A DNA stretch of 64,000 nt from the human T2T-CHM13v2.0 reference genome, Homo sapiens, in NCBI RefSeq assembly GCF_009914755.1, contig NC_060927.1. The stretch is one strand, 5' to 3'. Of this stretch, positions 1 through 64,000 are shown piece by piece (the stretch's first letter is position 1; each line of letters begins with the position of its first letter). The position numbers were made by a program, and so were the translations under genes. The notes below the pieces were generated by a model, which worked only from the letters and a program-made list of their open reading frames with translations, ran no database searches and was not told the origin of the DNA.

Positions 1-545
1 TGGTAATGATGTGAGAATAGACAAAATAATTAATGGAGAAGAACAGAGAAACCAGACTTTGACTCATGTGATGAGAATTGAGTATATGATTAAGGAGGAG
101 AAAATATGGATAAATTAATAAAGTTATTGCTGGTATAATTGATTATACAGTGAGAAAATACAGTTATACCGCTCCTTTTATCACAAACACAAAAAATCTA
201 GATGTATTTTAAAATGAAATGTATTTTTAAAAATTAATCAAGTACTAAGCCCAAATGTAAATGATTATTACATAATCTTAACAAGAATAAAAGCACTGTG
301 GAATCCAGAAGCCATAAAGGCAAAATTTGATAGATTTTACCACTAGAAACAAACAAAAACAAAGCAAAACTTACTTCCATATGGCAAATACAATATAAAA
401 AGATAGTCCATCAAAAATATTTGCAACTTTTATACGACAAGGGGTATAAACATCTATACTACCTAATGAGCTTGGGAAAACTAATAAGTAAAATCAAGCA
501 ATCCAAGAGAAATGAAATTGCAAAAATGTATTACAAGAAAATAGA
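1..545 (+). mobile_element. Ancient L1M (L1MC/L1ME-type) ORF2 3' fragment
   Basis: A-rich, degenerate match to L1 ORF2 end (agaatagacaaa...aatggagaagaacagag; atccagaagccataaagg). Confidence 0.6.
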
Positions 546-780
546 TGTGTGGGCATAGTCTTTGAACCAAACTTATGAGTCATGTTTTACTCAGCATTAA
601 AACCAGCCTAGGAAAAAAGCCATAATTATACTCAGCTAATGATTATCAGCTGAGGAAAAACATACAACGCATAGAACATGACTCATTTGTGAGAGGCAGT
701 CACCATCATTTTACAACACAGTGACTGGAAAGTGATTAAAGATGCATAATGTGAATGATGCCTAAAATTTCCACCCTTAC

Positions 781-836
781 AGAAGCTGCCGTAAAATGCC
801 ATACTCTAGTTAAGCTTATGGAGAGGGAAACTAGCT
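781..836 (-). pseudogene. Candidate relic exon ASFPLHKLN*SMAFYGSF
   Basis: acttttctctag| acceptor, TCT|gtaagg donor; resembles the MTTP C-terminus FPLHQENSEM; phase link to the upstream exon unresolved. Confidence 0.45.
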
Positions 837-1002
837 CTAGAGAAAAGTACTAAGATTATTTGTGCTTTTAGCTCTTTTGTCTCAGAAGGGTGTCCTCTTA
901 TACTTCTGTTTTCTCACAAAAAATGCTCACCAAAATTGTAATCTGCTTAGAATGTAGTTGAAATGCCTCACTGGAGGAGCCTGAAGAATTGGGTTTCTTC
1001 TT

Positions 1003-1430
1003 TTTTTAGTAGATTTAATTTTTCAGAGCAGTTTTAGGTTCAGAGCAAAATTGAATGGAAGGTACAGAGATTTTCCCTATACTTCCTCCCCCGCCACATA
1101 CACAGCCTCCCCAACTATCACCATCCCCAATCAGAGTGATACATTTATTACAATTAATGAACTTACATTGACACATAATTATCAAAGTCCATAGTTCACA
1201 TTAAGGCTCACTCTTAGTATTGTACATTCTATGGGTTTGCACAAATTTATAATGGCATGTATTCAACATCATAGTATCACAGAGTAGTTTCATTGCCCTA
1301 CAAATCCTCTGTTCTCTCTGCTTCACATATTCACTCTTTCCTTCCACTTAACCCCTGAATTTTTACAGTCTCCACTGTTTTGCCTCTTCCAGAATGTCAT
1401 ATACAGTAGCTGGAATCTACAGTGTATATG
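1003..1430 (-). mobile_element. L1M (L1MB/L1MC-type) 3' end
   Basis: agagcagttttaggttcagagcaaaattg...caaagtccatagtt matches the old L1 3' UTR in reverse. Confidence 0.8.
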
Positions 1431-1439
1431 ATTGGTTCT

Positions 1440-1612
1440 GTTTTTAAAGCTGCAATTTATTACCTGTGATTTGTGAAATGTTGTTAACTTACCTAAGCTC
1501 CTTGGATGTTGATTTCCTCACCTGTGAAATGGTGACAGAGGACTTGCTCTGTCCTGGGACAGCTGTGAATGTTGGACCATGCAGCAGTGCTTTGGAAATG
1601 GCTGCACTCTAA
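1440..1612 (+). mobile_element. MIR
   Basis: Core ttcctcacctgtgaaatgg. Confidence 0.6.
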
Positions 1613-1914
1613 TAAAGACCACAGGGAGGAGAATAAACACAAGCTTTTGAAGATGATAAAAGTCACTTCTAAAGACTGAAATTTTGTGGTCTGTTGGAAA
1701 AGTTTGGACAGGATAGGGTATACATTTGTTTCCTGGTTTATACAGAAAAACTGGAATATAGAGATTGAGATAACTTACTTAAATGCATACACTGGGTCAC
1801 TTTTCATGTGTACATTTTCTGTAGACTATTCTAGCAATATCTATATTCATTAAAACAACAAAAGGAAGCCAGTCATTGCATCTTTACTTTTCAAATCACA
1901 TTTTATTTGGAAGG

Positions 1915-2153
1915 TGTTGCAGGCTGAATTGTCTCCTCCAAATTTACAAGTTGAAGTCCTAATCTCTAGTACTGCAGAATGTGACTATATTTAGAGATAG
2001 TGTCTTTAAAGAGGTGACTAACCTAAAATGAGTCCATTGGGGTGGGCTTTAACTTAATACGACTTCTTTTTCTAAGAAGAGAAGATTGCAACATAGACTT
2101 GTCCAAATTACCCAATCTGTGGTACTTTGTTATGATAGTCATAGCAAACTTAT
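1915..2153 (+). mobile_element. MLT1B/C-type MaLR solo LTR, internally deleted
   Basis: tgttgcaggctgaattgtctcctccaaa start; ctgtggtactttgttatg end. Confidence 0.75.
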
Positions 2154-2194
2154 ATGTAAGGGTCCTCGTTGTTTTTTGTTTTTGTTTTTTCCAT

Positions 2195-2305
2195 CAGTAA
2201 AATGTATTGAGCACTTACAATGCATCCAGTGCTGTGTTCAATGTTTTATATGCATTGCTTTATAACTCTTCTGTAAGAGATGTTGTTATTAACACCAATT
2301 TTACG
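2195..2305 (-). mobile_element. MIR fragment
   Basis: tattgagcacttac...ttattaacaccaattttac. Confidence 0.55.
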
Positions 2306-2421
2306 TTGTTAGTTTTTAAGGGGCTACCTTTACCAAGCTAAAACTGCACGAACAGGGCAATGATATCACTTCATTTTACAGAATTAGGAAAATCATTCTT
2401 TATTGTGAATCAGATTCACAC

Positions 2422-2466
2422 CTCGAAATGGACTTTCTGAGCCCAGGATATGCAGTTTCTGATTAA
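2422..2466 (-). pseudogene. Relic exon LIRNCISWAQKVHFE (45 nt, phase 0/0)
   Basis: ctctattctttatctccag| acceptor, GAG|gtgtga donor, open frame. Confidence 0.6.
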
Positions 2467-2548
2467 CTGGAGATAAAGAATAGAGAATACATTACTCAGC
2501 TGATGGTAATATTTTCTATAATTATATGTCCTGGTTAAGCACACTCAT

Positions 2549-2655
2549 GGACTTGGCATATTTTTGTAAATCATCAGCTGTGTATGCCCCATTAATAAAT
2601 AAGTGACATGCAGAGAGATGACAGTGATGCGAATTAGAAATAGGCTGTCTACACC
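2549..2655 (-). pseudogene. Relic exon CRQPISNSHHCHLSACHLFINGAYTADDLQKYAKS (107 nt, phase 1/0)
   Basis: ttccttccctgtctccag| acceptor, open frame, donor apparently mutated to atgagt, 82-nt intron to the next exon in phase. Confidence 0.6.
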
Positions 2656-2753
2656 CTGGAGACAGGGAAGGAATGGAGGCAGAGGATTTGATAAGTCAAA
2701 CCATGGTAGTGACAGTAACCACTCCATGGCCAAGCACCACGGAGTCCTTTCAC

Positions 2754-2826
2754 TTGAACCACATTGAACTTCTTGGAAGCTTGTAAACTTGAAATGAGCT
2801 TCACATCATAAGCCAGGGAAGAATGT
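2754..2826 (-). pseudogene. Candidate relic exon (HSSLAYDVKLISSLQASKKFNVVQ or alternative frame)
   Basis: ttacag| acceptor next to MER5A, CAA|gtgaaa donor; frame ambiguous. Confidence 0.4.
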
Positions 2827-2829
2827 CTG

Positions 2830-2995
2830 TAACTATGCTCCTGAAATTTAGTGTACATATGAGTTCCCTGGGGTCTTGTTAAGATGCTGATTTTGAATCA
2901 GGCAGGCCTGAGGTAAGGTATGAAATTCTACATTTCTAACAAGCTTCAAGGTAATGCCAATGCTACTGGTTTGGGGGCAATTCTTTGAGCAGAAC
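2830..2995. mobile_element. MER5A hAT-Charlie element
   Basis: cctggggtcttgttaagatgctgatt...catttctaacaagcttc. Confidence 0.7.
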
Positions 2996-3139
2996 GTGCA
3001 GTAGCAGGAGAACAAAGGGCAAAGGAAGGTAGGTAGACTAGAAAGGCATCAAAAGGAATCTTAGAGACCCTCAGCCTCATTTTGAAATTAAGGAAATACA
3101 AATTAAAGTCATGGAATAGCATGTCCTGCCTATTTCTTT

Positions 3140-3530
3140 GGCAAAGCTCTGAAGACTTGATGAGGCGTGGTAGGAAGGAGTATGTGTTTCTCTCATGCAT
3201 CACTTGTTGAAGTGTTAATAAATACAACTTTGAAGATGGGAATTTGGCTTTATCTGTTAAAATGGAAAAGGCACATACTTTTGAGCCCAGTATTTTTATT
3301 TCTGCAAATATGTCCTGTAGATATGCTCATATTTGTGCAAAAACACAGTCTATATTTTCTGTTAAAGAGTTATTTATGTGTGAGTATATTTATACACTAG
3401 AACATTTGTAAAATATCTCTGGATAACTATAAAAAAAAGAGATAATAGCACAATCTCTGACAGAGGAGAATGTTCAAGGAACTAAGAGTTTTGGGATAGG
3501 AGGTGATTTACTTGTCACTTTTGTATTGGG
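3140..3530 (+). mobile_element. L1ME 3' fragment
   Basis: ggcacatacttttgagcccagt-type L1M 3' motif. Confidence 0.5.
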
Positions 3531-3532
3531 AA

Positions 3533-3833
3533 TTTTTTTTTTTTTTTTTTTTTTTTTTTTGAGACGGAGTCTCCTTCTGTTGCTCAGGCTGGAGTGCAAT
3601 CTCGGCTCACTGAAACCTCTGCCTCCCGGGTTCAAGCCATTCTCCTGGCTCACCCTCCAAGTAGCTGGGATTACAGGTGCGTACCACCATGCCCACCTAA
3701 TTTTTGTATTTTCAGTAGAGACACGGTTTCATCATGTTGACCAGCCTGGTGTTGAACTCCTGACTTCAGGTGATCTGCCTGCCTCAGCATCCCAAAGTGT
3801 TGGGATTACAGGTGTGAGCCACCGTGCCTGGCC
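3533..3833 (-). mobile_element. AluS (Sx/Sq)
   Basis: T28 tail, dimeric Alu, small right-arm deletion. Confidence 0.95.
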
Positions 3834-4254
3834 AATTTTTTAAAAAGCCATATTCATGAATTAATTTTATGTTTTAGTTAAAAAAGGGAGTGGAGTGAGG
3901 TGGGAGAGATAATTTAGAGGGCTCATGAAAGAGAGAATTAGGACCAAGAAGGTGATGCTGCTTTCTTTTCCCTCTGAGGTCACACCAAGGAAGCCACCAT
4001 CATTGTCTGCTCATAAAAACAACTCCCACCAGTTTCACAGATCCCTCACTGCTGCCTGCACAGGGTTCAGCCTCTTGGGTCACCCAAAAGTCATTTTGTG
4101 CTTCTGGGGCACTTTAGATTTCTAGAGAAAGAGAATCATGCAGGCCAGTTTCAGAAAGAGCGGAATTTATTGGACTACAACTGGAACGTCTTCGGGTATC
4201 AAATCTATCCTAGAAAGCAGACATGCTGTCTTTCTGAATCTCTTTGTGAGTCAG

Positions 4255-4430
4255 CCTCTCTCTGTCTGTCTTTCTCTCTTCCTCTCTCTCTCTCTCTCTC
4301 AATATATATATATATAGTCATATGACATAGTGTATGTATGTCATATAATGGCATTTTATATACTTATATAGATAGATAAATATATGTCACACACACACAC
4401 ACACACACATACACACACACACATATATAA
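4255..4430. repeat. Compound (TC)n/(TA)n/(CA)n microsatellite
   Basis: Seen directly. Confidence 0.9.
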
Positions 4431-4815
4431 TGTCACCACCTTCTCCACTACCCACTAGCAAGCATTCCCACTCACCCCGGACTGTGTATTTTTTCTTTAG
4501 CTTATGCTACTAGCATTTCTGTCCTGCTCGTAACTTGGAACTCCCTATTGTCTTCATAGTCCTACTCTACCCTGTATCTCAGTTTCTGATTCTAAAAGGT
4601 TTTACAGTTTTTTCAGTGTTTCCATATTCCAGTTTCTGAGAGGTGGACTCTGAACCAGCTTGACCATAATATGAGTGATTGGGTAGGAATCACAGGGCAG
4701 AATCGCTCCTGCATCCCCTGCAGAGGCTGTTGGTTTGCTGCTTCATATAAAGAGGGGAGTTTTATATGGAGTAGAAACCATGACTGACATTTCTAAGACC
4801 TTTTTGCAAACTCAC

Positions 4816-4840
4816 CTTCTTAAAGATCCAGGCTTGATGT
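4816..4840 (-). pseudogene. Relic micro-exon, 25 nt (YIKPGSLR or HQAWIFKK)
   Basis: ttttatttgtccctag| acceptor and perfect AAG|gtgagt donor. Confidence 0.6.
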
Positions 4841-4956
4841 CTAGGGACAAATAAAACTTGATTACTTGCAATTCTCCAATCTTCTGTGGCATGTCACTTA
4901 TCTTTCTGTTGATAAACCAGAAAGTCTGACTCCTCTGCAGAGCCCATTCTACTTAC

Positions 4957-5065
4957 AGACCACAGGCAGATTGAGATGGGTATCATTTTTCCATTTACTA
5001 AAGATTTACAAAATGCAGACAGGATCACACCCCAGAGGCTGAGAAAACAGCACTCCTGTGAATTC
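4957..5065 (-). pseudogene. Relic exon, 109 nt (frame ambiguous)
   Basis: tttttctctcag| acceptor (alternative at 5038), TCT|gtaagt donor. Confidence 0.55.
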
Positions 5066-5303
5066 CTGAGAGAAAAACTTTTTTTTTTTCTTTTAGTGGT
5101 GATTCTTTATAACTCACTAGCTTAAGGAAGTACAGAAACTAAAGAAATAGACTGTAACAGCTGGATGTTTTTCAATACATTTGAACAAAATAATTTACAG
5201 CGTTCTTCCCCTACCCATTCCTCCACACTTGATTTACATGTATATTCCTTAGCCTAGAAAGAATATGTTTTCGCTATAATTTTTTCAGATTCATAACCCC
5301 CAC

Positions 5304-5391
5304 CCCATTCTTTGCAGAGACTTAAGACTAGGAGCCTCAAAATATGCAAGGAGTCGAAGGCCCAGAGTAGTATCTTTAGCTTCCCCTTAAT
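5304..5391 (-). pseudogene. Relic exon *GEAKDTTLGLRLLAYFEAPSLKSLQRM
   Basis: T24-ggtcag| acceptor, GGG|gtgggg donor; resembles MTTP EKKEDTRMYLLAL. Confidence 0.5.
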
Positions 5392-6850
5392 CTGACCAAA
5401 AAAAAAAAAAAAAAAAAAAAAGCTTGGAGAAAAGCGATGCCTGGTCTCCTTATGCTAATGCTATTGGCATCTCTGCCATCATGCCACACAGCACCTGTTC
5501 AATGTCCTCAAAAAATTAGAGATTCTCGATAAATAAAGACTTTGGCTACTTCCACGACTACCTTAGGAGGCTCTTAAATGAGCTTTCTGTGTCCTGGTAA
5601 TTACATTTCTTCTGGCCCTGATGCTACCACCCCTTCAGTTGCAACCCTACTTCCCTTTCATAAGTGGTTTTAAAATTTGTTTTTTAAATAAAATGTAAGT
5701 GTTTAGATAGATGGTGGCACAAGATGCAGCATAGGATCCAATTAGCTTTTAACCAAAGCTGGGAAAGAGTTCAACAGAGCTTTTAAACATTAGAGGCAAG
5801 TTATCTCCCTGCCGCTCCAGGCAGGAAAAAGGGGTTTTCAGCATGGGCTGTTAACAGATAGCCAGTCTAAATGGTAGAAAAGCAAAAAGCAGAGGAGACA
5901 GTTAACATGCAATGAAGAACATTTGGGGGAACAAAGCTTATTCTCTAGGAAACTGGTCGACCTGCCAGTCTTTTTTTCTGACTTTTGCACTTTTCCTGAC
6001 TTTTTCTGACTTTTTTTTTGGCCAGGTAATTAACTGGCTAACCAATTATTTAGCCAGGCATGCTGGCTACAAAGATAAATCCTATGACTACAGTATACAG
6101 TATAGCCACCTTGCCTCTCTGTCTAATACTCTAAATATAGAGAAATGTATGTGGATGTTCTTTCTTGTCAACATAAGAAAATTATGTCAGATTCCACTGT
6201 TCAAAATATAGCCCATCAGCTCTAGAGTTAATACAGATCATATAATGATTAAAGATTCCAACTACGTCTGTGTGAGATAGAGATAGAGCTTGATCTGTGT
6301 CCTTGTGAACTCGTGTGTTGGAAGCTTATTTTCAAACTTCTAAGAAGGAGCCAGATTTTTAAAAATAACAACATTGAAAAGAAAATCTCTAGTCCCTTTT
6401 GCTTTATCCCTCCCCAGTTTTCAATCTTTATCTTTTGTTGGCATTGTTGTTGTCATCTTCATTTTTCATTTTTCCTAGTCTTGGTGGTTACTTTTCTTTT
6501 TCTCTAAATTTCCTCAAACAGAGATAGATCAATGGAAAGACAAAAAGACCTCGAAACAAAGCCAGAAAACCGTCTTGAACTTGGAAGGAGGGTACTGACT
6601 GAAACTGAGGAGGGTCCTGGGGGCACAGTGGGCTCTCCGAGAGGAAAATCGGTTATGATGACAAAATTTGTTCTGGTAGGGATTTTGCTAATGAAATATT
6701 CCCCTTCCCAGAGCCACAGGAAGACGATGAATTGGAAATGGTAGCTCACTACAGACTGTTTTATTCTAAACGTTTCTCTTCATTCACTCTTTGAAAGAGT
6801 AGGACGTCCATTTGCTAGAACGGGACACTTCTTTGCAGTCCCCACCTCAC

Positions 6851-6926
6851 TGGAGGCTCAGAGTGCTTGGACCTAATCAGCTCTCCAAGGCCCAAGTCAC
6901 ACTGAATTTGGCCAAGTAACGATTGT
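6851..6926 (-). pseudogene. Candidate relic exon QSLLGQIQCDLGLGELIRSKHSEPP
   Basis: CCA|gtgagg donor, weak acceptor, open and in phase with exon 7610-7732. Confidence 0.35.
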
Positions 6927-7609
6927 CTGGGAATGTCATTTTCTTTTAGTTTTCAGATTCAGAAGCACACACAGGAAGAGTCCCAAGCTGCCACTTGGGC
7001 GGGTGAGATGAATATGACTATGTTAGACAGATCATTAATTTAATTCACATGGGTGGGTGGTGGTAGTTGAGAAATAAGCATTAGTGGTTGGGGCGAAGCT
7101 GTGATGAATAAAAGGCCCCATCCTTGTGTCAGTAGGGCTGAGTTTTAGAGCCGTCTTCTTACTAGCTAAGTGCTTTCGTTTAATATACAATCATTTAACA
7201 ATTGAAATATACCCTAAAGTATCTTTGAGTTCTTTTCTAGCTTTTTGATTCTATGTCACACTGATCCTTGAGGCCAGGGACACTGAAAGAATGAAGTTAC
7301 AGGGTAATTGTATGAGAGAAAAATGGCTGGAAACAGTTGCTTATCTCCACCTCACAGCTTTGTGTGCCAGAAAATGACACTGAACATTTTATATGAGATT
7401 CCGCGATGTTGGTGACATTTCTTCTTCCATCTATGTTATTCTAGTTCTTAGTCTGGGAATGTCTTTTTAAAAATCTCTGTTCCCTCCCTTTTTCCATCTC
7501 CTACATACAACTACCAGTTCAATTGTTTTTTTCTCACCAAATGTGCCCTCATGTGACCCCACCCCCACACACAAGTGTGAAAAATAAGTTGGTCTGAACA
7601 GCCACTTAC

Positions 7610-7732
7610 ACAGCAGGTAAATTCCATGGTGGTTGGATAGGAGATTTCCTCTTGAATGTTCTATTAATAATGATTCGAACTAATTTCCTTTCCAGTATTT
7701 TTTCTTCCTCAAGCTTGTAGAAGTAGCTGTCA
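7610..7732 (-). pseudogene. Relic exon DSYFYKLEEEKILERKLVRIIINRTFKRKSPIQPPWNLPA(V) (123 nt, phase 2/2)
   Basis: ttttccttttgcgtcttgttag| acceptor, TGT|gtaagt donor, fully open. Confidence 0.7.
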
Positions 7733-7843
7733 CTAACAAGACGCAAAAGGAAAATGCAGTCTCAGTGTATGCTTTTAGGATTTAGGTTTTTTCCTAAATT
7801 TGTTTCATCATTAATGGTGGGTGTCTCATACTATAAGAGATAA

Positions 7844-8177
<334 letters not shown>

Positions 8178-8635
8178 TAGGCTGTTAATTTGCTAAATTT
8201 TTATTGAGCACTTATTGTATGTCTAGCACTGTAATAGGCACTATGGAAGAATATAAAAGAACTATGCACATAGCAGTGGCAGAGCCTTCCAATTTCCTAT
8301 TCAGTATCTCTTTAATCATTTTTCTTGTACTCCAACCATTAGCTCTACTATTAGCAAATTATGTCAGCCCGACTTTAAAATAGATACAAAATCCAATTAC
8401 TGAGTCATCACATCTTTTACGTGGATTATTGCAATAGTCTCCTAATTGGCCTCCCAGTTCCTTTAGGGTATTCCTATTGTCTACTCTCTACAAAGAGCCA
8501 GATTAATTCTTTTAAATCAAGCTAGCTCATGTTATACTCCTCTTAAGTTTCACCAATGGCTGACTCAGTGGAAAAGGCATTGGCCTAGTATCCTTACTCT
8601 CTGTCTTCTCACTGCTACTCTGACTTCATCTCCTA

Positions 8636-9495
<860 letters not shown>

Positions 9496-9854
9496 TCTCT
9501 CCCCTCTCTGCTCCAACCACACAGGTCTTATTAATACAACATGTCAGACATTCTTCTGCCTTGGGGTCTTTGCACCTACTCTTCTCTTTGTCTAGAATGT
9601 TGTTCCCTGAAATGTCTGCACAGATTCTCTGACACTTCTTTCAGATCACTACTGAAATATTGTCTTACAAGTGAAGAGTTTCTTGATTACCAGTTTCCTG
9701 GTTTACTTGCCTATTTGCTCTCTTCACACATTATTACTGTGAGATCCGTAAGGGAAGGACCTTTGTCTGTTTTATTCATTGTTCTAGTCCTAGGACCTTA
9801 AATAGTGCTGGGCACATAGAATATGCTCAATAAATATTTGTTGAACCAATTTTC

Positions 9855-10326
9855 TGCTTTCTCCTCACTAACAAAACACCGACTTTATTCAAAATAGTAA
9901 TAAACCCATCTAAAATACTATTCACACTCTACTTTGTGTCTAAGAGTGATTGATTTGATTTAAGCCTAAGTCATTAGGTGGCTAGGGGGTTTGGGGGCAG
10001 TCTTATGAAAGGGAATGATGCATCTGGGAAACACATTATTGTGTGCTTCCCTGTTTTTTCCTCATTCCTAGCTGGCATATGAACTTGATGGCTGAAACTC
10101 CCACAGATGTATTGTGTCAATGAAGAGATTCTAATGATTATAGCCACAGGCTAAAGAAAGTAAAGCAAAAAGGTAAATCGAGTCTGAATCCCTTTTATGG
10201 ATACCAGTTTGACTGTTTGCCTTCTAATTTCTTTATACTAAGAGAAAAGAAAATTCCACTTTGTTTAAGTCACTGTTGTTTCAGGCTTTTGTTATTGGCA
10301 AACAAATATAATTCCTAACTGATAAA
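9855..10326 (+). mobile_element. Old MLT1 (J/I/K-type) LTR
   Basis: ttgtttaagtcactgttg...cctaactgata end. Confidence 0.65.
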
Positions 10327-10559
10327 ATGGCCATTTTTTTTCAGAAGCTTATATCATTTAAAAAGAGAAGCTAAAAATACAAGGAAATATAAGTAGATAC
10401 AGTAATAGCACCAGAAGCAGACATAACAAATTGCCTCAGGGATGCTCTGATGTGCAGTTACAAATTCAGAGAGGGCAAATATTGAGAGACTCCACAGAAC
10501 TGGTAAGAAGTTGGTTGAAGAGGAAAGGGGCTGACCCAAGGTTGGGATGTAGAAGATAC

Positions 10560-11720
10560 TTGGTATGTTGCAAGGATAGCTTATCTAGGACTGAACAGAA
10601 TACTTGCTCATAGGAAATTGTTAGAAAATTACGTTTTGAAAGACTGTTGGGATTTACTTACAGAGAGCTAGATTGGTGGTAGTAAAAAAGGAAAATAAAC
10701 CGTGGAAATGAGAAAAGCTACCAAGAATTTGGTTGTGGGAAACAAGAGTAAAGGTGGTCAGAGTGCACTGAGAGGGACTGGAGACAGTCATAAAAATGGG
10801 GAGGCCAGGATGAGTTTCTAAGGAAAGGGCTTGGCTTCAGACATTTTAATTCAATATATCAGACCAATATAGAAATGGAACTGTCTGGTCAACAACAAGA
10901 GATGCAGAGGTAGGGCTTGGGGAAGAAGCCAGGGTTGCAGAAGTAGATGAAGGAGATATTCATATAGAGAAGATATAGGAAGTTATATTCATAATGGATT
11001 AGGCATCTGTGAATAGGTTCAACTGTAGTTGGAAGAAGAGGATGTAGCAAACAGATAGACCAATGAGCAAGCTGGCAGGGAAACCGAAGGTCAAGGGGAC
11101 CAATAGAGAGTGATTTTAAGAATGAAGGTGGACAATTTGTCAAAAGCAAAACATTTTTTTAAAAACCCAAAATATTAAAAGCCAAAGCAGATAGAAACTT
11201 AGAGAAGACAACTGGGTTTGGCATCTAGTTGCCTGGGAAGCTTTGAGAGTACAGCTTCAGTGATGAGAAGCGAGACTGCAAGTAGTACAGGTGCAATTGG
11301 CAGTGAGGAAAGGCAGCAGCAGAGGTAAGGCACAACTCGAACAGTTTGGCAACAAGAAGAAAGACCAGAGCCTGATCAGTCACAGGGTTGAGCACAGTTT
11401 TGCTTTATTTTGTGTTTTTAAAGGAGAATAACTTTTTATGTTTTAAGGCAAAGGTGAAGAAACCAGGAGAGAAAAGACTGTTGCTGAAGGAGATTAATGC
11501 AGAGAGAATTAATTTCAAAGGCTTCTTATTTTGAGGCTAGCGAGAATGTGAAGGGTATTTCAAGGTGGAAGATGAGGAATCTCCTTAGGATGGAGATCGA
11601 TTTATTTATTTAAATAAAAGGTGAACATTTGCTGAGAACTGAGGTAAAGGGAAATGGAATTAAATCGAGAAGTGGGGGAAGTTTTTTATGGCTACTGGGA
11701 AGTGTGTTTTGGCAAAGGTT
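10560..11720 (-). mobile_element. Degenerate L2
   Basis: Purine-rich reverse L2 motifs (ttgagagtacagcttcagtga; agtgaggaa). Confidence 0.55.
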
Positions 11721-11952
11721 TTAGTGTTGTAGCTACTAAATAGTCTGTGGTGATGATGATAATGCACATAAAAAGGTAAGAAAAGTAACTTTACATTGAA
11801 ACAGGAAATCTAGTAGATTTCCAAAAGCCAGCATTAAAATTAATCTTAAGCTCTAAGTTTCATCAATGCAGAATTTTTTTTAGGGGTCAGGTAACTATGA
11901 ATTCAAGTCAAGAACTAGAAAAATTCCATGCTTTGTTTTCATGCTTCCTCAC

Positions 11953-12030
11953 CTCCCAACCCCCGAAATCCAAACATTTTTGGATGTGAAGCACTTTCCA
12001 AATCAATAAAGACTCCTTAGTCACATGAGG
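11953..12030 (-). pseudogene. Relic exon SCD*GVFIDLESASHPKMFGFRGLG (78 nt)
   Basis: gtgatccttttag| acceptor, GAG|gtgagg donor; resembles MTTP FASHPNEELLRAL; another frame is fully open. Confidence 0.6.
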
Positions 12031-12154
12031 CTAAAAGGATCACAGCCAGAAAGCTGTGATCAGTGAGCTCAGGCATTCTGCATAAAGCCTAGATGTGACC
12101 TCCAGAGGACAGCCAATTCAGGTTCAGCTGGCCTCCACGTGGTGATAAAACCAA

Positions 12155-12278
12155 AATGTAAATCCCATGAAAGTAGGAACTTTGTTTACTTCTGATTCCC
12201 AGCACTTAACATAATGCAAGGCACACGCTGAGCCCTGAATTAGTATTTGTTGACCGAATGTTGAATGAATACATGAAC
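12155..12278 (+). mobile_element. L2 3' end
   Basis: tatttgttgaccgaatgttgaatgaat tail. Confidence 0.6.
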
Positions 12279-12449
12279 AAGCGCTGTGTCATGTAATGAT
12301 CAATGTACCCAACAACCAGTATTTAAATGGCTATTCAACTTAAAAACATTTGTTTTTCTCCAGTTGCAAGCTTAAACTACACATACACACATATACACAC
12401 ACTCATAAGTATTTTGTGTATTTACATATGTATTTTTAAAGCATTGAAG

Positions 12450-12617
12450 CGCTCCCGTCTTGAAATGAGTATCCTAGGTGCTCCTCAGTGGTTCTAAGTG
12501 GTTCTGGGTGAGGATGGTTTGTGTAGCTCCTGAATTTTAGCCTTGCTCCTGAGCTCAAGAGCTTAAAGATCTGTAGAAGCTGCAGAGTGGAGGCAAAACT
12601 TAAGAAGCAGCTCAAAT
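12450..12617 (-). pseudogene. Relic exon FELLLKFCLHSAASTDL*ALELRSKAKIQELHKP (donor uncertain)
   Basis: Very strong acceptor tttttaattcttcattttag|; in phase with exon 15404-15473. Confidence 0.45.
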
Positions 12618-12844
12618 CTAAAATGAAGAATTAAAAATAACAAAATGAAAATAAAGATCACCAACTCCATCCATTAAAACCTATAAACAATAATGGAATC
12701 GTACTATACATATATCCTACAACTTTTTTTGTTCCTGGCTGTTTCCATAAATGTCGATCTCCTACATTATTTTGTACTCGTGTCGTTCCATCATATTAGT
12801 GTACCATTATTTAGACATTCTCAGACATTCTGTTATAGATGGGC

Positions 12845-12986
12845 TTTTTTTTTTTTTTTTTTTTTTTTTTTGGCAGGATCTTATCATGTTGTCCAAAGCT
12901 GGCCTTGAACTCCTGGGAGTCAAGCGATCCTCCCACCTCAGCCTTCTGAGTAGCTGGGATTACAGGTTTAACCACCATGCCCAACC
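12845..12986 (-). mobile_element. FLAM (free left Alu monomer, FLAM_A-like)
   Basis: T27 tail, single monomer, TSD gatgggc. Confidence 0.85.
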
Positions 12987-13742
12987 TTGATGGGCCTTTT
13001 AACATGCTGCAGTGAGCATGTTTGTAGAACTTTATGTACTTGCAATACTTTAGGATGGATTCCTAAAATTAGATTTGCTGCTGCCAACATTTTCTTCAAA
13101 ACAGTACACCTGTAAGTCCTTAGCAAACAGGAGTTTCTTCTTTCCCAAAATTTTTTTCCAGCATTGGTTCTTAGCAAGCTATTTAAATTTTTGTCACTGA
13201 TAAGCAAAATGGCTTCTTAGTCTTTTAAATTTGCATGTCCTTAGTTATTGCCAAGCTTTTCCATCTCTTCTATGTTTATTGGCCATTTGTGTTTATTTTG
13301 TGTGAACTGCCTGTTTAGATCCATTGCTTAATTTTCTATTACATTGACCTTTTCATATTAATTTATTTAAAGTAATTTTGTATTTTGAATATTAACCATT
13401 TATTTGTAATATATTGTGTTTTCTCCTAGTCACTTTTATTTTTATGTATTCTTTGCTTTAAAATTTTAAAAAATATTTATACAGTTATTAAATTTTTGTA
13501 TTGGGAGTTTGAATTTTAAGCTTTCCCACCCCCAAGCTTAGAAACTATCTTCCATACCTTTAGTTTTCATGCTTTTATTTTTTTATTTTTACATTTAGAT
13601 CTCTAATTCAGATGAAATTTATTTTTGTATGTAATACAAGGTAACATCTAACTATTTTCTTATATATAAACATCCAATTGCTTTAACAGAATTTGCCTCA
13701 ATCCATTTTCCTTGGGATTTAAAATACTACTTTAGCACATAT

Positions 13743-14638
13743 TGAAACAGGATATTTCCCTGACCCCTTCGCGGGACTCTTGACAGGGGTGCCATGTTTA
13801 CTCAGCCTGTCACTCTCAACTCCTTGCTGGAGGGAGTGAGTGGGCAAACGAGGCGGGAACTGGAGTACACCAGCGCTAGAACAAGTTAGCTGCTTCAGTG
13901 TCAACAGGAGCAAACTCCACTAACTTGGACCTGCTCTATTCCACTCCTCACAGGAGGGAGTGTGCAGGTGAGCAGGTGCAGGAGCTGGGGTGAGACTTTT
14001 GGGCACCAGCAGGAGCAAACTCTGTGCAGGCCCCACGACAGCATCTGTGGGGGTACCTGTGACTCCTGAAGCCCCAGTGGGCATGTTACAGTACCCTTTT
14101 AGTTCTGCTGTCCACATATAGTTTAAGTGTCAACAGGTCAGTGGGCCCTTTTTTATCTGCACTCGCTCCTGAGCTCTTGTCTATTGTCAAGGAAAAATGA
14201 GGTTGCATGAACCAATTGAAGGATGGTAAATGCAGGGGATTTTATTGCCAGTGAAAGTAGCTGTCAGTGGGAAGGGGAGCTGAAAAGGGGACAGGTAGGT
14301 AGGTAATCTTGTTCAGAAGTCTGGCCAGAGATGGCTGGATTCTTCTCTGAAGTTACACCCTCAAGCTGTCCCTCTGAAGTCAAGCCACTTGTCTCCAGTG
14401 TCCAGCCATAGTTGTCCTGACATCCAGCTGCTTGTTCCTCTCTGCTGACTGAGTCTAGGGTCTTTATAGGCAGAGGATGAGGTGGGGTGGGGCCATGGGT
14501 GGTTTAGGAAAAGGCAACATTTGAGTGGCAAAACAGGGATTTTGGGCTGCAGTTTCAGGCTTTTCAGCTTGAGAGTGGGGCTTCACCATGAACCCCTCCC
14601 TTTTCTGCCTAGAATTTTTCTGCCTCCTGTCCCTATGA
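13743..14638 (-). mobile_element. ERV1 solo LTR (LTR27/LTR28/MER52 group)
   Basis: 896 bp, GC-rich, 4-bp TSD atat, ends ttctgcctcctgtccctatga. Confidence 0.8.
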
Positions 14639-15403
14639 ATATTAAATCTCTACTTATTCTACTCCTATAATTACTCTGTTAATGCTAATCTCCTAATTAT
14701 GATACATTTTCCAAATTATCTTGGCTATTTTCATGTATTTTCCCAGGTTTAATATCAATTTGTCAAGTTAAAATTAAATACACATCTAAAACAATTGCTT
14801 TTGTAGTGAATTATCTGAAATTTACATATTTATTATTTCCATTAGATAATACGGCATATCTCTCCATTTTTTCAGACATTATTTCATGCCCCTCAGTACA
14901 ATTTTAAAGTTTCCTAGATATTCTAATATTTTTGTTGCATCACTTTATGCAATAGTTTTTTCTTCATTTAATCTACCAAGGAAATAAAAATGTGCTAATA
15001 GGTTTTTTAAATATTGAATCATCCTTGAAAATGGTGTATTTTAAAAATTGTTTTACTGCATTTGATTTTACTGCACTGACATTTTGCTTAGAAATTTTTG
15101 TTTGTATATTAGTAAGGGATAAATCACTAGCACTTTTCTTTTAGTGCTATCTTTTTTTTTTATTCTGATGTGAACATTGCATTGATTTTGTAGTCTGAAT
15201 AACACAAAACTGCCTGTTTTTGGAGAGTTAGTTATACTCTGAGCCTGGAATCTTATTACAGATCTTTGACAAACTTTTCATTTCCTCTCTGGATTAGTAG
15301 TCTACTTGATTTTCTATCTTTTCTTGAGTATTTGTTTCCATTTATGAATGTCTTCTGTATGTATTCAGAGAGATTTTCTGCACAGGTCCTTAGGGATGCT
15401 TAC

Positions 15404-16220
15404 CTCCGCCAGTATTACAGTATTTTGGGCAACTCTTCCCCCAAATAATTCTCTCTAGCACTACCCTCTGACCCTAGATCACACAATTCAATACTACCAA
15501 GTGCTTAAGAAACTTAGTATCTGAGTGCCAGTTAGATTAGTACCACCAATAAAATCATGCTATGCCTTTGTCATATAAGCACAGAAAGGAAACAATCTTG
15601 ACCTCTATATGCCAGCTGGCCACAATAGGCAACCCCAAATTCCCTGATGTGGAATTTTCAAGCAATTGAAACTAAGTCTACATAATTTCCCTAGCAATCA
15701 AAGAGACAACCTCCACCTCCCCACTCCCTCAATCCTTTTTGGTTTTTCACTAACAGCCCTATAATATCACAGCTTTACAAACGTCCTGGCATTTATTTTC
15801 TTGCTGTACAGGGTAGAGACAAAATAAAATCCTTTGTGGACCTGCAAGGAAATTCTCAATTATGTTTTCTTCTTTTACTTGAAACCACCTACTCTTTTTC
15901 TTTGCATATTTTTCAGTTGGATTAAAGAAGGCTGGAGTTGAAAATGTTCTGACACTTAAAAAATAGTTTTTGTCAGGAGGGTTTTTCCCAGTTTGAAAAA
16001 TAATTCAGTGTGCCTCCAAATAAACAAATGCATCACAAGAACTGGAAGCCAAGAGGCTAAAAACCAACCAACCAACCAAACAAACAAAAACAAAAACAAA
16101 AGAAACTCAACCCTAACATCTGCTTAGGTATATGTCAGTACTTGGCGGAAAAAAATTAAACTCACATCTGTTATGGCTGCCTAGATCCCTACAATGTGAC
16201 ATATGCTTCGATAGGTCCAA
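15404..16220 (-). pseudogene. Cluster of 5 relic exons: 16166-16220, 15893-15948, 15779-15803, 15603-15690, 15404-15473
   Basis: Donors GAT|gtgagt, AGA|gtaggt, TTT|gtaaag, GAG|gtcaag, GAG|gtaagc; phases 2/0,0/2,2/0,0/1,1/2 chain to WTYRSICHIVGI*AAITDNIFNSSLL*SN*KICKEKDKKINARTFGNYVDLVSIA*KFHIREFGVAYCGQLAYRGSEGSARENYLGEELPKIL*YWR. Confidence 0.55.
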
Positions 16221-16409
16221 CTGGAAAGCAAGACCCAGGAAGAGACAGATTCAGCTTTCAGCCAATGATTCTTTGGATTGTCAGAAATTTGGCTTTAAGT
16301 TTCAAAATCTGCTCTCGACTTTCTCATTAAATTACCTTACTACAGATAATCAGATGGTGATGTATACAGTTTCAAAATAGAGAAGGTTTAAAAAAATATT
16401 TAGTTCATG

Positions 16410-16555
16410 GAATTGTTTTACAAATGAGGAAACTGAGACACAAGAAGATTCATTAATTTGGTTAATATTCAACAGCTTGGTAGTAGCAGAACTCAGATCA
16501 GAACCTAGATCCCATGACTGAGAAAACATATTCTTTACTCTACATTGCACAGCTT
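16410..16555 (-). mobile_element. MIR
   Basis: ttttacaaatgaggaaactgag. Confidence 0.75.
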
Positions 16556-17023
16556 TTATACAGGTAAAGAATGAACCTTCGAAAACAAGCTGGGGTCTCT
16601 CTTTGGTTCCATGTATACCTGAAGACTCTTGAACCTGCCATATTCCAACAGACATATAAGATTTATGCAGAGTAATGTAAGATGTGGTATGTGGCAAACT
16701 TTAAAAGATATGCAAAATTACATAACTGACACTTTAGAAGACTAAATGAGGTGCATATAAAGCACTTAACATAAAGCTTGGCACCTATACAGAGCTTAAT
16801 AAATGCAGACAGTACCTCGAACATAGAGGCACTCAATTAATATTTGTTGTATCAATGAATATTTATCCATCTTCTTACTAAAGGCTCCTTCTGGGATATT
16901 CCCAACCTTCAAAATAAAGAAAACTGTCTCCCAGGATGAGTACGTTTCTTTAGGCAACAAGATGCCCCTAGCATAAATTCAACACTTTCAGCTGAGAAAC
17001 CTGGGCTGTCAATCTTTAGTTAC

Positions 17024-17179
17024 CTCATGGTGGCAGACAGTACTGGGTTCTTGTCAAAAACTGGACTTTTGTTTGATGTTGTGGCAGAGACTGCTGGTGG
17101 CCCACTGTATAAGTTAACTATTGTGACAGTACTGCTGCATTAGCAAACAACCATGAAGATTTGTGGAAATAGCTCATTA
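17024..17179 (-). pseudogene. Relic exon NELFPQIFMVVC*CSSTVTIVNLYSGPPAVSATTSNKSPVFDKNPVLSATM (156 nt, phase 2/2)
   Basis: cttctcttacctcctccag| acceptor, GAG|gtaact donor, one stop. Confidence 0.6.
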
Positions 17180-17459
17180 CTGGAGGAGGTAAGAGAAGAT
17201 GAGTCCCTATGGGAAAGGGGCAAAAAGCGAGGATGCAGGCTTTAAAGGAATATTTTCATGGAGGAAGATTATAAGAATAGCATTTTCCTTGTCTTCCTTT
17301 TAAGAACTAGAGGCATTTAATTGCATCAGAAATAAGTATTACTATGATGTCCATCTCTTCATAACACAGTGACTAAGACTACAGAGAGAAAACTCTAGTT
17401 CCTTTACAGTGCTCACCCATTGTAGCAAATGGGGAAGTCAATCACGTTTCAAAATCACG

Positions 17460-17610
17460 TGGATATGAGTCAGCATGCTGGTTCCTGACTTACTAGATCT
17501 TGCACAATATATCAGTAATAAGCCTAAATTTCCCAATCTAGCTGTAAAATGGGGATAATGTTAGGATCTACTCAGAAGGTTTGTGGGTATATTTATATGA
17601 AACACCTTGC
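17460..17610 (+). mobile_element. MIR
   Basis: ctgtaaaatggggataat. Confidence 0.65.
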
Positions 17611-17987
17611 TTTAGGCCTATCTTTTAATATTTGGTTGGGTCTGGCTGCTCCAGCATCAACAAGTTATACCAGGTCCTTCTCCCAAACCCTCCAAAAGGC
17701 CCGACCATACACCTGACTTTCGTGGATGGAGATGGTATCTCATCAGGACAATACCATTTAATTCTTTTTCTTTTATCTCTATTATTCTGGCACCAATTTG
17801 ATAGTCACCATCACCTCACGGTTAGGACTTAGACACATAGTAGGAGTTCACTACACTGTAGTGGTTTCCCCCTCAGCAATTGCGCTGCAAGAAAATACTT
17901 AGAATTAAAAAACAAAGTAGGACACTAACTAAAAGGAACTCGAGAGTTGGCAGGTTGGTAGGTAACTAGCCATGGTGTGATGCTCAC

Positions 17988-18094
17988 CTGAGTAAAACAA
18001 TGGTGGAGAATAGCAAATAGGAAGATAGGACGAGACAATGTGGAGTGCTATTGTAAGTCTACTAGGTGAATTGCATTATTTGTAGCAAACTGAG
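17988..18094 (-). pseudogene. Relic exon QFATNNAIHLVDLQ*HSTLSRPIFLFAILHHCFTQ (107 nt; frame ambiguous)
   Basis: gatttctcactttacag| acceptor, CAG|gtgagc donor; resembles MTTP EALQRPTLLHLIH. Confidence 0.6.
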
Positions 18095-18249
18095 CTGTAA
18101 AGTGAGAAATCAGTGAGATGTGAGATTTGCTGATGATATTGGATAACAATGAAGTAAAAACCAGCAATTTGGAGACTTCACCTGACTTGAACAAAATGTT
18201 TTCAAGTAGAAGTATTATGAATTCTGAGTTACAAAAAATCATTTTAGCT

Positions 18250-20200
18250 TTTTAAAAAATTGTTGAGTTAATTGTAGATTCATATGCAATTATAAGACAT
18301 CGTACAATGAGACCCTGTGGAGCCTTTTCTAAGTTTTCCCCAGTGGTAACAACTTGCAAAGCTATGGAACAATATCACAACTAGGATGTTGACATTGATG
18401 CAGTCAAGATACAGAATAATTCCATCACCACAAGAGTCTTTTAAATTATCCTTTTATAGTCATACCCACTTTCCTAAGAGCCCCATTTCTCGCTTAACCC
18501 CTAGCAACCACTAACCTGTTCTCCATTTCTATAATTTTATCATTTATAAATGGAAATGTAACTTTTTGAGATTGGCTTCTTTCCCCCACTCTGCACAATT
18601 CTCTAGATTTTCATCTAGATGGTTGCGTGAATTGATAGTTCATTCTTATTTACTGCTGACTAGTACTCTATAAGTATGCACATATTACAGTTTCTTCAAC
18701 CATTCTACCACGGAAGGACACCTGTATTGTTTCTAATTTGGGGCTACCATAAATAAAGCTGCTATATTCGTGTACAGGTTTTTATGTGAACACCAGTGTT
18801 CATTTATCTGGAAAATTGTCTACGTGTGCAGTTGCTGGGTTGTATGGTAGTTACATGTTCAATGGTTTTTTTTTTCTTTTCTTTTTTTTTTTTTTTTTTT
18901 AACAAAACCACCAAACTATTTTCTGGAGTGGCTGAACAATTTTACATCCCCTCCAGCAGTACATGAGTCATTCAGTTTCTTTCTCCACATCCTACCACCA
19001 TTTGGCATTGTCACTATTTTTTATTTTAGCCATTCTGATAGGTGTGTAGTGATATCTCATTGTGGTTTTAATTTGCATTTCCCTAATCGCTAATGATGCT
19101 GAGCTTCTTTTCATATGCTTATTTGCCACCTGTATATCTTCTTTGGTGAAATGTGTCTTCATGTCTTTTTCCCATGTACTAGTTGAATTGTTTTCATTTT
19201 TGCTGCTGAATTTTGAGAGCAATTTGTGTTAGAGATACTAGCCTTTGTCAGATATATGGCTGGCAAATATATTCTCCCAAACTGTAGCTTTTCTTTTCAT
19301 TCTCTTAATAGAGTCTTTTGCTGAGCAAAAGTTTTTAATTTTTATGAGGTCCAATTTATTTCTTCCCTTCTTGGAGTATGCTTTTGGTATTAAGTCTAAG
19401 AACTCTGCCTAAGAACTCTGCCTAGTCCTAGATTCCAAAGATTTTCTTCTGTTTTAGTCCTAAAAGTTTTACAGTTTCATATGTAAGTCCATTATGTATC
19501 TTGAGTTAATTTTTATGAGGTGTGAGGTTTAAGTAAAGGTTCATTTTTTTTGTCTATAGATGTCCAACTACTCCAGCATCACTTGCTGAAAAAGCTAATC
19601 TTCCCCATTAAATTGGTCTTGTGCTTTTGGGGAAAAAAATAATTTTGGCCTATTTGTGTGGGTTCTATTCTCTTTCTGGCTTTTCTGCTCTGTCCGATTG
19701 ATCTATGTGTCCATCCCTCTGCCAATATTACACAGTCTTGATTACTGTAGGTATATAACAAGCCTTAATATTTGATAGAGTGATACCTTCTGTTTTATTT
19801 TTCTTTGTGAAAATTGTTTTGGCTATTCTATGGCTTGTTCTTTTCCATACAAATTTTAGAATAAGCTTGTTCTACCTACAACAGAACTTGCTTGAATTTT
19901 AATAGGAATTGTGTTAAACCTGTATATCAGTCTGGGGACAATTGACATCTCTAATATGTTAAGTCTTCCAGTTCATGAATAGAGTATATTCTTCATGTAT
20001 TTAGGTCTTATGTGATTTATTTCATCAAAATTTTGTAATTTTTAGCATGCAGATTTATACTTGTTTTGTTAAGTTTATATCTAAATATTTCATTTTTTTG
20101 GAGTGGTTATAAATGGTATTGTGTTTTAAATTTTGCTTTCCACATGTTCATTGTTAGTGTTTTAAAATGGGATTGATTTTTGCATGTTGATCTTGTAAAT
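18250..20200 (-). mobile_element. L1MC-type 3' region, about 1.95 kb
   Basis: ORF 18992-19222 [26 protein letters not shown] is the L1 ORF2 C-terminus; L1MC 3' UTR. Confidence 0.9.
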
Positions 20201-20429
20201 TGATCTTTTAGAATCAATGTTATTTAAAAATGTATTTATTAGTAGTCTATTCTGTGTAAATTACATCATATCTTGGGGAATATTAAAGTGTAATTATCAC
20301 TACTTATATTGTATTCCATATATGGAATAATTTTAATCCATAGATTTGATGAGATGTCCTGCAAAGAGACAGGGAGGAAGTATTGGGTAAAATGAGTCTA
20401 AAGAGTACAAGATGGGGGAAAGATTGCAG

Positions 20430-20615
20430 ATCTAAGATTTGAAATACCTAGATTCTAGTTGCCTTCCAGATATTTTCTATGGCTCGGGTAAGCCACTGAA
20501 TGACTATCTCATCTGTAAATGGTTCATACCACTTAAGTACTTTTTATTCCCCAGCAACATATTTTAGAATCCAATGAGATCATACTCATGCTTTGGAAAT
20601 ATAGAAATGCTACAC
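20430..20615 (+). mobile_element. MIR
   Basis: ctcatctgtaaatgg core. Confidence 0.5.
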
Positions 20616-20915
20616 TAAGATAAAGTTAAATTTTCTTTCCTTGAGTGATTTAAGTAATTAAGAGTCGTTTTCGACTTGGAAAATGCTTTTAAGTTTTAGT
20701 ATCAAGGTGAGATGTGTATTATCAAGGTAGCCTGTCTACAAACAGCCATGCAGCCATGGTTCTGGGGAATGGGAGTTAATTACATCACACTATGTATGAG
20801 TGAGTGTCCCTTCCATCCAGGCCAACTGGGCATTATTACAAGTACAAGTAATTGCCTTGCCTTTCATCACTCGCCTAAATCATTAGAACACAAGATTATT
20901 AAACTAAGACCTTAC

Positions 20916-21200
20916 CAATTTAGCTGCTCAATGATGAAGTCTATTAGACCATCTGCTACCTTATCAACACCAGGCACAGCAAGTCCAGGCAACTTTATAC
21001 CCAACATGTAGCATCATACTGCTTCCAATAGGTCCATATACTGTTTTTAAAGTGATTGTTATTTAATTGCTAGGGCTAACAAGCAATCCAACAACTGCTT
21101 CTCAGCTGTCAGTAAGACTTGCCAAAAGTGGACTGTTTGGTTCAGAAAGAGCCATCCCACAGCGTAAGTTTGTTTCAAATCATGTTATTCAGGCTAGAGT
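20916..21200 (-). pseudogene. Two relic exons, 21123-21200 and 20916-21040: TLA*IT*FETNLRCGMALSEPNSPLL / YMDLLEAV*CYMLGIKLPGLAVPGVDKVADGLIDFIIEQLN
   Basis: atctttccag|, TTG|gcaagt (GC donor), 82-nt intron, aaaacag|, TTG|gtaagg; phase 0 join; all stops TGA. Confidence 0.6.
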
Positions 21201-21544
21201 CTGGAAAGATTATTTCAGGAAGGTATGACTCTTAAAGACACAGGATTATGACCACATCCTCCTCTCAGCTCATGTTCTCTCACTATATGAAGGCACAGTT
21301 ATTTTAAGGTGAATAGCAGAAAGAAATGTGAATATAGAAAATATGCACATTTATAGTTATCTCCTCTCTCTGGTCTTTCCTCTCTGTTCTACCTCTTATC
21401 TTTACCTGAAGGCTGAAGTCACTTCTATATTGTTCACTATCATATCCAGCACCTGGTAGGTCTTTAACAAATATTTCATAAATGAGTGAATGTTATCTAA
21501 GTGAATATATAGGTACACTCACATATACAGGGAGAGAGGTGAGA

Positions 21545-21640
21545 GATGATGTGCACACAGAGTTTGATGATGATGTGCACACAGAGTTTGATGATGATGT
21601 GCACACAGAGTTTGATGATGATGTGCACACAGAGTTTGAT
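21545..21640. repeat. 24-bp minisatellite, 4 perfect copies (gatgatgtgcacacagagtttgat)
   Basis: Seen directly. Confidence 0.97.
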
Positions 21641-21958
21641 GGGAGGAGGAAGAAATGCTTGCAGGAAGCCCTAGGCAGTTTAGTCACCTCTTTCTCTTTC
21701 AGGTACTACTGAGAATCAAAAAAACTAGAAGAAATGATCTGGATAACTTGGAGAACTGACATATTAGTAAAGCACTGAAAAGGAAAAACGACAATGTCTT
21801 GGGTAAAAATGGAATGGGGGCTTTGCCATCCTCTTCTCCCAAATAAAGCCTGTTGTACCATTCTTCAGTGACACAGCTCCTCCACGAATCCCTAATACCT
21901 GCAGTAATGAGGTGTAACCTACTTTCTGGCACTTAACCATATATTGCTTGATAGTGGT

Positions 21959-22718
21959 TGATACAGTTTGGATGTGTGTCCCTGCCCAAATCTCATACTG
22001 CAAGGTAATCTCCCTGTTGGAGGTGGGCCTGGTGGGAGGTGATATGGTTTGGCTCTGTGTTCCCACCCAAATCTCATCTTGAATTGTACCGCCATAATTC
22101 CTACATGTTGTGGGAGGGACTCGATGGGAAATAATTGGGAATCATGGGGGCAGTTTCTCCCATACTATTCTCGTGGTAGTGAATAAGTCTCACGAGATCT
22201 GATGGGTTTATCAGGGGTTTCCACTTTTGCATCCTTCTCATTTTCTCTTGCCACCGCCACATAAGAAGTGTATTTTGCCTCCCGCCATGGTTCTGAGGCC
22301 TCCCCAGCCACATGGAACTGTTAAGTCCAACTAAACCTCTTTTTCTTCCCAGTCTCGGATATGTCTTTATCAGCTACATGAGGTGGTTAGATGCTGGGGG
22401 CAGATTTCTCATAAATGGTTTTGTACCACCTTGCTTAGTACTGTCCTCATGATAGTGAGTGAGTTCTTGTAACATCTGGTCATTTAAAAATGTGTAGCAC
22501 CTCCTTCCTCACACTGATGCTCCTGCTTTTGCCATGTGAGCTGCCTGGTCCCCCTATGCCTTCTGCATGATTGTAAGCTTCCTGAGGCCTCCCCTGAAGA
22601 AGATGCCACTATACTTCCTGTACAGCCTACAGAACTATGAGCCAATTAAATCTCTTTTCTTTATAAATTACCCAGTCTCAAATATTTCTTTATAGCAATG
22701 CAAGAATAGACTAATTCA
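21959..22718 (+). mobile_element. MSTA solo LTR
   Basis: tgatacagtttgg...gactaattca; TSD gtggt/gaggt. Confidence 0.85.
22040..22378 (+). mobile_element. THE1A solo LTR nested in MSTA
   Basis: tgatatggtttggc start, THE1A-type gggtttatcaggggtttcc, TSD ggagg/tgagg. Confidence 0.88.
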
Positions 22719-22901
22719 GAGGTATTCACCAAAGTGTATGACAACATTATAAGTTCATCGAAAGCAAGACTGTGGTTGCATGTGTACCATAGCTGGCTAA
22801 GTACATAATACATATTGACCCTTGCAGACTGACTAATGGAAGCAGCTATGTTTTATCTCCTCAGCAGGTTGACAGAGAAGGAACATGTATCTCTAGGTCA
22901 C

Positions 22902-24311
22902 TTCCTATTATGTTTTTCAAAGGTTCCAGGTGGTAAATCCACAACTTCAAAAATTCCCTTCTGGTACCCTTAAAAGAATTAGTGGATAACAGGGCCCCTC
23001 CCTTAAAAAATTTTCCCCTCTTATTACTTCACTCAGATTGCTTAGGATGTCAAATTCATTTGGAACATTTGAAAAAAGCGAGGGTATAATGAAAACAGTG
23101 GGTTCTTTGAAGTCAGACAAACTGGGTTCAAATCCAGTCTCATTCCTCCTTATAACTCTGAGAACAAAGGCAAGTTATTTAACCTCTCAAACGTTGTGCT
23201 TTCTTCTTTTATAAAAAGGTGGTGATGAGTGGTTGTTAGAATTAAACGTGTATAAAGCTATTAATTGAGATAATGCCTGTCATTTAGGTAATTATCAACT
23301 TTGACCTCTATGATCCTTGATTTCTCTTCCGAAGAAGAGGATAATGGTGATATTCATTTCATATGGTTAGTGTAAGTATTGAATGTACAGCCCAGAGGGA
23401 AGAGTAAAGGGGGGTGGTGGTATGTGAAAGTTACTGTTTTGAGGATATATTTTACTCCATGATAATTAATTTAAAGCATTGTTCACATTAAAGCAAACAC
23501 AGAGGTATATTTAAATAGAAAGGAATACGCATGATTTCATACTAAAACACACATTTCAGAGCAAATTTCTGGTTTGCTCCAGGATATACAGGGCCACTCC
23601 TTAGATGCTATGGAATTATGTATACCCATTCTGCTGTTAAGGTAGTTTGGAGGAACAATTTGGAAAACACTAAGAAAATCATTGGTAAACCATAAAACAC
23701 AAAAAATGTTAATTGAAATGATACATCTGGTGTCTGCTAAGCTTATTCAGTATGACCAAGAGGCAGGGGTCAGACACACAAATCAAGCATAAATTTGTTC
23801 TGCTACATTTTTAGCATATGCCTATATCCACCAGCTCCAGTATTCTTCCCTCTAACACTGTCCACCAAAGGTTGTTCCACTTCCCTTGGGAGACTGAAAA
23901 ATTCTTTGAGAACTGATTGGCCTTGTGGATTTAATTCCCCTAAGGAGACATTAAGGTAGATTCCAGCAAGTTTCTGGGGGTTTTTCAAGTGAATCTGATT
24001 CACCGTATTCTCCCTTCAGAGAAAGTGGCAAACACTAAGTTTCCAAGTCACAGGAATATCACACTTTATACTGCCTGCAAGAGTTTTCTAACTGCTAACC
24101 TGATAATCTGATGCTTAGTTTTCTTAACAATTCATCCTATGTATATCTAAAAGTTACATATTATTGGGAAATTTTTGTGTTCAGAAAGCTATTTGTTACA
24201 AAAATTATATTCACACTTCCCCTGTCACCATCATAATAATCAACACAAAATCCTCCTGGAAAACAGCAAGTGAATATGTGATAAGCCAATGGTATAACTG
24301 GGCTACTATAC
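22902..24311 (-). pseudogene. Four candidate relic exons: 24229-24311, about 23866-23939, 23626-23669, 22902-22968
   Basis: Open peptides YSSPVIPLAYHIFTCCFPGGFCVDYYD(G)ELNPQGQSVLKEFFSLPREVEQPL and VFQIVPPNYLNSRM(G)YQKGIFEVVDLPPGTFEKHNR; acceptors aatccgcag, gtctccttag, ttttcttag, cttttaag; some donors weak. Confidence 0.5.
23080..23390 (+). mobile_element. MIR (two fragments)
   Basis: agtcagacaaactgggttcaaatcc...ggcaagttatttaacctctc. Confidence 0.75.
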
Positions 24312-24354
24312 CTGCGGATTATTAGTTGCACATGGTAGACAGTCAAGGTTGGGT

Positions 24355-24515
24355 GATTTATTTATTCATTCAACAAATATTTGCTGAAGGCCTAAAATAG
24401 GCCAGACACTTGCCAAGGCATCAGATGGATAGATGGATGAATGGATGGACAGATGGATGGATGGATGAATGGATGGATAGATACACTTATGATGATTACA
24501 TCAATGAATGGATGG
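24355..24515. repeat. L2 tail (minus) followed by (GGAT)n
   Basis: attcattcaacaaatattt; gatggatggatg. Confidence 0.75.
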
Positions 24516-24740
24516 CTCTCCAAAATGCATGACAACTAACATCTGATTTAAACTAACATTGTAACCCTAGAAAAGAGCAAGGGTAGAGAACATTTTTTTT
24601 TTTTTTTTTTAAGAAAAAAGGTCAGGTCTATAACTACTGGGACACACACTATTTTAGATATAACTTGGGCTCTGAGCAGAATTTGTTGGGTGTTTGTGAT
24701 AGTTAATCATAGGAAAAATTACAAGTAATTTCAAACTTAC

Positions 24741-24872
24741 TAAGTAAAAGCTTTTCTTTGATTTCACAGCCAATATACAGATTCCCTTAATCCTACTTGG
24801 AATAAATATTTTGATTTTCCCCTGTTAGAGACTCTCAGCTCTAGCTTGTTGGAGAAGTACCAGCTTTCAAAT
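24741..24872 (-). pseudogene. Relic exon FESWYFSNKLELRVSNRGKSKYLFQVGLRESVYWL*NQRKAFT (132 nt, phase 2/2)
   Basis: ttttaattttctccttag| acceptor, TTA|gtaagt donor; resembles the LLTP motif LFEVGLR. Confidence 0.7.
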
Positions 24873-25174
24873 CTAAGGAGAAAATTAAAATTTCTGTTAT
24901 GTTTTAATTTATATTTTCAGTTTTTATAAGCTATGCTCAAACTTTGCTTTTGGAAAAATCATTTATCTTAGTGATTGCCTGCCACATCTATGTAGTACAT
25001 TGATTACAAATGTCAGCTTCCTGGAAGACCAGGACTTTCTGGCTGTCTTGTTTATTTCGTTGCAACATGGTCCAGTGTAGAATGAATGAATGAATGAATG
25101 AATGAATTCAAAATGCAGACTAAGTTTTATCATTGCTGTTGTGACATTCTACCTTCCTACACATTGGACCATAC

Positions 25175-25947
25175 CTCTCCATCACATTCTAACTCTTCAT
25201 CTTTGCAGCTCCATTTTATCCTTGATAGCAGGGCATATTGAAAGAAAAAAGTGAAAGCAGTAGGAACAAAGAAAATATATTAAAAGTTAACATTTATTGT
25301 ATTTAAATAAAGTCAGAAAAAGCCATACGTATTGTATCAGTCATTTCTTTCTCCTAGGCCACATAATAACAGTGGTTATAACATGTTTAAAAAGTAGATA
25401 TTCTCTCCTAGCAAGGTCCAAGTCTTGAAATAGACCAAGCTACCCACTTTCTCTGTTATAAGCAAAATATTCTAGAATCACATAGAAATAGTCCTAGTTG
25501 ATATTTTTTCCCCAAGTCTTATTAGGGTCTGGCTTTGAGACTGTATAATTTTCACCCACCAAGACAATGGTTAAAATAATACCTGGATCCATTTATACAG
25601 AAAATGTCAAATAAATTCTATCCTCCTCAAATTACTGACAGCTTGCTAGATGTTTACCACACTTATTTATTCCATTAATAGAACTTAGGCATTATTTTAA
25701 ATACTAATAATCATAATCATAATAATACCTTCACGATCTTCTCCCCAGCATATTGGTTTTGCCCAATGCTGATTCTTTTGAAATTCAGCAGATATCTTTG
25801 AAAGCTCTGGAATGAAGTACTCACAAGTATAAAATCAGAAAAAAATACCCATCTATACCACTGAAAGCTGACTTGCCAAGACATGTATATGTAGGTCTAG
25901 CCTGTCTTGAGGCAATACTTTATTTCAATTCAGAATATTTTCCAAGG
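25175..25947 (-). pseudogene. Four relic exons: 25877-25947, 25729-25806, 25583-25645, 25175-25237
   Basis: LENILN*NKVLPQDRLDLHIHVL / SFQRYLLNFKRISIGQNQYAGEKIVK / QAVSNLRRIEFI*HFLYKWIQ / YALLSRIKWSCKDEELECDGE, all phase-0 joins; last acceptor apparently mutated (caa). Confidence 0.6.
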
Positions 25948-26027
25948 CTAGAAAAAAGACGGCTAATACATCATTTGGGACCAGAAGTGTCATGCCCAGG
26001 TTGAAGTTGCACCTGAAAGATCCTGTC

Positions 26028-26434
26028 TGCTATAGGCTGAATTTTGCCTTTCCTCTCCTGTCCCCAAATTCATATGTTGAAATCCTAAGCTCCCGTGCCT
26101 CACACTGTGACTGTATTTGGAGATGAGTCCTTACAGAGGTATTTAAGGTCAAATGAGGCCATATGGTTGGGCCTAATCCAATATGACTGGTGTCCTTATA
26201 AGAGTAGGAGATTAGGGCAGGCACACAGAGAGAGAGCCTGTGAATGAAGACACAGAGAGAAGATGGTCATCTGCAAGCCAAGAAGAGAGGCCTAAGAAGG
26301 AACCAACCTTGCTGATGCCTTGATCTTGTTGATCTTGGGCTCCTACGCTCCAGAATCATGAGAAAACAAGTTTCTGTTGTTTGAGCCACCCAGTCTGTGG
26401 TACCTCATCTTGGCAGCACTAGCAAATTAATAGA
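26028..26434 (+). mobile_element. MLT1B solo LTR
   Basis: tgctataggctgaatt start; TSD ctgtc/gtgtc. Confidence 0.85.
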
Positions 26435-26891
26435 GTGTCTTAGAAAATCTGGAGAAGAGATGCCTGATTAGGGCAAAGGGGAAGATTAAGAAAAACTGAA
26501 GTTCTTTCAGTCTCTGAGGCAGCAGAAGTCTGTGAAATGTAACTAAAGGTAGTTGCCCGCTTAAAAATAAAGGGAGTAGACTTTAATAAAGATGAGGAAC
26601 CTTTCCTTTTGGCCTACTTACATTAAGGTGAAAACTAGATTGAATTCTCCTTTGTTCCCCAAACAGCTTGCATTAGCAATGGCCACTGCCAAGCTTGGGC
26701 TGGGAGGGAAGCAGGCTTTATCAGTATGCAGATGAGGCGCTTGGGGCAGGCTGCTAAACCAAACACCCTGTGTCAGCAGCCTTTAACCTGATGGAGGAAT
26801 TCAGCCTCATTTCTGGCCAGCAAATCAATTCATCCCAGAGAGAAACCTTGGGGACAAAAATTCACACACCATCAGGAATTCAAAACCTTAC

Positions 26892-28325
26892 CTCCTGCAA
26901 GACTGGCTTCCAACAATTTGGAATAATAATACACGCCAACACAAAGACCCAAAGCAACAAAGACCATCTCAGACTGCTTAAACACACTTAAAAAGCTCTA
27001 AGCAGATGGTCAGTTCTGTCCCAAACTGAACAGGCTGCAGTGGACCTATCAAACACCATGTTAGCACAACGCTTTCATCTTTATTCCAAACTCTAATGCT
27101 CACTAAGCGTTCCCAATGACAGGCAAGCTCCATTTTCACTTTCATTTGGAGAAAGATGTGAACTAGCCCTCCCTCAACCAAATTTAGGTAAATAATCGTC
27201 TTTTTAAATCCAAAAGCAACAGCATCTTGTATATCTAAAATACCTTGTACTTTTCTTCTCTCGATGACGTACCTAGCGTACCCAATACCCTGGGTACATC
27301 ATTTTTTAACACTTCCTCCTCTGTACACAAAAATTTTCAGCAATAATCATGAAATTAAATGTACAATGATCAGAAAATAGTTGTAAACAGTAAAAAATGT
27401 TATTTTATTGAACTTTATATATCTAGTCATGTTAGTGAAAAAGAATAGAATAAAATATCAAAGTTAAAAAAAGAAGAAAAGAATGGATTAATACTTTTAA
27501 ATTAAATGCAAAAATTCCAATTTAAGTAACTATGAAATCATACCATTAACTTAACATTGGAGTTTTTTGCTCATTTCTTAATTAACTAACACTAAAGAAG
27601 AAACACCAATTTTAAAGATACTCAAATTTAAGTTATTCAAAAGATATTCATTATTTAAGATGTTTTATGTATAAACTAAAATTTGTACTTACCAAATGAA
27701 ATACCACATCTTGCAGTTCACATCCTGGTTCACTGTTTTAAATTTAAACATAAATTAAAACTCCAAGTGATCACAAAGAAAAAGCAAAAATGAGATAACT
27801 TGAGTTCTGTTGCTTCAACTTTATTATTGTTAATTTAGGACCCACCACAGCAGTTTAAGACTCAAACTGGCTTGAAGCAAACTTGAATGACTCAGAACCA
27901 TTGAGAATTCATTGCTGAAACAAACACTTGTAGTCAAGTCCACAGGTGTCAGAAGCCAATGACAAAACTGAGAATCTTCCAAATTAACTTCCATGTAGAC
28001 TACCTGTTTAGTAAATGGTAATAAAAATGTGCTAATCTGAAGATTACATTTATAGCAATTGTCTAGAATCTAAACTCAAAAAGTTTGTTATGTGTGTGGG
28101 GAGAATAATCATTGATAAGTTTTAAATTGTTGGTGCATGATAATAATAAAAAGCATTTTCAGTTGCGATTTATTATTTTTAAATTCTTTACAGACCATGC
28201 CTGTGTTTGGAGAGTATCATTCCCAACACCCCACTAAGTACTCCATTGACTTCTCTACCAAAGCTAAGTATACATTAAGAGTTCCAAAGTGTTCCACTTT
28301 GTTCCCACTCATGCCATCCTTTATT
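26892..28325 (-). pseudogene. Six relic exons: 28201-28325, 28004-28036, 27846-27914, 27693-27732, 27244-27320, 26892-26973
   Basis: NKGWHEWEQSGTLWNS*CILSFGREVNGVLSGVLGMILSKHRLAHFYYHLLNSNEFSMVLSHSSLLQASLSLKLLCEPGCELQDVVFHL / EEVLKNDVPRVLGTLGTSSREEKYKSEMVFVALGLCVGVYYYSKLLEASLAG; donors CAG|gcatgg, CAG|gtagtc, GTG|gtgggt, TTG|gtaagt, AAG|gtattt, GAG|gtaagg; one stop, one frame adjustment. Confidence 0.7.
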
Positions 28326-28627
28326 CTAAAGGATAAAGGGAGAGATATAATCCCTGCTCTCAAAATCTTAACATCAGTGGTGAAGATGCTCATCCTTGGA
28401 ATTAGTTTTGGTCTTCACTATTGATGCTAAGATTTTGAGAGCTGGGATTATATCTCTCCTTTCCTTGTTTCTCATGGCATAAATGCCAATTAAATAAATG
28501 AATAAACCAATTTATAAAAGATTTACTAATTTTTATTAAATGTATATATAATATCCTGGATAGTAATCCCATACATATTTTATTTAGAAACAGTTATATT
28601 AAATGTTATTTAATATTAAAAGCCTTA

Positions 28628-28960
28628 GGTAGATGAATCTTACCAAAAAACAAAAAAAGATTAACAAGTCAGACATTAAAAGAGTACATACTGTGTAATT
28701 CCATTAAATAAACTACAGAAACAGGGAAGCTATTCTAAGCTGCTAAATGTTAGGATCTTTACCCATTATGCTGAGCAATGAAGGGCAGTTGTGTTAATGA
28801 CTAAATGGCAGTACAAGAGATGTTTGGGAGGCTCTAGTAATGTTCAGTTTCATGATCTGAATTCTGGCAGCAAGAGCGTGTTCACTTTGTAAAAATTTCC
28901 CAACCAGAACATTTCTGTGTACTTTTCAATGGGTATATTATACTTCATTGAAACTATTTT
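28628..28960 (+). mobile_element. L1ME 3' end
   Basis: aaagagtacatactgtgtaattccatt; gtgttcactttgtaaaaatt. Confidence 0.7.
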
Positions 28961-29229
28961 TCTTAAAGAGGAAAAGAGCACAGAAAAAATAGTATGAATT
29001 AAAGAGAAAAGATATATTTTGACTACATATAAGAAATAGATGCTCAAAATCTTCCATAGAGTTGATTATATATCTTGAATTTCTCTAACCTTCCACTATC
29101 TCCTAAAGCCTCAGGGCATTGTCAGTTTATTTTGACTAGTTACTAATAACTGCAGAACTAAAATCAGCTTTAAAAATGTGCTCAATGACAGTTTGGGTTC
29201 CAAATTCATCTTCTTTGATGCCCACACAC

Positions 29230-29376
29230 CAGGCTGACTCTGGAATGGTCTCTTGCGACCAAAGCTTTACTCTTGGTGCTTCATTCTCCTCCTCTCTCGG
29301 CTTCTCTCACCTCTTACTTACACTAGGCTTTCTGAATATTCCAGAATATTCATATCAATACGTTCTCTCAAGTATT
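29230..29376 (-). pseudogene. Candidate relic exon ILERTY*YEYSGIFRKPSVSKR*EKPREEENEAPRVKLWSQETIPESA
   Basis: tttttctgtgtttatcag| acceptor; donor CTG|gtgtgt (alternatives at about 29321 and 29310); resembles the first beta-strand of LLTPs (TYxYxY). Confidence 0.45.
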
Positions 29377-29814
29377 CTGATAAACACAGAAAAATGTTCT
29401 TACCTTGTTCTCAAACCAAGTCAATTGATCCCCCATCAGTTTCTAGACTCCCCTAAAGTTTACCAGTGATGCCCTTGAGTGTCTGAATCAACTAAAAGTC
29501 CTCACCTACTTCATTCTCATCTCCTTTCCCCTGAAAACTCCCAAACCCCTTGATTTCTCATATTTCAAACTCTTTTTCCTGAAAGGAGAATGATTTGGGA
29601 AGGAAGACAAATGTGAGGGGCAATGCCCATTACTCATGGGTAAAATGGAAACACACTAGGGGCATGAGAAAAGGAGAGGAAGAGAGGAACAAACAACAGC
29701 AAGTAGGTGAACCACAGGGAGTCAAAAGTGCTGCAATTTAACACAACCATAACAGAAAAACATTGTTTACTGGAGTTTCTCCGAATCTAGTGATAACCAC
29801 AATAACAAGAACAG

Positions 29815-29937
29815 TATCAACAACAGCTATTATTTGTTGAAGGTCTACCATATTCCAGGCACTGGGCTCAGCAACTACTTGTTTGACCTGCACAACAAGC
29901 CAACAAAGTATGAATTTTCGTGTCCATTTTACTGATT
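29815..29937 (-). mobile_element. MIR
   Basis: tatttgttgaaggtctaccatattccaggcactg. Confidence 0.55.
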
Positions 29938-31844
29938 CAACCAAGTTTGAATCTACTTTTCATATGATGGTTATCACCACACAATATGGCAAATGCAACA
30001 CAGAAAATGAAGGACAGCTGTATCACAGAGTGAGCTCCAAATTCCAGAATCCATTGGAGAAATATTGTTAGTTTCAAGCATGAGTAGTCCATGTTCACAT
30101 AACAGAGATTATCGTTGATCGTATTTCTTTATATTAGCATTTATCATATTTTATTGAAATTGTTTGAGTACCTTCAAACTTCTGTGATGTTAGTTATTAC
30201 ATTTTATTTAACTTCGTATCTGCAGCATCTTGCAGGGTACTTGACACATCAATAACAATGGAGATTATTACAGGAAATAACTCAATATTTTCATCTCTTG
30301 TCTTAATAAAATGAAATAGAGGATAATTCCTCCCATTTCAATAAATCCATATTGAGCAGCAAATCTCCACATTCTTTTATTCCCCAATCAGGTTAAAACT
30401 AGGACCCAAAAAACCAATAACTAAAATCAATAACAATGATTTTCAAACTCTGTGCCAAACACCTAGGTGGCTTTTGTAGGGGATTCCATTTTGTTTATAT
30501 GTTGTTTCTGGGGACAAATTTAATTTATTCAAACACTCTGGCTCTATCTAGGTTCTAAATTGCCTCATTTCTGCTTTCTAAGTAGTTTTTCTACCACTAT
30601 AAAGTTTTGTAAAACATCTTGTGGTTTGGATAAAAAAAAAATTGCTAAGGGTCATTTGAGGGTTATTTTGTTTTTTGTTTCTGTTTTGTAAATAAAGAAA
30701 GAGATGAGTAATCTTATATGAGATCATTTCCATAAAATAGATAAGTAGCAGTGAATTTACATTATAGCTTGGGAGGGTGTGTTCATAAACTGGAAAAATA
30801 TTTATTGACAAAAAAAGTGATGAACAGTACTCTAGACAGGCTGCTGATGAAGGCTATTATGTCTCCTTGTGACTCAACTGGGGTCAGAATAAGGTGGCTG
30901 CTTCAGTTATTCTAAAGAGATTTCATTCAAATGTCAAATTTCACAATAACTCATTGTATGGCAGATTTAGTGTAAATACTAATTAACTGAAAGTTATCTT
31001 TTCAGTTATACTTTGATACTAATTAGAGAAATCTTTGTTCTGGACAGCAATACCATTAGAACATTTACTGACTTAGCTTGTGTCTCTTTGTAAAATCAAA
31101 ATTTTAAACATAAAATGTCAAACAAGCTTCTTCATGAACCAAAGAGATACAGACAAGTTTCTTTGAGAATGGGGCAAACATTCAGTGTCTTGGTGCCCAG
31201 ACAGTGGAGTAAGAATGGGACACAATTAATACAATTTTCTTCATGGTTTTCTCTGATCTTTCCCCAACAACTGATGGAAGAATCAACTAGGGAGTAGTTG
31301 TGTACCCTGGAGTACCACTGATCTCATTACCTGAGAATGTCTTTCTAGCCTAACAAGTGAAAACATGCTCTCTTATGATACATTCTTTATTATACCCATG
31401 TGCCTCAGAGGCAATGGTATAGCTGGGATCTACTTTGAACAAGATTCTTTTGTTGGCAAACAGAAGATGGCTCTTGTCTTTATAGAACACACCCACAAAA
31501 AATGCTATTTCTTACCTATCAAGAGGCCCAAAGTGTATCCAAGACTGGGAGTTAGAGCTATCTTTCCAGTAGCCCCTGCATGGAATAGTCACAGGTACCC
31601 ACCTGCTTACATGAACATCCAAAGGAAAAACAATTAAAAAATTTGTATCAGCTCTGAGGTTACCCAGATATACAAATGGAAGTTGTAGCTGTCAGTGCTA
31701 TTAATGTGAAGAGTTCATGATCAAGAGTGTAAAATACTCTCTAGTTTTACGGTAACCTGAAGCCTGGAAACACAGGCAAATGAATATCCATAATAAATGG
31801 GTTATTAGTGTTACATTACAATAAGTTATATAGTCAAAAGCATT

Positions 31845-32320
31845 GTACAATGTCTTCAATATGTTCCTCCTTTTTAGCAATTCATAGCTTAATGCTTTGT
31901 ACGAAATTGCAATGAGTGTGGTGCATTAATGCAGAATTTCCATCAGTCCCTATATATACATCTGGAATACAATGCCTCAGGAATTTATGTCTCTAATTTT
32001 CACTAAATAAACCTGTGCCTTTAGCATACCCCAGAATAAGTAAGTGAAAGGGTTCAGATCTAATAAGCATGCAGCCCACTTCACAAGACTGTGTGGTTCA
32101 ACCCAATTTACGAAATTATCCTCCACCCAGGCCCTCACCACTCTGGTGTAAGGAAATGGTGCACCGTCAAATACATCCACTCTGGTGACTTCACCTGGCC
32201 TGTCAACCTAGAATTTAGAGCTTTTTCTTTATTTTGTAATGGTGGAATGGACTATTCTTATATGGCAGTTTTCTCTAATGAACCATCGGTTATGATTCCA
32301 TAATTAGAACATAACCTGTG
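31845..32320 (-). mobile_element. Fossil Tc1/mariner-superfamily transposase C-terminal half (DD41D/rosa-like)
   Basis: DGAP...W...W.....DLNPFTYLFWGMLKAQVY, then after a frameshift LRHCI...NFVQSIKL*IAKKEEHIEDIV. Confidence 0.8.
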
Positions 32321-32333
32321 CTGCTTCTTTACA

Positions 32334-32556
32334 TTAATTTATTCCACAAATACTATTAAATTCCTATATGCTAGACTTCACTGTTCTAGATGTTTGAATT
32401 ACATCTATAAATAAAACCAAACCCTGGCCTTTGTTAAATGTACATTCTAGCAAGGAGATAACACAATAAACAATGAACATATAAGTAAGTATATAATATA
32501 GTATGTTTGGAGGTGACAAGTAATGGGAGAAAAAAGTAAGGCACAGTAATAGGAAG
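32334..32556 (-). mobile_element. L2a 3' end
   Basis: ttattccacaaatactatt...tacattctagcaaggaga. Confidence 0.65.
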
Positions 32557-34829
32557 TTGCATTAATATCTAGATACAGCATACAATGGGAAAAAATAAAA
32601 ACAATGACAAATTAAAAAATAAATACAGAAATTTAAATGGTCAATCTATAATAATATTTGGGTATGGCTGAGTTTCAAGAGAAAATGTTGTTAAAAAGAG
32701 AAACTTCCACTGGAAAATTGGAGAGGAAACATCAATCTCTTGATCCCAAATATATCTTTGACTTTATGACATGGAGAATTCACAGGTGGAAAATTAGAGG
32801 AGATTTCGGTTTATCACTATAGTTGATTCATGCCCTCCTGGGCAAACAAACAGTAGTCTACTTAGTCAACTTTCATTTTCAACTTGAAATGTTGGAACCA
32901 TTTGTTTGGATTTTCTGACAGGTAGTTGACACTATAAGCCACAAAACTCAATGATCCTAACAAGCTTCAAGTGAAGATGTAGAAGTATCCAGCTCAATGA
33001 GTTGCCATTGCTTATACTTTGATTTCCAGCACAAAATGGCTGGCCTTTGGCTGGCTGTTTGGTGAAGCATGCTTATGAGACATGAGGAGCCAGTTCTAAC
33101 TTCTCATTACATGAGGAAATGCTGTTTGAACATAATGCATTTCCTGGGACTTCTTGGTGTACTCCATCATCCCTCCTCCCCATACACAAACTGTCACTCC
33201 CTGACATCCTCAAATCCATGATCCATGACTCCTACTGACTGCCCCAGGAACAATGAGGGTGCTCCCTTAGAAGAAGGCATGGGGGGGGTGGAGTGACCGT
33301 TGAGTATACTCTGATTTTTTAAAAAACTGTCATATGGCGAGATAGTGGGTTTCAATGCTGTCACCTATTCAGTCAGCCCAGATGAACTAGAATCACCATT
33401 TCAGTTATATCATAGCTCCAGGCAAGAACATGTCACCCCCTTTATTTCCAGCTTCCAACAAGCTGCTTAGGCAGATGCTAAATGTGGTCCTCCCTGCCAC
33501 GTTGGGTAGAGTGGCCTTTGTGTGGGTTAATTGAGCCCCCACTCCATTTAATAGGCTGTTGAAGTCTTATTGAAACAGAGCTAGTGCCGCAGGTTAAATA
33601 CATTGCAGTGCTCTTGCTAATCCTCTCATTAACAGGGCTGGAAAGCTTGTTGGGAGCTGTGAGTTTGCATATATTAACAGGGAGCTCTTCACTCAAGTGC
33701 TATCAATAAAATGACAAAGCCAGTTTGCAAATAGTGAAATCAACAGTGACACAAAGCTAGATACCTTTAAAAAAATAAACAGCTTAATAACTGATAAATC
33801 TTATATTCACACTTGAGAGAAGGTAAAGATAAGCTGGGAAGAGATGACTTTTATTGGGTCAGACTTAAGACAGAAATGTAACTGATGTCAAACCACTGCA
33901 GAGACTAGCGGATGAAGTTGAATTGAGAAATGTTGTTAATGAGCCATTGAGGGTAGACCCACATTTAGAAGCACCCAAAATGGCACAGTATGTTGTTTTT
34001 TAATAAAGGGGTGGAAAATAAAATCCTGGCACTGGCTGAAATAGGTAAGGTGGAGAGTTGTAGGGTTGCCATCTCCTAGGAAAACCATGCCGACATAACC
34101 ATTTCAGAAAGCCTGTGGCATCAGAAGCAGACTCCTGATGCTGAGCCTGCTCTGTGCCAGCATGGAAGTGGGGGAAAGGGGACCCGTGAAACAGGGGGAG
34201 GATCACAGTGTGTTCAGCTGAAGACTGCCCATCATCAGTTTGTGTGTCACACAAGAAAATGGAAAGAGGATTTGGGGAGAAGAGTATCAGTAGATGGAGA
34301 TAGTGTCACAAAGGACTAATAAATATGGCACAAAGACAAGATCATTGGCAAATGATCTGTGCTGTTAGCCATCCTTAATGCTTAGTGAAAAGACAAATAA
34401 ATGCTCTATGATGTCAAACAGCAAAATGGAGCTTTTATGGCTGAGTGGATTTTGATTATCTTGGACAAAATGGTATCTACATTTTAGGAAAAATAAAAGT
34501 CTCCCTATGCCAACCGGTTAAATAGCAGGAGTTTACACCCTAGAGTATAATTTTAGAAAATAGCAGATGAGGGGTATTGGTGATAGTTTCCTAGGACTGC
34601 TGAAGAACAGGGTTGTTTTGCTGTTCCCCTCCCCGACTTGTTTGTGTGGAAACAAAAAACACCCAGGTATCAAAGTAAATCAAGTGTCACAGATCTGAGA
34701 GTTTCTGATCTTTAGAAAGTATGTAACTTCAAAGTTATTTTGATTTTTAAAAAGTGATTTGGACTAACTATCTAAAATTCTGTTGGTAATCAGCCATGTT
34801 TAAGTGTTATGGTGGATAATTCTCAACTA

Positions 34830-34975
34830 GATCCGCAATCATTCTATTGCTAACTAGCTGTGTGACCCTAAGAAAATCATTTATTCTGTCAGAACCTAAA
34901 TGTCCTTGTTTGTAACATGTATAACTTGCACTAGAGGAAGTCTAAATTCCTCCTAGTTCTCAAATTCCATGATTA
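34830..34975 (+). mobile_element. MIR3/MIRc
   Basis: ctaactagctgtgtgaccct. Confidence 0.6.
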
Positions 34976-35472
34976 AAATAACAGAAGGAAAGAAGTAATT
35001 TGTAGATTTTATAAAGAAAATAATTGGTATATTTTATTCTAAAACATAAATGGTCAACATAACTGACTTGTGATAATGGTTTGAAAGTAGAGAGAAAGTA
35101 AGCAGTCTTTGATAATTGACTTCTATTTGACCTACTCATTTATCAGTTCCTAGAGGAATGGGGTTGGCCTTACATGTTTCCAAAAAGCCTTACAGGGCTT
35201 CACACAAAATTGGCTTTAAATGTTTATTTATTATTATTTCAGAGACCATTTCTTTCATTTATTTATTTATTTTCAATAGAGTGTATATTTATTATTTTAA
35301 AAATTACAGCACTGGTAAAATCAGTAATGTGGCATTAGACTGGTATTTTGTTACATTGTTTCAAGTCACATTAAAGTTTCAGAGAAAGTAGAAGTACTGA
35401 TTTTACTCTACATGTTCAGAGACTATTTCTAAAGACTTTCCAAAACAATGGAAGCTAACATTTAAAAGTTTC

Positions 35473-37991
<2,519 letters not shown>

Positions 37992-38119
37992 CATTTAAAA
38001 GTTTCAAACCTTTCCCATCACCCGCTTATCAGTTGACTTATGATTGTTTAATCTCCAACTTTCTATATGAAAGCAGTTTTCCAGTCTTTCCCATTGATCT
38101 CTAAAGGAATCTCAAATCA

Positions 38120-38748
38120 TCCCTTGCTTTCTTTCCTACTGCTACTGCCTTTCTCACGGTTCTTCCTGCTGGTCTTCTTTCCCGTACATCTGCATAAAAG
38201 ACAGGTCAATTTGCCTAATGTCCACATTCAAATATATTTTTTACCTGCTTGCAACAGTTAGTGAATCGCCACCATGTGGCAGATTAATTACAGACCTGCC
38301 ATTCAAAACTTTTCATAATCTGGCTCTCACCATGTTAGTCTTATTCTCTCTTACTAAACTCTAAAATGTATGCTTTATATTGAGAGGATTTGCTGAACTT
38401 TCCTTTACTTTCCCATTGCTGGGCCTCTACCATCCCAAGTGCCCCCAAATTTCCAAGCACAGCTCACACAGTATCCTAATTTCTTTTTAGTTCATGAAGT
38501 GGAAACAAAATAAGAAGCTCCTAAGGTTTGCCATAAATATTCCACCGGAATCTCACATTTTTCATTCCCACATGAAATTCTTTCTGAGATATTAGACAAT
38601 AAATTTTATTCAGTACTACTAATACCTTGCAAGTTACAAACTTCAATAGGGCAGGGACATTGTCACTATTTTGGAATTGCTGCAAGGTAACTTGAGAAAA
38701 CCCTTCACCTAAAAGAACAATAAACATTTATTGAATTAAGTAGAATGA
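38120..38748 (+). mobile_element. Degenerate L2 fragments
   Basis: cattcaaaacttttcataatctggc; caataaacatttattgaat. Confidence 0.5.
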
Positions 38749-39019
38749 TTTATCAAAAATACTTGTCAATGGCCCCTTGTGAATTCTAAGCTTCTATTTA
38801 AATAAATCCTTTTAAAATGTGGATACTATCTGTGATTTATCCTTTGATACCTTAGAATCTCCATGGTTAGATTTTCCTTAAGAGCATTCATACATGTGGG
38901 TAGGCAAATAACTCCCTTGTGAAAGAGGAAATCCAGATTCCCAAGATGGCTGGTAATATCACTAACACAGCCAGTTAGTGATAGGCCTAGGACTGGAAGG
39001 GGTGGGTTTTTCTGATCTA

Positions 39020-39170
39020 GTTAGAGTGTGGCTCATGGGCCAACAGTATTAGCATCACTTGGGAGTTTATTAATAATGCAGAATCTCAGACGTCATTCCA
39101 GACATGCTGAGTTAGAATCTGGATTTTAGTAAGATTCCTAAGTGAATAATGTGCACATTCAAATTTAATA
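39020..39170. mobile_element. MER5A
   Basis: agcatcacttgggagtttatt...aatgcagaatctcag. Confidence 0.7.
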
Positions 39171-40882
39171 TTATCTCTTTTCTAGCACTATGGTCTGTAA
39201 GCAAAGAAGAAAAGAGATAATTTTGTTGAAGCTTTCAGGGAACAAAATGTTTATTTTAATTGAATCTCATAGATAAATATATGTTCATCAACCCCAACCT
39301 GTCATGAAAGTAGTCTAGGACAAAAAAAAAAAAAACCATCAAAAAAGAAATACATGGTAGGCACGCATTCTTATTTATTCAGGACCAATAATTATTATTT
39401 GGAGTCAAAACAAAACCTAAACCAGCTCACATGAAAAGGTATTAGCAACATGCTGATTCAGTTAAGACAAAGGAATGAATATAATTACCTCTTATTTCTA
39501 TTCTGCCTAAGGAGTTATTCTAGTTTAGCACAGCATTTGTCAAGGCTGCAGTAAAAACATTTTGGTCACTCCAAAATTTCAGTTACCCGAACCAAGTACC
39601 CTATATTTCGAATTCAGTTCTCTATTAAGTATAAAAATACTTCTCTTTAGGAAAATTGGGGTTTATTCTGGTCTACAATCATATTGCCAGATTTATAAAG
39701 CATTATTTATACCACTTGGGGAGTAAACACATAGGAAATCCTGCAGCTAAACAATGAATATGACCAACTGAATGAATGGAAGTAAAAGAAGACTGAATTT
39801 AAATTTACTCTCTTCTCTTCCTTTCTCCTCACCTTTTTTCTACTTTTCTTTAGAAAACAAGATTTGTCAGGGAGTTTCCTTGGAGAAGCACCTTGTCATT
39901 TCACCACTCTTTAAGACAACTGTGGAATCCAAGAGGGAAATTCTACCTTAAGAATTCCCCAGTATCATGTTGCCCCAAGTTGAAACTGATCACATTTATC
40001 AAACACTATAGAAGTGCTAATGGTATGCGTTGTTATCCACAGTTAATGCAATCAAGTGAACACTTTCAGTGCTCTGGTGTTGGGGATGGAGGGTGAGTGT
40101 GCAAGAGCTGTTCTTTGAGTGAGGCGAGCAGGAGAAATTATAACATAGGCTAGTGTGAAGTTCTTTCTTTCTAAAGAAAGACATGAGGGTTTCTGTGTCA
40201 ATTTGGTGAGATGCTAACAGTTCCTGATAAATTCTCTGTCATTGTTCAATGAAAATGTACATGAAAATGCAAGAAGAGAGGAAGAGACGAAAACCATTCT
40301 TCAAGTGGAAAAAATACAAGGCTATATGTTACAGACAGGAGAATATTTTTATTAAATTATAGCTTTGATGGCACTGGTCAGAGAAATATATCTTGGAATA
40401 CCCATATTTTACCTTCTGAAGAAAAATCAAAACAGCATGTATGGACTGGAACAGTAAAAACAAAAGGGATGGGGGTGTTAAATAAGTCTGCTGCCTTTAT
40501 TCAGCCCAAGGGCATAAATGCAGCACTACATTCAACTTAGGCACAGTCATCTAACAACATGACAATTGTTTTCCCCCTTTATTAAAAAAATGACCTTTAA
40601 TAAAGCTTCTGGGCCCATTTAGTTTTACAGGAAATCTTTCCCTGAAGTTTAAAAAATAGAAAATACATGTGTTACAATAATTCGTGCTATAGCATCATAA
40701 AAATAGAAAAAAAATACTCATTCCATTTAACCTTATAAAGATAGCAACACTGACGCAAAACTGGATAAGAATCCTCCCTACCCGACCAATAAGAATACTA
40801 TAGATAAATCCTATGTAAGAATAAGTAGAAAAAATACTAGATATAATAGTATCAGATGAAATTAAGATGACTGTAGTAGTTA

Positions 40883-41555
40883 TATGAGTAGGTAGTTAGG
40901 CAGACATAAGCAGGGCAGGAGAGGCCCCCCTTCCCCACCAGAAATGTCAGGCAACCATCAGGTGATGGTCAGGCAGTTGTTAAACTGTCTCTCTAAAATA
41001 ATAGTTGGTTTCAGCAAGAACCAGGGAAAGGCAGTCTCCCAATAGACAGAAAGCACCTGAAACTGGTTATCATCAGCTTCCTGATAAGATCTCAGGAGTT
41101 GGGTGAGTGGGCTCAAGCATCCGCACTAAGAGGAAAATGGCGGTTTAACTGCTATATGGTTTAACTGCTATATGACCTTCCTCTGGGAATGCTCAACTGG
41201 TAAGGAAAAAAATGCCTCAAGTGAGCATGCGTACAACTTCAGCAGACACACTGCAAATGTGGCCTCTCCCAAGTGCTGGCAGGCCACTGCACATGCAGAA
41301 TGCCAGCATATAAAACCCCAACTCAAAGATCAAAACAGCACACTTGAATCTCTCAAGTTACCTGCTCAGCCCTCTTCCAAGTGTGTGTCACTTCCTTTTG
41401 TTCCTGCTCTAAAACTTTTTAATAAACTTTCCCTCTTGCTCTAAAACTTGCCTCTATCTCTCTCTCTACCTTATGCCCCCTCAGTTGAATTCTTTCTTCT
41501 GAAGAGGCAAGAATTGAGGCTGCTGCAGACCTGTGCAGATTCACCACTGCTAACA
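40883..41555 (+). mobile_element. MER50 ERV1 solo LTR
   Basis: gagtaggtagttaggcagacat start, TATA and AATAAA, ends ctgctaaca; TSD gtta/gcta. Confidence 0.8.
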
Positions 41556-41609
41556 GCTACAGGTGTTTAGCCTTCCCAGAACACTATTTCATCCTAAGTA
41601 TCACAGGAT

Positions 41610-42225
<616 letters not shown>

Positions 42226-42699
42226 TCATTGCTGGGAAAGAAGGTCCTCTTTACTCTGGATTTGTTTCAGCTGGTCTGTTGTTAGCCATGTTTTCTGTCA
42301 CACAGAGAGAGCCTGTCTATCCTAATACAAAATACAAGTGACAGCTGGAGGGAGAGAAAGACAGAGAATCAGAGAAAGTTCTGGGGTTCACAGAAAGTTC
42401 TGGGGTTCACAGGTTACTACTTGCAATCCCTGCGGCCTGATTCCTTCAACTTTTCCTTCAGTTTTCTCAGATAGTCCAGTATCTTTTCTAGCAATATAAG
42501 TGAAGAAAACTCCCTCTCACTTCAGCTAATGTGAGCTGAGTTTTTATTACCTGACCATTTGCAATATCAGGTTAACTCAGTTACCAAACCTAGGTAAGCA
42601 AAACACACACAGTTGACTAATATCAGGTATGAATATAGAATAAACCATAATAATACCATAAAAAAAGCATTAATGTTGCATATAAAAAGACTAACTCAC

Positions 42700-43688
42700 T
42701 CTGATGGTTCCTTTTAGGTGTCAAATTGACTGGGTTAAGGAATAGCCACATAGCTTGTAAAACATTATTTCTGGGTATGTCTGTGGAAATGTTTCTGCAA
42801 GGGATTGGCATTTGAATCAATGGGCTGAGTAAGAAAGATCTGCCCTTATCCAGTCTGGGCAGGCACTATCCAACCCATTGAGGGTTCAGATAGAACAAAA
42901 AGGCAGAGGAAAGGCAAATTCATTCACTGTATTCTACAGCTGGGACACTTTTCTTCAACTAATCTTGGACATCAGAACTTCGGGTTCTATGGCCTTTGGA
43001 CTCTAGGACTTGCACTAGCAGGCCCCCAAGGTTCTCAGGCTGTTAGCCTCAGAATGAGACTTACATTATTGGCTTCCCTGGTTGTGAAGCCTTTGGGCTT
43101 GGACCAAGCCGTACTATCAACTTCCCTGTTTCTTTCACATGCAGATGGCCTATATTTGGACTTCTCAGCCTCCATAATCACATGAGCCAATTGCCCTAAC
43201 AAATCTTGTGTTAAGCCATTCTTGTGTTGCTATAAAGGAATACCAGAAACTGGGTAATTTATTTTTTAAAAAAGGTTTAATTGTCTCATGGTTCTGTAAG
43301 CTGTACAGGAAGCATGGTGCTGACATCTGCTAGGCCTCTTGGGGAACCTCAGGGAGCTTTTACTCATGGTGGAAGGCAAAGGGGGTGTCAGTATATCACA
43401 TTGCAAAAGAAGGAGTAAGATAGAGAGTTCCGGAGGAGATGCCACATACTTTTAAACAACCAGATATCACAAGAACTCACTCACTATCTTAAGGACAGCA
43501 CCAAGCCATGAGGGATCTACTGCCATAACCCAAACACCTCCCACCAGGCCCCACCTTCAACATTAGGGATTATAATTCAGCATGAGATTTAGAGGGGGCA
43601 ACATCCAAACTATATGAAATCTCATCTTCTATATCTATGGATATGTATTCTGTTGGTTCTGTCTCTCTGGAGAACTCTGAGTAATACA
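42700..43688 (+). mobile_element. MLT2B-type ERVL LTR
   Basis: tgatggtt...gtgtcaaattgactgggttaagg; ctctggagaactctgagtaataca. Confidence 0.8.
43207..43617 (-). mobile_element. MSTB-type LTR nested in MLT2
   Basis: Perfect TSD aatct. Confidence 0.85.
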
Positions 43689-43751
43689 CCTGCCATAACC
43701 AAAGTCTATCCCAGGAATGCAAAGATGGTTTAATATAGGAAAAATTTGTCA

Positions 43752-45026
<1,275 letters not shown>

Positions 45027-45169
45027 GAGGGAAATGATGGTAATATTTCATATTCAATGTTGATTTTTTTTAGCATGACAAAAATTAACAGCCTACTTTA
45101 AGTAGCAGCACATAACAGTGTCATGATTATTTTGTACACATTGCTTTGGAATTTTTAGCAAATGCTCTA

Positions 45170-45958
<789 letters not shown>

Positions 45959-46767
45959 TGACAGCACAGTTTGATAATGTGACAAGAAATAGGTAAATAA
46001 ATATGTAAAATTGATTTTATACATTTAAAAAATCAGATAGATGTGATATTTTAAAATATGTTATTTACCCAAATGATAAAATACTTAAGTATAATCTCTC
46101 CGTAAGAAGGATGTAGGGCCCCTATGGGAAAAAAAATACAAAATTACTGAGATGTAAAATAAGCCATATAGGTAGAGAGATAAATGTAATGCCATCCTAA
46201 ACAAAATCTCAATAGAACTTAATTTAGCACTTGATTTTTTTAAAAACCTCTGCAGCCTAGCCTCTCTTTTCTGCCTCCACATTGCTCACAGGCATCACAT
46301 AAATTCATCAGCAATGTCTCTCCTTCTATAAGGTGAACCCCAACTGAGTACATTTTAATCTCTGCAGAGGGAGGGTAACTTCATTTCTGATATGCGCCAT
46401 TCAGGGGATTTAAAGCTTTGGGATTGGGAACCACTATTCTCAAATTCAACTGATATAATAAAGATGTGCAAATTAACTTTTCAAAAAACTTTGCAAATAA
46501 TAATAAGGTCTGCCAGATTGTCAAAAACACTATCAAATAATTAAATCTGTGTGGTACTAATTTAAAAATAAATCATAAAATAGAATGATTTATCTGGAAT
46601 CAAATCCTAGAATAAATAAAAGTATAATACATAATAAAGTATGCATTGAAAATCAACAGACAACGAAAATATTATTCAACAGTGATTTGAGGATATTACT
46701 GCATACAAAAAATATGCTAGGACATTTGCTTATATCAGGGACATGAATTAAAAAATAAAAGGAAACA

Positions 46768-47083
46768 GGCCAGGCTCAGTGGCTCATGCCTATAATCCCA
46801 GCACTTTGGGAGGCCGAGGCAAGCAGATCACAGGGTCAGGATATCGAGACTATCCTGGCCAACATGGTGAAACCCTGTCTCTACTAAGAATACAAAAATC
46901 AGCTGGGCGTGGTGGCACATGCCTGCAACCCAGCTACTTGGGAGGCTGAGGCAGGAGAATTGCTTGAACAGGGAGTCAGAGGTTGCAGTGAGCTGAGATT
47001 GCGCCACTGCACACCAGCCTGGCAACAGAGTGAGACTTTGTCTCAAAAAAAAAATAAAATAAAATAACATAAAATAAATAAAC
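46768..47083 (+). mobile_element. AluSc
   Basis: TSD aaaaggaaaca. Confidence 0.95.
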
Positions 47084-47207
47084 AAAAGGAAACAAATGAA
47101 TATTTTAAAAATCTCTGGGTGGGGTAAAGTGAATATTTAAAAAACCTTGCATGGGAAAAGTTTACCAAATGGAAAATTGCAATGGATTGGACTTTTTTGG
47201 ACCTAAT

Positions 47208-47522
<315 letters not shown>

Positions 47523-48683
47523 TGGGTCAAATTAATTAAGAAGCAAATAACAAAATACAAAAATACAGAAAATAAAAAAAGTGACAAATATTTTAGACAA
47601 AAAGTAAAAATCACCAGTATGTGCAATTCATATAAATCACTAAAAGTCACTAAGATTCCAATAAAAAATAATGAGGCTAGGACCTCACAATTCATACATG
47701 AGAAAATTAAAATTGGGTTTTTAAAGGCTACATTAGAAAACAATTGATATAAATTCATTTACTCCTTTCTTCCCTATGAGAAATTTTGTATATGAGTTGG
47801 GTTCCTTAACTCAAGTATATGACTATATATATATTTGAGTATAGGAAGTAAGCCCACAACTTTTCAATGAATACATATCTAAGAAAGCTGTAAGAAGAAA
47901 GTAATTCACTTATATAAAAGTTTAAGCATTACTTATTAGATGTACAGCATGCGCTGGGAATTCTGAAAAATACAAAAGGTACGTAAGATAAGCCATTAAG
48001 TTTAATCTAACGATGAACATGCAGTTAACAAATGGGATTCTCATTTCATGAATAAGTGCTATGAAGTCTCTTGGGCTGGGTGAATTACAACAGAAACAGC
48101 TCTATGCTAGGACACCAATAGACTAAGAGTAATAATTTTTGCAACAAAGTCTTAATTATTTTTCGATTAATAAGAAATAACTCATTAAAAAAGTCTTGAT
48201 ATTCTTTAGAGGCAATCTTCTGGAATAAAAAGCCTAGCAATCAGAGATATAGGGATTTATTTTTGGGGTTTTTGGTTTTTTTTGTTTAAAAACGAAAGTA
48301 GGTTTTATTATAAGATTTGACTCTCCTGGGGAAATGAGCTTAAGATAGGAACAGACTTCATTAAATTCTTTTCAAAAGAACAAAACACAAGGCAAAAATA
48401 TCAATTATTCTTTCAAATTTAATAATTTCCAGCCTATGAAGGATAAAATAGAAAAAGTTAATAGAGGACATTAAGACTAACCTGCAGGGTGACAATGGAA
48501 AAGTCACTTAAAAGCTTTACATATCAACTGGCCTTATTGGTGACTTGATATTCATGATCTTTAGTATGTCTTCGGCCCCTGGAGGCTTGTCATTGACGTA
48601 TTCTTGTGATCCCTTCCTGTTCTAAAATCTGACATGATCTTAGAGACCATCTCATCTTAACAGAGACAACGGAGGGGAGGAAG

Positions 48684-49046
48684 TGCTACGGTCTGAATGT
48701 CTGTGTCCTCTAAAATTCATATGTTGAAATTTGAATTCCCAAGGTGATGGTATTAGGAGGTGGGGCCTTTTGGAGGTGATTAGGTCATGAGAGCAGAGCC
48801 CTCATGAAGGAAATTAGCCCTTCTAAAAGATGTCCAAGAGCGACTCCTAGCACCTTTCACCACATGAGGACTCAGCAAAATGGTGTCATCTATAAACCAG
48901 AAAGTTGGCTCTCATCAGACATCGAAGCTGCTGGCTCCTTGATCTTGGACTTTCCAACCTCCAGAACTGTGAGAAATAAAGTTCTGTTGCTTATAAGCCA
49001 CCTAATTAAAGGTATTTTGTTATAGCAGTCCAAACAGCCTAAGGCA
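48684..49046 (+). mobile_element. MLT1A solo LTR
   Basis: tgctacggtctgaatgt...ctaaggca; TSD ggaag/cgaag. Confidence 0.85.
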
Positions 49047-49244
49047 CGAAGTTATAAATAGGATAATTCACTATAATATCTCAGAACTGAAAGTGCTAAT
49101 AGCATGTCAGCTCCAAGAGAGTTGTGATTTTATTTTCCTATGCATTTTCAGTACCTAGGCTAATACCTGGCCTTATAGTAGAAACTCAATACATATTTAT
49201 TGTAAGAATAAGGAAAAAAGGAAGGAAATAAATGTGTTACTAGG

Positions 49245-50560
49245 TTTTAAAAGTCCATTTGGTATCCAGCAAAAAACAAACAAACAAAACAAAACAAAAC
49301 AAAGGAAAATACACCCATCTCAAGGCATATCATCACAATATTTCTCAATTCTGGGATAAAGAAAAGGCCCCAAAGAGGATCCTACAGACTTCGAGAGGAG
49401 GGAAAATTAGTATATACAAAAATCAGAGATCAGAGTTGATTTAGAATTGTCAAAAGCAACACTGATAATTACAAGTCATGGGAGCTATGCCTTCAACAGA
49501 ATAAGAAAAATGATTTCTAGCTCAGAACTCAATAGTCAGTCAAACTGTCAATCAAATATAAAGGTAAAATGCAGTCATTTTCAGATGTAAGCTCTCAAAA
49601 ATTTACCTTAAAAAAAGTTTCTTAGAAACCAACTGGAATATATGCTCCACCAAAGTGAGAGAGTAAGCCAAGAAAGAGAAAGGTGTGAGATACAAGAAAC
49701 TGAGGATTCAGCTCAGAAGAGAGGTGAAAAGAGCCTGCAGGCTGTTAGCTATGCAAGAGTAGAGTACAGTAACTCCACCTACAAGCAGGTCAGAATGTTC
49801 TTCCATTTCTATATTTTTATAAAAAGGAGAAATCGTTAAGTACTTGATACATCTAAATATCTTGAGAGAAGATTTAGATGATGAGTGGAGTGAGTGAAGA
49901 TTGGATTAGTTTTTTTTTTCAATCAACTAACAACAAAGAAGGCTATTATTAATCATAGGAAAAGTAAAAAATTTATAAGGAAATAAAAGTTAGCATAGGG
50001 TACTCCATATCTCGGTTGTGAAAGGAATTTACAGACATAGGAACACTGAGAATGATATAACCAACAGTATAATACAACAGTATAAAAAGATGAGAAGCCT
50101 TCATGAGTGGGTAGAGATGGAGGTAGTGTGAGAGAAAGCTAGACCTTTTTCTTTGTTAGGGAAAGTCAATAGAGAATGTTTAAAACTGGCCAGGTGCGGT
50201 GGCTCACACCTGTAATCCCAATACTTTGGGAGGCTGAGGCAGGCAGATCACCTGAAGTCGGGAGTTCAAAACCAGCCTGGCCAATATGGTGAAACCCTGT
50301 CTCCAGTAAAAACTTGCAAAAATTACAGGCGTGGTGACACATGCCTGTAATCTCAGCTACTTGGGGGGCTGAGGCGTGAGAAGAACCAGGAGGTGGAGGT
50401 TGCCGTGAACCGAGATCGCATCACTGCACTCCAGTCTGGGTGACAGAGCGAGATTCTGTCTAAACAAAAAAAAAAACAAAACAAACATACAAACAAAACC
50501 CTGTAATATGAAAATATCAAGATATAGCAATATAAACATATTATTTTTATTTAAAGCATC
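49245..50560 (+). mobile_element. HAL1 (half-L1) fragment
   Basis: ORF1-like 3' part plus ctccaccaaagtgagagagtaagccaagaaagag. Confidence 0.6.
50188..50498 (+). mobile_element. AluSp/Sq
   Basis: gtcgggagttc diagnostic; (CAAA)n tail. Confidence 0.93.
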
Positions 50561-51947
50561 AAATGAAAACAAACTTCCCACAGTTTGACTTCAAACTGTC
50601 ATTTTTCCAGTATTGCACGCACAGTCCCTACTCACAGAGCTTAGGGCCTACTATGCTCCTTCTGGCAATGGTGATAAGTAACACAACATTTAGATAGTTG
50701 GCTAGACATGAGCCATTAGATTGGCTGGTGTGACAGAGTGCATGACATAAAGAAGAATGAAAACATATTTATTGAGAGCTAATGACATACCTGGCTCTGT
50801 GCTGGGTTCTCTCCATTATTTGGTTTTCTCTTTTAATCTCGTTTGTTTGAAAAAACAAATAACACTTGTCTATGAATGCCTTAGCCTGAAGAATAGAGAA
50901 GAAAGATATTAACCAACCCCTGATCTGTTTGTTTTAGAGTGATATGTGTTAAAGATGCTCACCACCAAAGCTAATGCATAAATTTCATGTTATAAACATC
51001 TGAATGGTGTATATGATTTTATTGTAACACTATACATTCTAACAGAAGAGTTAGAGGTCATTGTTTATATTGATTCCTTCTAAGCACTAGTTTACCACCT
51101 TATTTATTAGCTTAATTTTTTATTTGTACGTGCTCATTTTAAATAGGGGCCAAATCATAGAAGGAGGGTTGGTTACTATGAAATATAGCTGAAGAAAAAA
51201 AGATAAATGCAATGGGTGTATAAGACATTTAAACAAAGGGAAAATTTGGTTAGCTCAAAATGTTCCAACTTTTGGATCCTACTTAAGAATATACTCCATA
51301 GAGTTCGAGGCTTAAAGATAACAAAATTCTTAATTATATTTTATCTATTCATCAAATTGTAGCATGCTTTTCGATCACTGGTTATATATGCCAATCTTAG
51401 TTTTGATTTTCTTTAAAACAACACCTCTTGAGCTCATTGTAAGAAGCAAGGAGTACCAGTCAAACTGAAAATCATAAAACACTAAGGGGTGTGGATTTTC
51501 CCAACAACTTTAATGGGGGCTATTTAAAAAATCTAGCTTTCAGCATTTCACTGCATTTCAGTCTTGCTTTGAAGCCCACATTACTCCAACCAGTTCCTGT
51601 CACTACATGAGAACCACAAAATGTAGATGGCAAAAATTACAATGTTGGGTGTCCATCTTTTTTATATCCAGTGACAGAAAATGAAATACACTTCAACAAT
51701 ACAAAGACATGGACTGGTGGATATATACATGCTTATCACTAATTCAAGACAAATTTCAAAATGAAAACACAGACGATCCATCCATCCAGGTCCTCATGCA
51801 CCAGGGCTTTTAAGCAGTATTATTAATGGATGTTAGGCACAAACAGAGCCAGAAAATGATGTTTCATTATTTTTAAAACAATGTTTTGTAAACACATATT
51901 TTATTATTAATTATTGAAAAGAAAGAGTTTACCATCCTCGTTAAAAC

Positions 51948-51949
51948 TT

Positions 51950-51986
<37 letters not shown>

Positions 51987-52275
51987 TTTTTATTTTTTTG
52001 AGGTGGAGTCCGGCTCTATAGCCAGGCTGGAGTGCAGTGGCATGATGTCAGCTCACTGCAACATCTGCCTCCTGGGTTCAAGTAATTCCCCTGCCTCAGA
52101 CCTCTGAGTAGCTGGGACTACAGGTGCGGGCCACCACCACCACTACAGGTGCGGGCCAAAAAAAAAAATATATAATTTTTTTTCGTATTTTGGTAGAGAC
52201 GGGGTTTCACCATGTTGGCCAGGATGGTCTCAATCTCCTGACCTCGTGATCCTCCTGCCTCGGCCTCCCAAAGTG
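51948..52275 (-). mobile_element. AluSc, 5'-truncated, internally rearranged
   Basis: (TTTA)n tail; ends at cccaaagtg. Confidence 0.93.
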
Positions 52276-52279
52276 GAAG

Positions 52280-52745
52280 CTTTTTATTTTTGAGATGAGG
52301 AAATGGAGACACTGGTAGGTTGAACAACCTTCCCAAGGTTGCATGATTCTTAATGAAGAAATTGACTTTTAAGTCAACAAATATGTAATTTTGTGTTTTA
52401 TTGTTTAATTATTCATTCATTCATTCAAAAATATTTTTTGAGTACCTGCCATAGGCCTGACACAGGAATACAGAGATTAAAAAAAAAAAAAAAAGAGAGA
52501 ATCTCTTCATTCAAGAAGCTAATAGTCAAGTGGCAATGATAAGAACTCAACCAAAGACCACAGAGTGCTTGGTTGAAAGTGAAGGTAGGTTGGTGAGGCA
52601 AACCATGGTAAAAAATGAAATTACAGATGGAGCCAGGGGTCAGATTATAAAGCACTTTAGAGGCCATGTTAGGACTTTATGTTCCAAGTATGATAGATAG
52701 CTTGTGGGGCATTCTGAGCATGGGCATGACATGATCAGTTCTATC
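52280..52745 (-). mobile_element. MIR fragment followed by L2 3' end
   Basis: agatgaggaaatggag; attcattcattcattcaa. Confidence 0.65.
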
Positions 52746-54819
52746 ATGATCATTTCTATTAGTTATATCATGTTGCCTCTCTCAAACAATAGTTTATTCA
52801 TAGCACTGAATGTTTGGTTTACTTAACACTATAGCTATAATTTCCTGTATTTTATTTCAAATACTTATGTCTACATTTTAGTTTGAAAGACATTCCAAAC
52901 TATGTTCAGCAGAGAACTCCTAACTTTGATAAAGTTGATGCTTCACAAGCAAACCAGGCAAATTTGCTACGTTTGAGAATCAGATGTTCTATTCCTTTAT
53001 TTGAAGATCTAGGTTCCCTCCTCAAGATTTCTCTCTCCTATGAATCTAAGTCGTTTTCTTTCACTCATAATTTCCAGTGATATCTAAACAGCAATAGTGA
53101 CTTTTTCCAGAATAGTTTAAAACCCACTGCATTTTAAAGATGCAATTACAGCAATACTAGAAAAACAAAACCTAAAAACAACAACAAAAGCTATAGCTTA
53201 TCTCCCTAGAGAGCATACATCTTGGACTTTGTGGAATAGTCCTGATTTCAAATATTTTGTCTCTATGTTCTAAAAGATATTCATACTTATTGCCTCATTA
53301 TCTCCAGTTCAGAATTGATGATCACTGTACTTGTTTCATATTGCACAATAAAGTGAACTTAAATTTGTCCAAATAGCATTCAACTGACCTCATATAACTA
53401 CACAGTCACTTTGGAAATATGCTCCCATCTTTTCATATCTATCTTCAATAAAAGAAAGTGTTATGAAAAAATGCAGTTCTTAAGGAATGGGTTATGACCT
53501 TTTCTTCCTTAATTTTAAGTCTGCAAATTTTAACAGTCTTGGAAATAGACACTCATCTTTGGTCTTTGGGCAATTAACAAGTTATTTTAGCTGTAGAGCA
53601 TTTTTCATTAATATTTCACTAGTAGAAATTTCCAAAAAGAAGAACAACTCATAAGAGAGAGAGAGCAAGAAAGAGAAAAAGGGAACAAAGGAAGAAAAGG
53701 GGATTGGGGTGGGGGGAGAAGACAGGAAGGGAGGGAGAAAAAGAAGAAAACATTCTTCACCTACTAGCTAGAAAATATTTTATATTAATCTGAAGACTCA
53801 ACACATTATAATTAACTTACTTCTATTTGATCAGCACCCAAAAGCTGCAGCTTTGTTCCACTCTTATTTTAAAATATATTTTGAATGCTGTAATTTGTTC
53901 ATCCTTTTATAGTTCCAACCTGTACCAATAAAATTAGTGTGCTATGTTACATAGATATTTAGCAACATATACAACTAATTTTAATCAGATTTTTGTTTTA
54001 CAAAAAACAGAATAACAAAAACATTTATTGTGAATAATCTTGACAGAAATCAAAGATGTCTCTTTAATTTAAATCCAGCTATAGTTTCAGAGTTAACCAC
54101 AATGGCAATAAATTTGTCAAATGTTCTTTTTCACAAGGTAGACACTTATTCACATACAGATGTATCTAGTGAACAGCAGAACTATGAAGGAACTCATTGA
54201 GGGGACACTAGGGTTAGCCTTCACTAGAATCTCTTCAAGGCCCCCCCCCCACTTTTTTCCATTTGTAAGTGGAAAGGAGATATCACACATAACAAGTTTA
54301 GCACAAAGCCTGACACATAGTAAGCTCCTGATCTGTGTGAACTATTTGTTATAATTAAGTTGGCCCCCAAATTCTCCCCACAACCCTACTGTCCAAAGAC
54401 AGCTGCCTTTATGCACACATCAACTGTCAGGAGACCACAGTGATTGAGAGTCGGAAAGTACCTCAGAGGTCTTCGAGTTCAACCTCCCACATTTCACAGA
54501 CGAGGAAACTGAGCCTCAGGTGGTAGAATATATGGCTCAGGGGAACATAGTTATGAGATTTCCTGACTGTGTTAATTATGCATGTTTCCTGACTGCCAGA
54601 CCCATTTATTTCCTGTCATTCAAGCTGAATCCAATTCCCTCTTATACAGCGGTGATGCTCCATACCGTATAGTTACCAGCATTGTCTGGGGATTTGATTG
54701 GTCTCCAGGCTGAGGCTCTAGCCCCAGGATACAGTTTACAGGGTGGGCTTCTGGTTGGAAGACTGGCATGGAGGGTGGGAACTGGAGACTGGAGTTGTGC
54801 TTTGATGCTTGGAGAGGGG

Positions 54820-55715
54820 AGCTAGAACTGTCCGTTTAAAGCATATATCATGTCACTCCTCTGCCGGAGTTTTTCAGTCCCTCTTATCTTACTCAAAATA
54901 AAATCCCAATCCTGGCCGGGCGCAATGGCTTACGCCTGTAATCCCAGCACTCTGGGAGACCGAGGCGGGTGGATCACTTGAGGTGAGGAATTCAAGACCA
55001 GCCTGGCCAACATGGTGAAAGCTTGTCTCTACTAAAACAAGCAAACAAACAAACAAATAAACAATTAGCCAGGTGTGGTGGTGCAGGCCTGTAGTCCCAG
55101 CTACTTGGGAGGCTGAGGCAGGAGAATCGCTTGAACCCGGGAGGCGGCACTCCAGCCGGGACAACAGAGCGAGGCTCCGTCTCAAAAAAAAAAAAAAAAA
55201 AAAAAAATCCCAAATCCTAACTGCGGCCTGCAAAGATGGGAATAATGTGGCCCCACTCACCTCTCTGATGTCTGCTTTTACCGCTGTCCACCTCCTCGCT
55301 CTACACCAGGCCTCACTGGCTTCCTTGCTGTAGTTGGAGCATACCAGGTACGTCCTGGCTACAGGTACTCCTCTGCCTGGATCGATCACTGTCTCCTGAC
55401 ATCGACATGCCTTCACTTTGTTCAAGTCTCAGCGCGAATGTCATCTTACTTGAGAGGCCGTCCATGACCTTCCCTATGCAAAACGGCATCTTTGCCCTGC
55501 TCCTCTCTTTTCCTCTCAGCCTGCTGTATTTATCTTTGTGGCATTGACCCTTAGCTGACATTCTGATGGATGCTCATTTATTTGCTTGTCGTGTGTGTCT
55601 GCACTAGAATGTGAGCTTGTGAGCTCAGGGACTTTGCCACGTTTGCCGTTGTCTTCAGAGTCTAGAAGGGTGCCTGGCATAGAGTAGGTTCATTAAGCGC
55701 ACATTAAATGAATGG
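54820..55715 (+). mobile_element. L2a interrupted by Alu
   Basis: atcatgtcactcctctgc; ctagaatgtgagctt; gtgcctggcatagagtagg. Confidence 0.8.
54914..55206 (+). mobile_element. AluSx with about 30-bp right-arm deletion
   Basis: ggaggcg|gcactccagcc junction; TSD aaaatccca(a)atcct. Confidence 0.93.
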
Positions 55716-56163
55716 AGGAAAGGAAGCAAAGAGAAGGGGTCTGTACGCTTGGCTGACTCTACCGAAAATTCTGGGCTGAGATGGAAGCATCAATATGAAT
55801 GACTTTAAAGACCACAGCAGGGGATTCTCTTATGTCTTTAGGCCATCCACTTGTTTAAATATATGTGCTTATTTTTGTCGGCCTCACTCGCTCCTTTGCA
55901 AATGTCATGAGAGTAACAACTTTGATTCTCTGCTATATCTCCAGCACTAGACCAATATCTGGTACGTAGTGTTTAATAAATTCAGTGAATGAATTAATAA
56001 GTAAAGTTTTTAAAAGGGGGAAGGATAAAGAATATAATATGGATATAAAGTATCTAAAATAAGTTTTGAAAATGAGCCAGGCCTCCTATTTCCTAATAAG
56101 CTCTTTACATAATTTGGCCTCTGCAAAACTTAAAAAAATGCTTAAGAAACTGAATTCTTAAAA

Positions 56164-56164
<1 letters not shown>

Positions 56165-56212
<48 letters not shown>

Positions 56213-56288
56213 TATACACAATATATATACACATATATATACACAATATATATACACATATATATACACACACACATATATACATATA
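56165..56288. repeat. (TA)n/(TACA)n compound microsatellite
   Basis: Seen directly. Confidence 0.95.
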
Positions 56289-56929
56289 TTTTTGTTATCT
56301 GTGTACCCTGTTTGCTATCAGTGAACCCTGTTTGGATGACAATTCTCTAACATTCTCTCATCTACTCGAGAAATATATTTCAAGAATCAACTACGTGTTG
56401 GTCACTGTGTTAGATGCTACAATATAATTGTGAGGGAAAGAGACATAATTCTTACCTTATTACACTCACAATCTTGTAATGAAAGAGATATTAAACAAAT
56501 AAATACATTAATGGCTTCCTATCTCATTGCTGATTGCATAAGTGTTCCGAGGAAAGCGAACAAAGTTCAATAAGAGAAAATAACAGATTTATGTGAAACA
56601 CATTCTGGCAAATTCAATCCATGGCTGTCCCTCCCTAGACCCTGAAGTCATAAGCTTATGTATGCCCTGTGGGTCTAAGGGGTGGTTCTAGTACCATTTA
56701 CCTGAATGGAGCTCTTTACTGGGATATCAGGCTCAAAAGAGTCACCACAGGGTTCTGTTAATTTGATAAGAGATATTTATCTGAAACCTCCCAGTGCTAC
56801 CTGAAACCTGTGAGATTTCATAGACATAGCATTTACTTCCTCTCTTAATATCAGCCAAAAATCTCTCAACAAAAACAATAGCAATAATTATAGGAAGCCC
56901 TTCTCTATCTCTTACTCTGCAGAGGGCAG

Positions 56930-57085
56930 CATTCTCAGGTTTTTACATCTGTTAATTCATGTATAAAGTGCTACTATTATTATCCCTATTTCACAGGTGA
57001 AGCATCAGGCACCAGGAGGTTAGGTGACTGGTCAAGGTTGTACAGCTGTTAGGAGCAGACCTGGGTCCTTTCATTGTCTCCCAGT
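56930..57085 (-). mobile_element. MIR
   Basis: attatccctatttcacaggtgaag. Confidence 0.65.
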
Positions 57086-57661
57086 TAATCATCTTTTGTA
57101 GTTCAACAACTCTGAGGGTTCTGGAGATTTTATAGGGAAAGTACAGAAGTGCTCTTTTGTCTTTTATCATAAACTCAAATTCCAAACAAGTTGTCATTGC
57201 CCAACAGGTAGATAAAGGTCTTTCAATTCTGTATTTAACAAAAGGATGAGGGCTTTTGCTGGAAATGTTAGTTTGCTGCCTCCCATTTCTAAATTCAACA
57301 CTGAAATATAAACTGTGAAATATAATTTCTTTTCTCCCATCTTTCTGGTTCTTTGTGAAATATGTGGAAGCACATGTGGCTAACAAATTTCCCCACCCAC
57401 TGCACTGCCATGCTGAAGCCATTCATTGACCCCATCAGGCCCTCAGATGTCCCACAAGCAGGAAAAGCACTAAGTGAAGCAATGTTCTAGTCAGTGTGAC
57501 AATTTTCAAAGAGAAAATCTTCCTTGTGTTTCCCCCCGACCCTCTGCCCCCTCCACCGACAATCAAATAGGAGGCAGTATATCTGTCAAGCTAGCTTTTT
57601 TGGTCAGTACATTAAAAAAATCCCACTATCTTTGAGAAAAATTGGATGTGTGAGTCTATAT

Positions 57662-57894
57662 CAGTGGTCCTCAACCACAGGTGATTTTGCCCCGAAGGGA
57701 CACTGGGCAATGTCTCAAGACATTTTTAACAGTCACAACTTGTGGATGCTACTGGCATTTAATGGGTAAAGCCCAGAGACACTGCTAGACATCCTGCAAC
57801 ACACACAAAAATCCCCCTTCACCTTCCATCCCAAAGAATCATCTGGCCCCAAATGTAAGTAATGATGAGGTTGAGAAATAATATGATGAGCTTG
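57662..57894 (+). mobile_element. MER20 hAT-Charlie
   Basis: cagtggtcctcaacc...aggttgagaaa; TSD gtctatat/gtctataa. Confidence 0.85.
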
Positions 57895-58049
57895 GTCTAT
57901 AATAATGTACTTGTTCTTATGTTCTAAAATGAAATAAAATAAAAATGTATTTTTTGAGCATCTCTCATATGCAGAGTCCAGTGATAGGTCCTGGGATAAA
58001 CTCTTGATCTAAAAGATCAAAAGAGAGAAAAGACATAAAAAGCAAATGA

Positions 58050-58965
58050 AAGACTTCTGCTTCTGGGAAAATGGAATAGATATACTTTTCCCTATTCCTT
58101 CCTCCAAGTACAACGAGAAACGCTGGAAATTACATGTAAAATAAATATGAAGGACTTGAAAAATGTTAAAGAAGACGGCAGACTGTCTAGGGAACTTGAG
58201 ATTCAAGGAACAACATGGTGGTGAATTCCCTGGATTTATTTTTGCCTCATATATCCCAGACTTGGTGTGAAAAAAATCTGGGAAGCCAGAAATGTTGATA
58301 GACACAGATGGGGAAAAAGCCAAAGGACCATGAAAGAGACAGCCTAGCAAGACAGAAAACATTCAGACAATACTTTCTCTAACTCCAGTCAAACACTACA
58401 GAAAAGACTACATATAGCTAGCCCCACCCACCCCATGGCAGCAAATACCAAGTGGGGAGCTTAGACTTCTATCATCAAGGCTGAAATGAGGTACCCCAGC
58501 ATCTTTGCAGGGGCAGTCAGAGAAGGCCAAGTAGGGAGCCGGGATTTCCATCCCTACCAGTCAGTGACAAGGCCCCCTCCTTGTTACAGTGTCAGTGGAG
58601 TTCATATCAGGAGTCTATACTTCCACTCTACCTTGTAGTAATAAGGTACCTCTCCCTCTCCTCATCAGAGTGGTGCCAGAGGAAGCTTCATGTTGAGTTG
58701 GGACTTTCACCATTGCCCAGAAATAGCAAGGTCACTGCCAGTGTGGTGTTAGTGAAGACAATATAAGAGCTAGAACTCTGACCCATGTCCAGCAATAAAA
58801 AGGAACATCTCTCTTAGTGTTAATATAAATGTTTTAGAAAAGAAAACAGAAGAACCTTTCAACAGTTAGTATAGGCAAAGAGTTTTCAGACTTAATACAA
58901 AAAGCATGAGCTATAAATGAAAAAAATTAATACATTGCCCTTCATCAAAAGTTAAAACTTTTAAT
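58050..58965 (+). mobile_element. Old L1M 5' UTR joined to an ORF2 3' fragment
   Basis: gacttctgcttctgggaaaatgg start; taggcaaagagtttt...cttcatcaaaagttaaaactttt. Confidence 0.65.
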
Positions 58966-59372
58966 GCATGCATTTGGGAAAAATCTATACCTTAGAGACT
59001 GTATCTAATTATTCAATCAAGTCATGCTGAATGAATATGTGAATATGTGCAAAGTATCTTTTTAAACTTAACCTGCTGTATGTGATATGATTCAGTTCAG
59101 TGTTCATTGAACATCTACTGTTGGAATACACTGTGTTATGTCCTGAAGCACTGGATTTTAGAGAAGGTAATGGAGTGTGTAAATTCAGGGTAAGGAAAAT
59201 CAAACACAAGGCAGCCTTTTAGATAATAAATATCACCCTCTGGAAAATGAACCAGCTCCTTCAGAACCAAGCATTCTAAAACTTTGGTATTTTTGATGGG
59301 CAAGCATATCGCAGTCATTTCTATCAGGTCTTGATTCTATAAATGAATTATAATGTTTTCAGTCAATATTGG

Positions 59373-59558
59373 CAGAGGCTTGGCAGGGATGCAAATTTTT
59401 TCTCTTACTATGTTCTCAGCTGACATCACTTGTGAATCCCAGCACTCTGTAGCACTGTGCCTAGACGTGGCCTCTGAGTTCACCTCAATCACATGCTCTA
59501 GGCAGTGCTTACCAACTGATCAGAGTTGATCCTTGAGGAACACCTGTCACAAACTCTG
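59373..59558. mobile_element. MER112-like hAT element
   Basis: gacatcact...gtggcctc...taccaactgatcagagttg. Confidence 0.5.
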
Positions 59559-60187
59559 GGTCTGAAAGGTGACCTTGATAAATCATTTCTCCTGCCGTTT
59601 GCACAAGATGAATCTCTCGATAACCTTTTTATGTGGACACTGGACTCTCAGGGTTTTGGAGTTTGGTAGGGAGAGGAGATTGCAGGTTTAAACCTTCAAC
59701 TGGGTCATCCTCCTTCACAGGACTGGCTCTCAAACCGAGTATTTTTCCTAGTCCTCAATAGACACGTCAGCACTCTCCTTCCCTGCTGGCTCTGGCAGAA
59801 AGAAAGGGAGAGACAGGGACAAAGGGCTGCCATGGATTCCAGGTGTCCCTTAATGCAGTCCAGCGTGGCCACTGCAGGGCTTCTCTGCTTGCCCGCAGGT
59901 ATCCTTTTGAGCGTTCAATTAAAAGGGACATTTGCTGACGTCCGTAGGTGGTGTGCATGGGTCCTGGCAGTTTCAACATGTTGGCTTCAAGCATTGATGT
60001 TTATAAGATTTGGGAGACTTTTTGTATTTGTTTCAATGCAAACATTAATGTTGACAAAACCTGAGCTGTTCTGTTTATTTAAAGCCTCAGAAATAACAGG
60101 ATCATATTCTTTAGCAACCTAGATAATATTTTGCAGAAGTTTTCCTGCAAAATGTTTCTAAAGTGACACTGAGAAAAGAAACTCATT

Positions 60188-60247
60188 TTCTTACTCTTTG
60201 AATCATGTTCTTACTCTTTGAATCATGTTCTTACTCTTACTCTTTGA
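60188..60247. repeat. 20-bp tandem repeat (ttcttactctttgaatcatg), about 3 copies
   Basis: Seen directly. Confidence 0.9.
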
Positions 60248-60349
60248 GAGACCTACTGTAAGCCCTGAATTTCAGTTTCCTCATTCATAAAAGAAGGTGA
60301 ATAAGACCTACTTAGAGGATTGTTGAAACAATAAAGGGAATGAGTGAAT

Positions 60350-61415
60350 TCTTTTATAGCTTTGGAGCAGGGGAAGGCCTTTTAACAATTACTTAAAATC
60401 CAGGGGCCACACAAAAAAGACTGATACATTTAAAATATTACTCAAAATTCAGAGGACATAAAGAAAAATGGAACCATTTAAATATATTTTAAAGATATGC
60501 AAATCAAATATGAAAGAAAAACCGAAAATAGCTGTGTCATAGCACAAAGAGCTCATCTCTTTCATATATAAAGAGCTCCAAGAAATTGAGAAGAAACAGG
60601 CCAAAAAGTTCATCAATAGAGAGTTTATAGAAAAAAATACAAAGACCCCTTATATATATATATATATATAAAGGCTCTATTTCACTCATCAGAGACAAAG
60701 CAAAGTGAAATTACACTGAAATAACATTTCTCACCTATCAGATTGGCAAAAACCCAAAAGTTTAACACACTCTGTTGGCAAGGTTGCAGAGAAATGGGCA
60801 CTCTGATACATTGCTGGTAGGAGTGCAAAATGGTACAACCCCTGCAGAGGGCAATTTGGCAATCTTTTTCGAAATTACAAATGCATTTACCCTTTGACCC
60901 AGCAATTCCACTTCTGGGAATTTATCCTACAGATTACACGTATATACATGAAATAATGAATGCATATTAATATGAGCCTTCATTAATAGCAAAAGATAGA
61001 CAATTCAACTGCTCATTAACAGGGTACTAATGAAATAAGCCATGATGTATGCACACCACAAAATATTATGCTGCTATAATGCAAAGAATGATGGTGCTTT
61101 CTGTATGCTGACGTGGAAAGATCTCTGGCATTTATGCTGAAAACAGGAGCAGACACTATACATAATGGGCTTCCTTTTAAGTAAGAAAGATGAGAAGTTG
61201 GTGGGAGAGAATATATTTGTATTTGCTATATTTTCAGAAAGAAATATTTTTAATATCCAAAAGAAGATAATAGAAATAGTATTCCTTACAGGACACAGAG
61301 CTGGAAATAAAATGGATGAGAATAGTGGGAACAATACTGTTTAATATCTCTCTTTTTATATTATTTTGACTTTTAACCATGTGAATTTATTACCTTTTAA
61401 AAAATAAAAATTTAG
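60350..61415 (+). mobile_element. L1ME 3' region
   Basis: cacctatcagattggcaaaa; ctttgacccagcaattccacttctgggaatttatcct. Confidence 0.85.
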
Positions 61416-61559
61416 GAAAAGAAAGAATTAAGTGAGTTCGTGAACATAAAATACTTAGCCAATGTTCCAGGTCCATCTAAGTGCTGATCATTTATAGAAA
61501 TTGAAAACATATCCCCAGGTTATTTAATTGGTCTCTGAAGAATTCTATGGCTTTTTCAC

Positions 61560-61778
61560 ATAGTGTAGCCTTCGGACTACTGGCATCAGAATGAATCTTC
61601 ATTTTTAAAAATACCCCAGAAAATCTTCATTTTTAATATGTATCTCAGATCAATACTTGGGTCCACCTCAATGCTTGCATGCATAATCAGAATCTCTGGT
61701 GCTAAGACCTAAGAATATAGATTTTTTTAAGTCTCTCCCAGTGATTCTTATGAGCCTCACAGTTTGAGAACCACTATG
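61560..61778. mobile_element. MER5A/B fragments
   Basis: aatcagaatctctgg...agtttgagaaccact. Confidence 0.6.
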
Positions 61779-61869
61779 GTCTATCTCAGGTACACTGTAG
61801 AGGGTTTTGGAGGTAGCAAGCATGTAGAAGGACATTTAGGCCATGATTTTGATACCGTAGCTAATCTGC

Positions 61870-63445
61870 TGAGTTCAAAATATACTTCTCTAGCCTTGTG
61901 CTCTAAACCTGCATATACAATTTCCTGTTGGTATGGTCACTTGACTGTGTAATAGGGATCTCAAATATAACACATCTAAAATCGAACTTAAACTAACTGG
62001 ATTGGAATTGATCCCCTGTTTACCCATTTATTCTCTTACCTGTTCTTTGTGTGGTCTTCTCCATCTCAGTCAATAACATCATAAACCATCCAGTTGCTCA
62101 AGCTAAAAGTTTAGACATCATTTTTTATTTTTGTATCTATCCTCTTCCTACATCTAATCCATCAGGAAGCCCTATCCTCTGCAGGGTTTGTACCATTGTG
62201 TAATGCATGAGAGTGAGCATTTCTCTACTGCTTTCTCAACAGAAATTGAAATTGAGTCTTTTTATTGGTTTATTTATTTATTTTTTTCCCTGTGGTCTAT
62301 TCAGTTGTGCAAGATAATGAAGTTCTGGAGACCTAATACACAACAATGTGACAGTAGTTAACAATATTGTACTATATACTTGAAGTTTGCTAAGAAGGTA
62401 GATCTTAAGTATTCTCAACACACATACACAAAAGGTAACTATGTGAAGTGGGAGATGTGTTAATTAGCTTGATTGTGGTGAAGATTTCACAACAGATACA
62501 CATATCAATTCATCAGTTGTATAACTTAAATATGTACAATTTTTAACTGTCAACTATACCTCAATAACTTTGGGGAAAAAATGTGAAAAGCAACAGGTAT
62601 TTGAATATTTGCTAAAGCCCTTTCCTCCTTAGAGAGCCCTGCCCATAGCAAACTGCTAAAAGGTGCCCCCTATACACCAACCTCTGCTTCTCTCTATCCC
62701 CACTACCCTGCCCTTGTGCAACCTCTTCCTCACTCACCTGGACATTAAAGTGTCAGTGGCCTCCCTGTTCTCCTGCTTCCATTCTTGCCTTCCTTACACT
62801 CTGTTCTTCATCAAATGATCTACTTCAAACATAAGTCCCCTCATGTCACTTTCCTGCTTACAACAGCTTCCCATTTCACTCAGGATAAGACCCTGAGTTT
62901 TCTTCGCTTTGACCTACGAAGCCTGGGTGATTTTCCCCTTACTACCATTGTTATTTCATTCTGTAGCACTCTTCTTGCTCTCTGTGTTCCAGTCACACTG
63001 CCCCTCTTTCTTTCTTTTGAGTGTGCACGATGCTCACCCCTCTTCAGGGCCTTTGTGTTTGCTGGGCCTTCTGTGTGGAATGTTCTTTCTACTGAGCCTC
63101 CCTGTGCTTATTTCTTTGTGTCACTCAGGACTCAGCTGAAATCTCCTCTCTTCAGAGAGTCCTTCCCTGACCACACCAATCCATAGTGCCCCTCTACCAC
63201 TGCCCCACTCCTGGAGGTCACACTATCATTTTTCCCTGTTTTGTTTTCTTTATAGCCCTCGTCATTAATCTAATATTATTTTCTGTATTTGTTTACCTCT
63301 TCATTGCCTTAATCACTCTCCAGGAATGTCAGCTCCGTGAGATGGGACTCTGCCTACTTTTTTTACTGTCTTTTCTCCAGACCTGAAGCTGTGTGTGGCA
63401 CCTTAGCAAGTGCTCAATAAATATTTGCTAAGGAAATCAATGACC
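61870..63445 (+). mobile_element. L2a interrupted by L1MA
   Basis: ccatccagttgctcaagc; ccttccctgaccac; gctcaataaatatttg. Confidence 0.75.
62301..62580 (+). mobile_element. L1MA (MA8-10 type) 3' end
   Basis: gttaattagcttgattgtggt. Confidence 0.85.
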
Positions 63446-63551
63446 TGCTTCTTATGACTCATGGCATTGCCTCCACTTCCTCTTCTTCAGACCAACTCAG
63501 ACGCATAGTCTTGGCTTCAGCTGCCATTGTTTATACCTGTTGCTTCACCAC

Positions 63552-63864
63552 TTTTTTTCAACTTCACTGATGTATAACTGCCAGTTAAAAATTGTATATA
63601 TTTAAATTATACAACTGGATGAATTGGTATGTGTATACATTGTGAAATATTCACCACAATCAAGCTAATTAACATATCCATCACCTCACATAGTTATATT
63701 GGTGTGTGTGTGTGTTGAGACCACTTAATATCTACCTTCTTAGCAAATTTCAAATATACAGTACAATATTGTTAACTATAGTGTCACGTTGTTGTACATC
63801 ACATCTCCAGAATCTCCAGAGCTTTATTATCTTGCATAACTGAAACTTTGTACCTCTTGACCAC
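63552..63864 (-). mobile_element. L1MA (MA8-10 type) 3' end
   Basis: accacaatcaagctaattaac. Confidence 0.85.
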
Positions 63865-64000
63865 TGATAACGGTTTGGCTCTGTGTCCCCACCCAAATCT
63901 CATCTTGAATTATATTTCCATAATTCCCACATGTTGTGGGAGGGACCCGGTGGGAGATAATTTGAATCATGGGGGTGGTTTCCCCCTTTACTGTTCTCAT
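63865..64000 (+). mobile_element. THE1 LTR 5' part (runs off the window)
   Basis: tgataacggtttggctctgtgtccccacccaaatctcatcttgaatt. Confidence 0.9.

What the first reader, a model, noticed from the sequence alone, without database searches (positions are those of the whole stretch)
31845..32320. Fossil DD41D (rosa/Visitor-like) Tc1/mariner transposase in primate DNA
Seen: DGAPFPYTRVVRAWVEDNFVNWVEPHSLVKWAACLLDLNPFTYLFWGMLKAQVY, continuing after a frameshift at about 31980 as LRHCIPDVY...HCNFVQSIKL*IAKKEEHIEDIV, with weak upstream NYGII..DGS..IPPLQ. Established: this fits the QQDGAPxH...WPxRSPDLxPxDFFLWG...GGHxEH layout. There are 40 residues between the second Asp and the position of the third catalytic residue (now Thr), nearer DD41D than mariner DD34D, Tc1 DD34E or pogo/Tigger. 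Coding remnants of this clade are not among the familiar human DNA transposons. No TIRs were identified.
Basis: partly seen in the sequence, partly recalled or inferred. Interest (0 to 1): 0.7.

Follow-up and report, generated by a model that had tools for sequence, protein, structure and literature searches.

The report
Dead jumping-gene fragment in human DNA
This is a broken 460-base remnant of a cut-and-paste jumping gene of the Visitor (rosa) group, one of dozens of scattered human copies that likely died out early in mammalian evolution and likely belong to a repeat family already in the catalogues.

Summary
The transposase remnant is real: minus strand 32206-31748, matching residues 245-352 of a full-length DD40D transposase (48% identity, E 6e-18 within the window). 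The clade call holds: it groups with DD40D/DD41D (rosa/Visitor) proteins, not mariner DD34D. The 40-residue spacing is ancestral, and other copies keep the third Asp. It is one copy of a dispersed human family: at least 34 insertions in hand, about 27-bp inverted ends, TA flanks, four internal-deletion forms, about 30% diverged. A chr1 copy carries the N-terminal half. No sign of selection or function. The family is not MARNA by its ends. It is most likely one of the catalogued non-autonomous Tc1-class repeats (EutTc1-N1/N2 or DNA1_Mam), which I could not test without Dfam. What may be unreported is the DD40D/Visitor parentage and an invasion of an early mammalian ancestor.

The parts
31748..32206 (-). 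Whole recognisable element: positions 81-534 of the ~535-bp deletion form; the first 80 bp with the left terminal repeat are missing
   Evidence: pairwise alignment; nhmmer of the whole window
32169..32206 (-). Coding remnant just before Asp2, with two 1-nt deletions (about 32184 and 32175)
31980..32168 (-). Stop-free catalytic segment: Asp2 at 32168-32166, Asp3 position (now Thr) at 32045-32043, 40 residues between; P0154 residues 245-304 at 48% identity
31846..31980 (-). C-terminal segment after the 1-nt frameshift, one in-frame stop at 31884-31882; P0154 residues 320-352 at 48% identity
31777..31845 (-). Position of the family's stop codon (now a sense codon) and 3' non-coding tail
31750..31776 (-). 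Degraded right terminal inverted repeat (family TIR about 27 bp)
   Evidence: recognised by continuous alignment, not by its own score
31748..31749 (.). TA, likely the target-site duplication
   Evidence: sequence; TA on both sides of six other copies

Best explanation
It is a broken, 5'-truncated copy of a dispersed human DNA-transposon family whose coding part groups with DD40D rosa/Visitor transposases, and it was likely pasted into a TA site by a now-extinct parent element early in mammalian evolution and has likely decayed without function since. Shown: homology, multi-copy family, inverted ends, four deletion forms, frameshifts, loss of the third Asp in this copy. Inferred from Tc1/mariner biology: a parent with a ~350-aa transposase cut and pasted into TA; incomplete repair of excision gaps left internally deleted elements with intact ends (about 535, 310-400 and 105-125 bp, plus a ~560-bp form with the N-terminal half) that the parent enzyme moved in trans. 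Inferred: an age of roughly 100-150 million years, and identity with a catalogued repeat (EutTc1-N1/N2 or DNA1_Mam).
For: Family: 16 other genomic matches among 17 candidates; 35 of 38 non-redundant loci hit the family profile, the 3 misses being the mir-340-type controls. Ends: the majority sequence has inverted ends of about 27 bp; TA on both sides in 6 of 36 family rows. Clade: the profile of human fragments aligns without gaps over 126 of 126 columns to P0154 (E 1e-41) and not to the human mariner gene (E 0.28). Of 58 hits with a readable motif (of 151), 41 were DD41D and 7 DD40D. Human rows plus P0154 form a branch with 95.9/99 support. Asp3 is kept in 5 of the 6 rows covering that column. 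Decay: divergence 0.295 against a median of 0.30; dN/dS 0.57 within the 0.30-2.68 range of 24 other pieces; chance of 63 stop-free codons about 0.10. Relative age: three times the 0.10 divergence of 11 human mariner copies; Alu-like inserts sit inside some copies.
Against: No human copy showing Asp1 or residues 128-215 was found, so the full triad is inferred from relatives. Deep tree branches are weak (DD40D quartet 73/70; split from DD37D, DD34E and mariner 81/83), and no pogo/Tigger sequence was in the tree. No other mammalian genome was available, so age and neutrality rest on divergence only. The catalogue name is untested. The window copy's dN/dS is at the low side of the long copies.
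Confidence: 0.9

Rival explanations
1. The same element, but a family missing from Repbase and Dfam: an unrecorded DD40D Visitor invasion of the mammalian ancestor.
For: Kojima 2018 does not list a rosa/Visitor-type element among human Mariner elements with coding parts. PMC9219625 says DD41D/VS entered only a few mammal lineages. The stretch is not among the longest masked stretches in the hub note. My ten literature searches found no paper tying a human repeat to DD40D/DD41D (bear on it).
Against: At least 34 insertions were found with insensitive searches, so catalogues would likely hold it. EutTc1-N1, EutTc1-N2 and DNA1_Mam exist as human or mammalian-wide families, and a TcMar-Tc1 family is in the T2T RepeatMasker annotation. 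A systematic protein-fossil scan reports human TcMar-Tc1 fossils.
Confidence: 0.12
2. This copy was co-opted, as a short coding exon or as part of the neighbouring regulatory region.
For: It is the best or second-best genomic match to full-length relatives, has a 76-codon stop-free stretch and dN/dS 0.57, and lies 453 bp from an annotated enhancer (hub note).
Against: Asp3 lost, three 1-nt deletions, one stop, no start or DNA-binding part. Divergence equals the family median. The open stretch has a chance of about 0.10 and was selected for being readable. No annotated gene or enhancer overlaps it.
Confidence: 0.05
3. It is MARNA or another mariner (DD34D), or a pogo/Tigger remnant.
For: MARNA is an old, abundant human TcMar repeat (2186-3459 copies in the Jurka 2012 supplement).
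Against: The mir-340 locus, annotated as MARNA in two papers, and two look-alikes do not hit the family profile (0 of 3) and match the TIR at background level (15-16 of 27). Identity to human mariners is 15-16% against 64% to P0154. None of 149 relatives carries Pfam Transposase_1 or DDE_1.
Confidence: 0.03

Closest known systems
rosa/Visitor (DD41D, with DD40D variants) family of Tc1/mariner
   Same: Catalytic-half layout and C-terminal end; short TIRs (28-32 bp for rosa, PMC5490172); TA flanks; internally deleted derivatives as in aphid rosa MITEs of 349-578 bp. DD40D is a described variant (bumblebees; aphid LTIR).
   Different: No intact copy found in human. About 30% diverged, far older than the young invasions described for this family. 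TIRs are short, unlike the long-TIR DD40D aphid clade.
Unnamed full-length DD40D transposases P0154, P0152, P0153 (350-352 aa)
   Same: 64%, 57% and 54% identity to the family majority translation; same 40-residue spacing; P0154 aligns without gaps and also matches the N-terminal copy L077 (E 1e-14).
   Different: They are intact frames from unnamed sources; their hosts are not known here.
EutTc1-N1, EutTc1-N2, DNA1_Mam (Repbase/Dfam human repeats)
   Same: By name and listing: mammalian-wide DNA transposon repeats, EutTc1-N1 under Mariner/Tc1, fitting the age, class and deletion structure found here.
   Different: Kojima 2018 does not list them among elements with coding parts.
HSMAR1/SETMAR and MARNA (human mariners)
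   Same: Same superfamily.
   Different: 34-residue spacing, 15-16% identity, no profile match, different ends, about one third of the divergence.

Membership tests
Tc1/mariner superfamily | Terminal inverted repeats | tested here: met
   Family majority ends are inverted repeats of about 27 bp; the window copy keeps only a degraded right one
Tc1/mariner superfamily | TA target-site duplication | tested here: met
   TA on both sides in 6 of 36 family rows, on one side in more; no empty site could be compared
Tc1/mariner superfamily | DDE/D transposase with N-terminal HTH domains | tested here: met
   C-terminal half in the window; N-terminal residues 25-127 in L077 between the same ends; relatives carry DDE_3 (43 of 149) and DUF4817 (21 of 149)
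rosa/Visitor DD41D group | Third catalytic residue Asp | tested here: met
   Asp in 5 of 6 rows covering the column; Thr only in the window copy
rosa/Visitor DD41D group | 41 residues between Asp2 and Asp3 | tested here: not met
   40 residues, without indels in the window, L006 and L019, as in P0152-P0154; DD40D is a described variant, so this excludes only the strict DD41D label
rosa/Visitor DD41D group | Phylogenetic nesting among DD41D/DD40D transposases | tested here: met
   with P0154 at 95.9/99, inside DD40D/DD41D rows; references are labelled by spacing, not by published names; deep branches weak
rosa/Visitor DD41D group | First catalytic Asp and full-length ~350-aa frame | tested here: inconclusive
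   No human match to residues 131-215 of P0154 other than SETMAR among 21 places from 39 candidates; search is insensitive
mariner DD34D (HSMAR, MARNA) | 34-residue spacing and mariner profile | tested here: not met
mariner DD34D (HSMAR, MARNA) | MARNA-type ends | tested here: not met
   mir-340 locus as a stand-in for MARNA: no hit; only the hairpin ends of MARNA were tested
pogo/Tigger | DDE_1 domain and pogo clade | tested here: not met
   0 of 149 relatives carry DDE_1; no pogo sequence was placed in the tree
EutTc1-N1/N2 or DNA1_Mam | Match to the Dfam/Repbase consensus | not testable with these tools
   No repeat library is held; supplements that might give sequences or places were unreadable or empty

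The most novel reading that the evidence does not exclude
A DD40D Visitor transposon invaded the ancestor of placental or all mammals, far earlier and wider than the few mammalian lineages reported, and this parentage is unrecorded whether or not the repeat has a name; its deletion forms still hold both the DNA-binding half (chr1 copy) and the catalytic half of the enzyme in human DNA.
Probability: 0.4. Interest if true: 0.4.

Novelty: new member of a known kind. Interest (0 to 1): 0.25.

Why it matters
It matters little for human biology: this is neutral fossil DNA. For transposon specialists it would attach an old human repeat family to the rosa/Visitor clade, add a further Tc1/mariner lineage to those with coding remnants in human DNA, and push Visitor's entry into mammals back to a deep ancestor. 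That is a catalogue-level refinement, not a new mechanism.

Tried and rejected
The single 62-aa peptide found nothing in Pfam, PDB or the word-indexed protein search; only the profile of 16 fragments from 10 loci and the window worked. Upstream coding extension: rejected. MARNA: my first guess, rejected through the mir-340 locus. Search for a full-length human copy: the DUF4817 model found 0 of 24 candidates, with no positive control; P0153 and P0154 found only half-elements. A search with the N-terminal copy found only itself (1 of 1 candidate), so that form may be rare. The first tree lost its mariner and DD34E rows through my pattern error and was redone; only 2 of 12 mariner loci gave a usable row. 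A first protein alignment was misaligned and dropped. The Visitor paper (Shen et al. 2020) and Pace and Feschotte 2007 are not held. No structure or complex prediction was run, as it would not change the reading. Rfam found nothing over the element.

Full report
Observation. Six-frame translation shows both peptides on the minus strand as described: Asp2 at 32168-32166, Thr in the third catalytic position at 32045-32043, a 1-nt frameshift near 31980 and a stop at 31884-31882. The lone peptide finds nothing in Pfam, PDB or the word-indexed search. It does match a profile of 37 related transposases at E 1e-13 and the full-length protein P0154 at 48% over 60 and 33 residues, E 6e-18 within the window. 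The upstream motifs are not homologous: the family alignment begins at 32206, and five close relatives score the next 240 bases at background level (equalled or beaten by 31 to 505 of 526 controls).

A repeat family. A DNA search of the genome gave 16 other matches among 17 candidates; further searches added more. After I removed 27 redundant or near-identical loci, 35 of 38 hit the family profile; the 3 misses were the mir-340-type controls. Counting three block-duplicated copies once and adding L077 gives at least 34 insertions in hand, a lower bound because the searches are insensitive. The majority sequence of 25 pieces is about 535 bp with inverted ends of about 27 bp. Six of 36 family rows have TA on both sides. 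Copies fall into forms of about 470-540 bp, 310-400 bp and 105-125 bp that share both ends and nested parts of the 3' half. L077 on chr1 has the same ends but holds the N-terminal half. The window copy is the long form, positions 81-534, with a degraded right repeat at about 31750-31776 and TA at 31748-31749; the left end is not in the window.

Clade. Sixteen fragments read in frame, with X at stops, aligned almost without gaps. Spacing is 40 residues in three copies without indels, and 5 of 6 rows have Asp at the third position, so the family was DD40D. The profile hit 3447 proteins. Of the 151 in hand, 58 had a motif my pattern could read: 41 DD41D, 7 DD40D, 3 DD37D, 7 other; 93 were fragments or degenerate, and that pattern could not see mariner motifs. 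Pfam on 149 of them gave DDE_3 in 43 and DUF4817 in 21, and none with Transposase_1 or DDE_1. The nearest full-length relatives, P0152-P0154, are DD40D. The profile aligns over 126 of 126 columns to P0154 (E 1e-41) but not to SETMAR (E 0.28). In a 32-row tree the human rows join P0154 (95.9/99) among DD40D/DD41D rows; identity is 64% to P0154 and 15-16% to human mariners. Limits: deep branches are weak, references are unnamed, no pogo row was included, and no human copy shows the first Asp.

Age and function. Leave-one-out divergence is 0.295 for this copy, median 0.30, against 0.10 for 11 human mariner copies. With a recalled age near 50 million years for HSMAR1, this suggests roughly 100-150 million years; that is inference, untested by orthology. 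dN/dS is 0.57, inside the range of 24 other pieces (pooled 0.79, by a method that reads below 1 for neutral DNA), and a 63-codon stop-free run has a chance of about 0.10 at the family's rate of 60 stops in 1691 codons. No annotated gene or enhancer overlaps it.

Mechanism. Shown: the parts above. Inferred from established Tc1/mariner biology: a parent with a ~350-aa transposase cut and pasted into TA sites; incomplete repair of excision gaps made deleted elements with intact ends that were moved in trans; after the parent died the copies decayed, and this one lost its left 80 bp, its third Asp and its frame. Confidence 0.9.

What is known. [quoted passage not shown] EutTc1-N1 and N2 appear in PMC11353194 (passages); the Jurka 2012 supplement (PMC3500645, matching rows only) lists EutTc1-N1 and DNA1_Mam as mammalian-wide; PMC13732488 (passages) shows a TcMar-Tc1 family in the T2T annotation; Frith 2022 (PMC9004415, passages and one section) counts human TcMar-Tc1 protein fossils. 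DD40D variants are in PMC8472432 and PMC5490172 (passages); PMC7325037 (passages) gives rosa as DD41D; PMC9219625 (passages) says DD41D/VS entered few mammal lineages. Recalled, not read: Shen et al. 2020 report Visitor in bats, marsupials and tarsier and derive DD40D from DD41D; RepeatMasker files such elements under TcMar-Tc1. MARNA was tested through mir-340, annotated as MARNA in PMC10671384 and PMC9409130 (table passages): no hit. My searches found no paper linking a human repeat to DD40D/DD41D, but Repbase, Dfam, the Visitor paper and several supplements could not be seen and may already state it.

Verdict. A real, correctly placed but ordinary transposon fossil. I put about 0.85 on the family already having a catalogue name. 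The residual interest is the DD40D/Visitor parentage and its deep age. Novelty: new member of a known kind. Interest 0.25.

Noticed in passing
L077:294-856 (G000:C1:87861093-87861655): A ~560-bp copy with the same ends that carries the N-terminal half (about residues 1-127) of the same transposase joined to the 3' tail; E 1e-14 to P0154. No second copy was found.
   Followed up: partly
window 28336-28462: Hairpin with 51-nt arms, 90% complementary; sub-threshold Rfam hit to MIR9563 (75.5 bits, cut-off 90). Likely a palindromic repeat remnant.
   Followed up: no
L035, L036, L038: Three ~115-bp copies on C12, C1 and C5 share 2.6-3.0 kb of flank at 88-99% identity: one insertion carried in a duplicated block.
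   Followed up: partly
L009/L010 and L046-L049 (C9): Near-identical family copies at two and four places on chromosome 9, likely segmental duplications; counted once each.
   Followed up: no
L042, L043: Two loci resembling the mir-340 hairpin (41 bits, below cut-off), likely further short MARNA-type elements.
   Followed up: no
window 31980-32180 (P0003): The window's own stop-free stretch is in the protein library as a predicted 67-aa protein, likely a gene-caller product and no sign of expression.
   Followed up: no
window 32659-34582: The annotated enhancer begins 453 bp beyond the truncated 5' end of the element and does not overlap it.
   Followed up: no
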